Shown: positions 1 to 64,000 of the stretch, piece by piece
Layout of the letters: the number at the start of each line of letters is the position of its first letter
Position numbering within the stretch: position 1 is the stretch's first letter
Source: a virus
Lineage: Duplodnaviria; Caudoviricetes
DNA: 64,000 bases
Virus record (IMG/VR): IMGVR_UViG_3300021399_000118
Location: 56,916-120,915 of that record
Reading direction: 5' to 3' (one strand)
Position numbers and translations under genes: made by a program
The notes under the pieces: generated by a model
Databases searched by the model: none
Told to the model about the DNA's origin: nothing
The model's input: the letters and a program-made list of their open reading frames with translations, nothing else

Positions 1-1
1 G

Positions 2-1525
2 GAAGCGCCAAGTATTAATATCGCAACAGGCGGCTCTATCAACATGGCGGCTGAATCCAATATCAATATGTTGTCAGGGTCAGATGTGAATATTGCTTCC
101 GGCTCGAACATTAATATGATTGCTTTTGCGCAGGAGTATGAACCCTGGCTTGCAAACACGGTATATCATGTTGGAGACAAGCGCATCCACGGAAATCGGA
201 TTTATGCTTGTAAGACAGCGCACACGTCCTCGGATACTTTCTACGAATCCGCTAACGGTACGATTTACTGGGAGCTGGATCCGGAGTATGAAAGCTTCCA
301 GAGCTCCATTAATTTCGCAGCCGGAAGTCAGATTAACCTGCTCAGCGGTGCGGACATCAACATGGTCTCGGGGGCCAACCTAAATATGGCGGGTTCCAAT
401 ATCAACATGGAGGCCGGATCTGAATTTAATATTTCAGCAGGAACATTCCGTGTATCGTCGGCTTCCGAACTTTTCATTGACTCCCCTAACTTTAAAGTTT
501 TTCCTGGTCAGGGCGGCGCAACAAGCACTGTTGAAATCACGACTGTAGGAGGAGCTGTTGGCGGCTGGTATATCGGACCGGACCACTTGGGAACAAGCGA
601 TAAGTTGGTTGACAGTAAGGTTGGGATGAGAAAATCCGAGGATGATAATACAGTTGTTTTCTGGGCAGGAGACAAAAACAAAAACGACTCAAAAACAGAT
701 GCGCTGTTTTACGTAACAGCCGGGGGAAAGCTTCATTCTAGCGATGTTGAAATCACAAACGGCTCTATTGTCATTGGAGAAACATCCAAGCCTGGCAACT
801 ACGTAACGACAATAACTCCAGAAGGTTTAACATCAACAAAGATTACTGTTCCAGCTAATGCTCTTATTCTGACAACCGGAACAGGACAACAGACAGTTAA
901 CACACCTGCACTGCAGATGCTGACGGACATCAGCGAATTAAAAGAAACAGTTTCCGGAATTACTTCCGGCTCAACCTCCATATCAAACTTTTCTACAGAT
1001 GGCTTCACAATCTCGGGAGACTCGTTCGTTATGAACGCAAGTGGAACCATGTCTTTAACAGCGGGATCAAGTCTCATTATGATGGCAGACGCATCGAATC
1101 CGGCAGTCACAATAACCCAGAACGGTTTTACTCTGGCAGGCGGAGCTACGGGTTCCGGGAGCTTTACAGGATCTTTCAGCGGAACTATTGAGGCTGACGA
1201 ACACAGCTCCTTAAACGGATGGACATTGGTTGGCGGATCGCTGTATCGAAGCGGGGTCTTCCTTGCGAATTATGCGAGCGACAGCCGCGCAGCATCCCCC
1301 AGAAACGAAAATGTGGCTGATCCAGACAAGATTTATTATGCGATGTGGATTGGGGCGGACTTCCCTGAAAATGCTCCGCTCAGCACGCTTAAAGGTGAAG
1401 CCCCGTTCAGCATAGACAGCAAAGGTAATGTTTACGCTAACGGATTCTATCGAAGAGTTTGGAATATAAACGATTCTACAGGATTGTATGAAGCAACAGA
1501 CACGCCAGTTTTATTTAACGAGTAA
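2..1525 (+). CDS. Phage tail protein, C-terminal part (5'-truncated by window edge), with a CBM5/12-like module
   Basis: Frame is open from base 2; repeated GS(N/D)IN(M/I) beta-helix-like motifs; WLANTVYHVGDKRIHGNRIYACKTAHTS resembles a carbohydrate-binding module; GGWYIG/GWTL tail-spike motifs. Confidence 0.65.
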   Translation, partial: EAPSINIATGGSINMAAESNINMLSGSDVNIASGSNINMIAFAQEYEPWLANTVYHVGDKRIHGNRIYACKTAHTSSDTFYESANGTIYWELDPEYESFQSSINFAAGSQINLLSGADINMVSGANLNMAGSNINMEAGSEFNISAGTFRVSSASELFIDSPNFKVFPGQGGATSTVEITTVGGAVGGWYIGPDHLGTSDKLVDSKVGMRKSEDDNTVVFWAGDKNKNDSKTDALFYVTAGGKLHSSDVEITNGSIVIGETSKPGNYVTTITPEGLTSTKITVPANALILTTGTGQQTVNTPALQMLTDISELKETVSGITSGSTSISNFSTDGFTISGDSFVMNASGTMSLTAGSSLIMMADASNPAVTITQNGFTLAGGATGSGSFTGSFSGTIEADEHSSLNGWTLVGGSLYRSGVFLANYASDSRAASPRNENVADPDKIYYAMWIGADFPENAPLSTLKGEAPFSIDSKGNVYANGFYRRVWNINDSTGLYEATDTPVLFNE

Positions 1526-1538
1526 GAGGTAAAACAAA

Positions 1539-1901
1539 ATGATTAATATTGAACAGAGAGGCGCAGTCAGCGCCTATTTTGTTTTCGAAGATATCTACAA
1601 GCAAAAAATGAAACCAGCTATTGCGCTTCAGATCTTTCATTTAAGACAGCTGTTAAAAAAACAGTACGACTTTCAGATTGAAAGAGAGAAGCAAATCATT
1701 CAGGACTATCGAGGCGAAATGAAGCCCGACGGAAGTGTGTCCTTCCCGGATCAGGGCACAGTGGATCAGGTTCAGAATGAGCTGGACGAACTCGCGAAAA
1801 GCATCGTGTCAATCGCGGCCGAGCCTATCGACCTGATGAAGGAAGACATTTTAATTAGTCCTGAAAACATCGAAAAAATCAGACCCTTTATCATTTTGTA
1901 A
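1539..1901 (+). CDS. Hypothetical tail-module protein
   Basis: 120 aa ORF, GAGG RBS, in + strand operon. Confidence 0.6.
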   Translation: MINIEQRGAVSAYFVFEDIYKQKMKPAIALQIFHLRQLLKKQYDFQIEREKQIIQDYRGEMKPDGSVSFPDQGTVDQVQNELDELAKSIVSIAAEPIDLMKEDILISPENIEKIRPFIIL

Positions 1902-1913
1902 GCACGAAAGGAA

Positions 1914-2387
1914 GTGATTTTCATGAGAAGGTGTTCATTTCATCCAGGAGACACAGTTGTGTTCGATCTTACGATCCCTTTCGCCAAAGAAGACTTAGAA
2001 GCGGTTGAGGTTTCCTTTCGGAACAACAACGCTGTTGTGTTCGAAGTGGAGATCACTTCCTTTCAGGCGAAAGGCGACAAAACAAGAATCGGATTCACGA
2101 TGACTCAGGAAGAGTCTCTCCTGTTTAACGAAAACGATATTTACAGAATGCAGCTCAATGTTTACGGAGCTAACGGTTCCAGGTCTGCGTCTAAGGAATA
2201 TGACGTATGCACGCTGTCTCAGCAGATTCCGGAGCCAAGAAGAAGTCAGGTTACAACTTCTTCGATGGATTACAATGCTCTTGCAAACAAGCCGCAGATC
2301 AACAGCGTTGAGCTGGCCGGAAACAGAGCTCTGCCTGAGACTGCTATCACTTCCCAGCAAATTGAAGATATTATTTCTTCAACATGA
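1914..2387 (+). CDS. BppU-like baseplate/fibre adaptor protein
   Basis: Beta-rich N-domain (GDT...TQEESL); C-terminal YNALANKPQINSVELAG and ITSQQIEDII motifs. Confidence 0.5.
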   Translation: MIFMRRCSFHPGDTVVFDLTIPFAKEDLEAVEVSFRNNNAVVFEVEITSFQAKGDKTRIGFTMTQEESLLFNENDIYRMQLNVYGANGSRSASKEYDVCTLSQQIPEPRRSQVTTSSMDYNALANKPQINSVELAGNRALPETAITSQQIEDIISST

Positions 2388-2402
2388 AAGGAGAGGTGAC
2401 AT

Positions 2403-3962
2403 ATGGCATTAATTGAAAACTTCGATGTGGATTTTGAAGATTATATTATTTTCCACAGGGGTATTTCTGAAGTCAAGGTCATGGGTGACAACCATATGCA
2501 TGTTATCTATCAGGATGGGTACGACCAGGACCTTGGGGATCCATACGGAGACGACGTAAGAAAATATTTCAGAGACGCGGAAGCCGCGAAAAATGCGGCT
2601 CTGGCTGCACAGCAGGGAGCAGAGCAGGCAAAGAATGATGCCAACGGGTGTGTAACTCAGATTACAACCAAACTGTCTGAAATTGGCGACTTCTGGGATA
2701 AAATCGCGGAAGCGCAGGAAAAATATGAAGGTATGAAGCAAGCGCTAAGCGACGCGAAAACCGCAGCGGATGAGGCAGTCGGACAAGTTCAAGCCCAGGC
2801 TAAGCGGGCAGAAGACGCAGCAGATGCAGCGGAAAACACCTCCAACAGCATTGTATACGAAGCGGAAGCCTGGGCTCAGGGCACAAGAGGCGGAGTGCCC
2901 GTTCCGGATGAAGATCCAATCAAAACTCAAAACGCCAAATATTATGCGAATACCGTAGAAATACGGGCTGAAGTCTGGGCTACAGGGCAAATGAACGGAG
3001 TTGATGTTCCGGATTCAGATGATCATTCTGCCCCGGATATTAACAACAATGCCAAATACTATAAGGTTAAAGCAGACGAGAACAGGGCAAGAGCTGCCTA
3101 TTATGCAGTTGGAGGAATTCAATCCTATACAGGAATTCACCATACGCCAACAACTCCAGAACTTCATGTTATTTCTCAAGATAAAATTTCGTGGACAAAC
3201 TCAGCAGGAAATCAAACAAACGTTGAAATGTCTGCAAAAAAGTTTGCCGAGTTAGCAAAGCAGGAAGCAACATATTCTGCAGAAAGCGCGACAAATGCAA
3301 ATAATATATTAGCTGAAGTAAACAACGTTGCCCAAGAATATGTTAAACCGTTAGACCAGCTTGACGGGATTACGAAAGACGAAGAAACAGGAAATTATAG
3401 TATTGACCCCATTCCGAATGAGTATATTGATATGTATTTTGCGCTGCTCAATCCTTCTCTTGTATCAGGCACAGAATACTATATGCTGACAAAGAACATC
3501 GCAGATTTCTCAGGCGAATATGAAATCTATTATAACGATGTGATTCCTAAATATCAGGAAGCCTACGACGAAATGGCAGGGCAAGCATCAAGCGGAAGTC
3601 TGACGCCGGAAGAGCAAAGAGCATTGGAAGAAGAGATTGAAAATCTCCAAGAATGGTTCTCTTCTCATGCTCCGATTAGAATTGTGGATCAGCCGCAAGA
3701 TCAAGCTGTCGCGCTGTATGAAAGCGCAAGATTTTTTGTTACAGCAGAGAATGTACTTTCTTATACCTGGCAGGAATCTATGGATGGCACTTCTTGGTAT
3801 TCAAATGATTTTCAAGGCAATGAGTGTGTAAAGAAAGCGACTGAAGAAAACTATGGTTTAATGCTTAAATGCGTCTTAACAGGATATGGCGGGCAAACAT
3901 TGGAAACAGACATTGCAACTCTTTTAGAACCTGAAGAGCAGGAGGCTGAGACAAATGAGTAA
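2403..3962 (+). CDS. Tail fibre-associated coiled-coil protein with C-terminal Ig-like domain
   Basis: Ala-rich coiled coil, repeated AEAWAxG...NAKYY, C-terminal IVDQPQDQ...YTWQ Ig-like motif. Confidence 0.55.
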   Translation: MALIENFDVDFEDYIIFHRGISEVKVMGDNHMHVIYQDGYDQDLGDPYGDDVRKYFRDAEAAKNAALAAQQGAEQAKNDANGCVTQITTKLSEIGDFWDKIAEAQEKYEGMKQALSDAKTAADEAVGQVQAQAKRAEDAADAAENTSNSIVYEAEAWAQGTRGGVPVPDEDPIKTQNAKYYANTVEIRAEVWATGQMNGVDVPDSDDHSAPDINNNAKYYKVKADENRARAAYYAVGGIQSYTGIHHTPTTPELHVISQDKISWTNSAGNQTNVEMSAKKFAELAKQEATYSAESATNANNILAEVNNVAQEYVKPLDQLDGITKDEETGNYSIDPIPNEYIDMYFALLNPSLVSGTEYYMLTKNIADFSGEYEIYYNDVIPKYQEAYDEMAGQASSGSLTPEEQRALEEEIENLQEWFSSHAPIRIVDQPQDQAVALYESARFFVTAENVLSYTWQESMDGTSWYSNDFQGNECVKKATEENYGLMLKCVLTGYGGQTLETDIATLLEPEEQEAETNE

Positions 3963-4143
3963 TTATTTAGATGAGCAAGGCCTTGCTCTTTTATGGAACA
4001 AGATCGTTGCAAGATTCAATTCTTATGTTCCAAATATTCCGAGTCTTAACGCGGACGAAATCGACACTGTTTTCGATCAGTCTGTTTATCCAGCCGCAGA
4101 CAACAACCAAGAAAACGATACTTCAGAAAACGATGAACCTTAA
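3955..4143 (+). CDS. Small tail-fibre linker peptide
   Basis: YLDEQGLALLWNKI N-motif plus LNADEIDTVF C-motif; overlaps upstream stop; GGAGG RBS. Confidence 0.6.
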   Translation: MSNYLDEQGLALLWNKIVARFNSYVPNIPSLNADEIDTVFDQSVYPAADNNQENDTSENDEP

Positions 4144-4160
4144 GAAAGGAGGCGCAGATT

Positions 4161-4484
4161 ATGGGCTTTTTAAATGAATCCGGATTGGGACATCTTATTT
4201 ATAAATTTAAAACTGTGCTTCTTGGACAGCCAAACGGAGTTGCGCCTCTGGATTCCAGCAGAAAAGTTCCTGTTCAAAATTTACCGTATATGACAGGGAC
4301 AAACGGAAGTTCTCTCGGCTTATCCGGCATCGTTCCAACTCCAAACCCCGGAGATGAGGTTAAGTTTCTGCGAGGAGATGGAACGTGGGCCGGAATGCCG
4401 GTTGTCTATACTGCCTCAGACGTTAGCGATCCCGGGACCTATCCCAACGGAACAATCTGGTTGAAGCAGAAGGCTTCGAGTTGA
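4161..4484 (+). CDS. Tail fibre protein fragment
   Basis: GVAPLDSSRKVP and KFLRGDGTW fibre motifs; AGGAGG RBS. Confidence 0.6.
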   Translation: MGFLNESGLGHLIYKFKTVLLGQPNGVAPLDSSRKVPVQNLPYMTGTNGSSLGLSGIVPTPNPGDEVKFLRGDGTWAGMPVVYTASDVSDPGTYPNGTIWLKQKASS

Positions 4485-4497
4485 GGGGTGGGATAAT

Positions 4498-5667
4498 ATG
4501 GCAACTGAAATTATCGCAGGACTTGGAGATGCGGCAGCTGGGTATATTAGCCAAGGAGTTCATAACATTTGGAACTGGGCAGGCGCATCAGGCACAGTAA
4601 CGCTCGCTTCAAATCAATATCCAACAAAAATACAAATTTTTCATAATAATTCAGCTGTTGGTGGAAGTTTATATGATGCTGAGAGCCCCGGCAAAGTGTG
4701 GAATAACGCTTCCGGCACGGAAACGACTCGAGTTGCAAATTTATTTTTAACGAGCAGTGGAAACGCCAGTGAATCTTATCGAATTGGACAATGGTACACA
4801 CAAGTTCACGATTATCCAGTGTCAACCAGTTCAGGAGCCACTCAAGTAAAAATAAATCGTCAATTTGATTATAATGGCGCTGAAGCAACAATCAGTAACG
4901 GAAAAGCTCTCGCAGGAAAAACACTTGCTATATATTTTACAGGCTCTCTCGATGTTATTTTTCAATATTCGGCAAAAATCAAAATCACGTTAGGGACGTT
5001 GTATTCTGTTACGCCAAGTCAAACAACAGGCGGAACTATTAAGGTTAACAATGGCACAAGTGCTGTTTATATGACTGCTGGAGAGCAAGTTACGTTAAGC
5101 GCCACCCCAGCTTCAGGATATGAATTTGTCCGTTGGAACGTCAGCCCTTCTGCAACCATTTCTGGCAACACATTAACTGTTCCAAGCAGCAACGTTACTG
5201 TTTCCGCTACGTTTCAACTAATTCACACACTTAAATGGGCAACTCCAAATTCGTTAACCGTAGCGCAAAATGATTATAAATTGACCGCAAAGTTAACCGG
5301 TCATGCTACAGACACACGAAGCCACACAATAACTTATAAGCTTTATGGATACAACGGTGCAGGACAAAGAATTTTTAACGAAACATTTGGTGCTGAGTCC
5401 AATAACGTCAGAACAGTTCAAATTCCAATAACTGACGCAAACATCGGCGTGCAATATACTTTTAAGGCTTATGCGGTTTGCAGCGCAGACAGTGCCGAAG
5501 GGCCTCCATATACTATTACACCAAAAAATGTCCATAAAACAGTTCAATATCGTGTGAACGGCCAATGGGTTGAGTGTATTCCCTATTACAGAATCAACGA
5601 CAGATGGCAAGAAGTAGAACCATACTATCGAAACGAAGGGATATGGATTCCCTGTTCCAAAACTTAA
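4498..5667 (+). CDS. Putative receptor-binding/tail-tip protein with InlB-B/Flg_new-like repeat
   Basis: VTLSATPASGYEFVRW...VTVSATF repeat; three C-terminal YRxNxxW repeats. Confidence 0.55.
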   Translation: MATEIIAGLGDAAAGYISQGVHNIWNWAGASGTVTLASNQYPTKIQIFHNNSAVGGSLYDAESPGKVWNNASGTETTRVANLFLTSSGNASESYRIGQWYTQVHDYPVSTSSGATQVKINRQFDYNGAEATISNGKALAGKTLAIYFTGSLDVIFQYSAKIKITLGTLYSVTPSQTTGGTIKVNNGTSAVYMTAGEQVTLSATPASGYEFVRWNVSPSATISGNTLTVPSSNVTVSATFQLIHTLKWATPNSLTVAQNDYKLTAKLTGHATDTRSHTITYKLYGYNGAGQRIFNETFGAESNNVRTVQIPITDANIGVQYTFKAYAVCSADSAEGPPYTITPKNVHKTVQYRVNGQWVECIPYYRINDRWQEVEPYYRNEGIWIPCSKT

Positions 5668-5679
5668 ACGAAAGGAGGA

Positions 5680-8600
5680 GTGCCAACTATGCCCATTACA
5701 GACGACAAAGGTCAGAAAAAGTTTCTTGACTCAGACGGGCTAAGTTCAATTTTAATCAAGCTTAAAACCTATATCCAGGATTCCATCCAGACTGAGTCGG
5801 ATGAGACACAGGTCAAGCTTAACAGCAAACTCAACAAACCAAACGAGGCTGGATACGAAGGCCAGGTTTTGAAAGTCGGGCAGGATGGAAATCCTACCTG
5901 GGCGACACAGCAGTCACCTTCCGACAGTCAAGTCAGGGTGGCTGTTTATTCTTATCTGGAAAGCCATCCAACTATTCCGGCAGAAGTCGAAGACGGCTCT
6001 GTTACACAAGCCAAGCTAAGCACCGATCTTCAGCAAAAAATCGGAAACATCGCTACGCTCAGCACAAACGTCACAAATCTTCAAACAAAAGCAGATGAGC
6101 TTGACGATGACTTAACGGCGGCCGAAGAAAGCATTACTACGCTTCAGAGCAAGGTTTCAACACTTGAAACCGGAGCTCAGACATTTACTTCTGATATCAG
6201 CGACATTCAGGACGATATTGCCGGTATTCAGGAAATCATTCCGAACTACAGCACAACCGCCCAGATGACAGCCGCAATCGAAAACTATCTCGAGAGCGAC
6301 ATTGCGGACAGGTTTGATTCCGAAAAGGTCTACCTTGAAGGAGATTACGCTGTTCACGACGGCAAGCTTGTTGTCGCAAAAGAGACTTTGTCTCCCGGAG
6401 AATGGAACGCGGAAAACTGGGAAGAGATCAAGATCGTCGATCTGATCGAGCTTCTCTCGACGGACATTCAGAACATCTCGACCGCGGCTCAGAACCATGT
6501 AAGCATTCTGCCGGAACAAGGTTTGACTTCTGAAGAAAAGACCGCAGCCCGGGCGAATATTGACGCTGCAAGCACGACGGATGTGACAGCAGTACAAGGA
6601 TCTGTCCAGGATTTACAGCAGGATTTAGAGGCGTTTGAGGACGAGGTCTCTGGTCTTATTGAACAAGGCGTTGGCCAGAGCATCCGGTACGATCAAGCTC
6701 AGACGTTGACGGACGAACAGAAGACTCAGGCCAGGGCTAATGCCGGCGCGGCCAGCTCGGCTGAAGTCGCAAACGTCCGGTCTGCAGTCGGAGACATTCA
6801 AACCCAAATTTCCCAGATGGGAGACCGGGTTACCGAAGTTGAAGCTGTTGAAGGCGGCATCCAGGTCACCTATGGAAACGGAGACACATCCAACATCCCG
6901 ATCGAAGCGGGATCAGAACTGAACTCTGTCAGCTACGACGAAAACTACTATCTGCATTTCTACGACAAAAATGGAGATGAGTTGTATGACGGACCGTTCT
7001 TTATTCAGGGTGGAGGCGGCGGAGGCGGCACCTCCGGCGGCATGGCAACCATTACCAGAATCACAGGAACTCCGCTGGACTGTGTGTACCAGATGCCCGC
7101 CTTGATTCGCTTTACTTTCACTGCGACAGACAGCAGCGGAGACGCGGCTGGAAACGGCGTAGGAACCTGGTCTATCGGCGGCGTAACTGTCGCCAGGAAC
7201 ATTCCGATCGTACAAGGCGAGAACAGCTTTGATATTAGTCCCTATCTGAACGCAGGCGAAAACAATGTGCGGCTGAGCGTCAGTGTGGACACAGGCGGAG
7301 ACACCGAAACAATCGCAAGAAAAACGTGGACAGTCAACGCTGTCAACATGCGGTTTAACTGGACTTACAACGACAGCCAAATCAACGAGACCGACTTCCT
7401 TGACAGCTGGACGGTGTACGGCGATATCGCCAAAACGACCCATACCTCCATCGACGGAGAAGAAATCGACACGATTACCACTTCCCGATCCAACGTGACC
7501 CAGAGCATCCGGATTCCCATGCTGACGCACGGGGCGCATCAGGTTGAAAGATGGATTACCGCGACAATCGGAGAAGACGCTCAGAGCACGGAACACCAGT
7601 ATCACGAGATGATCTTTGTGGAAGATGGAGACATGACGCCGATCATTGCCATCTCCATGAAGAACATCAGCATGAATCAATACGATACGATCCGGATCCC
7701 GGTTGTGGTGTACAACCCGGCTTCCCTGCTGGCTGACGCTACGCTTTCCGTGGACGGACAGCCGGCCGGTGAATGGAGCAAGATCGACCGCTCCTTAAGA
7801 TACTGGAACTACACACCATCCACTGCAGGCGATCATACACTGACGATCACCTGTGGAGAAGTATCCAGAAGCATTTCTGTTGAGGTGGAGTCCATTAATC
7901 TGGACGTTGAGGAAGTTGCCGGATATTCCTTCCGGTTTAAGTCTTCTGAGTTCGCCACCAATGAAGCAGTTCGGAACTGGACTTCCAACGGAATCAACGC
8001 CACCTTCTCCGACAACTTCAACTGGATTAACGGCGGCCTGCAAACAGAAACAGACGCAAATGGAAACCTCCAGCAGTATCTGTGCATCAAGGCCGGGGAC
8101 AGTATGACGATCAACCACAAGTTGTTTGCGACTGACCCTAAAGCCAACGGCATGACCTTCAAGATTATCTTTAAGGTTCGGAACTGCCGGAATTACGACG
8201 CACAGATCGGGCACTGCTTCTCCAATGTAGGATTGCAGATGTACGCTCACAACGCTGTCTTCAGCTCCTCCGGAATGTCGGTCAACGTCCCCTACGGCGA
8301 AGACGAATACATCGAGCTGGAGTTCGATGTCTATCCTGCGCCGAGGCAGGAGAACGACGGAAACGTGAGATATATGATGGCCTGGATCGACGGCGTGATT
8401 ACAACCTGCCGGGTGTACGGCGAGACGGACAACTTCGTGCAGCCGGTCGCCACGCAGGAAGGAATCGTGCTTGGGTCTGAGGACTGTGATCTGTATCTCT
8501 ACATGGTGAAAGCCTATCCCATGCTGGACAAGGCCAACAATTTTGACAACCACATTTCCAATTTCATCATGGATGCTCCAAACGCCGCGGAAATGGCGGC

Positions 8601-11600
8601 CCGCTACAGCCGTAATAACATTCTGGACGAAAGCGGAGACATCGACTACACAAAGCTGATGACCCAGAATCCTGACTGCCGTGTATGGCTTTGGGATATG
8701 CCTTATATGACAATCGACAAGGACGACAAGGTCAAGAACTGTGCTTTCAACCAGTTCTGGACAAACGGCGACCGGTACTATCAAATGAGCGGTACCGGTA
8801 CGGTAAAGGTTCAGGGCACGTCTTCTGTGAAATACGTGATGGGCGCAGCCAACACCGACATGAGCTTCAAGACGCTCGAGGACGGATACGGCAACGATCT
8901 TCTCGCGAACGCCGTTGTCAACGAAGATCTGTATGGCAACAACTACTTCCTGGCGGACGAAGAAGACCCGGAACAAGTCCGGGTATTTACAGCGGAACAG
9001 GCCAGAACTTACGCAAAGATTGGCGCGGCTGATCCTTTAGGCCCGGAGTGGGTTGTCATCGAAAGAGATGAAAACCGCAATCCGACCAAATACATTATGG
9101 CAATGGGTATGAAACTGAACGATGATTCCTGCCCCATTACCTATTCCAACACCAAGGTTAACTTCGCATCCTGCGAACAGGTCAACAACATGTGCAACGC
9201 TGTGTGGTATCAGAGATACAATCCGTATCCCAGCCTGACAGCGAGAGACTGCATGGAGTTCAACATGGGCGTGCAGTTCATTAAGGACAGCGGGAATGTT
9301 CCCGACGACAACCACTTTGTGCTGTGGGGCGACAACAAGTATCACATGTACTCCATTGCCAATATGGGCACATCCAAGAAGAACGTTCACCTGTTCCACG
9401 ATCTTTCGAATCCGAAGGAAGTCTGCATCGAAGTTAACGACAACGATAAAGACCAGATGCGGATGGTCAGCGATGATCTTTCCGAAGAGGACTGGAGCGG
9501 CAAGAAGTTCTTCGGGATGCGCTACCCGGACACCAAGAATCCTTCCCAGGAAGTACGGGATGCCTGGCAGCGGCTGGTTACCTGGATGGCGACGAGCAAT
9601 CCCAACGCTCATACGGACGAACAGCTTGCAGCTCCTGAAACCTACGATGTATATACCTTCAAGGGACACGACAGGCCGGGAACACAGGTTCTTCGTGGAA
9701 CGGTTGTGACGCAGTACGCGGGAACATACACCCACGATACGTTTGAACGCCGGATGGCGAAGATGCTGAGCGAGTGCGAAGACTACATGGTGATGGACTC
9801 CTTTGTGTATCACTTTGTGTATCTCGAGCGGCACACCATGGTGGATAACGTTTCCAAGAACAACTTCTGGTCTTCGACAGACCTCCTGCATTGGGATCTG
9901 TCCAAGGCCTACGATATGGACACCTCCGACGGCAACAACAACCAGGGCCAGTTAGTGTTCGACTACGGCCTGGAGTTCGACGACGTCAATCCTACGGATC
10001 TGAAGACCGTTTTCAACGGCAGCGACAGCGTATGGTTTGTGTTTGTCGGAAACCTGTATGAAGCCTGCCGGACCATGTTTACCAACCGGGAAGCCGCAGG
10101 AGCCTGGTCTGCCTCGGCCTACCATAACTTCCTTCTTTCTGAACAGCGGAAAGTTCCGGAAAGGTGCTGGGTGCAATGCTACTGGTACGACTATCTGAGA
10201 ACCTACGAACAGAAGATCTCCTCCGAATGGATGAGCTTCCTGGACGGCGGGCAGAAGACGCACCAGCGTAATCACTACGAAACCTACGAGGAACTTTACG
10301 ATAGTTCCAAGTATCGCGGAATCGCCAGCGTGAGCCAGAACGTAAACCTGCGAGCTTACACTCCCTCTCAATGGGGCGGCGTAGTTGTCGGCAACGGACA
10401 GATTCGCGCAAAGGCATCCACGACCTCGGCTCTGGTTACAACTGTTCCTGAAGGAGAAGTTGTCTACATTACAAAGAAGGCCAACAATACCTGGCGTGAA
10501 GTCACTTACGGAAGCTATACGGGATATATGCTGCTCAGCAATATCTCTGCGCTTGAACCCAAGGGCGAGCTGACCGTCACGATGTACAACAAGATGTACA
10601 TCAGCGTGGATGTAGGTACAACAGCTCTTCCGCCCGTCAAAGCGGAGAGAGGCGTGCCTTATGTCATCACATTTGACCAGGGCGGGCTGACCTCCAACAC
10701 AGTTATTTCCATCAACACGGCTCCCATGATTCAGGCGATCAGCGGACTGGAACAGCTTTATCCTGATACCTGTGTATTCAGCGCGGCTGTGCGGTTAAGG
10801 GAACTGACACTCGGTTCCGCTGCGAAGGGATATGTGAACACCAACCTGAGAAGTCTGGCTCTGGATAATAACGTGATGCTGGAAAGGCTGTATGTGCAGA
10901 ATCAACCTAACGCCAACTCTGTGTTAAATCTGAGCAACTGCCCTTCCCTTGTGTATCTGGACGCCACCGGTTCCGGATTTACCGGATACGAGTTTGCGGA
11001 CGGTGGCCTGCTTGAGACAGCCATTGTCAGCGCTCCTGTTTCCCTGAACCTCCGCAATCTGGCGAATCTGACACCCGGAAACTTCCGGATCGAGGACTAT
11101 TCCAAGCTGAGTTCGCTCTGGCTGGAAAACACGCCCGGCGTGGATTCCCTGGATATGGTTACCCAGGCGATCAATCTTCAGGTTGCAAGAATTATCGGCA
11201 TCGACTGGACACTTTCCAGCGACGCTACGCTGAACAACCTTCTTGATCTGCAGGGCTACGATGAGAACGGTATTACGATCGCTCAGTCGGTTCTTGCCGG
11301 CGACGCATTTGTTCCCAACGTCCGCATCCGGACGCTGAACCTTTATAACACAGCGTGGCCTGATCTTGATGTTACCTACAACAGCATTGTTGAGCAGTAC
11401 GCAGTTCACTTCGTGGACGATGAAGGCAATCCCGTTCCGGACAAACATGGAGAAGATTATGTTCAGTACATCGACAGAGGCCAGGCGGCCTACGATCCTA
11501 TCGAAGCTGAAGAGATCAACACACCCGTCAAGGAAGCGGACGCTCAGTATACCTATACTTTCAGCGGTTGGACCAACCTGGATGGTATTGTTCTGGCGGA

Positions 11601-13326
11601 CAAAACCGTTACAGCTCAGTTTACCTCTACAGTCCGGACCTATACGGTGCGGTGGTTCGCTCAACCTGGCGTGATGCTGAAATCCAAGGAAGTTACCTAC
11701 GGAACTGAAGCGCTTTATGACGACGATGAGACGGTGTTCCCGACAAAGACGGACGAAGAAGGCGCACTTTATTACAACGTATTCTCCGGCTGGGATAAAT
11801 CCACGGGATTTATTACACAGGATATCGATGTTTATGCGGTCTGGGAACGGGCTCCCCTGCCCAACCCCGGCGAGCTTGAGCTGAACGAAATGAACGTTGC
11901 TCAGATTTCCGGCGTAGCCAAATCCTTCAATGTCAACAACTACTGGGATATTGAAGACTATGTGGACATTCCGCTTGGAAGAGACTTCAACTTCTCCAAT
12001 GTGACTTCCGAAGTGCTCGCAACAGACCTCGTTCTTACCAAGACCAATCTTGTGGACACAGGAAAGAAGCTGTTTGCTGCTGATGCTCCCTCCTTTACGC
12101 TGGCGATCGACTACGAGTTCCTCGATGAAACAACCGAAGGAACTCTCGTTGCTTGCTATGGAGCAAGCGGAGCGGAAGGTTTCCGGCTTTGCTACCGGAA
12201 CGGCGCTCCGACCTTAGTCTGGGGCGACAAGAGCATTACGGTTGGCAACTATGGAATGAAGAGAGGTATGCTTGTTCTTCTCCATATTAAAGGCTCCAAC
12301 AACCTTTTTGTTGCATCAAATAACAACCTGAATTATGACAACCTGCTTTACGCAGACAATCTGTTTACAACAGAAATTGTCCGCACTACTTCCACCCAGA
12401 CAGATGCAACACTGGTCTTTGGCGGAACTGCAAGGATTAACGGCAACATCATCTATCCGGCCGCAGGAATGATTAACTGGTGTAAAGTATGGTACGGGCA
12501 TCTTGGCCTGACCGCAATTAAGCAGCTTGCCAACTGGCCCCACGAAACCATCCGGATGAAATACGTCGGGACAAACAGAGTTTATCCATCGGATGGATCC
12601 GGCTATGCAGTCGGAGCTTCCTTTGTTTCCAACTCTCCCCTTTCCGGGCAAAGAAATATGGAACCCAACGCTCCTGGGTGGGACGGAACCAATACTTATG
12701 CCTTCCTGAACAATCGGGTTTTCAAAGCCCTTCCTTATGGATGGCAGCAGATTATCAAATCTGTAAATCTGCCCGTGCTGAAATTTAACGATAACAACAC
12801 GCAGAACCAAACGCTCGTGCCGACCAAGGTTTATATGCCAGCCTATATGGAAATTGATCCGGACGCGACAAATTGGATTTCGGGCGCGTTCAGCTATGAA
12901 GGATCGACATTTGCATATATAACCAGAGAAACGGCCCGCAGAAGCCGGCTTTGGTTTGCCGGGATTACAATTCCTGAGGATGCAGAATATTACTCGACCA
13001 ACGCTGATCCTTCTTCCTCTTCCGTGCTTTATAACGTCAAGGAAGGGGATATCTGGATTCATACCGGAAGCCAGAACAGAGGATACATTTATGTCAGCGC
13101 GGCTACGGCGGCGAAGCATATGTATTTCGGCTATCAGCGGAAAAATGCAGCGGACAATATTCAGGCGGCCGATGGAGGCTTGTGGGTTTCCGCGTCCCAT
13201 GTCTGGACCAGAACACATTATCAGGCCGGAAACAGTCCATACTATTATTCCGCTACTCCAACTGGTACAACCAACTTCATCTACAGCACAGATTATCTTA
13301 CAACTCTTATTATGTTCTCGGTGTAA
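5680..13326 (+). CDS. Giant 2548-aa virion protein: coiled coil, LamG-like, CotH-kinase-like, SH3, LRR, InlB-B repeats, C-terminal DUF6273-like domain
   Basis: VDNVSKNNFW...YDMDT kinase-like motifs; IRAKASTT...WREVTYGSYTGYM SH3b; LxxLxL repeats; YTFSGW repeats; poly-Gly linker. Confidence 0.65.
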   Translation: MPTMPITDDKGQKKFLDSDGLSSILIKLKTYIQDSIQTESDETQVKLNSKLNKPNEAGYEGQVLKVGQDGNPTWATQQSPSDSQVRVAVYSYLESHPTIPAEVEDGSVTQAKLSTDLQQKIGNIATLSTNVTNLQTKADELDDDLTAAEESITTLQSKVSTLETGAQTFTSDISDIQDDIAGIQEIIPNYSTTAQMTAAIENYLESDIADRFDSEKVYLEGDYAVHDGKLVVAKETLSPGEWNAENWEEIKIVDLIELLSTDIQNISTAAQNHVSILPEQGLTSEEKTAARANIDAASTTDVTAVQGSVQDLQQDLEAFEDEVSGLIEQGVGQSIRYDQAQTLTDEQKTQARANAGAASSAEVANVRSAVGDIQTQISQMGDRVTEVEAVEGGIQVTYGNGDTSNIPIEAGSELNSVSYDENYYLHFYDKNGDELYDGPFFIQGGGGGGGTSGGMATITRITGTPLDCVYQMPALIRFTFTATDSSGDAAGNGVGTWSIGGVTVARNIPIVQGENSFDISPYLNAGENNVRLSVSVDTGGDTETIARKTWTVNAVNMRFNWTYNDSQINETDFLDSWTVYGDIAKTTHTSIDGEEIDTITTSRSNVTQSIRIPMLTHGAHQVERWITATIGEDAQSTEHQYHEMIFVEDGDMTPIIAISMKNISMNQYDTIRIPVVVYNPASLLADATLSVDGQPAGEWSKIDRSLRYWNYTPSTAGDHTLTITCGEVSRSISVEVESINLDVEEVAGYSFRFKSSEFATNEAVRNWTSNGINATFSDNFNWINGGLQTETDANGNLQQYLCIKAGDSMTINHKLFATDPKANGMTFKIIFKVRNCRNYDAQIGHCFSNVGLQMYAHNAVFSSSGMSVNVPYGEDEYIELEFDVYPAPRQENDGNVRYMMAWIDGVITTCRVYGETDNFVQPVATQEGIVLGSEDCDLYLYMVKAYPMLDKANNFDNHISNFIMDAPNAAEMAARYSRNNILDESGDIDYTKLMTQNPDCRVWLWDMPYMTIDKDDKVKNCAFNQFWTNGDRYYQMSGTGTVKVQGTSSVKYVMGAANTDMSFKTLEDGYGNDLLANAVVNEDLYGNNYFLADEEDPEQVRVFTAEQARTYAKIGAADPLGPEWVVIERDENRNPTKYIMAMGMKLNDDSCPITYSNTKVNFASCEQVNNMCNAVWYQRYNPYPSLTARDCMEFNMGVQFIKDSGNVPDDNHFVLWGDNKYHMYSIANMGTSKKNVHLFHDLSNPKEVCIEVNDNDKDQMRMVSDDLSEEDWSGKKFFGMRYPDTKNPSQEVRDAWQRLVTWMATSNPNAHTDEQLAAPETYDVYTFKGHDRPGTQVLRGTVVTQYAGTYTHDTFERRMAKMLSECEDYMVMDSFVYHFVYLERHTMVDNVSKNNFWSSTDLLHWDLSKAYDMDTSDGNNNQGQLVFDYGLEFDDVNPTDLKTVFNGSDSVWFVFVGNLYEACRTMFTNREAAGAWSASAYHNFLLSEQRKVPERCWVQCYWYDYLRTYEQKISSEWMSFLDGGQKTHQRNHYETYEELYDSSKYRGIASVSQNVNLRAYTPSQWGGVVVGNGQIRAKASTTSALVTTVPEGEVVYITKKANNTWREVTYGSYTGYMLLSNISALEPKGELTVTMYNKMYISVDVGTTALPPVKAERGVPYVITFDQGGLTSNTVISINTAPMIQAISGLEQLYPDTCVFSAAVRLRELTLGSAAKGYVNTNLRSLALDNNVMLERLYVQNQPNANSVLNLSNCPSLVYLDATGSGFTGYEFADGGLLETAIVSAPVSLNLRNLANLTPGNFRIEDYSKLSSLWLENTPGVDSLDMVTQAINLQVARIIGIDWTLSSDATLNNLLDLQGYDENGITIAQSVLAGDAFVPNVRIRTLNLYNTAWPDLDVTYNSIVEQYAVHFVDDEGNPVPDKHGEDYVQYIDRGQAAYDPIEAEEINTPVKEADAQYTYTFSGWTNLDGIVLADKTVTAQFTSTVRTYTVRWFAQPGVMLKSKEVTYGTEALYDDDETVFPTKTDEEGALYYNVFSGWDKSTGFITQDIDVYAVWERAPLPNPGELELNEMNVAQISGVAKSFNVNNYWDIEDYVDIPLGRDFNFSNVTSEVLATDLVLTKTNLVDTGKKLFAADAPSFTLAIDYEFLDETTEGTLVACYGASGAEGFRLCYRNGAPTLVWGDKSITVGNYGMKRGMLVLLHIKGSNNLFVASNNNLNYDNLLYADNLFTTEIVRTTSTQTDATLVFGGTARINGNIIYPAAGMINWCKVWYGHLGLTAIKQLANWPHETIRMKYVGTNRVYPSDGSGYAVGASFVSNSPLSGQRNMEPNAPGWDGTNTYAFLNNRVFKALPYGWQQIIKSVNLPVLKFNDNNTQNQTLVPTKVYMPAYMEIDPDATNWISGAFSYEGSTFAYITRETARRSRLWFAGITIPEDAEYYSTNADPSSSSVLYNVKEGDIWIHTGSQNRGYIYVSAATAAKHMYFGYQRKNAADNIQAADGGLWVSASHVWTRTHYQAGNSPYYYSATPTGTTNFIYSTDYLTTLIMFSV

Positions 13327-13341
13327 GGAAGGTGAAGCAGC

Positions 13342-13767
13342 ATGACATACTTTAAAGCTATTCAAAACGGCACGGTTGTCGATGTCGGCTCTGTCTTCCT
13401 GAAATGGAACGAAAAGAGAAAGAAGTTCTATATCTGCAACGTGGAAGAAGCCGAACTTGCGGAAGGCTCCAATGGGTTGTACAGAGACTACTGGCTGAAG
13501 GCTTCCGACAAGGAAGCGGAGGATGCCTCTGTAGTCGTCATTGACCGGGCAGAATACGACGAAATCCGGGCTCTTCTGGAGGACGGAGAAGAAGTCCCTG
13601 CCCCGCCGGAGACGCCTGAATTGGAGCAGATAACGCCGGCCACACCGGGCGTTATCGAGGATAAACCTTTAACGATTTCCCAAATGCGGGAAATGATCAT
13701 TTCACAGCAGGAACAGATTGAGATCCTGAAAGAAAAAATACAGGAAATGAATGACAGTTTACTTTAA
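13342..13767 (+). CDS. Hypothetical protein (possible chaperone of the giant protein)
   Basis: 141 aa ORF after the giant gene; C-terminal coiled coil. Confidence 0.55.
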   Translation: MTYFKAIQNGTVVDVGSVFLKWNEKRKKFYICNVEEAELAEGSNGLYRDYWLKASDKEAEDASVVVIDRAEYDEIRALLEDGEEVPAPPETPELEQITPATPGVIEDKPLTISQMREMIISQQEQIEILKEKIQEMNDSLL

Positions 13768-13773
13768 GGAACC

Positions 13774-13813
13774 GTCCCGGGGAGAAATCCCCGGGACTTC
13801 CCTTTTATTTTTG
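13774..13813 (+). terminator. Rho-independent terminator
   Basis: GTCCCGGGGA/TCCCCGGGAC 10-bp stem followed by T-rich tract. Confidence 0.75.
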
Positions 13814-13825
13814 TGAGAAAGGAGG

Positions 13826-14455
13826 TTGATGGTTTTGCGGATTGCAATGCCAAGAGGAGATCTCAAGTGGCAGCGGTTTAAAATATCAACCCCGGAAGGT
13901 CAACCTTCCGAGCTGGATTTTACCAACATTTACTTTACCGTGAAAAAGAGACCGACTGACAAGCAGTTTCTTATTCAAAAATCATATAAGCGCAAAGAGA
14001 TTTACAAGCTTGGTCCGGGCGACTATCAGTTAAAGATAGACCCGGCTGACACCAATCATCTGAACGTTGGAGAATATTTCTTTGATATTCAGATATCCTA
14101 CAAAAACCTTTTAAAGGAATCTTTTGTTGGATCTTTTGTATTAAAGAACGAGATTACCTATTACGAAAACGAAGACGGCGAAGACCCGGAGATACCGTTT
14201 AATCTTCCGGATTCTTCCGACGATACAACCATGGTTCTGGTCGTCCCGGACTACCATGAATTGGAACTGGAAACTCCCGCACCAGTAGTCATCCCTGTAG
14301 ATGTTGTAGATTATGAATATCTTACAAATCTGCCTAAGATCAACGGAGTTACGCTGAAAGGAGATACCTCGTTAGAAGAGCTTGGTATTGATCCTTCCGG
14401 ATCCGTTGCCTCTGAACCCCTTACGACAGAAGAACTTGACAGAATTCTCGTGTAA
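13826..14455 (+). CDS. BppU-like adaptor protein
   Basis: RGD...YFTVK...IDPADT...YFFDIQI; C-terminal YEYLTNLPKINGVTLKG and LTTEELDRIL. Confidence 0.55.
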   Translation: MMVLRIAMPRGDLKWQRFKISTPEGQPSELDFTNIYFTVKKRPTDKQFLIQKSYKRKEIYKLGPGDYQLKIDPADTNHLNVGEYFFDIQISYKNLLKESFVGSFVLKNEITYYENEDGEDPEIPFNLPDSSDDTTMVLVVPDYHELELETPAPVVIPVDVVDYEYLTNLPKINGVTLKGDTSLEELGIDPSGSVASEPLTTEELDRILV

Positions 14456-14471
14456 AAGGAGATGACAACCT

Positions 14472-15398
14472 ATGGCTTACGAGAACATTGAAAATAAAAA
14501 GTTTCTCGACAGCGCCGGCACGGGTTACTTATGGGAGAAAATCAAGCAAAGATATGACTCCAAGCTGGACAGCGTAGTTGCTGCCGATGAATCCGTTGCC
14601 GTTACCAATAACAACAGAATTTCCGTGCAGATCAGCCCGCAGGCTGGCAATGCCCTTCAACTGATTCCTACTGGAAATGACAAGGGTCTTTATGTGTCCG
14701 CCAGCCAGAGCGCGGAAACTTATCAGATTGTCCGGGACGATAATCCCGGAGATTACGCGGCTGTGTATCACCTGCAGAAGTTCCCGAACGGATCTTCCAC
14801 AGGCACCAATATGGGAGTTGACATCAACATCCCCAAGGACATGGTGGTGCAGAGCGGTGTCGTTCAGACCTATACCACATCCGGCGACTGGGGCAATCCC
14901 GGTACTTACATTGTGCTGACCCTTGCCAATGCCACCAATACCACCCTGTATATCCCGGCTGACACACTCGTCGAGTATGTTACATCCGGATCTCAGACCG
15001 GGGATATGGTGATGATCACTATCGATCCCACCACTCACCAGGTAACGGCTTCCATTTCAGATGGAACCATTACAGAAGCGAAGCTGGACACGGTGCTGAA
15101 ATCCAAACTGGCTTCGGCTGTGAGCGCTGTGCAGGTAATCAGCGAAGGTTCCACGAACGGCACAATCTCCGTTGATGGAACAGATGTTGCGGTACATGGT
15201 CTTGGAAGCGCGGCCTATGCCAATGCCAACGCTTTCGATCCTTCCGGAGCGGCCAGTACCGTTCTGGGAACTGACACAGACACAGCCGCTACCGCTACGG
15301 TATATGGCGTCAAGAAATATGCCTCCGATGTGTACGCTTCCATTATCCCCCTGACGACAGTTGAAATCGACGCTGCGATCGCGGCTGCGAATGCGTAA
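14472..15398 (+). CDS. Tail fibre-associated protein
   Basis: KFLDSAGTGYLWEKIK N-motif, INIPKDMVV, GLGSAAY, C-terminal LTTVEIDAAI. Confidence 0.55.
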   Translation: MAYENIENKKFLDSAGTGYLWEKIKQRYDSKLDSVVAADESVAVTNNNRISVQISPQAGNALQLIPTGNDKGLYVSASQSAETYQIVRDDNPGDYAAVYHLQKFPNGSSTGTNMGVDINIPKDMVVQSGVVQTYTTSGDWGNPGTYIVLTLANATNTTLYIPADTLVEYVTSGSQTGDMVMITIDPTTHQVTASISDGTITEAKLDTVLKSKLASAVSAVQVISEGSTNGTISVDGTDVAVHGLGSAAYANANAFDPSGAASTVLGTDTDTAATATVYGVKKYASDVYASIIPLTTVEIDAAIAAANA

Positions 15399-15447
15399 GG
15401 TTGGGAGAGCTTTGCTCTTCCTCCGTCTGAATAAAGGGGGGTAATCG

Positions 15448-15930
15448 ATGCCGAACGCATATGAAACCACAACAACCAAGAAGTTTCTGGATGCGGCCGG
15501 GCTGACTTACTTCTCTACAAAGCTCAACAACTATCCTACAAATGACGTCATCGAGGCCGTCATTGAAGGAACTCAGGACGCCTTGAACGAGAAAGCAGAC
15601 CGCATTCGCTACGGAAGCAAAGAGCACTGGCAATCCCAGATTTCTGAGATTCCGGCAGCCGGGGAAATCATCATTTATACCAACAAGGACACTATTCTGG
15701 ACGAGGACGAAAACGAGATTCCGGTTCCGGGGATCAAGGTTGGAGATGGGATGGCTTATCTCGCTGACCTTCCTTTCCTTGGAGACGAAGTCCTTGAAAG
15801 TATTATTGCCCGGCTCAGCAGCCACGAAAACAACACAGACATACACACAAGTCTTGCAGAAAAAACTTTCTGGAATAACAAGCTTAATCTCCAGTTATCC
15901 GGAGAAACTCTGACTTTAAATCGAAATTAA
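15448..15930 (+). CDS. Tail fibre protein with hyaluronidase/Mtd N-terminal-like domain
   Basis: W...PAAGEIIIY...IKVGDG...LADLPF motif; HENNTDIHTSLAEKTFWN. Confidence 0.55.
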   Translation: MPNAYETTTTKKFLDAAGLTYFSTKLNNYPTNDVIEAVIEGTQDALNEKADRIRYGSKEHWQSQISEIPAAGEIIIYTNKDTILDEDENEIPVPGIKVGDGMAYLADLPFLGDEVLESIIARLSSHENNTDIHTSLAEKTFWNNKLNLQLSGETLTLNRN

Positions 15931-15946
15931 AGGACGGTGAATTAAT

Positions 15947-17311
15947 ATGGCAGATATTTCCAAGATTATGTTGCCTTCCGGTACTGAGGCCTACAATCTT
16001 AAGGACGAATGGGCACGTACTCACATTGAAACCATTGAAGGCGCTATTGCCGGCGGCGTGGTTTTCCGCGGCGTTACGACAACCGCTCTGACGGATCTTT
16101 CGACAACGACCAGCTATCAAATCGGCGAAGCTACGCGTACCGCTCAGAATGGTGATTTGGTCGTCTACAACAAAAAGGAATTCCTGTTTGCTGATACCGA
16201 CAACAAGTGGCATGAAATGGGCGACAACAGCGCTTTCAAGGCGCTGGCTTATAAGGACAGTGCGACTGGGTCTGTGACCGCGGCTGGTAACGTTTCCGCT
16301 CCTACTTTTACAGGAACCTCCACGAACGTGACCATTACCACGGCTGACAGCACTACCGGCAACTATCAACCCAAAGGTACAATCTCTGCGCCTGCGTTCA
16401 CAGGTGCTTCCATGACCTCTACTGGTAAGTTCACTCCTGGCGGAAGCGTGACCGTTACCACGAACACCACGGAAAACAAGACCGCTACAGTTTCCTCTAC
16501 AACTGGTACAGCAACATATACGCCCGCCGGAACCGTTGCGGCTCCTACTTTCACTGGAACAGCCGCAACCATTTCCGGAAGCGGCACGTTTACGCCTGAA
16601 GGATCCATTTCTTTCTCGAACAGCAACCAGACAACAACTGTTTCCAAGGCCGCTTCCGGTACAGCTACTTACACGCCTGAGGGAAGCGTCGCCGCTCCTG
16701 TCATCAGCGTAGCAACTGCCGGTGCGACTGCGACAATCAAGAATCCGACGAGTGTTACGGTTGCTAAGACGCTTGCGACAGCTGCTCCTGGCTCTACAGC
16801 TCCCGCGAACGCCGTTACTTACGCTACCGTATCAAATGAGACTTTGAACCTGTATCAGCTTGGATATACAACCGGCGCTTCCATTACAACCACCAACGTC
16901 ACAGTTAAGACAGGGGACGCGTCTTATTCTGCGACCGCTCCCGCCTTTACAGGAACCGGAGCCAGGCTGGTTACCGGAAACATTTCTGTTCCTTCCAGCG
17001 CAACCTTTACGGGAGATGCGGGCGACATCTCCACAACGGCTTCCTATACACCTGCCGGAACTAACAGCGCTCCCGCCTTTACGGGCACTGGAGCTCGGCT
17101 GGTTACCGGAAACATTGCCGTTCCGAAGACTTATACCGGATCTTTTGCCGGAACGGAGGGCAACGTCAGCGTGACAGGCACCACGACAGGTTCCGTCGCC
17201 GCCCCGACCTTCACCGGTACAAAGGTGCAGATCAGCGGTACAAACACTGCCGCCGGTACTGTTTCTGCTCCGACCTTCACAGGTACTGCGGTCAACGTTA
17301 CCGTATCCTAA
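15947..17311 (+). CDS. Thr/Gly-rich repetitive fibre protein
   Basis: About 10 copies of (P)xGxVxAPxFTGT. Confidence 0.65.
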   Translation: MADISKIMLPSGTEAYNLKDEWARTHIETIEGAIAGGVVFRGVTTTALTDLSTTTSYQIGEATRTAQNGDLVVYNKKEFLFADTDNKWHEMGDNSAFKALAYKDSATGSVTAAGNVSAPTFTGTSTNVTITTADSTTGNYQPKGTISAPAFTGASMTSTGKFTPGGSVTVTTNTTENKTATVSSTTGTATYTPAGTVAAPTFTGTAATISGSGTFTPEGSISFSNSNQTTTVSKAASGTATYTPEGSVAAPVISVATAGATATIKNPTSVTVAKTLATAAPGSTAPANAVTYATVSNETLNLYQLGYTTGASITTTNVTVKTGDASYSATAPAFTGTGARLVTGNISVPSSATFTGDAGDISTTASYTPAGTNSAPAFTGTGARLVTGNIAVPKTYTGSFAGTEGNVSVTGTTTGSVAAPTFTGTKVQISGTNTAAGTVSAPTFTGTAVNVTVS

Positions 17312-17352
17312 TCGCGATACTCTCCTTTATGCCAGCTGAGTATTGCTTAAAT

Positions 17353-17386
17353 CCGGGAGGGGCTTTACGCCCCTCCCGGTATGTTT
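17353..17386 (+). terminator. Probable terminator hairpin
   Basis: CCGGGAGGGG/CCCCTCCCGG 10-bp stem, weak T tail. Confidence 0.55.
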
Positions 17387-17431
17387 ACGGCTGGCACTTA
17401 TTATATCTCAACACGAAAGGAGAGATTGCTC

Positions 17432-19489
17432 ATGCCTGACATCAGTCAAATCAAAACACCTGATGGCACTACTTATAATCTGAAAGATTCGCGGCTGGAT
17501 CCAATTCTTGATGAAACTTATAGCGGATATTATGCCACAGCCAATACAGATGCTCAGAAATATTTTTTCTTTCTGAAGGTTGTTCGAAGCAACTATAATA
17601 CCTTATGGCGCGTCAAGATGAAAGTCGAGTTTACGGTTCCGAGTCATCCTGAATACGCTTACACGTTGTGGGATGCAGATATCGTAGGATTTCAGAGCGC
17701 CATAAAAGCTTATTATATCAAGACCAACCACGGCCAGAACAGGGCTTGCAGATATTTTGCTTCAGCTTTTCCTAAAACTACGACTGCTAATGAAATCTAT
17801 CTTGGAGGCAACATTTATGCTGACCTCAGTTATAACAGCAGCGACTACGCAAGGACTATCCATGTAACCGTGACAGAAACTTATAACTGTGAAGTTGTCG
17901 CTTTAGACAACTTTTTTAAACTTGCAGACGGCATTGTCACGACGACAAACTTTACACTCGCAACTACCGACTTAAATAGCGTGGGCCTTCAGGAAACCGG
18001 AGACGCAAACACAACCTATTCCATCTTTAACTCTATTGGACACGGAAACGGAAGCTTTGTTGCGGATAGCGCTATTTATCGGTATCAGTTACTTTTTCAC
18101 ACAACAGAAGACAAGCTGACACCGTTAAATAATGTAGACAATGGTTATAACAGCACAAGTAAAGCAATATTAACCAACGTTGAATTTGATCCGTTCTCTG
18201 AAATTTTTTATTACATCTCCACGACAAACTACGCAGCAAATGCTGCTGTTCCTGCAGCTAATCTTGCAACCGAATACGGATCTGTCGATTTGAGGTACAG
18301 CTTAAATATCAGTGCAAGCGTTAACGCTTTAACGGCGCATAAAGATGTGTATATGAAGGTTATTCCTCAGTCTAACGGCAAGGTGAAACTTGCGGCTGCC
18401 TTCCCTCTTGTTCAGGCTCTGCCGGTTTTAAACGACGGATATTGGTATATCTACCTGGGAAGGGCTTATTCGACTTATCAGATGGCTTTATATCCGCATC
18501 ATGAAGTGTATTATCACAATGGGACGGCAGTCGTGCAAAAGCTTCCTCCAAACACCAATGCAGGCTTAGTCAACGGACACACCGTAAACTCAGATGTTCC
18601 AAGTGGAGCGAAGTTTACAGACACAACCTATTCTGCCGGCACAGGTCTGAGTTTGAGCGGAACTACTTTTAACCACAGCAGTTCTATTACAGCAGGCACA
18701 GCCGGAACATCTTCCGCGACAAGCGGTTCCACACTCGCCGTTCCGTATGTTACTTATAACGCACAGGGACATATTACCGCGGCCGGAACGCATACGCATA
18801 CAATCAGCGGTTTTCTTACATCTCATCAAACAATCAAGCAGGATGGAATTACCGGAGCAGTAATCAATAGATACGGTGTGTGCTCCACAGCTTCCGATAC
18901 CGCCGCAAAAGAAGTTTCCATCTCCGACGGAACATTTTCCCTTGAAGATGGCGCACGGGTTTCTGTTATGTTTGCCTACCCGAACGCAGCGACCAACCCA
19001 ACCTTGAATGTAAACGGGACCGGAACCATGAATATATATTTTGCGCCGAACTTATCCTCCACGAGTGGCGGAACATATATATTTGAAAACGGGCAACAAA
19101 ACCTTTTATCAGGGTTGTGTGATTTCATCTATGATTCGGAATACGGATGGGTTCTTGTATCCAGCGGAGAAACGATGAGGAATGAAGTTGTTTATTCTAC
19201 GACTACGCCAAGCACAGATATCAGAGGGACGCTTTGGGTTAAGCCAGCTTCCGCTACTGTGGAAGAGCTGAAATGTCTTGTTGTCGCAAGCGGAGCTATC
19301 AGTTCTTTGCCGACAACGATTTCAGATTCTCGCATTGCGTCCGATATGGTTGTCATTAACCAAACGGTATCCAATCCTGCGGCTCAGGTAGGAAATTGGA
19401 CGTGGTCAACAACGGACGGAAGCATTACATTAAGCGGATCTATCTCAGGTTCAACTTATGTGACATTCTATTTGCTTAAATCCAGATAA
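17432..19489 (+). CDS. Tail fibre protein
   Basis: ATG at 17432 after AAGGAG; DVPSGAKFTDTTY, YNAQGHITA, YGVCSTA...PTLNVNGTG fibre motifs. Confidence 0.65.
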   Translation: MPDISQIKTPDGTTYNLKDSRLDPILDETYSGYYATANTDAQKYFFFLKVVRSNYNTLWRVKMKVEFTVPSHPEYAYTLWDADIVGFQSAIKAYYIKTNHGQNRACRYFASAFPKTTTANEIYLGGNIYADLSYNSSDYARTIHVTVTETYNCEVVALDNFFKLADGIVTTTNFTLATTDLNSVGLQETGDANTTYSIFNSIGHGNGSFVADSAIYRYQLLFHTTEDKLTPLNNVDNGYNSTSKAILTNVEFDPFSEIFYYISTTNYAANAAVPAANLATEYGSVDLRYSLNISASVNALTAHKDVYMKVIPQSNGKVKLAAAFPLVQALPVLNDGYWYIYLGRAYSTYQMALYPHHEVYYHNGTAVVQKLPPNTNAGLVNGHTVNSDVPSGAKFTDTTYSAGTGLSLSGTTFNHSSSITAGTAGTSSATSGSTLAVPYVTYNAQGHITAAGTHTHTISGFLTSHQTIKQDGITGAVINRYGVCSTASDTAAKEVSISDGTFSLEDGARVSVMFAYPNAATNPTLNVNGTGTMNIYFAPNLSSTSGGTYIFENGQQNLLSGLCDFIYDSEYGWVLVSSGETMRNEVVYSTTTPSTDIRGTLWVKPASATVEELKCLVVASGAISSLPTTISDSRIASDMVVINQTVSNPAAQVGNWTWSTTDGSITLSGSISGSTYVTFYLLKSR

Positions 19490-19502
19490 GGAGGAGAGAT
19501 AA

Positions 19503-20738
19503 GTGGCAAGTTATTCTAAAACAATAGGCCAATCGGGCGTTGGAACAGGTCAAGGAGTAAAATCCCTTAACCTGACGATGGCATCGGACGAATATCCTAC
19601 CAAAGTAGCCTGGGGCAGTGTAGCTGTATATGTTCCAACGACAGCGGGAGCTTCTCTCGGTTTCATGTTGTGTAACACAAGCGGGGGAAACGCCATTCAG
19701 TTGATGAATGACACATATTACTCTCAAGGACAAGGCGTTATCAACTCCGGTTCTAAAACGGTATCCGGATCTGCGTTAAAAGGAAAAGCACTTGCTATCA
19801 GTGTTGACTTCCTTAACTCGGCAACATTCAGCAATACCTGGTCATTTACGATTACAACCACTTATTCAACATATTCGATCACAATTATTAACTCCACGGG
19901 CGGAACAGTCAGTGCAAGCGCCACATCTGGTATTCGCGCCGGAACAACCATCTATTTATCCAGAAGTGCTTCTACTGGATATCAGTTTTCTGCATGGAAC
20001 CACAGCCCATCTTCTGTTTCAATCAGCAGTTCATATACGTTCACAATGCCGGCGTCAAACATGACGATTTCGCCGACGTGGACAAAGATTAATTACGCAA
20101 TAACAAAAGCAGTCAGCCCAAGCGGAGCAGGAACCATTACTTCGCCAAGCGGATCTACTTCAACTTATGGAACAACTATCACACTTGCTCAGACTCCTGT
20201 TTCACCGTATGTTTTTGATCACTGGAATGTGTCCTCCATTGGAAACATATACAGCAACTCATTTACCATGCCGGCCCAGGCAGTAACCATCACTGCGTAT
20301 TACACACTTTCAGAACGGACTCTAACGTGGGACGACTACGGGGATATAACGCTCAATTTGAGTGGAAGAATACTCACAGTGACAATGACCGGGCACGCGA
20401 CCGACAGCTATGGCGAAGCGGTGTCTTATTATCTTCTTAAAAATGAAGTTGAGGTCGCTCCGTTCATAGGAAATGTTGCAATTATCACATTAGACGAATC
20501 TGATTACGGCGTGACAAACTCATATAGTATTTTGGCTAAAGTTGATGACATAGCTGCCATTGGGCTTGGCACAACGGCGATGTATATATTTCCAATTACC
20601 AGTTATGTGCCTGGCGGCTATTATAATGGTTCAACATTTTTGCCAGGGGAACTGTATTATTATAACGGTTCCAATTTTGTTCTATGCGAAGCAAAATACT
20701 GGAATGGAACATCGTGGGTTGATGTATCCACGTTTTAA
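19503..20738 (+). CDS. Putative receptor-binding/tail-tip protein, paralog of 4498..5667
   Basis: Two InlB-B-like repeats, TGHATD, C-terminal YYNGxxF/YWNGTSW repeats. Confidence 0.55.
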   Translation: MASYSKTIGQSGVGTGQGVKSLNLTMASDEYPTKVAWGSVAVYVPTTAGASLGFMLCNTSGGNAIQLMNDTYYSQGQGVINSGSKTVSGSALKGKALAISVDFLNSATFSNTWSFTITTTYSTYSITIINSTGGTVSASATSGIRAGTTIYLSRSASTGYQFSAWNHSPSSVSISSSYTFTMPASNMTISPTWTKINYAITKAVSPSGAGTITSPSGSTSTYGTTITLAQTPVSPYVFDHWNVSSIGNIYSNSFTMPAQAVTITAYYTLSERTLTWDDYGDITLNLSGRILTVTMTGHATDSYGEAVSYYLLKNEVEVAPFIGNVAIITLDESDYGVTNSYSILAKVDDIAAIGLGTTAMYIFPITSYVPGGYYNGSTFLPGELYYYNGSNFVLCEAKYWNGTSWVDVSTF

Positions 20739-20750
20739 AGAGGTGAGATT

Positions 20751-20999
20751 ATGTTAAAAACAACTTTCTATACAACCATTGAAAACCAAGTAAGAACCGA
20801 CGGAAGCAAAGGGCTTCTCTACGATCATTTTGACAACGAGAATCAAGCTTACGCCAAGTACTATACGATCTGCGCTGCGGCTGCGATCAGCGAGATCCCT
20901 TATCATTCCGCGGCTATCATCCGGAGCGACGGAATTATGATTGAAGGCAAGGTTTTCGACAGAAGAACAAACGAAGCCGAACCAGAGGAGGAAGAATAA
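20751..20999 (+). CDS. Small tail-associated protein
   Basis: 82 aa, GAGGTG RBS, AAAISEIPYHSA motif. Confidence 0.55.
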   Translation: MLKTTFYTTIENQVRTDGSKGLLYDHFDNENQAYAKYYTICAAAAISEIPYHSAAIIRSDGIMIEGKVFDRRTNEAEPEEEE

Positions 21000-21101
21000 T
21001 ATGATTAAACTGGTTACTAACCCTCCCCCAGAAAATACATTGGAGGAGGTCAGAGGCTGACTGAGGAAACTCAGATGACTGATTGGGAGGTGACTCCCTA
21101 A

Positions 21102-21560
21102 ATGGCAGAAGGAAGTTTAACAAAATCGTTTACGAAATCCGAAATAGTGAATTTAATTTATCCTGTAGGCGCAGTATACATTAGTCTAAGCAGCACCAGT
21201 CCTGCGACTTTATTCGGCGGAACGTGGGAGAAGATCAGCGGAAGATTTTTGCTTGCAACAGGAACGTGCGCTGCAAACAGCGACAACTATTTCGGTTCTA
21301 TAAAAGCTACTAACACATGGAATCCGGGACTTGGAAGCACAGGCGGAGAAGATTATCATACGTTAACGACTTCTGAAATGCCGCAACATTCACACCAGAT
21401 TCCATATGGATACGGAACAGCAGGCAACGGAACTGGTAATTCCTATTATACATATTTATATGGCGGTACAGATACGTGGACGTACCAGACAGGAAGCGGA
21501 ACCCGTCATAATAACATGCCGCCTTATTTAGCTGTCAACATGTGGAAACGCACAGCCTAA
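21102..21560 (+). CDS. Baseplate/tail-collar-like protein
   Basis: IYPVGAVYIS...PATLFGGTWEKI...HTLTTSEMPQHSH...HNNMPPYLAVNMWKRTA. Confidence 0.7.
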   Translation: MAEGSLTKSFTKSEIVNLIYPVGAVYISLSSTSPATLFGGTWEKISGRFLLATGTCAANSDNYFGSIKATNTWNPGLGSTGGEDYHTLTTSEMPQHSHQIPYGYGTAGNGTGNSYYTYLYGGTDTWTYQTGSGTRHNNMPPYLAVNMWKRTA

Positions 21561-21583
21561 TCAGTCATATGCCGAAATATAAA

Positions 21584-22006
21584 ATGGCAACTGGAATTAT
21601 TACACCTTCCTATCCTGAAATCGAGATTTTTGACGGGACTACTTTGTCCGACTGGTATGAACCATACTCCGGCTATGAGATCATGAATCTCTCCACAACG
21701 CCTTCAAACGCAACTTTGCGGCGTATAACTCCCAATATTTTTCATCTCTATATGGCTGTACTGGGGAATTTTACTGATCACAATACCGTTACTATCGGGA
21801 AGTTCAAATCTAGTTTCTTTGGCAATCATCCCGTCAGCGGATACATTCCGGCGGTTGTCGGAGGTACATCCAACGCGCAATATGCTTCGACCGCAAGAAT
21901 CTCTGGTACCGCCGGAACTCTCTCTATCTGTCCCGGCGGAACAGTAAGCTACTGCTACATTCATGGGTTCTTCTTGTTAAGGAGCAACCAAACCCTTACG
22001 TATTAA
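21584..22006 (+). CDS. Small beta-rich tail-tip protein
   Basis: Likely start MATGII at 21584; start uncertain. Confidence 0.45.
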   Translation: MATGIITPSYPEIEIFDGTTLSDWYEPYSGYEIMNLSTTPSNATLRRITPNIFHLYMAVLGNFTDHNTVTIGKFKSSFFGNHPVSGYIPAVVGGTSNAQYASTARISGTAGTLSICPGGTVSYCYIHGFFLLRSNQTLTY

Positions 22007-22012
22007 AACGAG

Positions 22013-22771
22013 GTGATGTCTATGCTTGATATAAGCAAAATGATATCCTCTGCAGAAGAGTCTTTAGGCTGGCCTTACGTCAGCCCAGGGACAAACGACC
22101 GGAATGGCATCGACTGTTCCGGTCTTTTTGTAAAGATTTACCAAGACCAAGGCGCTTCAATTTACCACGGAAGCAACAAAATCTTCCGGAAATACTGTTC
22201 TGAAACCGGCCGGCTGAATCACGCATCTCAGTTGATTCCAGGCATGGCGGTATTCAAATGGCAAGAAGGTAAGGTCAAAGGATATAAAGACGATCTTGGA
22301 GACTTTCATCATATCGGACTTGTTGTCAGCGTCAATCCTTTAAAAATCATTCACGCAAGCTCAGCCGCAGGAGAAGTCACAACTGACTTCAAGATCAACA
22401 AATGGGCTTACTGGGGCAAATTAAAGGATGTGGACTACGGGTCTGAGAAAGGAGTTGATATTATGAACGCGATTGTTTTTGCCGAAAGCGGATCCTCCGT
22501 TAAGATGCGGGGAGCGCCCAAGACATCCAGCAGCTTTTACATTGATGTTCCGATTGGAAGCTCAGTCACTGTTTTAGAAAAAGGACCTGAATGGAGTCAT
22601 ATTTCCTATGGTGGAAAGAGCGGGTATATGATGTCCAAGTTTCTCAAATTCGAAGACGATCCTACGGCTATCTCTGAAACTGCCGCTTCTGACGAGATGA
22701 TTCCTGTCCGCAGAGCGGAGCTTGAAAAGGCTTACGATATTATTGGAGACTTATTAGGTTTGAGAGGTTGA
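22013..22771 (+). CDS. Endolysin, NlpC/P60 peptidase plus SH3b
   Basis: DCSGL catalytic Cys, HHIGL His, IIHAS; C-terminal SH3 (WSHISYGGKSGYM). Confidence 0.85.
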   Translation: MMSMLDISKMISSAEESLGWPYVSPGTNDRNGIDCSGLFVKIYQDQGASIYHGSNKIFRKYCSETGRLNHASQLIPGMAVFKWQEGKVKGYKDDLGDFHHIGLVVSVNPLKIIHASSAAGEVTTDFKINKWAYWGKLKDVDYGSEKGVDIMNAIVFAESGSSVKMRGAPKTSSSFYIDVPIGSSVTVLEKGPEWSHISYGGKSGYMMSKFLKFEDDPTAISETAASDEMIPVRRAELEKAYDIIGDLLGLRG

Positions 22772-23049
22772 TATTTATGCCAGCTACTGTTTTGTATGAT
22801 AAAGCGCATCTTATGTCTGCTCCTTCCGATGCGGCATCCCATATCCTGGACATAGGAAAAGGAACGTGTATCAATGTAGAAGAAGAAACAAATAAGTTAT
22901 GGTGGAAAGTTACTTACAGTGGTTATACAGGTTATGTAAAAACTAAATTTTTAAAAAGCGAAAACGACAACGTAGATTTTATTATGATCAGTATTCCACG
23001 GGATGTTGCTGTAGAGTTGTATGAGGCGTTGAAGTTCTCGCTTAATTAA
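22768..23049 (+). CDS. SH3b-domain protein
   Basis: WWKVTYSGYTGYVKTKFL. Confidence 0.7.
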   Translation: MIFMPATVLYDKAHLMSAPSDAASHILDIGKGTCINVEEETNKLWWKVTYSGYTGYVKTKFLKSENDNVDFIMISIPRDVAVELYEALKFSLN

Positions 23050-23056
23050 GCGAGGA

Positions 23057-23650
23057 GTGAATCCCATGGGAGAAATATCTAAAGCAGTCGGCCAATGGAT
23101 TGTGGGAAACCTGGGTTGGACTGCTATTATTATTTTATTTATCTTATCCGGAGTTTTTAAAATTGCCAAGATCGAGATCAACCCGTTAGGATGGGTGGTC
23201 ACCTGGCTTGGCAACGCCTTCACAAAGGGCGTAAGAGCTGATATTGCCGAACTCAAGAACGACACCGAGACCAAGATCGCGGAACTTCGGGCTGATCTGG
23301 ATTCCTTTGAAGACCGGACCAATCGGAGTATCGACGGAATGAAAAACGGCACGAGTATGAACTGTGAGCTGTTGAAGGCCCGGCTGGACGAAATGGAAAA
23401 GTCAAACGACATGCAGACAGCCCGACAAATTAAGGCGCATGTTTTAGACTTTGCCAACTCATGCCTGAACAAACGCCGGCATACGAAGAAGGAGTTCGAC
23501 AATATTATTCGGGAAAACGAAGAATACGAAGCTCTGGTGAAAAAGTATAATCTTGTGAACAACGTTTATACGGAAGACTACAACTTCATTATGAAGCTCT
23601 ATCACAAATGCCAGGACGAAAACAGTTTCCTTAGAGACGAAGAGGCTTAA
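23057..23650 (+). CDS. Membrane protein of the lysis module (holin-like)
   Basis: N-terminal TM helix, IEINPLGW motif, coiled coil. Confidence 0.55.
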   Translation: MNPMGEISKAVGQWIVGNLGWTAIIILFILSGVFKIAKIEINPLGWVVTWLGNAFTKGVRADIAELKNDTETKIAELRADLDSFEDRTNRSIDGMKNGTSMNCELLKARLDEMEKSNDMQTARQIKAHVLDFANSCLNKRRHTKKEFDNIIRENEEYEALVKKYNLVNNVYTEDYNFIMKLYHKCQDENSFLRDEEA

Positions 23651-23687
23651 CTTTCATAGAACCTTTAGCGAAAGGAAGTGAGTCGCC

Positions 23688-23978
23688 GTGGCAACACGTA
23701 AGAAGAAAACACAGGAAAAGCCTTTTGTTCAGTTCAGCAAGAAGCTCATTACTTTTGTGATGATTTTCTGGGGGCTGATCAGAATTACTTCTGTGATTTC
23801 AGTCATTATCAATCCAGATTCCGGCACAACCATGGCGGCTATCGTTCGAGGTGTAGACGACATTGCAATGATCAATGTCTTGGCTTACACAGGAAACTCG
23901 GTAAGCGAGAAGATCGCCTTAGGGTATTTTCAAATGAAGGCCGGAGAAAAAGAAGAAGACGAAGAATCAAATGGATAA
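23688..23978 (+). CDS. Small membrane protein
   Basis: QFSKKLI followed by hydrophobic helix. Confidence 0.55.
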   Translation: MATRKKKTQEKPFVQFSKKLITFVMIFWGLIRITSVISVIINPDSGTTMAAIVRGVDDIAMINVLAYTGNSVSEKIALGYFQMKAGEKEEDEESNG

Positions 23979-23991
23979 GGAGTGAAGGTTT

Positions 23992-24312
23992 ATGACTATC
24001 GATATGACTAAGATTGTTTTAGCAGTTATTGGTTTACTTGCTGCTATTGTTACCAAGTTTTTGATTCCTCTGCTGCAGACTAAGCTTAAGCTTGACAAGA
24101 GCAAGCTGACGGAGAACCAGGCTTACCTGCTTAGACTGGCAATTTCAACAGCTGTTACGGCGGCTGAGCAGCTCTATAAGTCCGAAGAAGGCCAGAAAAA
24201 GAAGGCTTATGTTTTAGCCCAGCTTGAATCTCAGGGCTACAAAGTTGACGGGGCCGCGATTGATGCTGCGATCGAAGCAGCTGTGTTTGAACTGCATAAC
24301 GAATTGAAATAA
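23992..24312 (+). CDS. Holin, LL-H family
   Basis: N-terminal TM; AVTAAEQLY...GQKKKAYV...IDAAIEAAV. Confidence 0.8.
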   Translation: MTIDMTKIVLAVIGLLAAIVTKFLIPLLQTKLKLDKSKLTENQAYLLRLAISTAVTAAEQLYKSEEGQKKKAYVLAQLESQGYKVDGAAIDAAIEAAVFELHNELK

Positions 24313-24367
24313 AAAAAGGGGTTATCTCCAAGATCTAAAATGATCTAAAGAGGTAACCCCTTTTTTT
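24311..24367. terminator. Bidirectional terminator between convergent late and early arms
   Basis: A-tract, GGGGTTATCTC...GAGGTAACCCC stem, T-tract. Confidence 0.75.
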
Positions 24368-24375
24368 GTGCGCTT

Positions 24376-24561
24376 TTATGTAAGGTCTACAAATTCAAAG
24401 TCAGGTTTGTCGTAAGGCCAGTTTCCATGAACCCAGGTTTTGATCTTTACTTCAATCCACCTTGGGTCATCTTTCGTTGTCCAGTCAATATCCCCGAAGG
24501 TAGCAACGGGCATTTCCTGCGGGAACTCTGAAAGTACATCTGTTAGCTGTTTAACAGTCAT
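24376..24561 (-). CDS. Hypothetical protein
   Basis: MTVKQLTDVLSEFPQEMPV start typical of small phage proteins; GAGG RBS. Confidence 0.55.
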   Translation of the reverse strand: MTVKQLTDVLSEFPQEMPVATFGDIDWTTKDDPRWIEVKIKTWVHGNWPYDKPDFEFVDLT

Positions 24562-24853
24562 ATTCTTTTTCCTCAATGCTATCGATGAATTTTTTGCAAT
24601 AATCGTCGTATCCGAGATGTCCGCATAAAGCCATCTTGTTTGGAAGTTCTTCCAAAGCTTCTTCAAACTGCTGTTTGTACTTTTTTCTAATGGAGCAGTA
24701 GACAATACAGTATTCATCTTTCGGTTTGTCGTAAGTTTGCAGAAATCTTACAGGGATTTCTCTTTTATAAAATAAAGAGTCTGCAAGATAATCACGAGTG
24801 TCTACATATAGATAATAGTAACGGAACCATCCATCAAAACTTATATAATGCAT
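24551..24853 (-). CDS. Hypothetical protein
   Basis: ATG at 24853 after AAGGAG. Confidence 0.55.
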   Translation of the reverse strand: MHYISFDGWFRYYYLYVDTRDYLADSLFYKREIPVRFLQTYDKPKDEYCIVYCSIRKKYKQQFEEALEELPNKMALCGHLGYDDYCKKFIDSIEEKEYDC

Positions 24854-24982
24854 AGGTTTCTCCTTTCGAAAACTTCCAATATACAAAAGGCGGCCATATT
24901 TGGTCGCCTTCTGTATTTTAGAAATCTTATAACAAAATAGAGCAGGATTCATTATTTTTGTATATTTATGCGTTATTTTTAG

Positions 24983-25026
24983 GTTGACATCGTGGGGGTC
25001 ATAGGTTCGAGTCCTACTAATCCCAC
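24983..25026 (+). mobile_element. attP-like core: 3' half of tRNA-Val(GAC)
   Basis: GTTGACATCGTGGGGGTCATAGGTTCGAGTCCTACTAATCCCAC has anticodon loop, T-arm and acceptor 3' strand but no D-arm or 5' half; next to the integrase 3' end. Confidence 0.75.
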
Positions 25027-25140
25027 AGACCCGGAAGCGTTGAAAATAAAGCGTTTCCGGGTTTTCTTATACCCGGAGCTTTTTGTTTTTGTCCACGCTG
25101 GAACCGGCCTGGATCCATTTTGAACCCTGGAACCGTTGAT

Positions 25141-26379
25141 TTATAAGGCTTCTGAGGTTTCTTCCTGGAACCATTTGTTCAGGCTATTGATTGCATATTT
25201 ATGCTTCATTATGCCTTCGTGTCTTGTCGGTGCATAAGTTGTTTCGACCATACGGGTATCTGCGTGTCCCATCAGGTCTGCAAGCTGAGCCGAAGACATT
25301 CCTGCTTCTTTGAGCTGTGTTCCGAAAGTAGCACGCCAGTCATGATTATCCCAGCCCTTAATATTCAACGCATTAAAGGCTTTTGAATACGTTCTTTTCA
25401 ACGTTGATATTGGCGCTGGCTGACTCGGGTCTTTTCCGTGGATGATGTACCCGGAATCCCGTGCGCATGGCTCCAGGATAGAGGCCAAAGCTTCAGGAAT
25501 TACAAACTCTCGGGTCGATTTTTTTGTTTTTGTCTGGTTCCGGATCACCGTCTTTTTCCCGTCCGGGTAGACAACAGTGCGGCAAACCTCTCCGTAACGC
25601 TCTTTTAAATGAATGTGTTCCCAGCCGATTCCGGCGATTTCCTCTCTTCTCATACCGGTGTAGACCAGCAGCCCCATATAAAGTCTTTGCTGTTCGTCCT
25701 CGAGGTTTTGAAGTTCCTTTTTGACACGCAGCACGTCTTTGTCCGGAAGCGCCTTATGATGTTCAGAAACTTTTCCTTCATTTATCAATAGCGTTTTTTT
25801 GATCGGAGAATCTGAAACAAGATTCATTTCGATCGCGATCCGATAAACACGACTAAGAAAACCGCTTACCCGGCGGATTGTGTCAGCTCTCAGGTTCATC
25901 CGGCAGCCGTGCTTCTTTGCGTTCGCCATCCAGTCATACAGATTCTGAATATCCTGCACGCTGATCTGGTCCAAATGCTTCTCACCAAGATTAGGAAGAA
26001 TGTATCGATCCAGATAAATATTGTAGTTTGCGACTGTTGTCGGAGACAAATTACGCATAAATGTTTTCCTGTAGGTGTTGTTGATAAAATCTTTTAGCAG
26101 CGGAGCTGTTGACTTCATTCTCTCCTGAAGAAAGAGCATGAATTTCCTATCCGTATCCTTCTTGGAAAAGCCTGAGATCCTTGTTGAAGTAATCGTGCCA
26201 TCCTTTTCCGTAAAGTAATATGTCTCCCGATAGTTGCTTGGCATTTCTTCTCCCCTTCTACCCTGCTCTATTTTATTATCAAGGTGCAAAAGAGAAGCAA
26301 CTGCCTTTTCAGCGGCAAGTCTTGCCACCTCTTCGAGTTGATTTGGAGTATACGGTGCTTTCGGTGGATTGTCAAACAT
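25141..26379 (-). CDS. int: Tyrosine integrase
   Basis: TGMRREE (R), HDWR (HxxR), MGHAD, C-terminal Tyr; SAM-like core-binding domain. Confidence 0.92.
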   Translation of the reverse strand: MFDNPPKAPYTPNQLEEVARLAAEKAVASLLHLDNKIEQGRRGEEMPSNYRETYYFTEKDGTITSTRISGFSKKDTDRKFMLFLQERMKSTAPLLKDFINNTYRKTFMRNLSPTTVANYNIYLDRYILPNLGEKHLDQISVQDIQNLYDWMANAKKHGCRMNLRADTIRRVSGFLSRVYRIAIEMNLVSDSPIKKTLLINEGKVSEHHKALPDKDVLRVKKELQNLEDEQQRLYMGLLVYTGMRREEIAGIGWEHIHLKERYGEVCRTVVYPDGKKTVIRNQTKTKKSTREFVIPEALASILEPCARDSGYIIHGKDPSQPAPISTLKRTYSKAFNALNIKGWDNHDWRATFGTQLKEAGMSSAQLADLMGHADTRMVETTYAPTRHEGIMKHKYAINSLNKWFQEETSEAL

Positions 26380-26396
26380 ATTGTTTCCCTCCGAAT

Positions 26397-26441
26397 AAAA
26401 AAAAATAAATCTCCGGCCGCCCTGACGGCGACCGGAGATTT
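26397..26441 (-). terminator. Terminator upstream of the integrase
   Basis: AATCTCCGG/CCGGAGATT stem with long U tract on the minus strand. Confidence 0.7.
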
Positions 26442-27008
26442 TCAGATTATTCTTTTTCGATAACGGGCTGCTCGAACGATTCTATTGCCCGGGCAATCCG
26501 TGTCATCGTTTCAATATCGTCAAACGCATGGGCTCCAACGTAGGCCATTTTGAGGTAGTTCATAATCTGTTCTGCCGGACTCTTCTCAGTATCTTCATTT
26601 CCAAGATACTCTAAAATTCTCCGTGCGTCATCTGCTGTAAATGTTACCCACCAGCGATCCTTCTCAGGATCCGGACCGCATAGCTTCAGCTGATCTTTTA
26701 TAACTTGCTTTATGCGTTCTTTCTCTGTCATTCTGACGGCATCCTTATCTCTACTTCTTCTGCTTTCTTGATCCAGCACGGACCATCTTCATAATGTTCT
26801 TGGCAATAGCGATCGAAATCACCAATAAGCTGATTGAACTTGTCCACAAAATCGTCTTTGCTTGTGGCAAGGATGACAACGCGCTCTTCGTTGTCGGGGT
26901 CAAGGTATGTAATCAGATAACTTCTTATGCCTTTCATGTTGTTTCTCCTTATTGCTTGCGTCGATTTCGGACGGTATGTTCCATTCCGATCAGTTTGACC
27001 GCCTGTCC

Positions 27009-28046
27009 TTATTCGTTTTTCAACAGGTATTTGTTGCTGACAGCTTTCATTGACAGCGGCCCGCCGATTGTTTCATTGTAGATGTTATCGACAGCCCGGA
27101 TTACGATGCCTTCTTTCGGGCCACCATTCGGATATTCTCCCTCGGCCCGGGCAAGAATCGCTTCAACTGCTGGATAACGTTCAGGCAGGTCATCCCCGAC
27201 TTCTTCGATCGGGACAGACTCAGCACCAATCATGCTTGCGATCATCTGCATTTTTAGCATATTCACCCGGGTTCCATTGATTCTTACCGTGAAAACATAC
27301 CATTCCGGCTTTGTCAGCTTCAGGCGATTCTTCTGGATGCCGGGAGCGCAGAACTCGCCCTGGATCGTCAGGGTCTTCAGCTCCTCAGCTTTTACATAGG
27401 CTTCCATCTTTTCCCGGAAACCCATCTTCTTGACAAACTCGTAGAAAGCGCAGGATCCGTCATCTTTATATTCGTAGTTATGTCCGCAGACATGGAATCC
27501 ATTCTCGTCGATAGAGATGGAGTGGGACGAGCCATCCATCTTTGTGCTGATATAATACGGAATACCTTTGAAGGCTTCCGCAAACTCCGGGAAGTTCTGC
27601 ACCCGGATCTCGTCAGTATGGGGCACGTCGTAAGGCAGAAGTCCGATTACTGTTCCTCCGGTTGTGGCCTTCTCTTCAATCTCCCACTTTCTCACCTTCA
27701 GAAGCTCGGTCACGTCCTGTCCAAGCTCCGGAGATTCAATTTCCGGAAAATCAGACAACGGCAGAAGCAAGCCCTGGGAAACGACACCCCTCAGCTTCAG
27801 TGTTTTCAGCCGGAAACCCTCTCCCATAATGTCTGTGTTTTTGTAGCTGGTCTTTCTCAGAAACTCAAACCTTTCGTCGATTGGAAGAAAAGAGTCGATC
27901 TCGAAATAGACAGCCAGGTCCATCGGCTGGAACTGTCCCTTCGGAACTACGCAGACCCAGCCTTCGACATAGGCTTTTTCCAGCCTGTCGGCTCCATCAA
28001 TAGGTTCGATCTTCCAAATCTTTTGTATGCTTGCGAGTTTTCTCAT
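27009..28046 (-). CDS. RNA ligase, DRB0094/Rnl2-like family
   Basis: MRKLASIQ start, KMDGSS adenylylation motif, QGEF, KEGIV, MKAVSNKYLL. Confidence 0.88.
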   Translation of the reverse strand: MRKLASIQKIWKIEPIDGADRLEKAYVEGWVCVVPKGQFQPMDLAVYFEIDSFLPIDERFEFLRKTSYKNTDIMGEGFRLKTLKLRGVVSQGLLLPLSDFPEIESPELGQDVTELLKVRKWEIEEKATTGGTVIGLLPYDVPHTDEIRVQNFPEFAEAFKGIPYYISTKMDGSSHSISIDENGFHVCGHNYEYKDDGSCAFYEFVKKMGFREKMEAYVKAEELKTLTIQGEFCAPGIQKNRLKLTKPEWYVFTVRINGTRVNMLKMQMIASMIGAESVPIEEVGDDLPERYPAVEAILARAEGEYPNGGPKEGIVIRAVDNIYNETIGGPLSMKAVSNKYLLKNE

Positions 28047-28517
28047 GCAAGTCCTCCTCGATTTCGATGTTGCAGCTTCCATTCACGCGGATGATATTGT
28101 CTGCCCAGTTGGAAAGCTGCTGAATTGATCCTTTTGCTGTCAGTATTCTTCCTCCGCGAATAATCGCTTTTCCGAAATACTCAGTATCATCCATAAACCT
28201 CGTTCTCCTTGACATAAAAATAACCAATCAGCTCCTGCGCAGCGATTGGTGTGTATTTATTCATTTAATAAAAGAACGCTTAATTCAGTCGTTTTACTCC
28301 GTTCACTTCGTCTGTTATCGACAAAGTTTGCTAAGGACATTTATGTCCCTTGCAAACGATATTCACCTGTCCCAGATAACGAATATAAAGCCGTATGCTC
28401 CGGGAGTTTTCTGAAAGTCTGCAAGCAGCCGCGATCCGACTTTCCTCCATCTTGCTTTCCTGTACGACTTTCTGTGAAACTGCCATTGCACAGTTCCGTC
28501 TTTTTCTACTTTGATAA

Positions 28518-28991
28518 TCATGACAGATCCCTCAACCATTTAAGATTATAGAGCTCAATCTCTTCGTCTGTCAGCTTGCAGTCCCGGAACAGGACACGAA
28601 TTGCCTGCTCGCTGTCCGAGCCTGACATCAGCGATTCGGCGACTGTATTTAGAATCTTTGCGACACGAGGCGTCGCAGAAAGATCTGAGGTCGGAAGCTC
28701 GGATTCGTAATAGGACTGCTCCCATTCTTCTTCCCATTTGCCATTCTTGAAGACGGCAAATCCATCTCCTTCGTCGCTCCAGTAAGAGATATGACCCAAC
28801 TTAACGTAAGGATTAAAGGGCTCGATCGTATCTATTACATCCTCGAGCCACCAGTTACCATCGAACTCAATATAGCACATTGTTCCATTTATGCTTATCG
28901 TTCTGAAGGTTTCATTCGCGGCATCGACAAGCTCTTTCGGGAGATGCCCTTTTAAATCCATCTCTATAGTTCCTGACGCTAAAACGCTCAT
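28518..28991 (-). CDS. Hypothetical protein
   Basis: Likely start MSVLASG overlapping the upstream stop. Confidence 0.5.
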   Translation of the reverse strand: MSVLASGTIEMDLKGHLPKELVDAANETFRTISINGTMCYIEFDGNWWLEDVIDTIEPFNPYVKLGHISYWSDEGDGFAVFKNGKWEEEWEQSYYESELPTSDLSATPRVAKILNTVAESLMSGSDSEQAIRVLFRDCKLTDEEIELYNLKWLRDLS

Positions 28992-29353
28992 GTCGTTTTC
29001 CCTTCTTTGTTCTGTTTGAATCTGATGCAGGTTTCTGCAATCGCTTCCCGGCAAAGCCGCCAGAGAATTTCAGTGATGTTATCGTTCTCGTCCAGCCATT
29101 CACGAAGCTTTTTAGCCGCACATTCCATCATGTCTTTATCTTCCAGCATTTGCCGAAGATCTGACATGGGAATCTTTTCCCCTTCAAGATTAACTGTTTC
29201 GTTGTCCTTCAGTTCGTATGTACAGCTCAACAGCTCAGTTTCAATATCTTGAATGTCATAGTTATGCTGTTCTTCCAAATAGGTTTTCCGGCGCTCTTCG
29301 AAGGTCAGTTCGAAGCTGAATGTTGTGCCGCCGAACTCTCTTTCTATTCTCAT
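28988..29353 (-). CDS. Hypothetical protein
   Basis: 121 aa, GAGG RBS. Confidence 0.55.
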   Translation of the reverse strand: MRIEREFGGTTFSFELTFEERRKTYLEEQHNYDIQDIETELLSCTYELKDNETVNLEGEKIPMSDLRQMLEDKDMMECAAKKLREWLDENDNITEILWRLCREAIAETCIRFKQNKEGKTT

Positions 29354-29366
29354 TTTTACCTCACAT

Positions 29367-29801
29367 TTATACAGGGGTAAACATTATTCCCTTTTCCTCG
29401 GCCCAGTTGTAGAGCCATTTCCGGATGTCTGATTTTTCATAACTATTGGCGTCAGCGGCTCTCCAATCGTTGCGAAAACGAGCCCTTCCAACCGAATCTT
29501 TGCAAATCGCAAGCGTGTCGTTCAACACGACCCATATGCAGTCAGCAAACTCAAACCTGTTTCCGCGGTTAAGACTAAAAGATTTCAAGTTTCCTATTAA
29601 AACTGGACGAACATGTAAAAAGGAGCAGTCGAGATATGGAATATTGTAGCATGAGCCGTTGAGATTCACACAAGGCACATAGTTCTGATTGTTATCATAC
29701 GTTCGCAGCCACCAATTCTCAGGAATAAATGGGATGACGTATCTATTCTCCTTGTATTCTTTGTCTGACAAAAGTGTAATATTGTTAAATTCTAACTTCA
29801 T
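29367..29801 (-). CDS. DUF6273-like (WWLR) protein
   Basis: ITLLSxxEY...WWLRT...VRPVL...YEKSDIRKWL. Confidence 0.55.
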   Translation of the reverse strand: MKLEFNNITLLSDKEYKENRYVIPFIPENWWLRTYDNNQNYVPCVNLNGSCYNIPYLDCSFLHVRPVLIGNLKSFSLNRGNRFEFADCIWVVLNDTLAICKDSVGRARFRNDWRAADANSYEKSDIRKWLYNWAEEKGIMFTPV

Positions 29802-30333
29802 TCTTTGCTCCAGCTAATTCTATTTTTGTTTCAGTGAAGTGCGTTGAAGTTAACTTCAATCAACTTCAAAAGCCTCTTTCTTTATTTTGCTTTCAAGAAC
29901 TTTTACTTCGCACCTTGCGTGGCAGGCCATGCTTACGCCGATGCAGGCAATAGATCTGTCATTTTGTCCGTTGCAGGCGTCAATCATGGCAAGAACAAAG
30001 AAGACTATTCCAAAGACAAGCCAGGCTGTCGCAAAGAAATTTTCATAAAATACTTTCATTTCTGTACCTCATTTCACTTTCAAAGTATCGCACGATCTTT
30101 CGTGTCACGCCGCTCATGCTTACCAGGCATTCGAAAGGAACCATATTGTTCATTTGCTTCTCCTGGATATTTCAAGTTCAACCCGTTCGATTGCATCCAA
30201 TAGTCGATCATCCAGCCAATTTACAAATCTCCATCCAATTCGATGGTTTGCAAGCAAAAATCTCCAGGTTGCTCTTCTGAACACCCAGAGCATTTTCAAT
30301 AACGCGTTCATTTCCGCTTCACCTTTCTTCCGC

Positions 30334-32585
30334 TTAAGGAATTCCCTGAGTTACATCCCAGCAATCCAGGATCGTTTCATGAGCTTTCCCGATCCATCTG
30401 TCGATATAATCACTTGCTTCGCCTTTTGTTCTTCCGGTAAAAGGAGGCAGCGGCCAATCAGAGAATTCTCTTATATCTCTAATCATTTCAAGTTGCTTTT
30501 CTGTTGCCGGATCGTCGCGCCAACTCATTCCCATTTCACCGCCCTTCCGGACTTTAAGCAACATCCTTTTTTCTTAAACAAACATAAAAATGCCATCCAA
30601 TCCAAACAAAGAAAACAAAAAATTGCTCTTCATTTGATTTAAGCAATGGGTGGTAAAACCACTTAAATTCTCTTGCATATTTTCTTATGCCGAAGCCAAA
30701 GCGCCCTATTGTCATTCCCATTTCACCGCCTGTCTCTGTTCGTCTGTCGGCTTGCCAGTCCAAATACGACATACGCCGTCAACCGCATACATGATGATTT
30801 TCTGTAAGTCAAAATTGTTTAATCTAATCGGGCAATCATTGTCTTTAAACTCAACGTATATTTCTGTTAGTTCGTCCAGCGTCATCACACGCGGTTCCTG
30901 TTGTTTTGGATCCAACTTCTTCAGGAAGACCAGCGCATCTTTCATTACCTGGGCTCTGCATCCATATACTCCATCATATGGGCATTCTTTACATCTGAAC
31001 TGATCTTGACCTACACAGACTGAAATACCCTTGATTACGTTATCAAGACTTGGCATTTTATTTTGTCTCCTTTTCCCTCAGGAGATCCTTGAGCCGATCA
31101 TTTTCCACAATCAGCTCCCAGATCCGTTGATTCCGGTCTTTTATCAACGCCAGAGCATCGCGCATCATTGGCTTCCTGCAGTCCATTGTGCTATAACAGC
31201 CTTTAACTTTATACCCGCAGTCCATGCAATTTCCATGACCAAGACAGATGTTGAGCGCATTGATCACTTTCATCATATCAATCATTAAATTCCACCGTCT
31301 CTCCATCCATCTTTGCTCCGCAATGCGGACAAAACAACGACAGCTTCTTTTTCATAGGATAATACGGAAATACTTTCACATGACATTCAGAGCAATAAAC
31401 GCCGGCATTAGAACATTTTTGAAGATCTATCCAATGCCCATGTTTCGGCTCTTTCAGCAGAGCGAAAATGTCATTTTTTAATTCGTCTGTGCATTCATGA
31501 TTTTGATAGTACGGACAATCGTTTTCGTAACAAGCGTCTGAAACACCAAAGGCACAATGTTCAAGTCCTTTGATTGCCTTCTCCAGGTCAGCCATCCCAC
31601 TTCACCGCCTTATCCATCCGTTGAATGTTGATATCTCAAGTAATGCTTTTATGTTGTCTGCAATCACTGATAATGTATCGTCCGGTTCCATGCTGTTTTC
31701 AACGGCATAATCGCATATTTCTGTTATGACATGTGTCATAAACTCTTCTTCAGACATCCTACTTCACCGCCTTTCCTGTTCTGCATATTTTTTGTGGCGT
31801 GTTTCCCATCTCCCGTAATATTCCTCGCTGTCGATTTCTCCCTTGTGCAAAGCAATTAAGTCATCAGCGCAGTCAATACAGTCATGAATCAGGAATGGTT
31901 CTCTATCGCAGAACCCTCGTTCAGATAAGGTGAAGTCTCCCTTGCTGATCGGTGCTTCGCAATAAACGCACTTCGTATCCTTCCGAACTTTGACGAGGTG
32001 GCTGTGCCAATTTCTGATGTCCGTGTCCATATCATCAGACGGCATTTCCAAATCATCATATTCAGCAATCGGATATTTGTTGGTCTTCATTCCCACTTCA
32101 CCGCCTGTCCGCATTGATCACAATACATTTGCTTTTTAAAGAGAAAGCACTTATGACACTTTGGACACCTATAAAGACGGTAGGTTCCCATCTCTTCTAC
32201 TTTCGGCTCGACCGCTTCTTGCTCTTTCAGCAGGGCGATAATTTCTTTTGCTTGCCCCTGAGTCAGTATAAGCAGCTCATCGTCGGCTGCATATTTCTGC
32301 AAGTCATCAAGTTGAAGCTCCAACTGTCTAACAACCTTTCCTGCGTTAATCATTCCATTCCACCTTCCGTCCGCATTTCGAGCAATAGTTATCCCGCCAA
32401 CTGTTGGAAATAATTACAAGATGCTTTCCGCAGTTTCCGCAGGCATATCTTGTTACAAGCCCGTCCACAAGCTGTTTCGGCTCAACAGGTTCATGTTCTT
32501 TCAGCAAAGCCCTGAGCCGGTCATTCTCTGCCTGCAGATCCCATATACAGTTTTCCAGTTTCATAACGATTGGTTCCCAGACCAA
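30334..32585 (-). other. Cluster of short overlapping accessory ORFs, many with Cys-rich zinc-ribbon motifs
   Basis: ORFs at 30712, 31058, 31278, 31764, 32087 and 32346 carry CxxC motifs and share KxIKGL..C or ALLKEQE..EPK...CxxCG..VKW motifs. Confidence 0.6.
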
Positions 32586-32622
32586 TTATTTCGCCTCCTC
32601 AATCTATTCATGCTATTTGTAG

Positions 32623-32695
32623 TACTACCGCCCGGATTCGAACCGGGAATCTTCGGCTTATAAGGCCGCGGCTCTGACCCTTGAGCTACGGTAGC
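32623..32695 (-). tRNA. tRNA-Ile(UAU)
   Basis: GCTACCG acceptor, GCTC D-stem, CT-TAT-AA anticodon loop, GGTTCGAATCC T-arm; no encoded CCA. Confidence 0.85.
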
Positions 32696-32890
32696 ATATT
32701 CAGTGAGGTGCGCCATAACTGCGACACCTCACCTACTCCTGCTAATCACATCGTGCCGGACACTACTCCGCCTTGATATGCAACCTCGGAGACGGCAGAG
32801 GCATGGTCGCGTACTTCAACCTTGTCCTTGATCCGTTGGTGAGACGGACTGTAACAAGGCGGCTCCGTGTTTCGCTTGCCGGTTATAGAT

Positions 32891-32964
32891 TGGCAGGATG
32901 ACTGTGAATCGAACACAGGCCTGCGGTTTTGGAGACCGCCGTTCTGCCACTAAACTATCATCCT
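32891..32964 (-). tRNA. tRNA-Trp(CCA)
   Basis: AGGATGA acceptor, GCGGT-CTCCAAA-ACCGC anticodon arm, GTTCGATTC T-loop, encoded CCA. Confidence 0.9.
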
Positions 32965-32970
32965 TAATTA

Positions 32971-33093
32971 AATGCGGGTAAGGATTTGCACCTTACATAA
33001 CAGGATAACGGACTCCCTGTCTCCCTATTCACGCTCCATTTTGCCGAAGGTTTGGCGTTTTCGGTCAGCGTATACCTTTTCCGCCACCGCATA
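32971..33093 (-). ncRNA. Expanded tRNA-like RNA, copy 1
   Basis: ATGCGG/CCGCAT acceptor, Leu-like D-arm GCGGAAAAGGTATACGC, T-arm GTAAGG-TGCAAAT-CCTTAC, enlarged non-canonical centre. Confidence 0.55.
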
Positions 33094-33600
33094 TGTCATT
33101 CTTTAATCACATAGCTTTGTTATGATTGCGCCTGTCAGAACTCCTATGCAAAGAATCAAAACTGCCATTTGTCCATCCATGCGTTCGCCCGTCCTTTAAG
33201 TCACTTCGTTTTCTACCTCGTTTAATGTTGCCATTATGTTAATATAGAGCATATTTAAGTTACATCCACGGTCTATTCCCAATGACCGCTTGCGCTTCCT
33301 CGTAGCACAAAATTCTGAACCACTCCCATTTGCTGAAAATCCGGTCGAACTTTTTGTGGCGAATGATAAACCTAAGAACACCTCGAATGTATTTGTGCAT
33401 TGATCTCACCTCGTGTTATTCCTGCCATTGTTTAATTATATCCCACCCATCCGCAATCGCATTCATATTGACTTTGTGGAGGATATGAAGCAAGAATAAT
33501 ATCGGTTCTTACATAAATTTTCTTTCCGCATTTGGGACAATCGATATCTGTTATTTTTCTTTTTGAATTATTGATGTAATATTCTTTTAGGCTCATTTTC

Positions 33601-33783
33601 TCAAATTCTTCCCAAGTCATTATTAAATCCTCCCAACTTCACCTTCTGACCACATTTAGGGCAATAATGTAAGTCATCATCGTCTCCCATCATCCATGTA
33701 CATTCACACTTTGGGCAAAGCACAACGGTACCATAATACTCATCCACCCAGTTTCTTACTTGTAAAGCTTCGTCATTACTCAT
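33601..33783 (-). CDS. Small zinc-ribbon protein
   Basis: Start MSNDEAL after AGGAGG; CPKC and CPKCG. Confidence 0.55.
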   Translation of the reverse strand: MSNDEALQVRNWVDEYYGTVVLCPKCECTWMMGDDDDLHYCPKCGQKVKLGGFNNDLGRI

Positions 33784-33801
33784 TCCTGTATCTCCTCCTA
33801 A

Positions 33802-33994
33802 AATGCGGGTAGGGATTTGCACCCTACATAACAGACTGTGTACCGTTCGGCTGCTCCGTCTGCCTCGTGTTCGGCTCTGCCTAGCGTCTACTTTAGCCGT
33901 GACCTGCGCCCCTGTAGTCAGGTGTACTTGGATGAGAGTCACGCCCTTATCTACTCTCCGCAGGAATGATGGCAATCTATTCCGCCACCGCATT
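33802..33994 (-). ncRNA. Expanded tRNA-like RNA, copy 2
   Basis: Same ends as copy 1 (AATGCGGTGGCGGAATAG...CTGTTATGTAGGGTGCAAATCCCTACCCGCATT) with ~84-nt D-loop insertion. Confidence 0.55.
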
Positions 33995-34785
33995 AAGTTA
34001 TTCATACCATTCACACCCGTCACAATCGTGAGTGCAACAGGGTTTCTTGTTGTTCTTTGTGTAGTACGTACAGAACTTCTTTTCTTCTCCGATCAGGGCC
34101 TCAATCGCCATATTCAGCGCTTTTCTGTACGTTCCGTTCAGATAGTCATGATGCAGCCTCATGTCGTTGCGGATCATGTCTGCCGCTTCCTGTTTTGTCA
34201 TTTGCAGCCTCCTATATGTTTAGAATTCCATATCCAAGCAGGAAGGTAAAACCTGCAAATAGCGCTGTTGCAACAAGAAGCGTGAGGCCGCCGAGCATCA
34301 GCCGCCAATTTCCTTTCGCTCCGTCCCGGAAATAACAAAACGACATCCAAAGCCCAAAGGCGCAGGCGGCTGAATAAAAAATGATGATTGCCCAGGCCAA
34401 TATCTTGATTAGAGTCAGTGCGAACTCTTCGAAAATCATGCTTCTGCTCCTTCATCGTGATCTTCTTCAAGCCAGGAGATCATATACATTCTTGTGTCTG
34501 TGCACATTTTTCCTTTTGTGTACTCCACTTCCTTCAGTTTGTCGTAGAACTCCTGCTCTGAAAGTGTAGCCAGCCAGTCTTTGTTTTTCATTGGCTTTGC
34601 CTCGTCATTCCACCAATGCGGACAGCGGGGAAAGTATCTTGAAGCGCAGCTTTCCAAACATTTCTGATAACCGCAGGAGCCCAGCCAACAGTTCGTCCCT
34701 GGCAGGACTTCGCACAGAATGGAGCCGTCAAAGCCGAAGGTCTTTATAAATCTCTCTTTGTTTGTCATCGCTGTCTCCTTTTGAG

Positions 34786-35298
34786 TCAGAAGGGTAATTC
34801 GTCAGCTTCGACAGGGACAAATGGCTTGGTTTTATATCCGCCGTCATTAAATTTAATCAGATTCATATTAGCCCAAGCATAAATCCATCTTCTGATGTCA
34901 GACTTTTCGTAATCATTTTTGTCGGAAGCATCACTATCCTCTCTGAAAAACGAAGTTCCAACAATTTGATCGCATAGTGCAATGTTTTCAGAAAGAATCG
35001 TCCATGTATATCCTGCTATCTCTACTTTATTACTTCTCTTTAATCCTGCAGATCCAAAGGACCCGATTAAAGCAGGCCGAACTCCTCCCTCGGCGCTATG
35101 CGGCCTATTATATTCGAGAGTCGCATACAAAGTAACATAATATTGGCCGTTTTCTTCAGAGCGCAGCCACCACCATCTATTTGATTTGTGGATTATTTCT
35201 TCATGTTTTAAATACTCTTCTATCGAAAGAAGAGTGATGTCAGTTAGATTTAAACTAATATGCTTCTTTTTACGAAAGAAGAGCTGTTTTGCATCCAT
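34786..35298 (-). CDS. DUF6273-like (WWLR) protein, paralog of 29367..29801
   Basis: ITLLSIEEY...WWWLRS...GVRPAL...YEKSDIRRWI. Confidence 0.55.
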   Translation of the reverse strand: MDAKQLFFRKKKHISLNLTDITLLSIEEYLKHEEIIHKSNRWWWLRSEENGQYYVTLYATLEYNRPHSAEGGVRPALIGSFGSAGLKRSNKVEIAGYTWTILSENIALCDQIVGTSFFREDSDASDKNDYEKSDIRRWIYAWANMNLIKFNDGGYKTKPFVPVEADELPF

Positions 35299-35317
35299 TT
35301 GAACCGTTCCTCCAAAG

Positions 35318-35881
35318 CTATATTCCGTCTATTTTTGAAACCAACATATCCGCCTGATGAGTCCAAAGTACGTTGGGATATTTGCGAATCGCCCGATCAA
35401 AGCCCTTCCAGTCATTGGTTTCGTAGGCTCCCATGTGATACCGTATGCAGAGAACCTCTTCCTCTGTCAGAGACATATACTGGGACAGAATCATAATTGA
35501 TTTGGTTCCGTGTCCCTCCAGCAGAAGATCTTCATTGCGCTCATACTTCTTTGGCTCTTCGCCTTTGAGCGCTGCCATCGTATCGAAAGGGATCTCGATA
35601 TACTGGTCGCACTTGCAGAGATCATGGAACATCCCCACAACGAACGGGCTGCAGTCTCTCTTCCAGGTAAGATGATTATCCAAGGTTATGTCTGCCAGCC
35701 GGGTGTATACGGTAAGGGAGTGATCAAAGAGGCCTCCCTCGTAGGCTCCGTGGAATCTTGTGGAAGCCGGAGCCGTAAAGAAGCCAAGCTCCTCAAGCTG
35801 GTCGGCGGAAACGGTAACTTCCGGATATTTCAATTTAATCTTGTCATACAGTTCCTTGCGGTATTTCAGCGTCATCGGCAT
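35318..35881 (-). CDS. HD-domain phosphohydrolase
   Basis: FFTAPASTRFHG, DHS, FHDLCK, YHMG, HQAD. Confidence 0.85.
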   Translation of the reverse strand: MPMTLKYRKELYDKIKLKYPEVTVSADQLEELGFFTAPASTRFHGAYEGGLFDHSLTVYTRLADITLDNHLTWKRDCSPFVVGMFHDLCKCDQYIEIPFDTMAALKGEEPKKYERNEDLLLEGHGTKSIMILSQYMSLTEEEVLCIRYHMGAYETNDWKGFDRAIRKYPNVLWTHQADMLVSKIDGI

Positions 35882-36301
35882 GATTTGTATTCTCCTTTGT
35901 AATTCTGTTCAGCGGGCAGAGATCTTTAAGAAATTCCCGGGTTGTCCAGCTATGTAATCCAAAGCCGCTGATGTTGATTTTATTGCGAATGCAGTTGATT
36001 ACTTCACACTCGTCCGCGCAGTACGCTAAGTCATTCATGTTCTTCTCCTGTCCGGATCAGAAGTACGTTGCGCTCGTTTGTGGCGTATTCTGTTCCATCC
36101 TGTGAAGTGATGACAATCCAGCCGCTGGAAATCCGCTGATATTCTGCAACCTGGAACACCAGTTTCTGTCCGTTTCCGTAAGAAAGCACACAGCTTACGG
36201 GGCTCTGAGGCTCTTGTTCAATCTTCGGTGCACAACCGACAAGAAGAACCATACTGAATAAAATCAAAAGAATAAAAGCTAACTTCTTCATATTCGTCCT
36301 T

Positions 36302-36796
36302 TCAGCCTCCCCAATCCTCAAAAGCGTAGGGGCAGGCGATATCTGAATTATAATCATCCAGAGGAACGATGGTTTCCAGCAGCTTATACAGCTTGCATTT
36401 CCGACATTCCTCCCCGTCCAGGGTGCAGAATTTGCACTTTTCCCGGGCGCAGTCAATCATCTCGGTCATATCCTGTTTCTGGACCGCGATGGAGGAGCTT
36501 TCCGGCGTCATCTTTGGGACCAGCCGGATTTCGTAATCCATGGCGCTGTTCCGAAGAGCTTTGCGCTGCTTGTCGGAAACTGTTCCAAGGAGATCCTTGA
36601 AGAGGCTGTTGATGCCGCCGAGAACCATGTTCATTCTGGATTTTCCGTTGGGGATAATGCCAAGTCTTCTGCTTAAATCCTCTTTCGCGTAGGTCACTTC
36701 GCTTGCCAGCACCAGGACCAGCCGCAGAGAGGCCATCTCATTTCTTGTGAGGCGTTCACACTGATCCTCCGGCAGTTCAAACGCTTGCTTTGCCAT
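36302..36796 (-). CDS. Hypothetical protein with C-terminal Cys cluster
   Basis: CKFC...CRKC...CPY. Confidence 0.55.
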   Translation of the reverse strand: MAKQAFELPEDQCERLTRNEMASLRLVLVLASEVTYAKEDLSRRLGIIPNGKSRMNMVLGGINSLFKDLLGTVSDKQRKALRNSAMDYEIRLVPKMTPESSSIAVQKQDMTEMIDCAREKCKFCTLDGEECRKCKLYKLLETIVPLDDYNSDIACPYAFEDWGG

Positions 36797-37197
36797 ATTT
36801 CACATACCTTCTCTTGTGCTCGTCGATCCAGTCGGCGGCCTGTCCCCTCGTTCTGCCCTTGAAGGGAGGGATCTTCAGATCCTCCCGGATGGCAGCAATA
36901 TAAGCCCATTGGCTTTTCGTAACCGGCTCGGATCTCCAGGCTTCTCCGGAAACTTCTTTCATTTCTTTCTCCACTTCCTGGCCGACCAGCCGAACGTGCC
37001 TGATCTTTCTTTCCTCGGCTGTCACCGGATCTCTGTCGAACAAGGGACAGGCATTTACCTGATAGGTAACGCCTTCGGGCTTTACGATTCTTTCCGCATC
37101 CCAGCCTTTCACCGGAGTGAAATTGGCAGACCAGGAGCAGGCCCCTATTGCGTTGGTGCAATCCCAACACAGGGTTTGCTTATATATCATTGCCATG

Positions 37198-37467
37198 TTA
37201 CAGATAACTCTTTCCGAAGAGCTTTCGAAACTCTTCTCTCGTATGTGTTTCCTCGAATTTACGCTGACACACTTCCTGCAGATAACGGTCCAGGTTTTTG
37301 TCCTGGTCGTGTAACCGCATATGGATATCGTGCCGGAGCCAGACCCAGCAGCCGTACTTATCCGCAATCTTCCGGTTCGCGGTGCCGTGATAGATGTGGT
37401 GGCGGTCGAGCTGCGTTTCGCTGCCGGTAATAAAGCATTTTTTCTCAGACTGGAGTATTGAATCCAT
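37198..37467 (-). CDS. Small HNH/Ref-like zinc nuclease-like protein
   Basis: MDSILQ...CFITG...HHIYHG...WLRHDIH...FGKSYL. Confidence 0.6.
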   Translation of the reverse strand: MDSILQSEKKCFITGSETQLDRHHIYHGTANRKIADKYGCWVWLRHDIHMRLHDQDKNLDRYLQEVCQRKFEETHTREEFRKLFGKSYL

Positions 37468-37742
37468 ACGCTTACCACACAATCCAGTTGTAGTCGTATT
37501 CCTTCTGATAGCCGGACTTAGAAGGAGCACAAACGGATTCAAGATCTTCCTCGATCTTTACGTTTTTGTATCTGGCACGGATTTTGTTGTTTGTTTCTGA
37601 CTTTGCATATTTCCGGCGACCGGAAAGATAGAATCTCTGCCAGTAATAGTACCCGCCATTTCTGGGGTCAGGGTTCATGTCCCATTCGAGCCATTCGTCG
37701 TACCGCCTTTTGCACTCTTCCTCGGACACATAGCCGTAGGTT

Positions 37743-38348
37743 TTAGTATAGGCTTTCTTCATCATCTTCTTGTGGTGAAGCTTCCTCTCGCGGCGATTCA
37801 TTCTCATTCGTATCCACTTCCTTCTTCTTTCTTCCCCAGATCTCCAGAGATTTCTCAATCTCCTGCTGGGTTGGAGTAGGAATACCGAGCGCCGTGGCGT
37901 CCTGAATCAGGGAATCAATCAAGGCGCTCATCTGCTTTGAGTCGTAAACAGAGCTGCCGTAGTAGAGCGTCACATTGGTACAGCCCCGAAGCCGGGAGGG
38001 AGACAGCTCAACCTGCCATCCCTGTCCATGCTCCGTCCATCCATTTGTCAGCTTTTCCACGGCATAATCCCGAACACAAACAACATCCGAGACACCGCCG
38101 ATGTCCCGGATTGCGTTTTTGTACACTTCGGATTTCTTAAGATTTGTTTTTTCGGCAATTTTGTCGATGATATACCAGCACAGGGCATTGGCATCCAGGG
38201 ACCTTCTCTTCGAGAGCTTCTTGATTTCCACGGAGACGTCCTTCCCCTGCAGTTCGTCGAAGAGTTCCCCGACATTGGTGTTAAAAGTAATTCTAAGGTC
38301 CTGAGAGCCGTCCAGATTCAGGGAGATATCCTTCAGCCTTCCTGTCAT
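37743..38348 (-). CDS. NinB-like recombination protein
   Basis: RSLDANALCW...GSSVYDSKQMSALID...LGIPT. Confidence 0.6.
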   Translation of the reverse strand: MTGRLKDISLNLDGSQDLRITFNTNVGELFDELQGKDVSVEIKKLSKRRSLDANALCWYIIDKIAEKTNLKKSEVYKNAIRDIGGVSDVVCVRDYAVEKLTNGWTEHGQGWQVELSPSRLRGCTNVTLYYGSSVYDSKQMSALIDSLIQDATALGIPTPTQQEIEKSLEIWGRKKKEVDTNENESPREEASPQEDDEESLY

Positions 38349-39023
38349 TCAGCATCCCCCTTTGTAAGAATGTTCACAAACTCCTCTTCCGTCAGCGGCA
38401 CAACCAGGAGATTCTGAATGGACTTATAGAATCTTTTCGCCATTTTCTCCATTTCTATTTTTATAATATCTTCACACATGCTGAGAATTTCAGACTTTGT
38501 ATCTGGTCTCCGTATCGTCGCCGTATCCGTTTTCCATTCCAGATACGGGTCCCAGCCGAGAGTTGTGCCATTTGTCCAATGATAATTGTTTGTTGTTGTG
38601 GTTGTATAAACTCCGGCTGTTCCGTCAATATGGGTTGGCATTGTTACAGTTCTCCTTCACTGTCCGCCAGGTTGTTGTCGACAGAAACCACGCTGTAGTT
38701 TTCTTTCTTTGTCCAGAGCGGAAGAATATCTGTCAGCCGGTTGCCGACAAGCTTATACTTCCCTCCGTCGGTTGTGTGGAGCATGGTTCCATCTATCATT
38801 TTTACATAGCTAACCCGGATAATGCTTTCCAGCGGAATCAGATGCACATTTCCGGAGCTTTCGTTGATCCTGAGGATTGTCATGTTTTCCTCCTCTCGGT
38901 TCAAAGCATGAATGGCATTCCCTTGCGTCGCATTCACAGTGCCATTTTTTGCAATAGTCGTAATACCATTCATAGCATTCGCAGTTGTCGCAGTTCTTCA
39001 TTGTTTATGGAAAAGGGAGCCGC

Positions 39024-39845
39024 TTAAGCGCGGCTCCCCTTGAAGATGTCGATGGTTTTGCAGATGGTATCAATCTGATCCTTCACCTGAGACAGCAGCT
39101 GCTGATACTTCTTGATCTGTCCTTCGTATTCTTCCTGCTGGTTCATCAGCAATTCCAGCTTCCGCTCCATGGCTTTTGTCATCATCTCATCGGATGCTTC
39201 GATTACGCCGGGAGACAAGGGCTTTTCCGGCACAATTTCCGCTTCCTTCTGCGGCATGACAAGATGGTCAGCTTCAGGTGCAGACGCGGTTTTCGCAGTG
39301 TTTTGCTTCGTTGTTGCCGGCTCTAACAGGCCATGATTCCTGCGATAAGCATAGATCTTCTTCTTGGCCTGGGTTCTAGAGATATTGAAGCGGAACATGG
39401 TGTATTCCAGCTGATTCTCTGCTTTCAGAGATTCCTCATACCAGCCATCCTGATCCGCCCAGCGGTTCTTTCTTTTTGCGGGTTTCTTTTCTTTTACTTC
39501 CTTCTCGAACTCCTTGATCTCTTCATTTACATCACTCAGCATCTTATTCATTTTTCGCTGGGCTTCCGCGTCCGCTCTTGCTTTCTGAAGCAGAGATCCT
39601 TCGTAAGGCACCGCACGATCGCTCTTGGGCGAAATCTTGCCAGTCGTCAGCTCGATCGCTTTCAATCCCGGAGCGCAGGGGCTGGTGCACTTCATGCAGG
39701 TGGAAACCAGTCCCTTGCTCTTGGCGCAGGTCATCAGATGAGTCTTTACGATCGTGCCGAGGCTCATTTCCTCCAGCGGCTGAAGCGCAGTCGGAGCAAG
39801 ATATCCATTGGAAACATAAGGAATATCAGAGGTTCTCATTCCCAT
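39024..39845 (-). CDS. Hypothetical protein with C-terminal coiled coil
   Basis: 273 aa ORF followed by terminator-like hairpin near 39015-39040. Confidence 0.55.
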   Translation of the reverse strand: MGMRTSDIPYVSNGYLAPTALQPLEEMSLGTIVKTHLMTCAKSKGLVSTCMKCTSPCAPGLKAIELTTGKISPKSDRAVPYEGSLLQKARADAEAQRKMNKMLSDVNEEIKEFEKEVKEKKPAKRKNRWADQDGWYEESLKAENQLEYTMFRFNISRTQAKKKIYAYRRNHGLLEPATTKQNTAKTASAPEADHLVMPQKEAEIVPEKPLSPGVIEASDEMMTKAMERKLELLMNQQEEYEGQIKKYQQLLSQVKDQIDTICKTIDIFKGSRA

Positions 39846-40201
39846 TTTTAAAATCCTTTCTGTTTAAATGATTGTCATGTCGTAATGTTCCCAGCCAATC
39901 ATTCTGTTTCTGTAAAAAGCTTTTTCGTCCCCGTCCAGATATTCGAATCTGACCGGTCTTTCCATGTCTGTGGTGCGCGTTCCGAGATACCGGTTGCCAT
40001 ACTCGTCCGTCAGAACAACAACGATGTTCAGCGGGACGCTTCTTATCGGCTTGGGATCCGGCTCTGAGATGAGCTTGACGTCGATGCGTCTCCGGAGATC
40101 CGCGCCGCACCAGGGACATTCAGTTGCCAGACCGTTCTCGTGCCACCAGAAATGATCGCAGTCTGGGCATCTCAGATGATACAGATGCATAGTCTACTCC
40201 T

Positions 40202-40828
40202 TTAAAGAATCATCCAGGACTCCGGAAGGTCGCTGGCCCATTTGATAAACTGCTGCCATTCAACCAGCTTATGGCCTTCCCTTTGCCGGACGATATTTCT
40301 GAGCGCCGCATAGGACATCATGACCGTGCGGTTCTGTTTATAGGACTGCGGAAGAATCTGAATGATTCCACGCCAGATCTTCTTCTTTTCCACCGGATCT
40401 TCACACTTTTGCCAGCGGGCCATATCCTCATTGATGGAGAAGATGATGTCCGACAGCAGAATCGGATTGATGCTGTCATGTTCGAAGTCGTTGGGGGTCA
40501 GAGGCCTGGCCATCAACTTGTGCATGGTGGAGCAGGAAACCTTTTCCACGCCTGCACGGTAGGTGTCAAACTCCTGCCACCAATATCTCGGCGCAGTGAT
40601 GTTTGCCCAGACCATAATCATCCTGGTGTGCTTGCAATGCTCCGGGCCGGCAGCCTGAAGCTTCAATGAAAGCTCCTGATCCTTCGGTCCGACCTTGAAA
40701 TCCGGTCTGTCATCGTATTCGGTTGTGAGCTCGTACCAGGAATCCGATTTAGCCCAGGAGTCCATGGGATTCCGCATGGCGCGGAAAGCCGGTTCGAAAC
40801 CCTCAACCATGATTGTTTGTATATCCAA
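40202..40828 (-). CDS. ThyX/Thy1-like protein
   Basis: AMRNP...ITAPRYWWQEFDTYR...SCSTMH...RQREGHKLVEW; canonical RHRxxSxxxxSxR motif not intact. Confidence 0.5.
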   Translation of the reverse strand: MDIQTIMVEGFEPAFRAMRNPMDSWAKSDSWYELTTEYDDRPDFKVGPKDQELSLKLQAAGPEHCKHTRMIMVWANITAPRYWWQEFDTYRAGVEKVSCSTMHKLMARPLTPNDFEHDSINPILLSDIIFSINEDMARWQKCEDPVEKKKIWRGIIQILPQSYKQNRTVMMSYAALRNIVRQREGHKLVEWQQFIKWASDLPESWMIL

Positions 40829-41354
40829 TATTCGTTGCCTCCCTGTATGCAGTTTGAAGTTGATCGTATGATTCCCGAAGCTGATCCAGATCCTGCCTGA
40901 GTTTGTAGTTTTCCCGGATCATTTCTTCCACACACTCCTTGACTTCGGCGGTGTTGAAATCCTCCGGACAGTAGGCGCAGAGACGATAGCATGGGCCTCT
41001 GTAGCTGATCAGCTTTTCCAGAAACTCATGGGGCTTCATTCTTCTCACCCTTTTTCAGACGCAGCGTCGCCACATGCTCAATCGCCTTCACCGTTTCCTT
41101 ATCCAGCACTTCGCAGGCTACAATCCACTTGAAATTCAGGTCGTCTATTTCGTTTGTGGACTTCTTGAACCACTTGATGAAGCGGCCGATGTTCTTGTCC
41201 TGGATCGACACAACTTCCTTCAGTTTTTGGATATCTCGAATGCAGTCATCCGCCGCCATCGCGACAGCAGGATCTTCCTTTTCCCAGGCTTCATTCGCCA
41301 CCTTCCGCAAAGCCTCGGCATGAGCATCGCACATCGCAAAAGCCTTATCAAACT

Positions 41355-41726
41355 TTACCATTCTTTCCAGTTCACCTCTTCCATCCTGTCCAGGATGCAA
41401 TATTCTGTTACATTCGGATGCCGCTGCAGCCAGTCCGAAACCCCGTCGATATCCGGGAGATCGTCCTTGGTTTTGTCGAGGATATGCAGGCCGCGGCGAT
41501 CCAGTTTTTTATTGAGATAGGCTCCGTCCGGAGTGCATTTGGCGTCGTCAAAATTCCAGGAGGTTTTCCATTCGCCGATTAAAACAAGACGGGCTCCGGA
41601 AGATTGGACGATTTTTTTTAAATCTTTCACACATGATTCCGCGACGCCTTTCGCCCCTGACGGGGCGACGGCGTCGGAGTCGGGGAAGTTCAAGAGGCCT
41701 TCCACTTTAAAAAAAATCACCTTCAT
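41355..41726 (-). CDS. HAD-like (RNA-repair-associated type) protein with degenerate DxD motif
   Basis: KVIFFKVEGLLN where IFLDIDGVLN is expected; WL..HP.V..YCILD. Confidence 0.55.
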   Translation of the reverse strand: MKVIFFKVEGLLNFPDSDAVAPSGAKGVAESCVKDLKKIVQSSGARLVLIGEWKTSWNFDDAKCTPDGAYLNKKLDRRGLHILDKTKDDLPDIDGVSDWLQRHPNVTEYCILDRMEEVNWKEW

Positions 41727-42187
41727 GACTTGCCCTCCACCGGAACAAACACCGCATCCTCCGGAATCTGCGGACCACGATGATCCTTCCGGTTCGAATA
41801 CAGCTGCGCTTCGCCATACTTCCGCTGCTTGATATAAGCAACCTCATCCTCCGGCATCAGCTCAAACGGCCCCGGATGATGCTTCATGTCCACATCTCCG
41901 AAGGAAGTGGCCTTAAAGTAGTCATACTTCAGGTCCTTGCAGATTTTTTTAAACTCCTCCACCGCAATCCCGGCATTCCGGGCATAGCAGTAGCGGGTTT
42001 CAGCAGGAGCCCCGTGCGCTCCCATTTCCACTTTGTAGATATACGTCATTCTCTGACCCATAACTTTCCGCCTTTCCGGAGAATCCAGTTAATCGCGCAC
42101 GCAGCCCCGAGAACCATCCCCAAAAGGAGAATCAGGAAGAGAAGATTTGAAATCTCAATATTTCCCAAAAGCCAGTTCAATAAAGAT

Positions 42188-42682
42188 TTAAACATGCAAA
42201 AGCTCCTTCTTCTTGTCCAAATAAGTAACGGCGACCGCAATGGCCGCCCATACATCCGCGCTTACTCCGTAAAAGAAGTCCGGATTTTTCTTTGTTCCCT
42301 TTCCGTTTTTCAGGTCAAACTTCGCAAATCTGTCGATCAGCGCCTGCCGGATGTTTGCATCCTTGGCTCTGGAATCTCCGCAGATATACAGCTTTTCTTC
42401 CTTTCGATAGATGTAATCCACGGAGGTATAATACTCCGCTTCCTGGGAGAAGCGGCCTATCCACTCGCAGGTTTCGAAAACTTCCCGACCTACCGCCATT
42501 CCGTAGGAGGCGACTCTTTCTATTACAACACGACCAGGCGGCTCCGGCCTTGTAAGCCAATCCACCATGTCCTGCATTACTTTTCTGTTTTCATATTTGC
42601 CAAAGTCTTTCAGTTGATAATCATCGGACATCACACAATAAGCGCTGTTCACATTGCCAGGATCCAGCACAAAGATGTTCAT
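42188..42682 (-). CDS. RuvC-like Holliday junction resolvase
   Basis: LDPG, VIERVASYG, ADVWAAIAVA acidic motifs. Confidence 0.7.
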   Translation of the reverse strand: MNIFVLDPGNVNSAYCVMSDDYQLKDFGKYENRKVMQDMVDWLTRPEPPGRVVIERVASYGMAVGREVFETCEWIGRFSQEAEYYTSVDYIYRKEEKLYICGDSRAKDANIRQALIDRFAKFDLKNGKGTKKNPDFFYGVSADVWAAIAVAVTYLDKKKELLHV

Positions 42683-43150
42683 GCTTATATGTGCAGCCTT
42701 TCTTCATATGTTCTGTTTTCAAAATGCTTTCCGCAAATCGGACAGTAATTGAACCTGGGCGGATCCTCTGTCCATCTGTATGCTTCGTTGGGCTTAAACG
42801 GATATTCCGTAGGCCTCCACAGGGCATCAAACTTCTGGCGACAGTCGCTGCATTGCCAGCAGTATCCGGTTGCAAACAGATCAAGCGTCGCCATCCGTAT
42901 CGCCTCCCGCCAGGAGGACATTCTCAAATTCCTCCATGGTTACAACAGAAGATTCCTTTTTCTCTTTCACGATCTGAAGCTTTCCTCTGCCTCTTGCAGT
43001 CAGCTCAAACTCCGGCGGCGTCAAGAGTCCTCCTGTTGTCATCTGCACATCGCAGGCAGTCAGACCGTCCAGGATGATGTGCATTCCGTCCTTGTCGTAG
43101 ATAAAGATTTTATCCGGGTTGAAACGTTCTCCCATATTAGCCTCCAATAA

Positions 43151-43183
43151 AAAAAGAGGCGGGAGACATACATCTCCCGCCCC
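43151..43183 (-). terminator. Rho-independent terminator
   Basis: GGCGGGAGA/TCTCCCGCC stem with U tract on the minus strand. Confidence 0.7.
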
Positions 43184-43498
43184 GATTTCAGATTACTGGT
43201 TCTGCTTCTCGTATTCAGCAGCGAGAAGCTGATCCAGCTCTTCTTCCGCGGAAGCTAACGCGCCCTTCGCGTCGTAAATCGCCTGTTTGTAGTTCTCGAT
43301 TTCGTCGTACAGTTCACCGATTTTCTCATTAACCATGGTTTTATCCTCCTTCAAACCGTTCGTAGGGGCGTCCAGCTTCACAGTGTCGAACTCGATCAAA
43401 TTCATCACTCCCTTTTATCGTATTTCAGGCCGGAATCGTTACAGTTGGAGGCATTTCTGTGCCAGCCTGTATCTGAACGGCGTGATCGAATCGCCGGT

Positions 43499-43906
43499 TC
43501 ATTCTTCGTCAAGCTCGTCGTCATAATACGACGAAGCTTCTTCTGTCCATTCGTCCTCTTCCTCCGGCTCCGGATCTTCCAATTCGTAGATCTTCATCCG
43601 CCGGCTTTTCTTCGTAGAGGCAACCTCATTTGATTTTTCTATCGCGGCCATCAGCCTTCCCACCGAAAGCGGCGAGGAAATAACAGAGCCGTTATCCATA
43701 AAAATAGCGGTCTTGGCTTTCGTGAGCCCAGCCGCATTAATCAGGGTCCCATTCTTTCTTTCATCCGAGATGGTTTTTCTTGCCTGATAGATATCCGTAG
43801 ACATCATGGCAACAATCCGGGTAGCGCAGATGGACACGTCGAACTGACGGTTGTCGCTGCGGTTTGCGGAAACTTTAATGAAACGTAACGGTAATGTATA
43901 GCCCAT
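43499..43906 (-). CDS. RemA/DUF370-like protein
   Basis: RIVAMMS...ERKNGTLINAAG...KTAIFMDNGSVISS resembles RemA/YlzA; acidic tail. Confidence 0.6.
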   Translation of the reverse strand: MGYTLPLRFIKVSANRSDNRQFDVSICATRIVAMMSTDIYQARKTISDERKNGTLINAAGLTKAKTAIFMDNGSVISSPLSVGRLMAAIEKSNEVASTKKSRRMKIYELEDPEPEEEDEWTEEASSYYDDELDEE

Positions 43907-43995
43907 AGTGGGATCATCTCCTTATATTCAATCGGAAGGCGGCCTTTGAACGGCCGCCTTCCGGAGTTTGGAAACGCTCCCACTATCTTACTATC

Positions 43996-44325
43996 TCAAA
44001 AATCAAATCCGTCATCGAAGAAGCCAAGTTCTCCTCCGAAGACGCCATCCACTGTTCCTCCGATACAGTCCGAATCCTTGTCGTAAATCAAGGATCCTCC
44101 GATCGGTGTTTCCACGCTGTATCCGGCTGCTTCATTATTCTTGTCGAAGTATAAGTCACCGCCGAAAACACTCTTGACAGAATACCCGGCAGGATTGTTA
44201 TCCTTATCGAAATAAAGTTCGCCGCCAAAGGCACTGTCCACAGAATATCCTACGCAGCCGTCCTTATCAAAAATCAATTTCCCTCCGAAGAGGCCGTCCA
44301 CGCTGTAATATTCTTTCATTCTCAT
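43996..44325 (-). CDS. Acidic tandem-repeat protein
   Basis: About 5 copies of YSVxxxFGGxLxFDKDxxxxG. Confidence 0.6.
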   Translation of the reverse strand: MRMKEYYSVDGLFGGKLIFDKDGCVGYSVDSAFGGELYFDKDNNPAGYSVKSVFGGDLYFDKNNEAAGYSVETPIGGSLIYDKDSDCIGGTVDGVFGGELGFFDDGFDF

Positions 44326-44353
44326 CTCTCCTTATTTCTGTTGGGAGCTGTTT

Positions 44354-44659
44354 TTAATTTAATAATTCATTCCACGGATCTTCCAGAAACTTCTTCCGAA
44401 TTCTTTCGGCCGTTCTGTCCAGTTCCAGATCCTTTGCAGAATCTTTCCGGTATAAAGGCTCACCGTCGGGCTCGTCATCCATAAAGAAGTTTTCTCCTCC
44501 GAAGGTGCTTTCGTTTGACCAGCCGATCTTCTCTCCGTCAGAGTTGTAAATCACTTCCCCGTCGATGATGCTGGGCGCAGACCAGGCTACCTTTTCTCCG
44601 TCTTCATCGTAATAATCTTTTCCGCCAAAGATGCCCGGAACAGAATAAAACCTTTTCAT
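44354..44659 (-). CDS. Related acidic repeat protein
   Basis: YSVPGIFGG / WSAPSIIDG / WSNESTFGG repeats. Confidence 0.55.
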   Translation of the reverse strand: MKRFYSVPGIFGGKDYYDEDGEKVAWSAPSIIDGEVIYNSDGEKIGWSNESTFGGENFFMDDEPDGEPLYRKDSAKDLELDRTAERIRKKFLEDPWNELLN

Positions 44660-44671
44660 TTCCTTACCTCA

Positions 44672-47600
44672 TTATTCCTGTGCCTTATTCCCTTTAATAA
44701 TTCTGTAGCTTCTGGCCCAGATATCAAATTCTCCAGGAATTGGCGTCCTGTTTCCATCCTTATAGATATATCTCGGGCTCTTATTAAACTTCAACATTTC
44801 CAGGCAATCTCCTTCTTCGAAAGGAGTAACGGCAAAGTCATCCTTTTTGAACCGGACAACACCGGAAGTCCCTCTCTGAACGGAGTAAAGATCCGCTTTG
44901 ACGCCGTATTTAGCGTCGATTGTTTTAATAAAATACAGGTTTGAAGGAGCTTTCGGATCTGTGCTCAGACAAAGTCCAACATTGAAGAACTCTGAGTTCA
45001 GCCGCTGGGTTATCGGCAATGGTTCCGGACCCAGGCTTTTCTCGTATTCCCGGCACGCTGCCAAACGCGCCTCGTAGGATTTTACTGTCTTGGTCAATTT
45101 CTGTTTTCCTTCAAAGAATTCATCATATACTTTCATCAGCTTGCCAGCCGGGCCGTAGGACGCAAAGTAGTCCAGTTCGATCAGAATCCTGATTTGTCTC
45201 GTGTCGAGGCAGGAGTTCATCTGAAGCTCGCGAAGAAGGTCTGTAAAGTTATCGAACGCCGGTACCTGTTTGGTAACAAGCTTCGGCGGCCGACCTTCAA
45301 GGATTGCCATATAGTCGTCGTCAAACTCTTCGTAGACGGTGACGGTTTTCTGTCCTATCTTGTATAGATCCTGGGCTGCTTTTCGGGACATATAGCGGAT
45401 GGAAGACAAGGACTGGCTGATTGTGCCATGTTCCTTATCCACCAGCCAATCACGGTTATCCTGCCCGAATCTCCCGGCTGTTAAGGTGATGTGTTTATAG
45501 CGTTTCATCTCTGCGATAATCGAAGAAATCTTATCCGTATTCTTCTTCTGATCGTAGAGCTTCAACATGGTAACATATAGTTCGTAGGGATAATGGACTT
45601 TCAGCCATGCGGCATAGAGAGAGTCGCAGGCCATCGAAAATGCGTGCGCGGCGCAAAACATATAGCTTGCCGCATTTTCTATAATTGTCCATACTTCTTC
45701 AACTACCTCGGAAGCCTTTTCTTCCGAAGCGTTTTCAGTTTCCTGAAGGTACTTCGTGAATCCTGTTTTAAATTTATCCTTAGCTGCAAGAACTTTGTCG
45801 ATCTTTTTCTTTTTAATCGCTTTTGTGGTCGCGTATGCTTCCGGTCCTGGGATACCAGCTGCCTTCAAGATCTGCAGAATCTGCTCATCATACAAGAGGA
45901 ACGAATCCGGAATCGCATCCGTCTTCAGAAGCTTGTCCAACGACGGGATCCCATATTCAAACGGAGTTCTTGTGATGAAAGTGTTCAGCATCGACTTGAA
46001 TCCCGGGCGGATACCCGCTATGAAGGCGGTCAACTGTTCCACGTTCTGCGGCTTATACTGCATACAACGTTCTGTTGACTTGGCTCTTTCCACCTGGTTC
46101 AGGCCCATCGTAAAGCCATTCGCGTAAAGATCCCAGACGGCTTTGTCGTTCTTGACGGCCGCAAGAAGCTCGTCGACGCTCATTACCGGCAGGCCAGCCA
46201 AAGCAAAAGCGTCTGCGATTACTTTAACTACATCTACTCTTAAGAAATCAGCCTTCAAGTAGTTGTAGCTATCTGCTGTCTTTCCGTCTATATACGCGGC
46301 ATACACTGCGTCTTTCGAGCCGGACTTGGATTTCACGCGGATTACACCGATCTCCCGGCGCAAATCTTTATCTGAAAGCAGATGGGCACAGGGATGCGGG
46401 CTGATTGACGTGACAATACCCTTATACTGTTTCGATTCTTCGATCAGCTCCAGATATTTCTCGTCCACATAGGACTCAATCTGAACATCGTCGTCCACGT
46501 CGTATTCAGGATCATCCGCGTTATTCTCCTTGGCATGTTTTACATCCAGCTCGTAGTTCTGGATCTGTTTTGCGATTACATTGGCTGTTTCGAAATCAAG
46601 TTCCCTGGCTCTCGCAAGAAGCTTGAAGGCAGATAAGGTCTTTGCCGTACCATAGGCGATCATGGGAAGGCAGCCCCATTCGCCCAGGATTTCCTTACCG
46701 GCTTTCTCAAACGCTTCTACGTTTGCCATGTTCAGATCCAGGTCCGGGAGTCCGTTGGCCAAACGATCTGCTGAGATGAATCTTTCCGGGTACATTTTCA
46801 CAGGACAATGCAGACGGTTTATAGACGAGAATCCCATAGCGAAGTTGGAAACAAAGGACGCTCCGGAGCCTCTGCCTGTCTTGGTGAGGATGCCTCCGTA
46901 TTCCTGTCCTTTCTCTACGACACGCTTCATGATTAAAGGATAGTCAGCCGTGCCAGTTGTCGTCATAGTTTCCAGTTCATGGTGGATCTCTTGCGCTTCT
47001 TCTTTTGTCGGCATTCCCGCCTTTTCAATGTATTCATTGCAGACGGTTTTCTTATAGAGAAGATTTCTCTTATCCTGCGTCATATCCGGATAGGGGTTTG
47101 GGATCTTCTTTTCGTTTGTGAAATGCACACCTTCAAAGTTCCGGAGAATCAATGTATTCTCCATCGCTTCCTCAATCTGGGCTTTATTCAGAACATTCTG
47201 GGCTTTCAGCATTTCATATGCTTCCTCAGCCGTCGGAAGATAAAGCAGGAATTCATCCTCAGTGCCGTAGGTAATCTTAGCGGAAAGCAGAAGCTCCCGA
47301 CGAAGCTCTTTCTCTTCCTTGTAGATATAGTGGCTGTCCGTTCCGTAGATCAGAGGCCATCTGTATTTCTTTGAAAGAGCAAGAACCTTTTCGTTGGTTT
47401 CTTTCTGAATCTGCTGAGGATGATGCTGGATTTCCAGATAAAAGTTTTCCCGAAAGATGTTGTGGAGATCATTCGCGAGGGACTCATATTCAGGATCCTT
47501 CATAATGCCGCCGACACAGGCTGTTGTACAGATAAAGTGCTTATAGTCCAGCCGGGAAAGAAGATCGAAATCCACCCGTGCATGATAGTAAAATCCTGTG

Positions 47601-47944
47601 AGATTCGCTTCAGAAAGGATTTCGTTTAACTGATAATATCCTTCCATGTCTTTGGCGATCAGGATCAGGTGGAAGTTTCGATTATCCTTTTCCTGGCGCT
47701 TCGGGACAAAATAAGCCTCAGCCGCAGCCAGCGGAGTCATTTTGAAGTTTTCGTCTGAATACTTCTTGGCCAGCTCAAACTGCTGCCAGACATTCGACCT
47801 GTTTCCATGCTCGGAAATACAGAGGACATGGTGTCCTCTTTCCTTATAAACCTTCGCATAATCCTGGATGGACATGGTCGAGTCCGGCTGAGTCAGGCAG
47901 TTTGAATAGGAGGTGTGGATATGATACGGTTCAAATTCAAGCAA
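44672..47944 (-). CDS. dnaE: DNA polymerase III alpha subunit (family C)
   Basis: PHP domain HIHTSYS...TDSHY, GRGSGAS, PDLDL, HPCAH, KADFL, YMFCAAHA. Confidence 0.92.
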   Translation of the reverse strand: MLEFEPYHIHTSYSNCLTQPDSTMSIQDYAKVYKERGHHVLCISEHGNRSNVWQQFELAKKYSDENFKMTPLAAAEAYFVPKRQEKDNRNFHLILIAKDMEGYYQLNEILSEANLTGFYYHARVDFDLLSRLDYKHFICTTACVGGIMKDPEYESLANDLHNIFRENFYLEIQHHPQQIQKETNEKVLALSKKYRWPLIYGTDSHYIYKEEKELRRELLLSAKITYGTEDEFLLYLPTAEEAYEMLKAQNVLNKAQIEEAMENTLILRNFEGVHFTNEKKIPNPYPDMTQDKRNLLYKKTVCNEYIEKAGMPTKEEAQEIHHELETMTTTGTADYPLIMKRVVEKGQEYGGILTKTGRGSGASFVSNFAMGFSSINRLHCPVKMYPERFISADRLANGLPDLDLNMANVEAFEKAGKEILGEWGCLPMIAYGTAKTLSAFKLLARARELDFETANVIAKQIQNYELDVKHAKENNADDPEYDVDDDVQIESYVDEKYLELIEESKQYKGIVTSISPHPCAHLLSDKDLRREIGVIRVKSKSGSKDAVYAAYIDGKTADSYNYLKADFLRVDVVKVIADAFALAGLPVMSVDELLAAVKNDKAVWDLYANGFTMGLNQVERAKSTERCMQYKPQNVEQLTAFIAGIRPGFKSMLNTFITRTPFEYGIPSLDKLLKTDAIPDSFLLYDEQILQILKAAGIPGPEAYATTKAIKKKKIDKVLAAKDKFKTGFTKYLQETENASEEKASEVVEEVWTIIENAASYMFCAAHAFSMACDSLYAAWLKVHYPYELYVTMLKLYDQKKNTDKISSIIAEMKRYKHITLTAGRFGQDNRDWLVDKEHGTISQSLSSIRYMSRKAAQDLYKIGQKTVTVYEEFDDDYMAILEGRPPKLVTKQVPAFDNFTDLLRELQMNSCLDTRQIRILIELDYFASYGPAGKLMKVYDEFFEGKQKLTKTVKSYEARLAACREYEKSLGPEPLPITQRLNSEFFNVGLCLSTDPKAPSNLYFIKTIDAKYGVKADLYSVQRGTSGVVRFKKDDFAVTPFEEGDCLEMLKFNKSPRYIYKDGNRTPIPGEFDIWARSYRIIKGNKAQE

Positions 47945-47963
47945 AGAGTGTCACCTCTTCTGC

Positions 47964-48446
47964 TTAGAAATCAAAACACGCGTTCTCTGTGCAGAAGAAG
48001 ACTCCGTCGCGGTCTTCGAAAATGTCGGCGGCAATATTCTGATAGAGCGTAGAAACATAACCGTTGGGATCGGCCAGGTTATCGTCGTAATACTGAGCGA
48101 CTTCCTTGGCGAAGCACATGTAGTCGAAAGTTCCGCCGCCTGGGGCAGGAACGCTGATCATGCGAGAGAACGCCCCGTTACCGTGGAAGGCATTGCAGAA
48201 CAGCTGGGCTGTTGTTTCTTTTTCGTTGGCAGGAATGACAACAATCTTCAGCGTGAAGCTACCGAATGTTTTCTCAGTCGGCATCAGTCGGGATAATGCG
48301 TCCGCTTTTACGGCATTTTCCACATAGATCTTGACGGTTCTCTCTTCGTCGGAATATTCAATCCGAACATCAGAATCTCTTTCAAACAGAACACGAATCT
48401 CGTTCACGAAATGAATCCACGGAGAAGTGATTTTCAGGTTTTCCAT
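47964..48446 (-). CDS. Conserved-looking hypothetical phage protein
   Basis: 160 aa, AAGGAG RBS; QYYDDNLADPNG. Confidence 0.6.
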   Translation of the reverse strand: MENLKITSPWIHFVNEIRVLFERDSDVRIEYSDEERTVKIYVENAVKADALSRLMPTEKTFGSFTLKIVVIPANEKETTAQLFCNAFHGNGAFSRMISVPAPGGGTFDYMCFAKEVAQYYDDNLADPNGYVSTLYQNIAADIFEDRDGVFFCTENACFDF

Positions 48447-48462
48447 AGTCGTTTCTCCTTCG

Positions 48463-48501
48463 AAATAAAAATAGTTCCGGTTTTTAACGAGACCGGAAAC
48501 T
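48463..48501 (-). terminator. Terminator closing the pentamer array
   Basis: AGTTTCCGGT...ACCGGAACT stem followed by ATTTTTATTT on the minus strand. Confidence 0.65.
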
Positions 48502-48552
48502 CGGGCTTAGTGGCTCTTCGCTGCTTTGCGAAACAGATCAGTACGATGCGAA

Positions 48553-49323
48553 CCTTGGCTGCCTCAACCGTCCTAACCGTGACGCGCCGTGACTCACCAT
48601 GGCTGCCAAAACACAGCAGACCCGTGCGATACATGACATACCTATGACTACCATGGCTGACAAAGCAGAACACAGCTATACATAACGGATCCAACCTTGA
48701 CTGCCTAAACGAAACTAGACTTTGCATTACACACCATAGCTGCCTAAGCGGACCTTAGCTTAACTTATCATTCCTTGCCATGACTGCCAAGACCTTACAT
48801 ACGGTTCCTTGCCTAACCTCGACTGCCTCAGCTATCCAGAACCTGACATGCCGCTCCTAGTCTTACCCCGACTGCCAGAACACAGCTATACAAACATGAC
48901 CTCGCCACGGCTGCCGCAATCTACCAAATCCTAATCCAACGAAACTCGCCCTGACTGCCGAACCAATCTGCGCCCTAACAAGCAATGCCGCACACTAACA
49001 AACCAAGGCTGCCTTAACAATGCACATCAAACGCTGACCAACCCCGGCTGCCAGACTATACCGCAACCTACCTGTACGAAGCACAACCCACCATGACTGC
49101 CGTAACGCAGCGCACCGCAACTCGACGCTCCTTAACTAGCCTTGACTGCCAAGCCACAAACACATCAATTCCTAACCAAGACTGCCTGACCGCACATCAA
49201 CAAAACATAACGTAACTTGCCTCGACTGCCAAACCATATCAAACAGCAACAGGACATAACTCACCCTGGCTGCCTAACCCGTACCAACCCTACTCTGCCC
49301 TCACTAACCGCACCAAGGCTGCC
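48553..49323 (-). repeat. Array of 18 GGCAGYC-NN-GG anchors separated by G(G/T)Y-NN pentamers; candidate guide-RNA array
   Basis: Anchor starts on + strand: 48553, 48597, 48651, 48695, 48734, 48778, 48817, 48866, 48905, 48949, 49003, 49042, 49091, 49140, 49176, 49220, 49264, 49313; 16 of 17 spacings are 39, 44, 49 or 54. Confidence 0.9.
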
Positions 49324-49381
49324 CAACCATGTTCAGGCTTTTCACCTTTCCTCGAGAGATCTTTCAGTGTCTCCTTAACTT

Positions 49382-49897
49382 TCAGGCACCCAGGAAGTCG
49401 TTCATATCGTCGATAATCTTGGCAAGTTCATCCAGCCGACGGTACTTGGCGATGAAGCACCTGGCGTCGCGCTTTGCTGCTTCAAGCAGATTCGCCCGCC
49501 AGGTTTCATCCGTTAATGCTTCCATCAACGGAACATATAAATTTTTTCTCTCGTAAGTGGATTGAAAAGCCCTGTCCTGAATTTCTTCTTCCGGGATTTC
49601 CGGCTGAACATCCAGTTTAACTTCTCTTTCCTTATTGATGTCTGATTTGACAATCACGAGATTCCGAATGACATGCTTTGCCTGCTCAACACGATACTTT
49701 TCGCCGGCAATGCTGTCATCCCATTCAAACTCGTTGTGCATCGGCGCATCTACAGGCCTGCTGACATCAACCAAACCCTGAGGTGTCAGGCCTTCCTTTG
49801 TTTCGTGAAGCTGCTGGCACACAGCACCGGCAACTTCAGCTGAAACCTTATTGATGCCCTTTACTTTATAGTGATATTCATATGCTTGTGCTGACAT
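49382..49897 (-). CDS. Accessory protein directly upstream of the array
   Basis: LTPQGLVDVSRP..APMHNEFEWDDSIAGEKYRVEQA motif; function unknown. Confidence 0.65.
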   Translation of the reverse strand: MSAQAYEYHYKVKGINKVSAEVAGAVCQQLHETKEGLTPQGLVDVSRPVDAPMHNEFEWDDSIAGEKYRVEQAKHVIRNLVIVKSDINKEREVKLDVQPEIPEEEIQDRAFQSTYERKNLYVPLMEALTDETWRANLLEAAKRDARCFIAKYRRLDELAKIIDDMNDFLGA

Positions 49898-49919
49898 GCT
49901 TGTCTCCTCGCATTGCGTA

Positions 49920-50201
49920 TCAGATTGTCACTGTTTTAGTTTGATATAATATGTTATCAATTTCAACACCTAGAACTTTTCCTTCAACTCTTGACGCAAG
50001 ATCTTTAAAAGCATCTTCTATTGTTTTCCCATGGCCGGAAACTTGCTCCAAGTCTTCATCGTTGACAATCCAGACGCTTTGAAAATCAACAACGAAATCA
50101 TTGTTTATATTTTTAATAATCTCGAAATATGGTTTTTCTTTATGCGGCAGTCCCTCAAATTCCAGCGTTAAAAGCTTGGTAGCAATTTTGTTAATATCCA
50201 T
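49920..50201 (-). CDS. Hypothetical AT-rich protein
   Basis: 93 aa; GHGKTIEDAF resembles a HicB-like N-terminal motif. Confidence 0.5.
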   Translation of the reverse strand: MDINKIATKLLTLEFEGLPHKEKPYFEIIKNINNDFVVDFQSVWIVNDEDLEQVSGHGKTIEDAFKDLASRVEGKVLGVEIDNILYQTKTVTI

Positions 50202-50204
50202 ATC

Positions 50205-50978
50205 TTAGCCCTCCGAGAGCACAACATGGTAAGTGCCAAACTCACCATCTTTCTCGATCCGCCATTCTCCCACGCCATTCATGAATCCGCTCATATCGAG
50301 AGCGTTGATCAGGTCTTCCATGGTGAACATGCCGGTCTTGATCAGACTCAGTTCCAGTTCGACCGCCCACTTGCGGAAGGACGGGCGATAGCGAAGATCC
50401 GCAGCCTTCTGAGGGCCAACCTTCACCATATCCTCAGACATTTCCGGCGGCTCCTCCAGCTCCAGGATCGCCAGCTCCTGAGAAGAACCGATATGCGTGC
50501 CGTTGACAGCGTTCACATGAAACAGCCGGGACATCAGCTTCATATTCCGAATCAGTCCCATGCTGTAACAGGCCATCACAGCGGACTTCTTGAACGCGAT
50601 CGTCGGGAACCCAAACTGGGCACCGTCTTCGATCGCCTTCTCGAAACGTGCGTGCTGCTCTTTCTCGGGAAGACCTCTGACTTCAGGCATGGGAGTCACC
50701 CAATAACCGGCCTCCACAAAGTCAGCAAAGGGATCGCGCATTTCATGTTCCTTGTTTTTCTTCTGCTGACGAGTCATCTGCTGACTCTCCAGAAGCTGCT
50801 TCTTTGCCTTCTGAGACCAGGCGTGAACCAGCAGCGGGCTGTCGCCTTCGATACGAACGCGGGCCTTTTCGATCGGCACTCTTTTGATTTCCACCCGGGT
50901 TGTCGCCTTTTCCGGGAACTCTTCGATCGTGGTTTCTCCGTTGGGGTTTTCGATTTCGACAGTAACTTTCTTAGCCAT
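50205..50978 (-). CDS. Cas7/RAMP-superfamily-like protein
   Basis: First strand RIEGDSPLLVH, FPTIAFKKSAV helix, RYRP..W, and Gly-rich loop GFMNGVGEWRIEKDGEFGTYHV at the C-terminus. Confidence 0.7.
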   Translation of the reverse strand: MAKKVTVEIENPNGETTIEEFPEKATTRVEIKRVPIEKARVRIEGDSPLLVHAWSQKAKKQLLESQQMTRQQKKNKEHEMRDPFADFVEAGYWVTPMPEVRGLPEKEQHARFEKAIEDGAQFGFPTIAFKKSAVMACYSMGLIRNMKLMSRLFHVNAVNGTHIGSSQELAILELEEPPEMSEDMVKVGPQKAADLRYRPSFRKWAVELELSLIKTGMFTMEDLINALDMSGFMNGVGEWRIEKDGEFGTYHVVLSEG

Positions 50979-51004
50979 GTTGTTAATCTCTCCTATTTAA
51001 TCTT

Positions 51005-51853
51005 TTAAATATTATTTTCGTAATAATAATCCTGTTCTTTATTTTTCTTCGGCAGAACAGGCTTGCCGTTGGAGCAGTATTTCCTCGCTCCACAGAGGTA
51101 TTGACAATAGAAGTCCTGCTTGCCTTCCGGAATTTCCTTGCATTCCAGCCAGTCAAGCACGGTACAGTCTTCTATTTTCTGAATGGTTTCCCCGGCCCAG
51201 GACATGGTTTCCTCGTAAGTCTTGAGGTCGAAGGGTCTTTCCGGCCGGATTCCTCCGGCGTTAAAAAGATGGAACATGAGACGCTTTGGATATTCCCCGA
51301 ACTTCATTTTGACGAACTGGGAATACATATACATCTGCATGTACATTTCATCCTGGGCTTTCTTGAAGGCGGATTCTGATTTGGACTTATGGTCGCAGAT
51401 GATCAGATCGCCGTTTGATTCATCCCGGATGATCAAGTCCACAATGCCGACAAAAGGCCTTGTCGAGCCGTCGGGCAAGGTGATTTCCGATGTGTATTTC
51501 TCTTCGGCCATAAGGATCTCGTAACCTTCGAACTCGTCAAAGCTTTCGATGAAATCCAGACCCTGCTGGTATGCTTTCTGGGCATAGCCCTTGGAGGCCA
51601 GCATTCTCGGCCAGGCCGTCAGGACAGAATCGCCATATCTTCGCTCGTACTCGAGGAGCATATCCTCTTTCGAAAGGAGGCCTTTGGCCCACTCGTCCAG
51701 GAGGTTATGGATCAGAGATCCTCTTTCCGCGAAGGCGTTGGATTGCTCCTCTTCGATTCCTTCAATACGCTTTAAGTAAAAGCCGTACTTGCATTCATCG
51801 AAAGACTGGAGCTGACTGTAAGAGTAAACATGATTATCAGATAAGAGGCTCAA
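51005..51853 (-). CDS. PD-(D/E)xK exonuclease, Cas4/AddB-like with 4 Cys
   Basis: YSYSQL..FDEC, GSLIH, GIVDLI, ICDHKS, QMYMY, CQYLC...C. Confidence 0.8.
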   Translation of the reverse strand: MSLLSDNHVYSYSQLQSFDECKYGFYLKRIEGIEEEQSNAFAERGSLIHNLLDEWAKGLLSKEDMLLEYERRYGDSVLTAWPRMLASKGYAQKAYQQGLDFIESFDEFEGYEILMAEEKYTSEITLPDGSTRPFVGIVDLIIRDESNGDLIICDHKSKSESAFKKAQDEMYMQMYMYSQFVKMKFGEYPKRLMFHLFNAGGIRPERPFDLKTYEETMSWAGETIQKIEDCTVLDWLECKEIPEGKQDFYCQYLCGARKYCSNGKPVLPKKNKEQDYYYENNI

Positions 51854-51883
51854 GGTACATCACTCTCCTTTATGTTGTTTTTC

Positions 51884-53746
51884 TCAGAAGGGCTGAGTCC
51901 TGGAAACACCGTCGTCAAGCTTAAACTCTTCCAGCACGCAGGCCTGGTTTTCCGGAAGCTTGACACCATCATGATTCCAGCTATATACAATCCTGTCGCC
52001 GACGGAAGCCTGAGAGATTCTCCGGTTGGCAGGATCGTAAACGGTGGGGATGAAGCCGGTAACACCGAAGTCCCGGTTCTTGGTTACCCGGATTCCCTTG
52101 GGCTCCTTTTCCACATTCAGAACGTTATCCGCCAGGTTGCTGATGGCGGAGGAGCCGGAGATGGAATCGTTTGTGAACTGCTGGTCCGCCTTTTCCTTTC
52201 TCGGATGGGCAACCATGATCACATGGGCTTTATATTTACCGGCAAAGGCCTTCAGCTGGGCCGTGAACCTTGCCTGGGCCTTGTTCTCTTCGTCCGGAGA
52301 GCAAAGGGCTGACATCAGATTGTCTACGAGGAAAAGCTTGCAGCCATACCGGCGGGCGCAGGCTTCAAAGACCTTCATAATGGAGTCGGTCTGGTTTGAA
52401 TCCTGCACGATGGAGTTATCGTAAAGATAGAACTTCCCTGCCAGCCACTGCTTGATGCGCCGCTGGATGTCGTCTTCCACGTAGCAGATGTTCTTGCCGG
52501 AACGAACGTCGGTTTTATAGGCGATATATTTGCTCTCCGTTGCCTGAAGCATAATCCACTCCAGGAACTTATAAGCAGAGAGCTCACCTGAATAGGCGCA
52601 CACATTGTATCCCTGATCAATCGCGGAAAGCAGGATAGGGCCGGAAAGCGTGGACTTACCCTCGGCTCTTTTACCCGACACAATAGTTACACCGCCTTCG
52701 CTCAGGCCGCCGATCATGTTATCCAATGCTGGAATGCGGGTCATAATTCTCGGAACTGTCGTAGGATCGATAAACGGGATCGTTGCAAGATCCAGGACTC
52801 CGCGAATGGGAGCGGGCTCGCAGCTATCAATGATCTGCTTCAAGGCTTCAGGCCCGTAACACATCAGGATCTCGTTGGCATCCTTACAGGGGCGGTTCTT
52901 GTCCTCGCCGTCCCAGATGAACTCCGGATATTCCTGCGGGATCATGCAGCGGTCTTCCTTAAGCCTTTTGGACAAGGTAGAGACCATCTCAAGCCCGGCT
53001 TCATCGTTATCTCCGAAAAGAATAATCTGGTTGAACTGGTCCAGCCATTCCCAGCAAGTATCCACCCAGTTCATGTCGCTACAGCCGGAAGGAACAGAAA
53101 CAACGTTGGACACGCCAGCTTCGTAGATCGCCAGAGCGTCCATTTCTCCTTCGGTGATAATCAAAGGACGGTTAAAGGAAGTCATATCCATTCCGAAAAG
53201 GATGGACTCAGTATCCGGCAGCCGCCATTCTTTCGGCCCACTTTCCTTTTTGTAAGGAGCCGGTTTACGGAACTTGACAAAGATCAGTTCATTGTTCCGA
53301 TAAAACGGGAAAACAATATTTCCTTTGTCGTCGGAGGAGATGTTCCAATCCCTCAAAGTTTCCTCGGAAATGCTCCGGGTTGCACAATAGGTGATGATTT
53401 CTTCAGTCAGAGGCTGCAGCATTTCAGGATTAGGCCGTACATACTGCTTCTTCTTTGCGACACTTTGTTTGGGCAGGGAGAATCCGACCGGGGCGTCTTC
53501 CCCGAAGAAATCGCACAGCTCCCGGAAGGAGCCTTCCCTCTTGCCGTTAATCCCTGGACAGCCGCCGCGCTTGCAGTTCCACGCACCGGAGACCACATTG
53601 ATCGCAAAGGTATCTCTGTCTCCGTGCTCTCCTCCCCCGCAGATCGGGCAAACTCCACGAACCTTCAATTCGTTTCCGATAACACGATATTCATCGAATT
53701 TAAACTTGTCAGCCAGTCTGACGACGGCTGTTTTCATTGCGTCCAT
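51884..53746 (-). CDS. Primase-helicase, T7 gp4/Twinkle-like
   Basis: CPIC..C Zn finger, TOPRIM ITEGEMDA and GDND, Walker A GKRAEGKS, LVDNL, VAHPRK. Confidence 0.9.
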   Translation of the reverse strand: MDAMKTAVVRLADKFKFDEYRVIGNELKVRGVCPICGGGEHGDRDTFAINVVSGAWNCKRGGCPGINGKREGSFRELCDFFGEDAPVGFSLPKQSVAKKKQYVRPNPEMLQPLTEEIITYCATRSISEETLRDWNISSDDKGNIVFPFYRNNELIFVKFRKPAPYKKESGPKEWRLPDTESILFGMDMTSFNRPLIITEGEMDALAIYEAGVSNVVSVPSGCSDMNWVDTCWEWLDQFNQIILFGDNDEAGLEMVSTLSKRLKEDRCMIPQEYPEFIWDGEDKNRPCKDANEILMCYGPEALKQIIDSCEPAPIRGVLDLATIPFIDPTTVPRIMTRIPALDNMIGGLSEGGVTIVSGKRAEGKSTLSGPILLSAIDQGYNVCAYSGELSAYKFLEWIMLQATESKYIAYKTDVRSGKNICYVEDDIQRRIKQWLAGKFYLYDNSIVQDSNQTDSIMKVFEACARRYGCKLFLVDNLMSALCSPDEENKAQARFTAQLKAFAGKYKAHVIMVAHPRKEKADQQFTNDSISGSSAISNLADNVLNVEKEPKGIRVTKNRDFGVTGFIPTVYDPANRRISQASVGDRIVYSWNHDGVKLPENQACVLEEFKLDDGVSRTQPF

Positions 53747-53973
53747 GGTTTGTACCTCCTGTATTTCTATCTGATACCGCTATCTCGTTTACTTGGTCTT
53801 CCGGCGGCCGCCGCCGGAAGACTTAAGTAAGCTAAAGTATTGATATTAAAACGAGCCATTTGAATCTTTCGATCACATCAAAAGAGGCCTGTTCGACTTT
53901 GAACCGACCTTGTCATAGCGGTTTAATTTCTGTTTTTTAAAATATAATTACGTTAATTATTTATCAATGTTTA

Positions 53974-54336
53974 TCAGAACATGTCTCCGTCATCAACCCG
54001 AGCCGGAGCTTCCTTCCTGCCGGCAAGCGGCAGCACATCTGTTGCGCGAAGGGACAGAGACTGACGATCAGCCCCGGTGTTCTTGTCTTTATAATTCTGC
54101 AGCGTCAGATCGCCGGCAACCTGAACCATGGTTCCCTTCTGGATTCTGCCCTGGATGTATTCCGCTGTCTTTCCCCAGACGGACACATTGTAGAAATCGG
54201 AGATATACTTATCTCCATCTTTCTTTGTCGTATTTACGGCCACAGGAAACGATACGACTGTCGTTCCCTGCCAGTTGTTTGTTTGCGGTTCCCGAATAAT
54301 GTTTCCGACGATAACGCATTTTGCATTGTTAGGCAT
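53974..54336 (-). CDS. ssb: Single-stranded DNA-binding protein
   Basis: IVGNI..EP, FYNVSVWGKTAE, KGTMVQVAG, acidic DDGDMF tail. Confidence 0.9.
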   Translation of the reverse strand: MPNNAKCVIVGNIIREPQTNNWQGTTVVSFPVAVNTTKKDGDKYISDFYNVSVWGKTAEYIQGRIQKGTMVQVAGDLTLQNYKDKNTGADRQSLSLRATDVLPLAGRKEAPARVDDGDMF

Positions 54337-54512
54337 ATAACATTTCCCCCAATAAATATATTCTGTGCTCCGTTTCCGTCCTGATTACTGAGCTCAGATT
54401 TGTTTTCTTTCGGACAGAAACAGAAAGAAAGGCGGGGCTTTTACACCCCGCCGTGAACACCGACCAAAAGGCTTGATGCTTAAGTCATCATCCTGAGGCC
54501 GGTGGGATCACC

Positions 54513-55259
54513 TCAGGCTGCCTTGTCGGCCTTTGCCTTTTTGTTGAGCGCATCCAGCAGCGCCGTCAGTTTAGTTGCATCTGCGCAGGCTCTGTAATCC
54601 TCCTGACCGATCGCAGGAACGATTACCTCATTCAGGAAGGCAGTCTTCTGTTCAGCATCCATGTTCTTGGTGAAGAACTGGACGGCCCGCTGAATCCGGC
54701 TCTTCAAAGCATCCAGATCCGCGTCCTGGTTCTTTGCGGGAGCTGCCTTCTCGGGCTGTTTGGTTTCCACATCCTCGGAGGACATGGTGTACTTGGTGCG
54801 GTCCGAGGAGTAATAGATATCATGCGAGAAGCCGAGCGCCTTGCAGGCAATGGATAGCGCATCGGTATAGGCCATCTTGTAGGCTTCATCACTGAGCTGG
54901 AGGCCGGACTTGCGCTGGACTACGAACATGTTTCCGCCGACACCCATAATGGGCTTACTGACTTCCAGCGTGCCGGGATCCACATAGACCAGTTCCAGGG
55001 TGCAGAAGACGGCGATTTCCCCGGTCTTTTCAAAGGGAACCAGCTCGAACTTCTCATTCTGAGTCCACCAGCCCTGACCTGCAGGGCCGAAGAGCTCGGT
55101 AAGTTTCTGGATTCTCCACATGGGATTGATATCCGTGCCGGAGAATCGACCATTGTTGAAGGATCTTTGGGCTTCCTTCGGAGTGTTCATCACCCTGGAA
55201 TAAAACCTCATATTCATATCCAGGGAGCTGACCTCCGGTTCCTTCTTGGCAGGTGGCAT
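54513..55259 (-). CDS. Rad52/22-like single-strand annealing protein
   Basis: TDINPMWRI..LTELFGPAGQGW...EAYKMAYTDAL..ACKALG..DIY. Confidence 0.75.
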   Translation of the reverse strand: MPPAKKEPEVSSLDMNMRFYSRVMNTPKEAQRSFNNGRFSGTDINPMWRIQKLTELFGPAGQGWWTQNEKFELVPFEKTGEIAVFCTLELVYVDPGTLEVSKPIMGVGGNMFVVQRKSGLQLSDEAYKMAYTDALSIACKALGFSHDIYYSSDRTKYTMSSEDVETKQPEKAAPAKNQDADLDALKSRIQRAVQFFTKNMDAEQKTAFLNEVIVPAIGQEDYRACADATKLTALLDALNKKAKADKAA

Positions 55260-55273
55260 TTAATCATTCCTTT

Positions 55274-55690
55274 CTATTGGTACAGTCTTGGTTTGACAAA
55301 CGAACATTTATGTTTTTCGACGCGCAGGTCGTCGACCAACACCTTGGGAAGCGTGGGCTTCGTCTTCGGCTTCATCTTCCTGTAGCCCGTGCCGTAATAG
55401 CTTTTCGCGAGCAGCTCCGGGTCCGGGACCTTTTTGACAAAGTAGCAGGAGCCGGTGAAATCTCCGTAGCGGTTGCAGGTAAACCAGAAGAGAGCCCCTT
55501 CCGGCGTATAATGCTTGCCTTTCCATTTGTCTTGAGTGCGGTAGGTTGCCATGTAATCTATCATATCTTCATGCCCGAACATAGAGGTGACCATTGCCTT
55601 CGGAATATTCATGGTCGGCGTACCGTCCAGCTGTTTGACCACCCTCCAGCCGGTCCTTGTGTCAGAGGTCGTGTAGCTTTTACATAACAC
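55274..55690 (-). CDS. Hypothetical basic protein
   Basis: 138 aa ORF in the operon. Confidence 0.45.
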   Translation of the reverse strand: MLCKSYTTSDTRTGWRVVKQLDGTPTMNIPKAMVTSMFGHEDMIDYMATYRTQDKWKGKHYTPEGALFWFTCNRYGDFTGSCYFVKKVPDPELLAKSYYGTGYRKMKPKTKPTLPKVLVDDLRVEKHKCSFVKPRLYQ

Positions 55691-55716
55691 AAAGGAGGGC
55701 CAGAAGGAGCCGTTTT

Positions 55717-58539
55717 TTATGTCTCTTCCGAAGACGAACGCAAGTGCGAAATACGTTTCTCTTTCTCCTCTTTCATTTTCTTCCTGCGCTCTTTGGTATA
55801 TTGATTTTTCAGGTCATGACGATAGTTGTCCTGGCATTCCGGACAGCGCTGCTGCCGGTTGTTTTTCCTCAGGAAAGGTCTGTTGCACTCAATACAGGTA
55901 TAAATTCCCTGAACAGCCTCTCCGCATCCATGGTTCTTTTCCCAGGCAGGAATCCGCATTCCGCATTCGGCGCAGACGGACCCGGTATCAAGATTGTTCT
56001 TGAGAACATGAAGGGCAATGTCTCCGAAGATTTTCCAGAACATCTGCTTGTGTCCGGATCGTTTAACGCCGTTTCCTTCGAAAAGCCTCTTCACCACATG
56101 CGGATAAACTTTTTCAAGAGACCCGTATTTTTCCACACAGTATTCCGAAATATCTTCAGCTGCCATGGCTATGCCGTCCATCAGACGCCGCTCGGACGAA
56201 TAAGTCTGATCCTGAGCGCCCAGCATTCCGGACTTTGTCCGGCTGTCCAAACGGCAGAAATCTTCGGCAATTTCCGGATCGTAATCTTCGCAGGGAGTTT
56301 CCAACAACATTTGCCAGTTGAAAGGAGCCACTCCCGCGTTATTCAGATTCATACGTCCAATGCCGTCAAAAGCCTTACAGATTCTGCTCATGGTGGAGTT
56401 GTTGATATCCGCGTATTTCCTGTTCCGGTTGCTTTCCGTATTCTTCCTTCCATTCTTGGAAAACTGAAAGAAGAACGGCATCCGGCCATTCTTTCCTCCG
56501 GTGGCTTTGCCAATTCTTTTTGCCACCTTTGGGAACTGGGAATAGTGAATGATTTTGCCAGTCTTCGCGGCATCAATCACATCGTTGTTATAGCGGGTAA
56601 GGAAGGCTGCGGCGATTCTGTCCGGGTTTTCCTTATTCCAAAGCCGGGTCAGCATGTTGGATACTTCCCCGATCCCGGAATAATCATGCGCACGTTTCAA
56701 CGCGTGGAACAGAGCCTGGTTGGTAATGGGTTCTGCGGCGGCCTTGTTGGCGTCATAGAACAGCGGAATCACATCAAACTCCTTGACGTTTCTTTCCGCG
56801 ATATCCACAATCAGCGAATCGGCCACCACATTCAGCTGATCCCCATCCCAGTCGCACTGCAGAACATGACTGATCAAATCATGACAGGACATATAAATCC
56901 CGTTTGTATAAAACCAATCATAAATGCTCTGATCCGACACGATTGTACGGACGCAATGTTCCATATAAAGATGAGGACTTCGCAGAATATCTGCTTTTCC
57001 ATTGTAGCGGAAGATCCGGCAGGCAACTTCTCCATTCTTCAGAAGGCCAACCGGATTTTTCACGCCGCAGAACCAGAATTCGCAGGCGGCATACATATCC
57101 GGGATAGCAAAGAGACGCTTGTTCAGGCAGCGAATCTTTCCGGACTTGGCATCCAGAAGCATCCGTTTCCGAATTGCCTTGAGGGATTCAATCGAATAGG
57201 CATCCCGGAGCAGATCCGGATATAAAGAAAGCGCCGTCGCGTACGGCGTTTTCGGTTCTGAAAGATCTTCCCTTTTGCCTGCGCCAAGCGCTTCCAGCAT
57301 CGTATCTTTGTTCCTGGAAATGTTTTCTATCCTTTCGCGCTCTTTCTTCGTGAACTTTTTAATTTCCTCATCCGTAAAGTCCGTCAGCGTCTGAAGCATT
57401 TGATAATTCAGATAAGTATCCGGAATAAACGTCTCTTCGTAGTTGGTTTTACAGAAACAGCATCCGTTTTCCTTGAATTTGATTTTAAATTCTTTCCAGG
57501 ATTTGAAAAGCTTATACAGCTTCACCTGAGAAGAGGTGAAGATTACCTTGATATTCTCCTTGACCAGGTCGTGTTCCAGCCCCCAGACATCCTTGATTAC
57601 GGGAGGAACATTCTTTACCCGGCAGAAGCGAAGATAATCAAAGCTGACCAGCAGGCCCTTGATCGCCGGGCCTCGGACCATTGTGTTGGCCGTGGAGATT
57701 TCCGGAAGCATCATTCCGCAGCCGTCGGTCTGGTCAATCAGAACCGTCTGCAGGCCTGTGGAATAAGTATAGTCCGGCTTGATATACATCATCCGATCCG
57801 TAACCTCCGACTCAAATTCGCCGATTACAATCGTCTGATCGATATCAATCTCCGGCCATTCCTCTGTCGCGGAATTGCACAGCGCAAGATAGGCCATATA
57901 CTTATTGAGGTTCAAAGATCCCCTGTCATTAATCCATTCCCAGGTTAATCCGGCCTGGATGCGGTCTTTAATCCGCTCCCAGACCGGTTCGGAAATACAG
58001 AGAATCTTGTCCCTTCGCAGCTGTCCCGCGCTGGCTGAGAATAAGCGATACTTCCTTTGTTCCACCGATCCATCCGGAAGAAGGAGCGGAAAGAAGAATC
58101 CATCCAGAACAAGCTGTTCCAGCTCATCCAGATTCTTCCATTTGATCACGATTAAGTCGAGAGTTGCTTCGTTCGGCTTCAGCCCCATGGTTCTCGAAAG
58201 TTCGCAGGAAAACTCCGCAATCTTCTTGGAGGTTTTCAGCGTTTTCCAGGTTGCGCCTTTCGCGTCGTCACTTTTATACAACACAGATTTAAGACGAACT
58301 GAACGGGGCTTTCCAGAGTGTGAGCAGATCAGTGTTTCCAGAGCTTTTTTCTTTTCGGATTTCTGATCCAGCAAAGGCTGCTTTTCTTCATCCGGGGCAT
58401 TCTCGGAATACATTTTATCCAGGGTTTTCCCGATACTGACGATTTCCATGTAAAGCTCATATTCCTCGTCTGTAAACAGGTCGTACCCGGACATGGTCAC
58501 CAGCCTGATCTGCTCCTGCAGATACGTTTTAACCGACAT
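55717..58539 (-). CDS. Single-subunit two-barrel RNA polymerase, YonO/eukaryotic-RdRP-like
   Basis: SAGQLR, TDGCGMM, RGPAIKG, RSPH, catalytic QCDWDGD, IDAAKTG; C-terminal CxxC zinc ribbons. Confidence 0.8.
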   Translation of the reverse strand: MSVKTYLQEQIRLVTMSGYDLFTDEEYELYMEIVSIGKTLDKMYSENAPDEEKQPLLDQKSEKKKALETLICSHSGKPRSVRLKSVLYKSDDAKGATWKTLKTSKKIAEFSCELSRTMGLKPNEATLDLIVIKWKNLDELEQLVLDGFFFPLLLPDGSVEQRKYRLFSASAGQLRRDKILCISEPVWERIKDRIQAGLTWEWINDRGSLNLNKYMAYLALCNSATEEWPEIDIDQTIVIGEFESEVTDRMMYIKPDYTYSTGLQTVLIDQTDGCGMMLPEISTANTMVRGPAIKGLLVSFDYLRFCRVKNVPPVIKDVWGLEHDLVKENIKVIFTSSQVKLYKLFKSWKEFKIKFKENGCCFCKTNYEETFIPDTYLNYQMLQTLTDFTDEEIKKFTKKERERIENISRNKDTMLEALGAGKREDLSEPKTPYATALSLYPDLLRDAYSIESLKAIRKRMLLDAKSGKIRCLNKRLFAIPDMYAACEFWFCGVKNPVGLLKNGEVACRIFRYNGKADILRSPHLYMEHCVRTIVSDQSIYDWFYTNGIYMSCHDLISHVLQCDWDGDQLNVVADSLIVDIAERNVKEFDVIPLFYDANKAAAEPITNQALFHALKRAHDYSGIGEVSNMLTRLWNKENPDRIAAAFLTRYNNDVIDAAKTGKIIHYSQFPKVAKRIGKATGGKNGRMPFFFQFSKNGRKNTESNRNRKYADINNSTMSRICKAFDGIGRMNLNNAGVAPFNWQMLLETPCEDYDPEIAEDFCRLDSRTKSGMLGAQDQTYSSERRLMDGIAMAAEDISEYCVEKYGSLEKVYPHVVKRLFEGNGVKRSGHKQMFWKIFGDIALHVLKNNLDTGSVCAECGMRIPAWEKNHGCGEAVQGIYTCIECNRPFLRKNNRQQRCPECQDNYRHDLKNQYTKERRKKMKEEKEKRISHLRSSSEET

Positions 58540-58687
58540 AACAGACCCCCTTTCAAATTATTATATTTTTCCATTCCTTCCGGATGGTTTAATTTGGGCG
58601 GGGATCTTTGCCTTCCCTTTACGTGCCTTTCGGAGTGTCTACTCTTTTGTTTTATCATATAATATTTGATCAAATATAAATAAACAG

Positions 58688-58835
58688 CAGGCAATCTAAA
58701 CAGTGTTAACAGACAAGCATCCAGAAACTTGGATTTTAAATTTATTTATAAATTTAAAATCCTTGTTTCTGGATGTTTGTGTTTCTATCCAGTCAAGACT
58801 TCCAATTACATCAAAAGAGCCTTTTTCATTGCCTG
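58688..58835 (-). ncRNA. Candidate retron msr-msd RNA downstream of the RT
   Basis: CAGGCAAT/ATTGCCTG terminal inverted repeat with opposed unpaired Gs (58827, 58696); short hairpins followed by a ~32-bp hairpin at 58713-58780. Confidence 0.6.
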
Positions 58836-59972
58836 TTACATATTATATTGTTTCAGAATATCCGCAAAGGAAACTTTCCATTTCTCTTCACTTCTCTTTA
58901 CGAGATTTGCGAAATACTGCGGCTCCACCATCTTGTAATAGGACAGCTTTCCGTTCAGCTCGAATACGTCGCCTACATCCCAGGGCTTTCCATGCTTGGT
59001 GTCCAGGATGAGGTTTGTCAAAGCCGCCTTGAAATACTTCTTGGTATGATAGCCGACCGTAATATCGTTATCCTTGTTCAGCATCAGTCCCAGATTCCAG
59101 TTGCTTCCGGACGAGGAGCCAAACCGGGTTTTCTCGTCCTTCAGAAGATAAGGAGCATCAAATTCCGCCAGAACTTCCCGAATATGTTTAACCGCCTTTT
59201 CCCAGGGAAACTTTTCCTGGGCTGAAATAAACATATCATCCGCATAGCGGGTATAGACGATTTTCGCGTTTGCGAAATAGTTGAATAAGGCATGGTCGAT
59301 CGGAATCATAAACATGTTCGTCAGCACCGGAGACAGCGCGGTTCCCTGAGGCAGGCCCCCATTTAAGAAACCCAGAGACAGGGCTTTCTCAAGCGCTTCC
59401 CGGCCTTCCGGGACCTTGCAGATTTCTGAAGTCGGATAAATCTTCTCCAGCATCTTCATCGTAAATTCCAGAGTTGTTTTCGGGAAGAAGCCGCTGAAAT
59501 CTGTCTTTAGAAACCATTTGGAATTATTTGCCTGATGTTTCTGCATACATTGTACTGTACTCCGGCCGGGAACATAGGCAAAGGCGGAGGTGTGGTACAG
59601 GACATGCATTTCCTTTGTCAGAATCCGGGCAAGCTCACGGAGAGCAAGCTGCAGATGCGCTTCCGGAGCGTCAATAGGACGCCAGCCGCCTGTCTTCTTC
59701 GGGATTTCGAAGTGATGATACAGCGTTTTTCTGTCCTGTTTGAACAACTCCTCGTAGGTTCTGTTAAAGTTTTCAAGACGCCGGATATAATAATTCACCG
59801 GCGTCTTATCCAGAAGTTCTTTCGTCGGCCACATCTTCCGGGTATAAGTGGCTGTCACTCTTTCATTAGCGGTCGAAGCCAGGAGCTTTTCCATGTTCAC
59901 TTCGTCGAAGAGAACATCCTCCCAGCTGACCTGGTAAGGCTTCCTTACCTGCATTTTTGTTACATAAATCAT
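58836..59972 (-). CDS. Retron-type reverse transcriptase
   Basis: IPKKTGGWRPIDAP, HTSAFAY, TDFSGFF, LPQG, YTRYADD; CMQKH and NLG at the usual NAxxH and VTG positions; no maturase or endonuclease domain. Confidence 0.85.
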   Translation of the reverse strand: MIYVTKMQVRKPYQVSWEDVLFDEVNMEKLLASTANERVTATYTRKMWPTKELLDKTPVNYYIRRLENFNRTYEELFKQDRKTLYHHFEIPKKTGGWRPIDAPEAHLQLALRELARILTKEMHVLYHTSAFAYVPGRSTVQCMQKHQANNSKWFLKTDFSGFFPKTTLEFTMKMLEKIYPTSEICKVPEGREALEKALSLGFLNGGLPQGTALSPVLTNMFMIPIDHALFNYFANAKIVYTRYADDMFISAQEKFPWEKAVKHIREVLAEFDAPYLLKDEKTRFGSSSGSNWNLGLMLNKDNDITVGYHTKKYFKAALTNLILDTKHGKPWDVGDVFELNGKLSYYKMVEPQYFANLVKRSEEKWKVSFADILKQYNM

Positions 59973-60268
59973 TTTTATTATTTAATCTCCAATCTCAGCT
60001 ATCTCTAGATCCTGGATGAGCTGCAGAGTCGTCAGCCCGAAGCCAACGTTTACCCTGCGGATACAGCTGGACTGCAATATACATTTATCGGTAATATTGA
60101 TTTTATTGTATAGCGACATTCTAGTTCTCTCCTGAATGTCGCTTGCAGGTCCCAGTCAGCACGGCCGGCGGCCGCGTCGCCCGCAGGCGCCGCCTCCTCG
60201 GTGAGCGAAATGATCCATTTAATCACATTAAATGAGCCTTAAGTAAATAAGGTCTTGGCATTCAGAGA

Positions 60269-60940
60269 TTAAATTACACAGATATTAAATTCAAAGGGAT
60301 CCGTCAGGATTGCCGTTTCCAGCCGTCCGGACTTCACGAAGTTGATAAAGTTTGTCACACCCACCATGGAAACCAGTCTCACAGTCGGCGCTACGCACAG
60401 CGACACCTTACAGGCAGACACAGGGACGTTCTTTTCCGCCTCCTCGTGGGTAAAATCCATGGTATCCAGGAAGGCCGCGATCTGCTTGTCGTCCGCCCAG
60501 TCGGCCGCATAATGCTGACCTGTTGTGAGGGCGGTACGGAAGTCAAACATGGCCTTGATATTGGCGTTGAACCGGTTTTCCTTGACGATCTTCCGACGGA
60601 GATCAATGTTGTCCACACAAAGGAAGACATAGCCGGAGAGCTTCTGCCCCTGATAGCCGTCGTTATAGATCTTGACTTCCCTGGCAATCTCCGGATTGAT
60701 TTCACAGAGATGATTCAAAGTTGCTTCGGTTTTGAGATGTCCCACATCCGGAAGATTGAACATCTGATTCACCAGGTTATGCTCTTCGACGTGGTCGAAA
60801 TCATAAAGGCTGAATTTGGTCAACCCAAACCGGGCCAGCAGCTCGGCGACCGTAGAGCCGACCGAGCCGCAGCCGATAATATGAATCCGTTCCTTGCAGG
60901 ATTCCGGATCGAAGAATTCAAAGCTTTTAGCTAAATTCAT
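60269..60940 (-). CDS. ThiF/E1-like adenylyltransferase
   Basis: IIGCGSVG, YDFDHVEEHNLVNQ, CVDNIDLR, DFR. Confidence 0.88.
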   Translation of the reverse strand: MNLAKSFEFFDPESCKERIHIIGCGSVGSTVAELLARFGLTKFSLYDFDHVEEHNLVNQMFNLPDVGHLKTEATLNHLCEINPEIAREVKIYNDGYQGQKLSGYVFLCVDNIDLRRKIVKENRFNANIKAMFDFRTALTTGQHYAADWADDKQIAAFLDTMDFTHEEAEKNVPVSACKVSLCVAPTVRLVSMVGVTNFINFVKSGRLETAILTDPFEFNICVI

Positions 60941-60942
60941 TT

Positions 60943-61764
60943 TTAATATTCCTCTTCCCAGTCGTTAATGTCCACAACTTTTTCCTTGGGAACCTTGGCA
61001 AAGTCGTTAGATTTGCCCTGCCAGCCTCCGCCGGAGTAGCCATAGTCGCCGCCATACGCGCCCCAGGATTCGTAATAGGTCTTTCCGGGCTTGTCGTACC
61101 GGGGATAATAGTAGCAGCCGTAGGTCTTTTTCTCCACCAGCTTGGTCGCGCTGTCAATGAAGGCATCCAGGCCGTCAATTTTCACTTCCACGTCGTTGCG
61201 GTCATAGAACACATTGTTGTCCAGGTCGTAGAGATAGGTGTTGATATCGCCCTTCTTATTCCAGATCTGGAAGATATAGAATCCTTCGTGACCGGGCATA
61301 TTTCCCAGGATATCCTCCTGGTTCTGCAGATCGGTGCCGGAGGCGAAGGTGTCGAAGTTCACATGAGAATGGGCCTGGAAATGCATATGGTCCGACTGCT
61401 CATCCGTAAGATTGCAGATGAACTCGACCATATCCTCATCTTTGGTGTCCACCTTGGCCCCGCTGACCTGCTGTTTGCAGACCAGAACATCGTAGACATA
61501 GAACTCTGTCGGGGACTTTCTGTCCACGAGACCGAACCAGCCGACCTCAGAGTCGAAGGAAGCGACCAGCTTCATCATCTTCAGATAGGCCTCCGGCGTA
61601 TAGATGATCTTTATCTTATTTTTCGCCTTCGTGCCGAGATCAGCGGTGAAGGTGAAAGAGGACTTGCCTTCGAAGCACCCCTGGTTGAGATGCTTCATGA
61701 ACTCCCCGGCGAACTTCTCAAAAAGCTTGGTCTTCGTCTCCTCATTCAAATAAATCGGTTTCAT
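60943..61764 (-). CDS. JAB/JAMM metallopeptidase
   Basis: SEVGW plus HSHVNFDTFASGTD (HxH-x7-S-x2-D); Tyr/Gly-rich tail. Confidence 0.8.
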   Translation of the reverse strand: MKPIYLNEETKTKLFEKFAGEFMKHLNQGCFEGKSSFTFTADLGTKAKNKIKIIYTPEAYLKMMKLVASFDSEVGWFGLVDRKSPTEFYVYDVLVCKQQVSGAKVDTKDEDMVEFICNLTDEQSDHMHFQAHSHVNFDTFASGTDLQNQEDILGNMPGHEGFYIFQIWNKKGDINTYLYDLDNNVFYDRNDVEVKIDGLDAFIDSATKLVEKKTYGCYYYPRYDKPGKTYYESWGAYGGDYGYSGGGWQGKSNDFAKVPKEKVVDINDWEEEY

Positions 61765-63179
61765 TCTTCTTTTCCTTTCTGTTCCAGAAGATACGCCAGT
61801 GCGGCTTCCGGAGTCATGTCTTCTCCATCCTTGCGAAGGATCTTGTTCTTGTTAGTGAAAATCCAGCCGAGGAAGGGCCGGAAAGTCTGCTCGGTTTCAT
61901 CCAGATCCACGGACTCAGCAGAGGCGATCGTCATTTCCAGCGCCGCCATCTGTTCTCCCTGAGTCAGCAAATTCTGTACCCGTCCCTTATACTGGCCAAG
62001 GCAGCTGAAGATCTGCAGATGAGGATTTGCCACATAATCCGCATAAAGTGGATCAACACCGGCATAGTCATAACCGGACCTGGTTGTCATGGTGTTGTTG
62101 ACGAAATCCAGCGTATAGGTTCCGACGATCTTCACTTCAAAGATCGGATCCTCGGAGAAGATGCTGTCCAGGAGCAGCTTGCGGCAGGCCTTGTCCTTGA
62201 AGGGCGTATCGCGCAGATCCGTCTTGTAGTTTCCATCGTAGATGGACTCGTTGTCTGAGAACTTCTGATAGGCGTCCACATCGAACCGCTTAAGCGTGGT
62301 AGCCACAATGAAGGAGATCTTGGAATCGTTGATACGGATATGCTGAATGGCAGGATTGGATCCGAGATACTCCACCAGCTCATTTTCCTTCTCGTCGTTC
62401 TGAGAGACGAGCGCCAGGCCTTCGACCCGGATCATGGCTTCGCGGAAGTTCTTCACCGCCTGCTCGTATTCGCGATAAATATTTTCCATATCGCGCTTCC
62501 TGCGGTCCCGATCCTCCCTGGCGGCTTCCATTTCCTTGAGATGGAAGTTTCTGAACATGGCAACCAGGGTGCAATGGAGGAACTCTTCCTTATACTTCTC
62601 AACCAGCTTCGGATAGGTCTTGCGGAAGAGAGTGGAAGTAGGCTTGGACATCGCACTGAGCAGCTCGACTTCCGGATCGTCCTTGCTGAGGGGCTTGGGA
62701 TAGATTCCCGGATAATACAGCGGCAGGAATGACAGGACAAAATGATAGACATCCAGATTGAACGGATAAAGGCGGACGATCGCCATATTGGATTCCTTGC
62801 GATACCAGATGTTGACCGCCTGGATCTGCGGACATTTCTGGCGGACGATCTGCTCCACCGTTTCTTTATTGTAAAAGCCGTACTCGGCTAAAGTTTCGGA
62901 ATCTTTATCTGAAAGAGTACCGGAGCTGCTGACACCGCAGAACCAGACACCAGGATCATTCAGATGGGGCTGGACATATTCCAGCATCTCGGACACAGAG
63001 CAATTCATGATTTTGCCCTTGATGCCTGAATAATCCTTCAGGCGGGGCTTGAAACAGGCAATACCCAGGAGGGAAAGAACCGCATCCGGTTCAGAATCAG
63101 GCCGCAGCATTGTTGCCAGATACTCCGAAGTAACCGGATCAACATACGGAATATTTTCTCTAAACATTTGAACCTCCAA
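61761..63179 (-). CDS. Prokaryotic E2-like protein with N-terminal extension and coiled coil
   Basis: ANPHLQIFSCLG matches the E2 HP(H/N)...CLG signature; located between Ubl and JAB. Confidence 0.6.
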   Translation of the reverse strand: MEVQMFRENIPYVDPVTSEYLATMLRPDSEPDAVLSLLGIACFKPRLKDYSGIKGKIMNCSVSEMLEYVQPHLNDPGVWFCGVSSSGTLSDKDSETLAEYGFYNKETVEQIVRQKCPQIQAVNIWYRKESNMAIVRLYPFNLDVYHFVLSFLPLYYPGIYPKPLSKDDPEVELLSAMSKPTSTLFRKTYPKLVEKYKEEFLHCTLVAMFRNFHLKEMEAAREDRDRRKRDMENIYREYEQAVKNFREAMIRVEGLALVSQNDEKENELVEYLGSNPAIQHIRINDSKISFIVATTLKRFDVDAYQKFSDNESIYDGNYKTDLRDTPFKDKACRKLLLDSIFSEDPIFEVKIVGTYTLDFVNNTMTTRSGYDYAGVDPLYADYVANPHLQIFSCLGQYKGRVQNLLTQGEQMAALEMTIASAESVDLDETEQTFRPFLGWIFTNKNKILRKDGEDMTPEAALAYLLEQKGKEE

Positions 63180-63195
63180 TATAATTTCTGTACCG

Positions 63196-63232
63196 AAAAA
63201 AGAAGGGAAGAACCCGAAAGTCCTTCCCTTCC
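63196..63232 (-). terminator. Terminator/attenuator between Ubl and E2
   Basis: GAAGGGAAG/CTTCCCTTC stem with U tract on the minus strand. Confidence 0.6.
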
Positions 63233-63249
63233 CATCCGGCTAATGAAGA

Positions 63250-63861
63250 TCAGATCACGTTGATATGCGCGTCGATCTCCTCTTCCATCTTGGCGATCTC
63301 CTCAAGCATACCGGGCACTTCGGCCTCAATCTTGTTGAGATCCAGCAGGGCGGAACCGACCGTCTTGCGGACCAGCTCCTTCTTATCTTCGGTTTCCGGA
63401 TCCAGCAGCACGGTCACGGTGGCCTTGCCGTCCGTTCCGACGACGGAGCCGAACACGACGCCGTACTCATTCATGGAACCAGGGCCTTCGCCAACGGCAA
63501 CCTTGAACAGGATCTCATCGGTATCCTCATCCACCAGCTGCAGGGCTTCGGGCATGAACTCGGCAACCCGCTTCCAGTCGTCCAGCTTCACACCGGAAGT
63601 CAGCACAGCCGCAGCACCGGTGATGGTGATGGCAGCGGCGTTATCGATCTTCACGATGGAAGACAGGCGGCAGTCCTTGGTGATGCCCAGGTCGCGGAGG
63701 GACTTATTCATGCCGGCCACATCCAGCTTCACGCCATCCAGGGTGTTGGTGGCGGCTTCGTAGTCGATGTCGAAATGCTGCAGGATGTCCTTGGGAGTCT
63801 TGTTCTCTTCGAAAATGTCAGTCTTCTTGCCGGCGGTGGTGATCACAGTAACCTTAATCAT
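63250..63861 (-). CDS. Ubiquitin-like (beta-grasp) domain fused to a C-terminal domain
   Basis: Start MIKVTVIT after AGGAG; TPKDIL, LDG..L, KSLRDLGI, LSSIVKIDNA; first gene of the E2-JAB-E1 run. Confidence 0.6.
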   Translation of the reverse strand: MIKVTVITTAGKKTDIFEENKTPKDILQHFDIDYEAATNTLDGVKLDVAGMNKSLRDLGITKDCRLSSIVKIDNAAAITITGAAAVLTSGVKLDDWKRVAEFMPEALQLVDEDTDEILFKVAVGEGPGSMNEYGVVFGSVVGTDGKATVTVLLDPETEDKKELVRKTVGSALLDLNKIEAEVPGMLEEIAKMEEEIDAHINVI

Positions 63862-64000
63862 GTGTCTTTTCTCCTTTTTTATCCTTTTTCTGTAATAAAA
63901 TAAACGTTTGGACAGAGCGAGAGTTGCAAGAGTCTCTGTCCGACTCATTTGATCCATATGGAGGGGAGTTGGCTCTGTTCCGGCGAGACAAACCAGAACA

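What the first reader, a model, noticed from the sequence alone, without database searches (positions are those of the whole stretch)
48553..49323. Array unit lengths are quantised as 9+5n, with one broken unit
Seen: successive anchor spacings are 44, 54, 44, 39, 44, 39, 49, 39, 44, 54, 39, 49, 49, 36, 44, 44, 49. Sixteen of 17 equal 9+5n (n=6-9). The exception (49151-49186, 36 nt) reads GGTTA GGAAT TGATG TGTTT GT GGCTT, as if one 3-nt scaffold triplet had been deleted while its NN was kept. The units are not copies of one another, so this is not a simple minisatellite. Period 5 also rules out codon structure. Inference: selection acts on a 5-nt register, and guides diversify by pentamer gain or loss and NN substitution rather than by spacer acquisition.
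Basis: seen in the sequence. Interest (0 to 1): 0.8.

Follow-up and report, generated by a model that had tools for sequence, protein, structure and literature searches.

The report
Phage VIPR guide-RNA array, tail-less type
The 5-base-periodic array is the guide-RNA array of a phage VIPR system, a CRISPR-related RNA-guided DNA silencer first described in 2026 preprints. Its "quantised" unit lengths are simply guides made of 7-10 five-base repeats joined by a four-base GGCA junction, so it is a real and tidy example of a kind that is already known.

Summary
On the minus strand, 48524-49323 is one run of 145 pentamers of form G-[G/T]-[C/T]-N-N. It is interrupted 16 times by a 4-mer (15 GGCA, 1 GTCA). 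So 9+5n is really 4+5m, with 7-10 pentamers per guide.

The array is a VIPR vrRNA array (bioRxiv 10.64898/2026.04.26.720920), of the tail-less "staggered" architecture shown in that paper's Fig. S18.
- The upstream 257-aa gene has a Csm3/Cas7 (RAMP) fold and weak sequence homology to the characterised SUSP1 Vipr.
- The 171-aa gene is a conserved partner (vap-like).
- The trio travels together in 43 of 47 viral loci.

One guide (49009-48960), decoded with the published 1-nt-skip rule, matches exactly in at least 117 viral contigs and at least 120 bacterial species genomes. 232 of these 237 hits lie antisense to codons E-K-A-L-N-I-A-L-N-K of ParB-N/DNA-methyltransferase genes, with the skipped base at the wobble position.

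- Orthologous guides in a close relative keep their length.
- Substitutions are not concentrated at NN.
- The arrays differ by whole-guide turnover.
- The "broken" unit is conserved in all three related contigs examined.

This scan has noted VIPR arrays before, in at least 121 other genomes. Verdict: new member of a known kind.

The parts
48524..49323 (-). vrRNA array: about 18 guides, each made of 7-10 pentamers G-[G/T]-[C/T]-N-N and closed by the 4-mer GGCA. In the 16 regular guides the first pentamer is always G-Y-C or G-Y-T and the second is always G-G-Y.
   Evidence: The same grammar is seen in about 40 related arrays. The parser recovers the four published SUSP1 vrRNAs as a positive control.
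50205..50978 (-). vipr: 257-aa RAMP (Cas7/Csm3-like) protein with the C-terminal glycine-rich loop GVGEWR.
   Evidence: AF2 pLDDT 88.5. The top Foldseek hits (ranks 1-12 of those listed) are Csm or type VII CRISPR effector subunit chains, best E 2.4e-5. VIA Z 10.7 and 10.4 to Csm3. BLASTP E 6e-11 to the SUSP1 195-aa protein. Present beside the array in 43 of 47 loci.
49382..49897 (-). vap-like accessory gene: 171 aa, phrog_15946, with a possible winged-helix-like N-terminal half plus a C-terminal helical hairpin.
   Evidence: Its homologues almost always sit next to a pentamer array on the same strand. No Pfam or PDB sequence hit. Only weak WH-like fold matches, Z about 5. Not related to SUSP1 vap1.
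48956..49009 (-). Guide with a decoded target: 10 pentamers whose NN read TT-TT-AG-GC-AT-TT-AG-GC-TT-TC, followed by GGCA.
   Evidence: With a 1-nt skip it has at least 117 exact hits in IMG/VR and at least 120 in species genomes. 232 of 237 are antisense to EKALNIALNK in ParB_N + N6_N4_Mtase genes. The guide is conserved in L057.
49098..49146 (-). Guide with a possible second target (tail-fibre motif).
   Evidence: 9 exact IMG/VR hits, 7 of them in the same in-frame motif SAKYNADAAAT of tail-fibre genes. The motif is Ala-rich, so this is only suggestive.
49147..49182 (-). Best parsed as 4 pentamers, two 6-nt units and GGCA.
   Evidence: Conserved with its irregularity in L057, L058 and L059. 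The two differences between copies fall at scaffold position 2 under this parse. No target was found.
49920..50201 (-). 93-aa ORF between vipr and vap. It is a variable insert, not a core part of the system.
   Evidence: Present in L010, L058 and L059 but absent in L057 and L009. No family hit.
48470..48500 (-). Weak terminator-like hairpin plus U-run after the array.
   Evidence: Read from the sequence. The fold is not better than shuffles, and the terminator scan did not call it.

Best explanation
This is a VIPR (Viral Interference Programmable Repeat) locus: vipr (50205-50978), a vap-like partner (49382-49897) and a downstream array of about 18 vrRNA guides (48524-49323), all on the minus strand.

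Mechanism, taken from the published type II system and inferred here: the array is transcribed with the operon, and one Vipr protomer binds each pentamer. The G-K-Y bases are sequestered by the protein, and the two N bases are presented for pairing. The filament then recognises double-stranded DNA in which each NN pair is followed by one skipped base, and silences it.

The 4-nt GGCA junction shifts the register by -1, which the preprint describes as a 1-nt overlap of neighbouring guides. I infer that this ends one filament or guide and starts the next. That is why junction-to-junction lengths are 4+5m.

At least one guide is aimed at a conserved ParB-N/DNA-methyltransferase motif carried by many Bacillota prophages and phages, and absent from this phage. 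The likely role is therefore silencing rival mobile elements.

Shown here: the array grammar, the RAMP fold, the conserved three-part cassette, and the skip-rule match. Inferred: transcription, processing at GGCA, filament formation and silencing.
For: - Array grammar: 145 pentamers, 16 four-mers (15 GGCA, 1 GTCA) and one 6-mer. Scaffold positions carry information while NN do not.
- The same grammar sits next to homologues of the 171-aa gene in about 44 of 47 IMG/VR loci, and homologues of the 257-aa gene are present in 43 of 47. No replication gene is co-conserved.
- The 257-aa protein has a RAMP fold: the top Foldseek hits are CRISPR effector subunit chains (Csm, type VII), VIA Z 10.7 and 10.4 to Csm3. 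It has a G-loop GxGEWR. tblastn and BLASTP link it to the SUSP1 Vipr gene, whose four published vrRNAs my parser recovers blind.
- Skip rule: the 49009 guide has at least 117 viral and at least 120 genome exact matches, 232 of 237 in one protein motif with the skip at the wobble position. Two other 18-20-nt guide patterns gave 0 hits and one gave 1, so chance expectation is below about 1. In the 1.09 Mb of the 117 viral loci, skip 0 or skip 2 gives no match with up to 2 mismatches.
- There is no self-target, and no ParB-MTase gene in the phage's own 121-kb record.
- A distant VIPR array (L039) carries the sense-strand version of the same motif, 18 of 18.
- The array RNA has no structure beyond shuffles, z = -0.15.
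- Literature: 10.64898/2026.04.26.720920 and 10.64898/2026.04.26.720927.
Against: - No expression, processing or binding data exist for this locus. The preprint itself did not confirm the staggered architecture by sRNA-seq.
- The second scaffold base is relaxed here (G 38%, T 37%, C 17%), whereas published structures show specific contacts to G2.
- There is no 3' tail or pseudoknot, and the partner gene is unrelated to SUSP1 vap1.
- Exact-match searches found a convincing target for only 1 guide and a suggestive one for another. Four more were searched in public collections without result, and 11 were not searched there.
- The guides are shorter (7-10 repeats) than the published 9-16.
Confidence: 0.9

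Rival explanations
1. The array is a replication origin or iteron array bound by the 171-aa protein, since it sits inside the replication module.
For: It lies between primase-helicase/exonuclease genes and DNA polymerase III alpha. It has strong strand asymmetry. The 171-aa protein may be winged-helix-like.
Against: In 47 related loci the array travels with the RAMP gene and the 171-aa gene, and never with the replication genes. The variable dinucleotides of one guide spell a foreign gene motif exactly. Five-bp units broken by a -1 shift do not resemble known iterons.
Confidence: 0.02
2. The array is a protein-titrating or regulatory RNA (like a TRAP or CsrA sponge). Its triplets bind an oligomeric RNA-binding protein, and NN carry no meaning.
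For: Conserved triplets separated by 2-nt spacers recall TRAP sites (own knowledge). The RNA is unstructured.
Against: NN are informative: one guide has 20 of 20 matches to a conserved gene motif in hundreds of genomes, and these NN are preserved between relatives while scaffold bases drift. The partner protein is a RAMP homologous to a characterised guide-binding protein.
Confidence: 0.03
3. The locus is a decaying or inactive VIPR remnant. The relaxed second G and the irregular unit would be signs of erosion.
For: G2 is only 38% G. One guide is irregular and one junction is GTCA.
Against: Both ORFs are intact and fold with high confidence. The relaxed scaffold is shared by the whole clade (window, L009, L010, L051, L055). 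The first two pentamers of all 16 regular guides keep a strict frame. Guides and the irregular unit are conserved between relatives.
Confidence: 0.05

Closest known systems
VIPR systems, 'staggered vrRNA array' architecture (bioRxiv 10.64898/2026.04.26.720920, Fig. S18 legend)
   Same: A phage-borne lone RAMP protein plus an accessory gene. Guides are built of pentamers with a conserved triplet and a variable NN. Neighbouring guides abut with a 1-nt overlap, seen here as GGCA|G, a 4-nt unit. There is no structured tail between guides. The 1-nt-skip code has the skip at codon wobble positions.
   Different: The type assignment (I-VII) could not be made because the supplementary tables are not held. 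The scaffold here is G-K-Y rather than GGY. The paper did not confirm this architecture by sRNA-seq. The main texts of the two preprints I searched for the terms do not mention the ParB-N/methyltransferase target.
Type II VIPR of Escherichia phage SUSP1 (Vipr, vap1, four vrRNAs; structures in 10.64898/2026.04.26.720927)
   Same: The Vipr C-terminal region, including the G-loop GVG(D/E)WR, aligns at 38% identity over 74 aa. The operon order is vipr, accessory gene, downstream guides. The pentamer grammar is the same.
   Different: SUSP1 guides are about 100 nt with 11-16 strict GGY repeats, each followed by a roughly 60-nt tail. The window has 18 tail-less guides of 7-10 repeats. The accessory genes are unrelated. 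The window's Vipr is longer (257 vs 195 aa).
Class 1 CRISPR-Cas crRNA/Cas7 backbones
   Same: A RAMP fold, periodic protein binding along a guide, and periodic interruption of guide-target pairing.
   Different: There are no identical repeats or contiguous spacers. No homologue of any other window gene I tested is co-conserved with the cassette; cas1 and cas2 were not searched for specifically. The period is 5 with only 2 pairing bases, not 6 with 5.

Membership tests
VIPR system | A stand-alone RAMP-fold protein (RRM core, glycine-rich loop, thumb) encoded next to the array, outside a CRISPR locus | tested here: met
   The top Foldseek hits are CRISPR effector subunit chains (Csm, type VII), E down to 2.4e-5. 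VIA Z 10.7 (rmsd 4.3, 154 aligned) and 10.4 to Csm3. Invariant G-loop glycines and GEWR. No cas-like neighbours conserved.
VIPR system | Sequence relationship to a characterised Vipr | tested here: met
   tblastn hits Felixounavirus and SUSP1 genes at E 5e-4 to 8e-4. Pairwise BLASTP to the SUSP1 195-aa protein gives E 6e-11, 38% over 74 aa. The match is weak and C-terminal only.
VIPR system | Non-coding tandem pentamers with a conserved GGY (or related) triplet alternating with a hypervariable NN | tested here: met
   145 pentamers; G1 90%, position 2 G/T, position 3 T/C, NN about 0.1 bit. The variant consensus G-K-Y is a 'related consensus'.
VIPR system | NN dinucleotides match natural DNA targets with one skipped base per repeat, and not with other skips | tested here: met
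   One guide has at least 237 exact matches in one gene motif. Skip 0 and skip 2 give none in the 1.09 Mb of viral loci. Other guides gave 0-1 hits. Only 1 of 17 guides is convincingly decoded.
VIPR system | No self-targeting of the source genome | tested here: met
   Best skip-1 scores in the 121-kb record are at chance level, the same as skip 0 and 2. The ParB-MTase guide scores 14 of 20 at best, and no homologous gene is present.
VIPR system | A conserved accessory (vap) gene | tested here: met
   A 171-aa homologue is adjacent in all 47 loci by construction, with the RAMP gene alongside in 43. Whether it is one of vap1-6 is unknown.
VIPR system | Guides are transcribed, processed and co-purify with Vipr; the complex binds or silences DNA | not testable with these tools
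   No expression or biochemical data. Promoter and terminator scans are uninformative.
VIPR type II (SUSP1-like) | Each vrRNA ends in an invariant structured 3' tail (pseudoknot) | tested here: not met
   Guides abut through GGCA with no spacer. The array folds no better than shuffles. SUSP1 tails are visible in the control.
VIPR type II (SUSP1-like) | vap1 accessory protein | tested here: not met
   hhalign of the 171-aa family against SUSP1 vap1 gives probability 0.1.
CRISPR array | Near-identical direct repeats separating unique contiguous spacers, with cas1/cas2 nearby | tested here: not met
   TRF finds no repeat. The only constant element is a 4-7-nt junction. No adaptation genes are conserved nearby.

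The most novel reading that the evidence does not exclude
This clade may represent a VIPR type not yet experimentally characterised, with four distinctive features.
- Guide boundaries are set purely by a -1 register slip (GGCA), with no tail or ribozyme.
- Only the first two repeats keep a strict scaffold (G-Y-C, then G-G-Y), possibly a nucleation site, while later repeats tolerate G-T-Y.
- A conserved guide contains two 6-nt units.
- Distant VIPRs have converged, on opposite strands, on one ParB-N/DNA-methyltransferase motif of Bacillota prophages. This suggests VIPRs are used to switch off a rival's DNA-modification gene.
Probability: 0.35. Interest if true: 0.5.

Novelty: new member of a known kind. 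Interest (0 to 1): 0.33.

Why it matters
It shows that the odd "9+5n" quantisation is the signature of a recently described RNA-guided system, not a new phenomenon. It also gives a clean natural example of the least-studied VIPR architecture: tail-less, abutting guides.

The decoded ParB-N/methyltransferase target is hit by two unrelated arrays on opposite strands and is spread over hundreds of Bacillota (pro)phages. That makes it a concrete, testable case of a broad-spectrum guide that reads protein-level conservation through the wobble skip.

The conserved irregular guide and the strict 5' frame are handles for asking how guide ends are defined without a tail.

Tried and rejected
- Before finding the literature I considered a TRAP/CsrA-type sponge, a primase-site or origin array, two-tier G-quadruplexes and a terminase pac site. 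I dropped these once the cassette proved mobile with a RAMP gene and the NN code matched a foreign gene.
- Rfam gave only sub-threshold noise.
- blastn of the locus against cultured phages gave no match.
- The 171-aa protein had no significant Pfam or PDB sequence hit and no significant Foldseek hit to PDB. VIA-wide matches were only at Z about 5 to winged-helix domains and helical hairpins, which is inconclusive.
- Target scans with exact matching gave the following. Guide 48657 had 0 hits in viral and metagenome contigs. Guide 49097 had 0 viral hits and 12 heterogeneous, chance-like metagenome hits. Guide 48872 had 0. Guide 49319 had 1 hit in no open frame.
- No other window guide matched the 1.09 Mb around the 117 viral ParB-MTase hits above the skip-0 and skip-2 controls.
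- Four decodings of the irregular guide found nothing meaningful in 2.5 Mb of local sequence.
- A first attempt at the all-arrays target scan timed out and was rerun on a smaller database.
- Supplementary tables of the preprint are not held, so the VIPR type could not be assigned.

Full report
**Observation.** The + strand between 48553 and 49323 carries 18 anchors GRCTGCC (one is GGCTGAC). Sixteen of 17 are 4 mod 5, with a binomial chance of 9e-11. On the minus strand, which is the sense of all flanking genes, the body is 5-periodic. One position is G in 103 of 116 units; the next is G/T and the next T/C. The other two positions are nearly uninformative. G autocorrelation peaks at every multiple of 5, and no other part of the window behaves this way. 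Tandem Repeats Finder sees nothing, no long ORF crosses the region, and Rfam gives only noise.

**Anatomy.** A five-state Viterbi parse with free phase jumps gives one continuous array, 48524-49320 on the minus strand. It contains 145 pentamers G-K-Y-N-N, 16 four-mers (15 GGCA, 1 GTCA) and a single 6-mer. In the 16 regular guides the first pentamer is always G-[C/T]-[C/T] (15 of 16 end in C) and the second is always G-G-Y. Later pentamers relax to G-K-Y. The array RNA folds no better than shuffles, z = -0.15.

**Context.** All neighbouring genes are on the minus strand. In order they are: primase-helicase; a PD-(D/E)XK exonuclease; a 257-aa protein (phrog_4652); a 93-aa ORF; a 171-aa protein (phrog_15946); the array; a 160-aa protein; and DNA polymerase III alpha. 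The record is a 120.9-kb IMG/VR virus contig, and the array is unique in it.

**Comparative evidence.**
- The 171-aa protein brought in 47 viral loci. Nearly all carry a G-period-5 tract on the same strand, directly upstream or downstream of the gene.
- The only frequent non-pentamer unit in these arrays is GGCA. Runs between junctions are 7-14 pentamers, with a mode of 10.
- Over 40 non-redundant arrays there are 2326 pentamers, 189 four-mers and 10 other units. Junction distances are 4 mod 5 in 119 of 136.
- A homologue of the 257-aa protein is present in 43 of 47 loci, whereas none of the replication genes is. The unit of inheritance is therefore a two-gene-plus-array cassette.

**Proteins.**
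- The 257-aa protein models confidently (pLDDT 88.5). The top Foldseek hits are Csm and type VII CRISPR effector subunit chains, with best E 2.4e-5. VIA-align gives Z 10.7 and 10.4 to Csm3, followed by Cmr subunits, gRAMP, type IV/I Cas7 and Cas6.
- Its family has an invariant glycine-rich C-terminal loop, GGFxxGxGEWRPEKDG.
- tblastn finds the C-terminal 73 residues in Felixounavirus-like phages, including Escherichia phage SUSP1. Pairwise BLASTP against the SUSP1 195-aa protein gives E 6e-11 and aligns GVGEWR with GVGDWR.
- The 171-aa protein has no Pfam, PDB-sequence or Foldseek match and only Z about 5 resemblances to winged-helix domains. It is unrelated to the SUSP1 accessory protein.

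**Literature.** A full-text search for pentanucleotide repeats in phage non-coding RNA led to bioRxiv 10.64898/2026.04.26.720920. That preprint describes VIPR systems as follows.
- A phage-borne ancestral RAMP (Vipr), an accessory vap gene, and vrRNAs made of 9-16 YNNGG repeats.
- The NN pair with double-stranded DNA while every third target base is skipped, usually the codon wobble position.
- Seven types exist, with related consensus repeats. Array architectures include "staggered arrays with overlapping vrRNAs" in which neighbouring guides overlap by 1 nt. The paper does not list this architecture among those confirmed by sRNA-seq.

The companion structural preprint, 10.64898/2026.04.26.720927, shows one Vipr per repeat. 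G1, G2 and Y3 are held by the protein (the G-loop D-W-R among the contacts) and NN are presented for pairing. A third preprint covers competition with satellites. The GGCA|G junction here is exactly a 1-nt overlap of two 5-nt registers. As a positive control, my parser run blind on the SUSP1 locus returns its four published vrRNAs, one upstream and three downstream, each followed by a tail.

**Testing the code.** I decoded each regular guide as NN-x-NN-x and so on.

The 10-repeat guide at 49009-48960 gave at least 117 exact matches in IMG/VR and at least 120 in one-per-species bacterial genomes.
- 232 of 237 matches are antisense to codons E-K-A-L-N-I-A-L-N-K followed by ..G.W. The skipped base varies freely at the wobble position.
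- The genes are ParB_N + N6_N4 DNA methyltransferase fusions, phrog_498.
- The genome hits are overwhelmingly Bacillota, for example Lachnospiraceae, Oscillospiraceae, Clostridium and Bacillus.

Controls for this match were as follows.
- Three other 18-20-nt guide patterns gave 0, 0 and 1 viral hits, and a fourth gave 0.
- In the 1.09 Mb of the 117 viral loci, skip 0 or skip 2 gives no match with up to 2 mismatches.
- The match stops at the GGCA junction on the 3' side and starts with the first pentamer, which supports the junction as the guide boundary.
- The phage's own record has no ParB-MTase homologue and no above-chance self-match.
- A distant array (L039, partner protein 27% identical) has a guide spelling the same motif in the sense orientation, 18 of 18, and L040 has 16 of 18. 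Two lineages therefore target the same motif on opposite strands, as expected for DNA targeting.

A second guide (49146) has 9 exact viral hits, 7 of them in one in-frame tail-fibre motif. That motif is Ala-rich, so I rate this only as suggestive.

L057, a syntenic contig with the partner protein 85% identical, has 18 guides.
- Seven are collinear orthologues of window guides, and all keep the same length. Ten window guides have no counterpart.
- In the regular orthologues, substitutions by pentamer position 1-5 are 2, 7, 6, 3, 2 of 51 each. That is 13/102 at the K/Y positions against 5/102 at NN, Fisher p = 0.08.
- Retained guides therefore conserve NN at least as well as the degenerate scaffold positions, and arrays change mainly by whole-guide turnover.
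- Arrays of more distant relatives (L009, L010) share no guide with the window at 75% identity or more.
- The 36-nt unit is conserved in L057, L058 and L059. Its two variable sites fall at scaffold position 2 if it is parsed as four pentamers plus two 6-nt units. It is a maintained irregular guide, not a recent deletion. I found no target for it.

**Verdict.** It is a VIPR locus of the tail-less, staggered architecture, distinct from the characterised type II system in four ways:
- it has no 3' tail;
- its accessory gene is different;
- the second scaffold base is relaxed;
- its guides are shorter.

The kind was published as preprints in April-October 2026. This scan has already noted such arrays in at least 121 other genomes. 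One earlier claim about methyltransferase-directed guides was later partly withdrawn, which is why I ran the breadth and skip controls above. The locus is a new member of a known kind. The ParB-N/methyltransferase target, the convergent opposite-strand guide, the strict 5' frame and the conserved irregular guide are the details worth following up.

Noticed in passing
L039:3051-3549 (and L040): A distant VIPR array carries a guide whose NN are the exact reverse-complement code of 9 of the 10 dinucleotides of the window's ParB-MTase guide, so it targets the same motif on the other strand. Its closing junction is GGAA rather than GGCA.
   Followed up: partly
L050 and L049 arrays: Some related arrays use a different third scaffold base: GGA-NN in L050 (A 90%), and a mixed base in L049. 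This suggests co-variation with the Vipr pocket that normally excludes purines.
   Followed up: no
L057:4018-4110: The close relative has its own irregular guide of 43 nt containing a 3-nt unit, and a long guide of 13 pentamers. Occasional off-register units are therefore tolerated in this clade.
   Followed up: no
window 49920-50201 (-): A 93-aa ORF with no family hit sits between vipr and the partner gene here, in L010 and in L058/L059, but is missing in L057 and L009. It looks like a variable insert inside the operon.
   Followed up: partly
window 47964-48446 (-): A 160-aa protein directly after the array has no Pfam or PHROG family and only one viral relative (L056). It is syntenic in L057, so it belongs to the replication module and not to the VIPR cassette.
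   Followed up: partly
window 44672-47944 and 51005-53746 (-): The phage encodes its own DNA polymerase III alpha (PHP, NTPase and finger domains), a primase-helicase and a PD-(D/E)XK exonuclease. The VIPR cassette is inserted in the middle of this replication module.
   Followed up: no

Follow-up and report, generated by a model that had tools for sequence, protein, structure and literature searches.

Gene content and phage origin of the locus

Four genes transcribed in the same direction occupy positions 60269-63861 on the minus strand of a 64,000-nt viral window (the whole stretch of DNA that was analyzed), which comes from a 121-kb gut phage. Gene 1 (63250..63861, 203 aa) encodes a ubiquitin-like (Ubl) domain fused to a partner domain and is followed by the genes for a candidate E2 (gene 2; 61761..63167, 468 aa), a JAMM/MPN+ metallopeptidase (gene 3; 60943..61764, 273 aa), and a minimal E1 adenylation domain of the ThiF/MoeB/UBA5 type (gene 4; 60269..60940, 223 aa). 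Genes 2 and 3 overlap by 4 nt, and 2 nt separate genes 3 and 4. No match to Pfam, NCBIfam, PADLOC, or PHROG models was found for genes 1 to 3.

The identical gene order was present in 65 IMG/VR loci and in three contigs of Oscillospirales MAGs, a recurrence of the four-gene arrangement far beyond chance. When genes 3 and 4 were compared with those of a sheep-gut relative, 41 of the 44 listed differences fell at third codon positions. Furthermore, the block occurs as a single copy in two complete phage genomes with direct terminal repeats (DTR), and it lies in the early/replication region, a position conserved across a lineage of 100- to 150-kb gut and rumen phages. A preliminary description of this DNA had proposed four co-oriented genes at this position and a system carried by the phage, and both points are borne out by the gene calls and the DTR genomes. 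It had also spoken of a complete operon. The four genes are indeed all there, but the unit is not complete as described: as a reverse transcriptase (RT) of the retron type follows the block in 61 of the 65 loci, the conserved unit runs on into a structured spacer and the RT gene and is larger than was drawn.

Between genes 1 and 2, a hairpin with a T-run resembles an intrinsic terminator (63194..63233, minus strand). It consists of a 15-bp stem at 63233..63200 with a 4-nt loop, followed by TTTTTT. The predicted folding energy was -31.9 kcal/mol (z = -4.5), and none of 200 shuffled sequences folded as well. Of 51 distinct relatives, nearly all have a GC-rich hairpin in the same place, built from sequences unrelated to one another. 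The terminator-like hairpin noted earlier behind the first gene is thus real by folding energy and shuffling, and its position is conserved. One contig from an RNA library ends at 63235, which is a weak hint.

All of the evidence presented here is computational. We consider it probable that the block represents a phage-encoded ubiquitin-like protein conjugation pathway, organized as a two-tier operon. The first tier, ahead of a leaky terminator hairpin, would supply the stoichiometric components as one pre-protein, composed of a 75-residue tag and a 128-residue partner, and the second tier would supply three translationally coupled enzymes.

The ubiquitin-fold tag and its partner domain

Gene 1 starts with an ATG preceded by a GGAG ribosome-binding site, and all relatives begin with MIKV. 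Residues 1 to 75 (63637..63861, minus strand), which finish with SSIVKIDNA, form the Ubl domain and are predicted to be a conjugatable tag. The AlphaFold2 (AF2) model of this domain (pLDDT 96.2) has the topology b-b-a-b-b-a-b. Foldseek assigned it to ubiquitin and SUMO with a probability of 1.00 (TM 0.62-0.68, rmsd 2.5-2.8 A), and the best 50 rows from VIA-align were all ubiquitin folds (Z 8-9.2), including the MoaD chain 6jc0 (Z 8.9) and the Bil Ubl 8tyz_B (Z 8.7). In both searches, structural matches were confined to ubiquitin, SUMO, UBX, MoaD, or Bil Ubl.

The tag and partner are encoded by separate genes in 53 of the 65 viral loci and are fused in the remaining 12. Free tags terminate exactly at DNA in 45 of the 53 split loci and at DNAA in 6, with some extending one to three residues beyond DNA, while the junction in the fused loci reads VK[IAMT]DNA-A. 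The Asn at position -2 of the tail was retained in 77% of the aligned sequences, and D-N-A was invariant in another comparison. The ends of the free tags place the mature C terminus where the preliminary description had guessed it, between DNA and A, just as the three structural methods recovered the ubiquitin beta-grasp that it had expected in the N-terminal domain. As the split and fused gene forms share one common boundary, cleavage by the JAB peptidase at the last residue of the tag appears likely, and nature thereby offers a ready prediction of the processing site. The tail takes the form K-x-D-N-A and does not carry a C-terminal Gly or Gly-Gly directly behind the last strand. To our knowledge, an Ala end preceded by Asp-Asn is without precedent among beta-grasp modifiers.

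The partner domain (residues 76 to 203; 63250..63636 including the stop codon, minus strand) comprises 128 aa and consists of a beta-rich body and a 40-residue C-terminal helix. In most relatives it is a free protein of about 130 aa, which always adjoins the Ubl gene, in either order. It gave no match in Pfam, PHROG, or the PDB, and its alignment contained neither a conserved lysine that would mark an acceptor role nor a conserved His. Cleavage from the tag is predicted to release the partner, which is nonetheless an obligate member of the system and more than a by-product of that release. In eukaryotic ubiquitin-ribosomal protein precursors, the tag is likewise translated at the N terminus of a protein not related to it, both arise in equal amounts, and a deubiquitinase then cuts the tag off. 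However, those precursors carry a Gly-Gly end, are processed mostly by cysteine-protease deubiquitinases, and have a partner that is not homologous to the one described here.

Peptidase, E1, and candidate E2

Gene 3 contains HFQAHSHVNFDTFASGTD, which fits HxHx7Sx2D. The residues of the complete metal site (E...H-x-H-x7-S-x2-D), E73, H132, H134, S142, and D145, were invariant in 60 distinct sequences, and the C-terminal tail is rich in Tyr and Gly. The window protein itself had no Pfam match; Prok-JAB (PF14464) was weakly matched by 5 of 36 relatives (E at least 0.005), and a weak Rpn11-like match was obtained in the PDB. In the proposed pathway, this peptidase would cleave the pre-protein after K-I-D-N-A75, freeing the partner and exposing the alanine C terminus of the tag, and it may also undo the modification.

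The gene 4 product matched Pfam ThiF (1.3e-22; 80.6 bits, cutoff 28.1), and its closest sequence models were ThiF/MoeB. The PADLOC Cap2 models gave 5e-18, and PDB matches comprised UBA5, MoeB, MccB (1e-7), and Cap2 (7tsx, 2e-7). The adenylation residues, namely GxGxxG (G23, G25, G28), D47, K70, D110, and R135, together with C177, were invariant in 51 distinct sequences. Cys177 is found in the context PVSAC and, judged from its position in the sequence, may sit in or near the crossover loop. No ubiquitin-fold or other E2-docking domain is present in this E1. The earlier calls of a JAMM peptidase and a ThiF/E1 protein agree with the invariance of their catalytic residues and, for the latter, with the Pfam match. 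The minimal E1 would adenylate the carboxylate of the tag and probably load the tag onto Cys177.

The resemblance to MccB raises another kind of chemistry, in which the last alanine or alanines would be removed and Asn74 adenylated or cyclized, so that the product would be a protein with a nucleotide modification or a succinimide end and not a conjugate on lysine. The Asn kept at position -2 and the residues found past DNA in some free tags are consistent with such a route. We nevertheless regard it as extremely unlikely, since free tags mostly end exactly at Ala, so that exposure of the Asn would require processing every time; moreover, the E1 lacks the N-terminal peptide clamp of MccB (223 aa compared with about 350), and the E2-like Cys protein would be left unexplained.

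Likewise, a sulfur-carrier or small-molecule pathway of the ThiS/MoaD/CysO/QbsE type, with the E1 converting the tag to an acyl-adenylate or thiocarboxylate and the JAMM peptidase merely trimming the precursor, appears highly unlikely. Sulfur transfer is indeed served by operons that combine Ubl, E1, and JAB genes with precursor trimming (Iyer et al. 2006, PMC1779556), and the closest models of the E1, the MoaD match of the tag, and a weak likeness of the gene 2 N-terminal domain to MogA/MoaB/Cnx1G (Z about 5) all point in that direction. However, the tail ends in D-N-A without Gly-Gly, the conserved block contains no sulfurtransferase, rhodanese, cysteine desulfurase, or biosynthetic gene, and a UBC/RWD-like protein bearing the invariant Cys is never missing. 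Given the D-N-A tail and a block free of sulfur-transfer and cofactor genes, we do not count the tag among the ThiS/MoaD-type sulfur carriers.

For gene 2, the ATG was taken as the start and not the TTG upstream of it, since MFRE stands at the N terminus in all 32 relatives. The AF2 model (pLDDT 89.8) shows an N-terminal alpha/beta domain, a 76-residue helix, and a C-terminal UBC/RWD-like domain. Neither the window protein nor any of the 32 relatives matched a Pfam family, UQ_con and Prok-E2_A-E included, and no sequence match was found in the PDB. When the full-length model was compared by VIA-align, the C-terminal domain was closest to RWD domains (Z 7.5, 7.1, 7.0, and 6.8), among them Knl1 (4nf9; Z 7.5 over 91 residues, 3.0 A), SEA (8adl; Z 7.1), and Listerin (9gy4; Z 6.8). 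True E2s scored lower overall (Z 5.7-4.4), with UbcH8 at Z 5.7 (120/150 residues) and UBE2L6 at Z 4.9. ESM Atlas neighbors were RWD/IBR, CBASS E2, and Prok-E2_A proteins (TM 0.46-0.49). All Z scores for the UBC-like core were below 8, and an insert of about 45 residues separates strands 2 and 3. At these values, the comparisons point to the E2-type fold anticipated for this protein.

The same domain contains NPHLQIFSCLG, that is, the motif N381-P-H383-x5-C389-x-G391. In the general form N-[PT]-H-x5-C-x-G, residues N381, H383, C389, and G391 showed no variation among 64 distinct sequences, in which identity falls to about 20%. In the AF2 model, the motif lies between the last strand of the beta-meander and the next helix. 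Its order and spacing, N-P-H-x5-C, differ from those of the canonical H-P-N-x7-8-C. Based on fold and motif, with middling Z scores from the full-length model, we regard gene 2 as a candidate E2.

The ranking of noncatalytic RWD domains above true E2s, the missing match to E2 sequence models, and the large, scaffold-like extra N-terminal domain and helix could also reflect an E2-free conjugation pathway like that of archaeal SAMP/UbaA or of Urm1. The E1 and JAMM enzymes would then act on the tag, and the 468-aa protein would be a noncatalytic RWD/UEV-like scaffold, an adaptor, or an E3-like specificity factor whose conserved Cys has another role. We consider this unlikely, as the four invariant residues are maintained across distant sequences and occupy the position of the E2 active-site loop, and as translation of gene 2 is coupled to that of the JAB and E1 genes. 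In the favored pathway with an E2, the tag would move from the E1 to Cys389 of the UBC/RWD-like domain, with N-P-H replacing the HPN flap of E2s, and then to target lysines. Candidate targets would be the co-made partner, the adjacent RT, and host or rival-phage proteins; the choice of host or competitor proteins is pure speculation.

Linked reverse transcriptase and relation to known systems

The downstream neighbor of the block is the retron-type RT gene (58836..59972, minus strand; RVT_1, 4.2e-23). The protein scored 174.6 bits against the retron St85 RT model, under the cutoff of 235, and matched PADLOC RT_II-A at 6.9e-48. It is separated from the E1 gene by a structured spacer of 296 nt (59973..60268, minus strand; RNA fold z = -2.9), which is a candidate retron-type RNA; relatives have a spacer of 209 to 598 nt in the same position. 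No Rfam retron match was obtained. The RT also follows the E1 gene in the MAG contigs, and a distant variant from Bacilli has the order JAB-E1-RT. In three loci, an RNase H1 gene lies between the tag and gene 2, and one locus (L007) contains tag and partner paralogues with no enzyme genes within 6 kb, these also without the KxDNA tail.

These observations are compatible with a system centered on the RT, in which the tag-partner pair would be mainly a noncovalent accessory of the RT and the enzymes would regulate the pair, for instance through attachment of the tag to the RT or to the partner. Such an arrangement is possible but doubtful: synteny within one phage lineage can last without functional coupling, and we know of no retron type with E1/E2/JAB effectors among the 13 types of Mestre et al. 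2020. It overlaps with, and does not exclude, the conjugation pathway favored above, for which the joint absence of enzyme genes and KxDNA tail in L007 also speaks. Indeed, it may tentatively be suggested that the tagging enzymes and the RT form one phage-borne machine, in which the RT and template RNAs would sense or mark a nucleic acid event, whereupon the Ala-ended tag would be ligated to a defined protein, such as the RT, the partner, or a protein of host immunity or of a rival phage. If true, a reverse transcriptase system would for the first time be seen to have a ubiquitin-like effector arm, and a ubiquitin-type pathway would for the first time serve a phage's own ends instead of being directed against phage.

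To date, research on the bacterial ubiquitin-like conjugation systems CBASS Cap2/3, Bil, and Bub has dealt with them as immunity against phages. The phage-borne block described here adds a new variant to the ubiquitin-like conjugation systems of prokaryotes, and our literature search found no paper describing it. Like Bil (BilABCD), it has four separate parts, here a Ubl, a candidate E2-type Cys enzyme, a JAB predicted to preprocess the Ubl, as BilC does for BilA (10.1101/2023.09.26.559546), and an E1. However, Bil is bacterial and acts against phages, whereas this block is phage encoded, with an E1 of a single 223-aa domain, a 468-aa E2-like protein with extra domains, an Ala-ended tag, a linked RT, and a 128-aa partner as an obligate component. 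The two systems are not joined by any sequence model, and identity with Bil was rejected on the basis of the single-domain E1 and the Ala-ended tag.

Type I Bub (BubAB plus BubCD; 6E/DUF6527) also carries a Ubl N-terminal to a partner of about 130 aa, and its operon JAB cuts right behind the last Ubl residue (PMC11601596). In Bub, however, the partner is an E2-like DUF6527 enzyme acting via Ser/His oxyesters, JAB and E1 form one protein that has no catalytic Cys, and cleavage takes place behind Gly. Here, the predicted cut site is Ala, the partner has neither a DUF6527 or other Pfam match nor a conserved His, the JAB and E1 genes are separate, and an invariant Cys is retained in gene 2 and in the E1 (Cys177), so a type I Bub assignment was likewise rejected. 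Type II CBASS shares with the block an E1/E2-type enzyme and a JAB, and Cap2 conjugates substrates with a Gly or Ala end (PMC10097602). Nevertheless, Cap2 is an E2-E1 fusion and the conjugated protein is a CD-NTase rather than a beta-grasp tag; with no CD-NTase or effector in the block and separate genes for the E2-like protein and the E1, we rejected this identity as well. Among phage proteins, tail assembly proteins I and K of the lambda/T1 type provide a Ubl domain fused to a C-terminal domain and a JAB predicted to release it (Iyer et al. 2006, PMC1779556). Those proteins belong to a tail assembly module with a Gly end and without E1 or E2, in contrast to an early/replication block with an E1 and a candidate E2.

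A phage might use protein tagging for counter-defense, to keep out rival phages, or to control the RT that it encodes. The chemistry of such pathways would be widened by the combination of a true ubiquitin-fold tag, whose predicted reactive end is Asp-Asn-Ala, with a minimal E1 and with a candidate E2 whose sequence family has no known relatives. On target lysines, the tag is predicted to leave I-D-N-A as its trypsin remnant, with a calculated mass shift of about +413.19 Da.

A predicted ubiquitin-like tag with a conserved C-terminus

The N-terminal domain of the 203-aa gene 1 product (63861..63250, minus strand; ATG preceded by a GGAG site) had been described preliminarily as beta-grasp like, and this claim stands because ubiquitin-fold matches were obtained with both Foldseek and VIA-align. 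In the AlphaFold2 (AF2) model, for which 150 relatives served as input (mean pLDDT, 96.2), residues 1 to 69 adopt the order strand-strand-helix-strand-strand-short helix-strand. Foldseek matched the model to ubiquitin and SUMO chains with a probability of 1.00 (target TM, 0.62 to 0.68; rmsd, 2.5 to 2.8 Å), and ubiquitin-fold proteins, a MoaD included, made up 50 of the 50 best VIA-align rows (Z up to 9.2). The Ubl of a bacterial Bil E1-E2-Ubl complex (8tyz_B) was aligned with the tag over 74 residues at 2.3 Å (VIA-align Z, 8.7). The window protein had no match in Pfam, NCBIfam, PHROGs or PADLOC, and a family-wide model scan gave weak DUF2604/BAT matches to family members. Likewise, no Ubl was matched in PDB sequence searches with a single sequence or a profile.

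An exhaustive HMMER search recovered 935 cluster representatives of gene 1 homologues, many of them proteins of ~130 aa whose alignment starts at residue 76. The C-terminal domain (the partner, residues 76 to 203) thus represents a separate protein family. At one related locus (L003), an 84-aa tag gene lies behind a free partner gene of 132 aa; the tag gene stops exactly at ...VKNVDNA, and its product is homologous to the gene 1 N-domain (hhalign, 97.9%). With the N-domain profile, 65 IMG/VR loci were gathered, and each ORF was typed with purpose-built HMMs; one large sample was the source of many of these loci, which still provided 51 to 64 distinct protein sequences per family. Tag and partner are encoded separately in 53 of the 65 loci (split type) and fused, as in the window, in 12. 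The partner gene lies upstream of the tag gene in 51 of the 53 split loci, these being the ones in which both were detected. Free tags end in ...DNA at 45 of the 53 loci and in ...DNAA at 6, the remaining two being a tag with three extra residues and one ending in ...KAD, while the junction in fused loci reads VK[IAMT]DNA-A. From these free-tag ends and fusion junctions, DNA|A, which had been guessed as the site of JAB cleavage, emerges as the point at which the tag naturally ends in most relatives. As the gene order is swapped between split and fused types, simple read-through does not account for the fusion.

Tag and partner paralogues were also found on a 54-kb metagenome contig (L007, 6001-6787 and 11200-11865), on which a free-standing partner gene and a tag-like gene are accompanied by a second tag-partner fusion. 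These paralogues lack the KxDNA tail, and no E1, E2-like or JAB gene is located within 6 kb. As a single anecdote from sequence comparison, this would favor the tail being the substrate of the enzymes. Neighboring genes on this contig include GmrSD-like, Cas4-like and nucleoside deoxyribosyltransferase genes.

The most conserved residues of the partner are G82, S89, P104, F119, A147 and E179; its alignment contains neither a conserved lysine nor a catalytic-looking motif, and it is produced one-to-one with the tag. We regard it as a substrate, an adaptor or a binding partner and not as an enzyme. A search of the ESM Atlas for fold neighbors returned only its own family (TM, 0.5 to 0.6) and nothing informative, and the VIA-align rows for gene 1 were taken up by the ubiquitin domain, none being informative on the partner. 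We do not claim a new fold.

Putative E1, E2 and JAMM enzymes

The three genes that follow are on the same strand. Gene 2 (63167..61761, minus strand) encodes 468 aa from an ATG, which was preferred over a TTG further upstream because MFRE begins 32 of 32 relatives. Gene 3 (61764..60943, minus strand; 273 aa) overlaps gene 2 by 4 nt, and gene 4 (60940..60269, minus strand; 223 aa) starts 2 nt past the gene 3 stop.

Gene 4 encodes a ThiF domain (80.6 bits) that matches the CBASS E1-E2 models of PADLOC, and its closest solved relatives are UBA5, MoeB, MccB and Cap2. The GxGxxG motif, D47, K70, D110, R135 and Cys177 (PVSAC) are invariant in 51 distinct sequences. An E1 of the same family, at 52% identity, is present in an unannotated human-faecal phage record in GenBank (MT835544.1). 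Jumbo phages of Xanthomonas and Erwinia (OQ603359.1, PV764601-3) and the crAss-like phage cr126_1 (NC_055884.1) carry ThiF-like genes that are more distant, at 27-29% identity, and whose annotation reads 'thiamine biosynthesis protein'.

In gene 3, the JAMM residues E73 ... H132-x-H134-x7-S142-x2-D145 are invariant in 60 distinct sequences. The window protein had no match in Pfam, NCBIfam, PHROGs or PADLOC, and weak Prok-JAB matches were obtained for 5 of 36 relatives. Residues ~205 to 273 (60943-61150, minus strand) form a Tyr/Gly-rich low-complexity tail (YGCYYYPRYDKPGKTYYESWGAYGGDYGYSGGGW...), the length of which varies across relatives (proteins of 244 to 338 aa).

No sequence-model match was found for gene 2 in Pfam, NCBIfam, PHROGs, PADLOC or PDB sequences, nor in Pfam for any member of the family, and PDB searches with single sequences and profiles matched neither an E2 nor a JAB. 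Apparent matches in one of the PDB sequence searches were rejected as His-tag/TEV-site artefacts (ENLYFQ/HHHH). In the AF2 model of gene 2 (pLDDT, 89.8), a 76-residue helix separates an alpha/beta N-domain from an alpha/beta domain at the C-terminus. With this full-length model, Foldseek retrieved nothing from the PDB and a single uncharacterised Siphoviridae homologue from BFVD. A Foldseek-independent search of the same model ranked four RWD domains best for residues 257 to 420 (Knl1, Z 7.5; SEA complex, 7.1; Knl1 in the KMN network, 7.0; Listerin, 6.8), and true E2s were present in the re-examined Foldseek list (UbcH8, Z 5.7, 120 of 150 residues aligned; UBE2L6, 4.9; Ubc13/Uev, 4.4). Structural neighbors in the ESM Atlas included RWD/IBR proteins, a CBASS E2 cluster and Prok-E2_A (TM, 0.46 to 0.49), and a feature match was a phage cluster with Prok-E2_D in 39% of its members. 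N381, H383, C389 and G391 do not vary across 64 distinct gene 2 sequences, including relatives at ~20% identity, and the model places them in the segment that links the last strand to the helix behind it. This would be about the position of the active-site Cys in E2s, allowing for an insert of ~45 residues. Judging from the models, gene 2 likely has the E2 superfold, and a putative E2 catalytic function is plausible. Short relatives of the E2-like domain were searched for and none was found; likewise, neither tblastn against GenBank phages nor a pattern scan of 185,579 species genomes detected the gene 2 family. The gene 2 N-domain (residues ~20 to 160; 62700-63110, minus strand) weakly resembles the MogA/MoaB/Cnx1G molybdopterin-binding fold (Z, 4.7 to 5.2; 111 to 132 residues aligned; Foldseek probability, 0.51), a likeness that may reflect only a generic alpha/beta sandwich.

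In the pathway we propose, the JAMM enzyme would cut the pre-protein after Ala75. The E1 would then adenylate Ala75 and probably form a thioester on Cys177, from which the tag would be handed over to Cys389 in the gene 2 product and then to target lysines. Each of the unusual steps has a precedent in known systems: the BubAB Ubl-fusion is cut by the JAB domain of BubCD right behind the last residue of the Ubl (PMC11601596), BilA is pre-processed by BilC (10.1101/2023.09.26.559546), and Cap2 accepts a C-terminal Gly or Ala (PMC10097602). The phage block resembles Bil in its parts list and type I Bub in its precursor logic, but it belongs to neither of these systems and not to CBASS either. An earlier case of a phage Ubl with a JAB, but without E1 and E2, is provided by the lambda tail proteins I and K (PMC1779556).

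A conserved hairpin behind the tag gene

The 82-nt gap between genes 1 and 2 contains a 15-bp hairpin followed by a T-run (dG, -31.9 kcal/mol; z = -4.5). Of 51 distinct loci, nearly all have a GC-rich hairpin directly 3' of the tag or fusion gene, and the hairpin sequences are unrelated. This positional conservation supports a conserved break in transcription that sets tag and partner, the stoichiometric parts, apart from the enzymes. A sub-threshold Rfam match to 'sbrA' was rejected as being this terminator hairpin.

In a metatranscriptome library from the source sample, gene 1 was covered by a 943-nt contig ending at 63235, gene 2 by only two contigs of ~200 nt, and nothing was recovered beyond gene 2; a second RNA run yielded nothing. 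As such contigs give neither RNA levels nor RNA ends, and as the library may hold DNA, we do not take them as evidence for excess tag.

At some loci, additional genes separate the tag gene from the E2-like gene: an RNase H1 gene at three loci (L038, L040 and L041) and a Band_7/SPFH protein gene at L003 (4836-5711). In split-type loci, a tRNA-Leu(UAA) gene is located between the tag-gene hairpin and the E2-like gene (L047 7271-7355, L063 7271-7356, L043 7282-7368, L015 7773-7858 and L031 7291-7377). In the fused type of the window, no tRNA lies between the hairpin and gene 2.

Phage context and reverse transcriptase linkage

The window is the terminal 64 kb of a 120,915-bp IMG/VR record, and the 143 bp at 63858-64000 are repeated with 99% identity at the record start (L002 1-143). 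Owing to this end repeat, the genome is probably circularly permuted or complete, despite its linear class. Across the record junction, small acidic ORFs and an SSB-like gene lie upstream of gene 1 on the same strand. Other phage proteins encoded in the window are a DNA polymerase (phrog_405, 1.8e-169), a primase-helicase (phrog_239), an integrase (phrog_1) and a 2,548-aa phage protein. The block is present in single copy in each of two complete DTR phage genomes of 121 and 148 kb.

Relatives come from sheep, goat and bovine gut metagenomes. The block also occurs in contigs of Oscillospiraceae, Acutalibacteraceae and Ruminococcus MAGs, and the pattern scan of the species genomes located the JAB family in four MAG contigs; these MAG contigs hint at Oscillospirales as the host group. 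When genes 3 and 4 were compared with one such gut relative, 41 of the 44 listed differences fell on third codon positions, a bias that indicates purifying selection on both genes.

The order of tag/partner, gene 2, JAB and E1 is kept in all informative loci, and a retron-type reverse transcriptase (RT) gene follows the E1 in 61 of 65. In the window, a structured spacer of 296 nt (59973-60268; z = -2.9) lies ahead of the RT gene (58836-59972, minus strand), and a long hairpin with near-perfect pairing (58716-58777) lies behind it. The Rfam scan gave sub-threshold matches only, and those to miRNA precursors at 58716-58777 were rejected as reflecting this hairpin. An RNase H1 with a hybrid-binding domain is encoded at L038 (7330-7980) and also at L040 and L041 (Cauli_VI, 2.7e-21; RNase_H, 2.5e-10), and its location beside an RT-linked block may be no coincidence. 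Full-text searches turned up no publication that describes a phage Ubl-E2-JAB-E1 block or its association with an RT. The block may act in counter-defence, help a temperate phage to exclude rival phages, or control the RT.

Further downstream in the window, a 940-aa protein (55717-58539, minus strand) contains a DWDGD motif and matches the eukaryote-type RdRP model PF05183 (5.2e-10) and phrog_8308 (6.5e-171), which together identify it as a YonO/QDE-1-like single-subunit RNA polymerase. This polymerase gene follows the RT in fused-type loci only.
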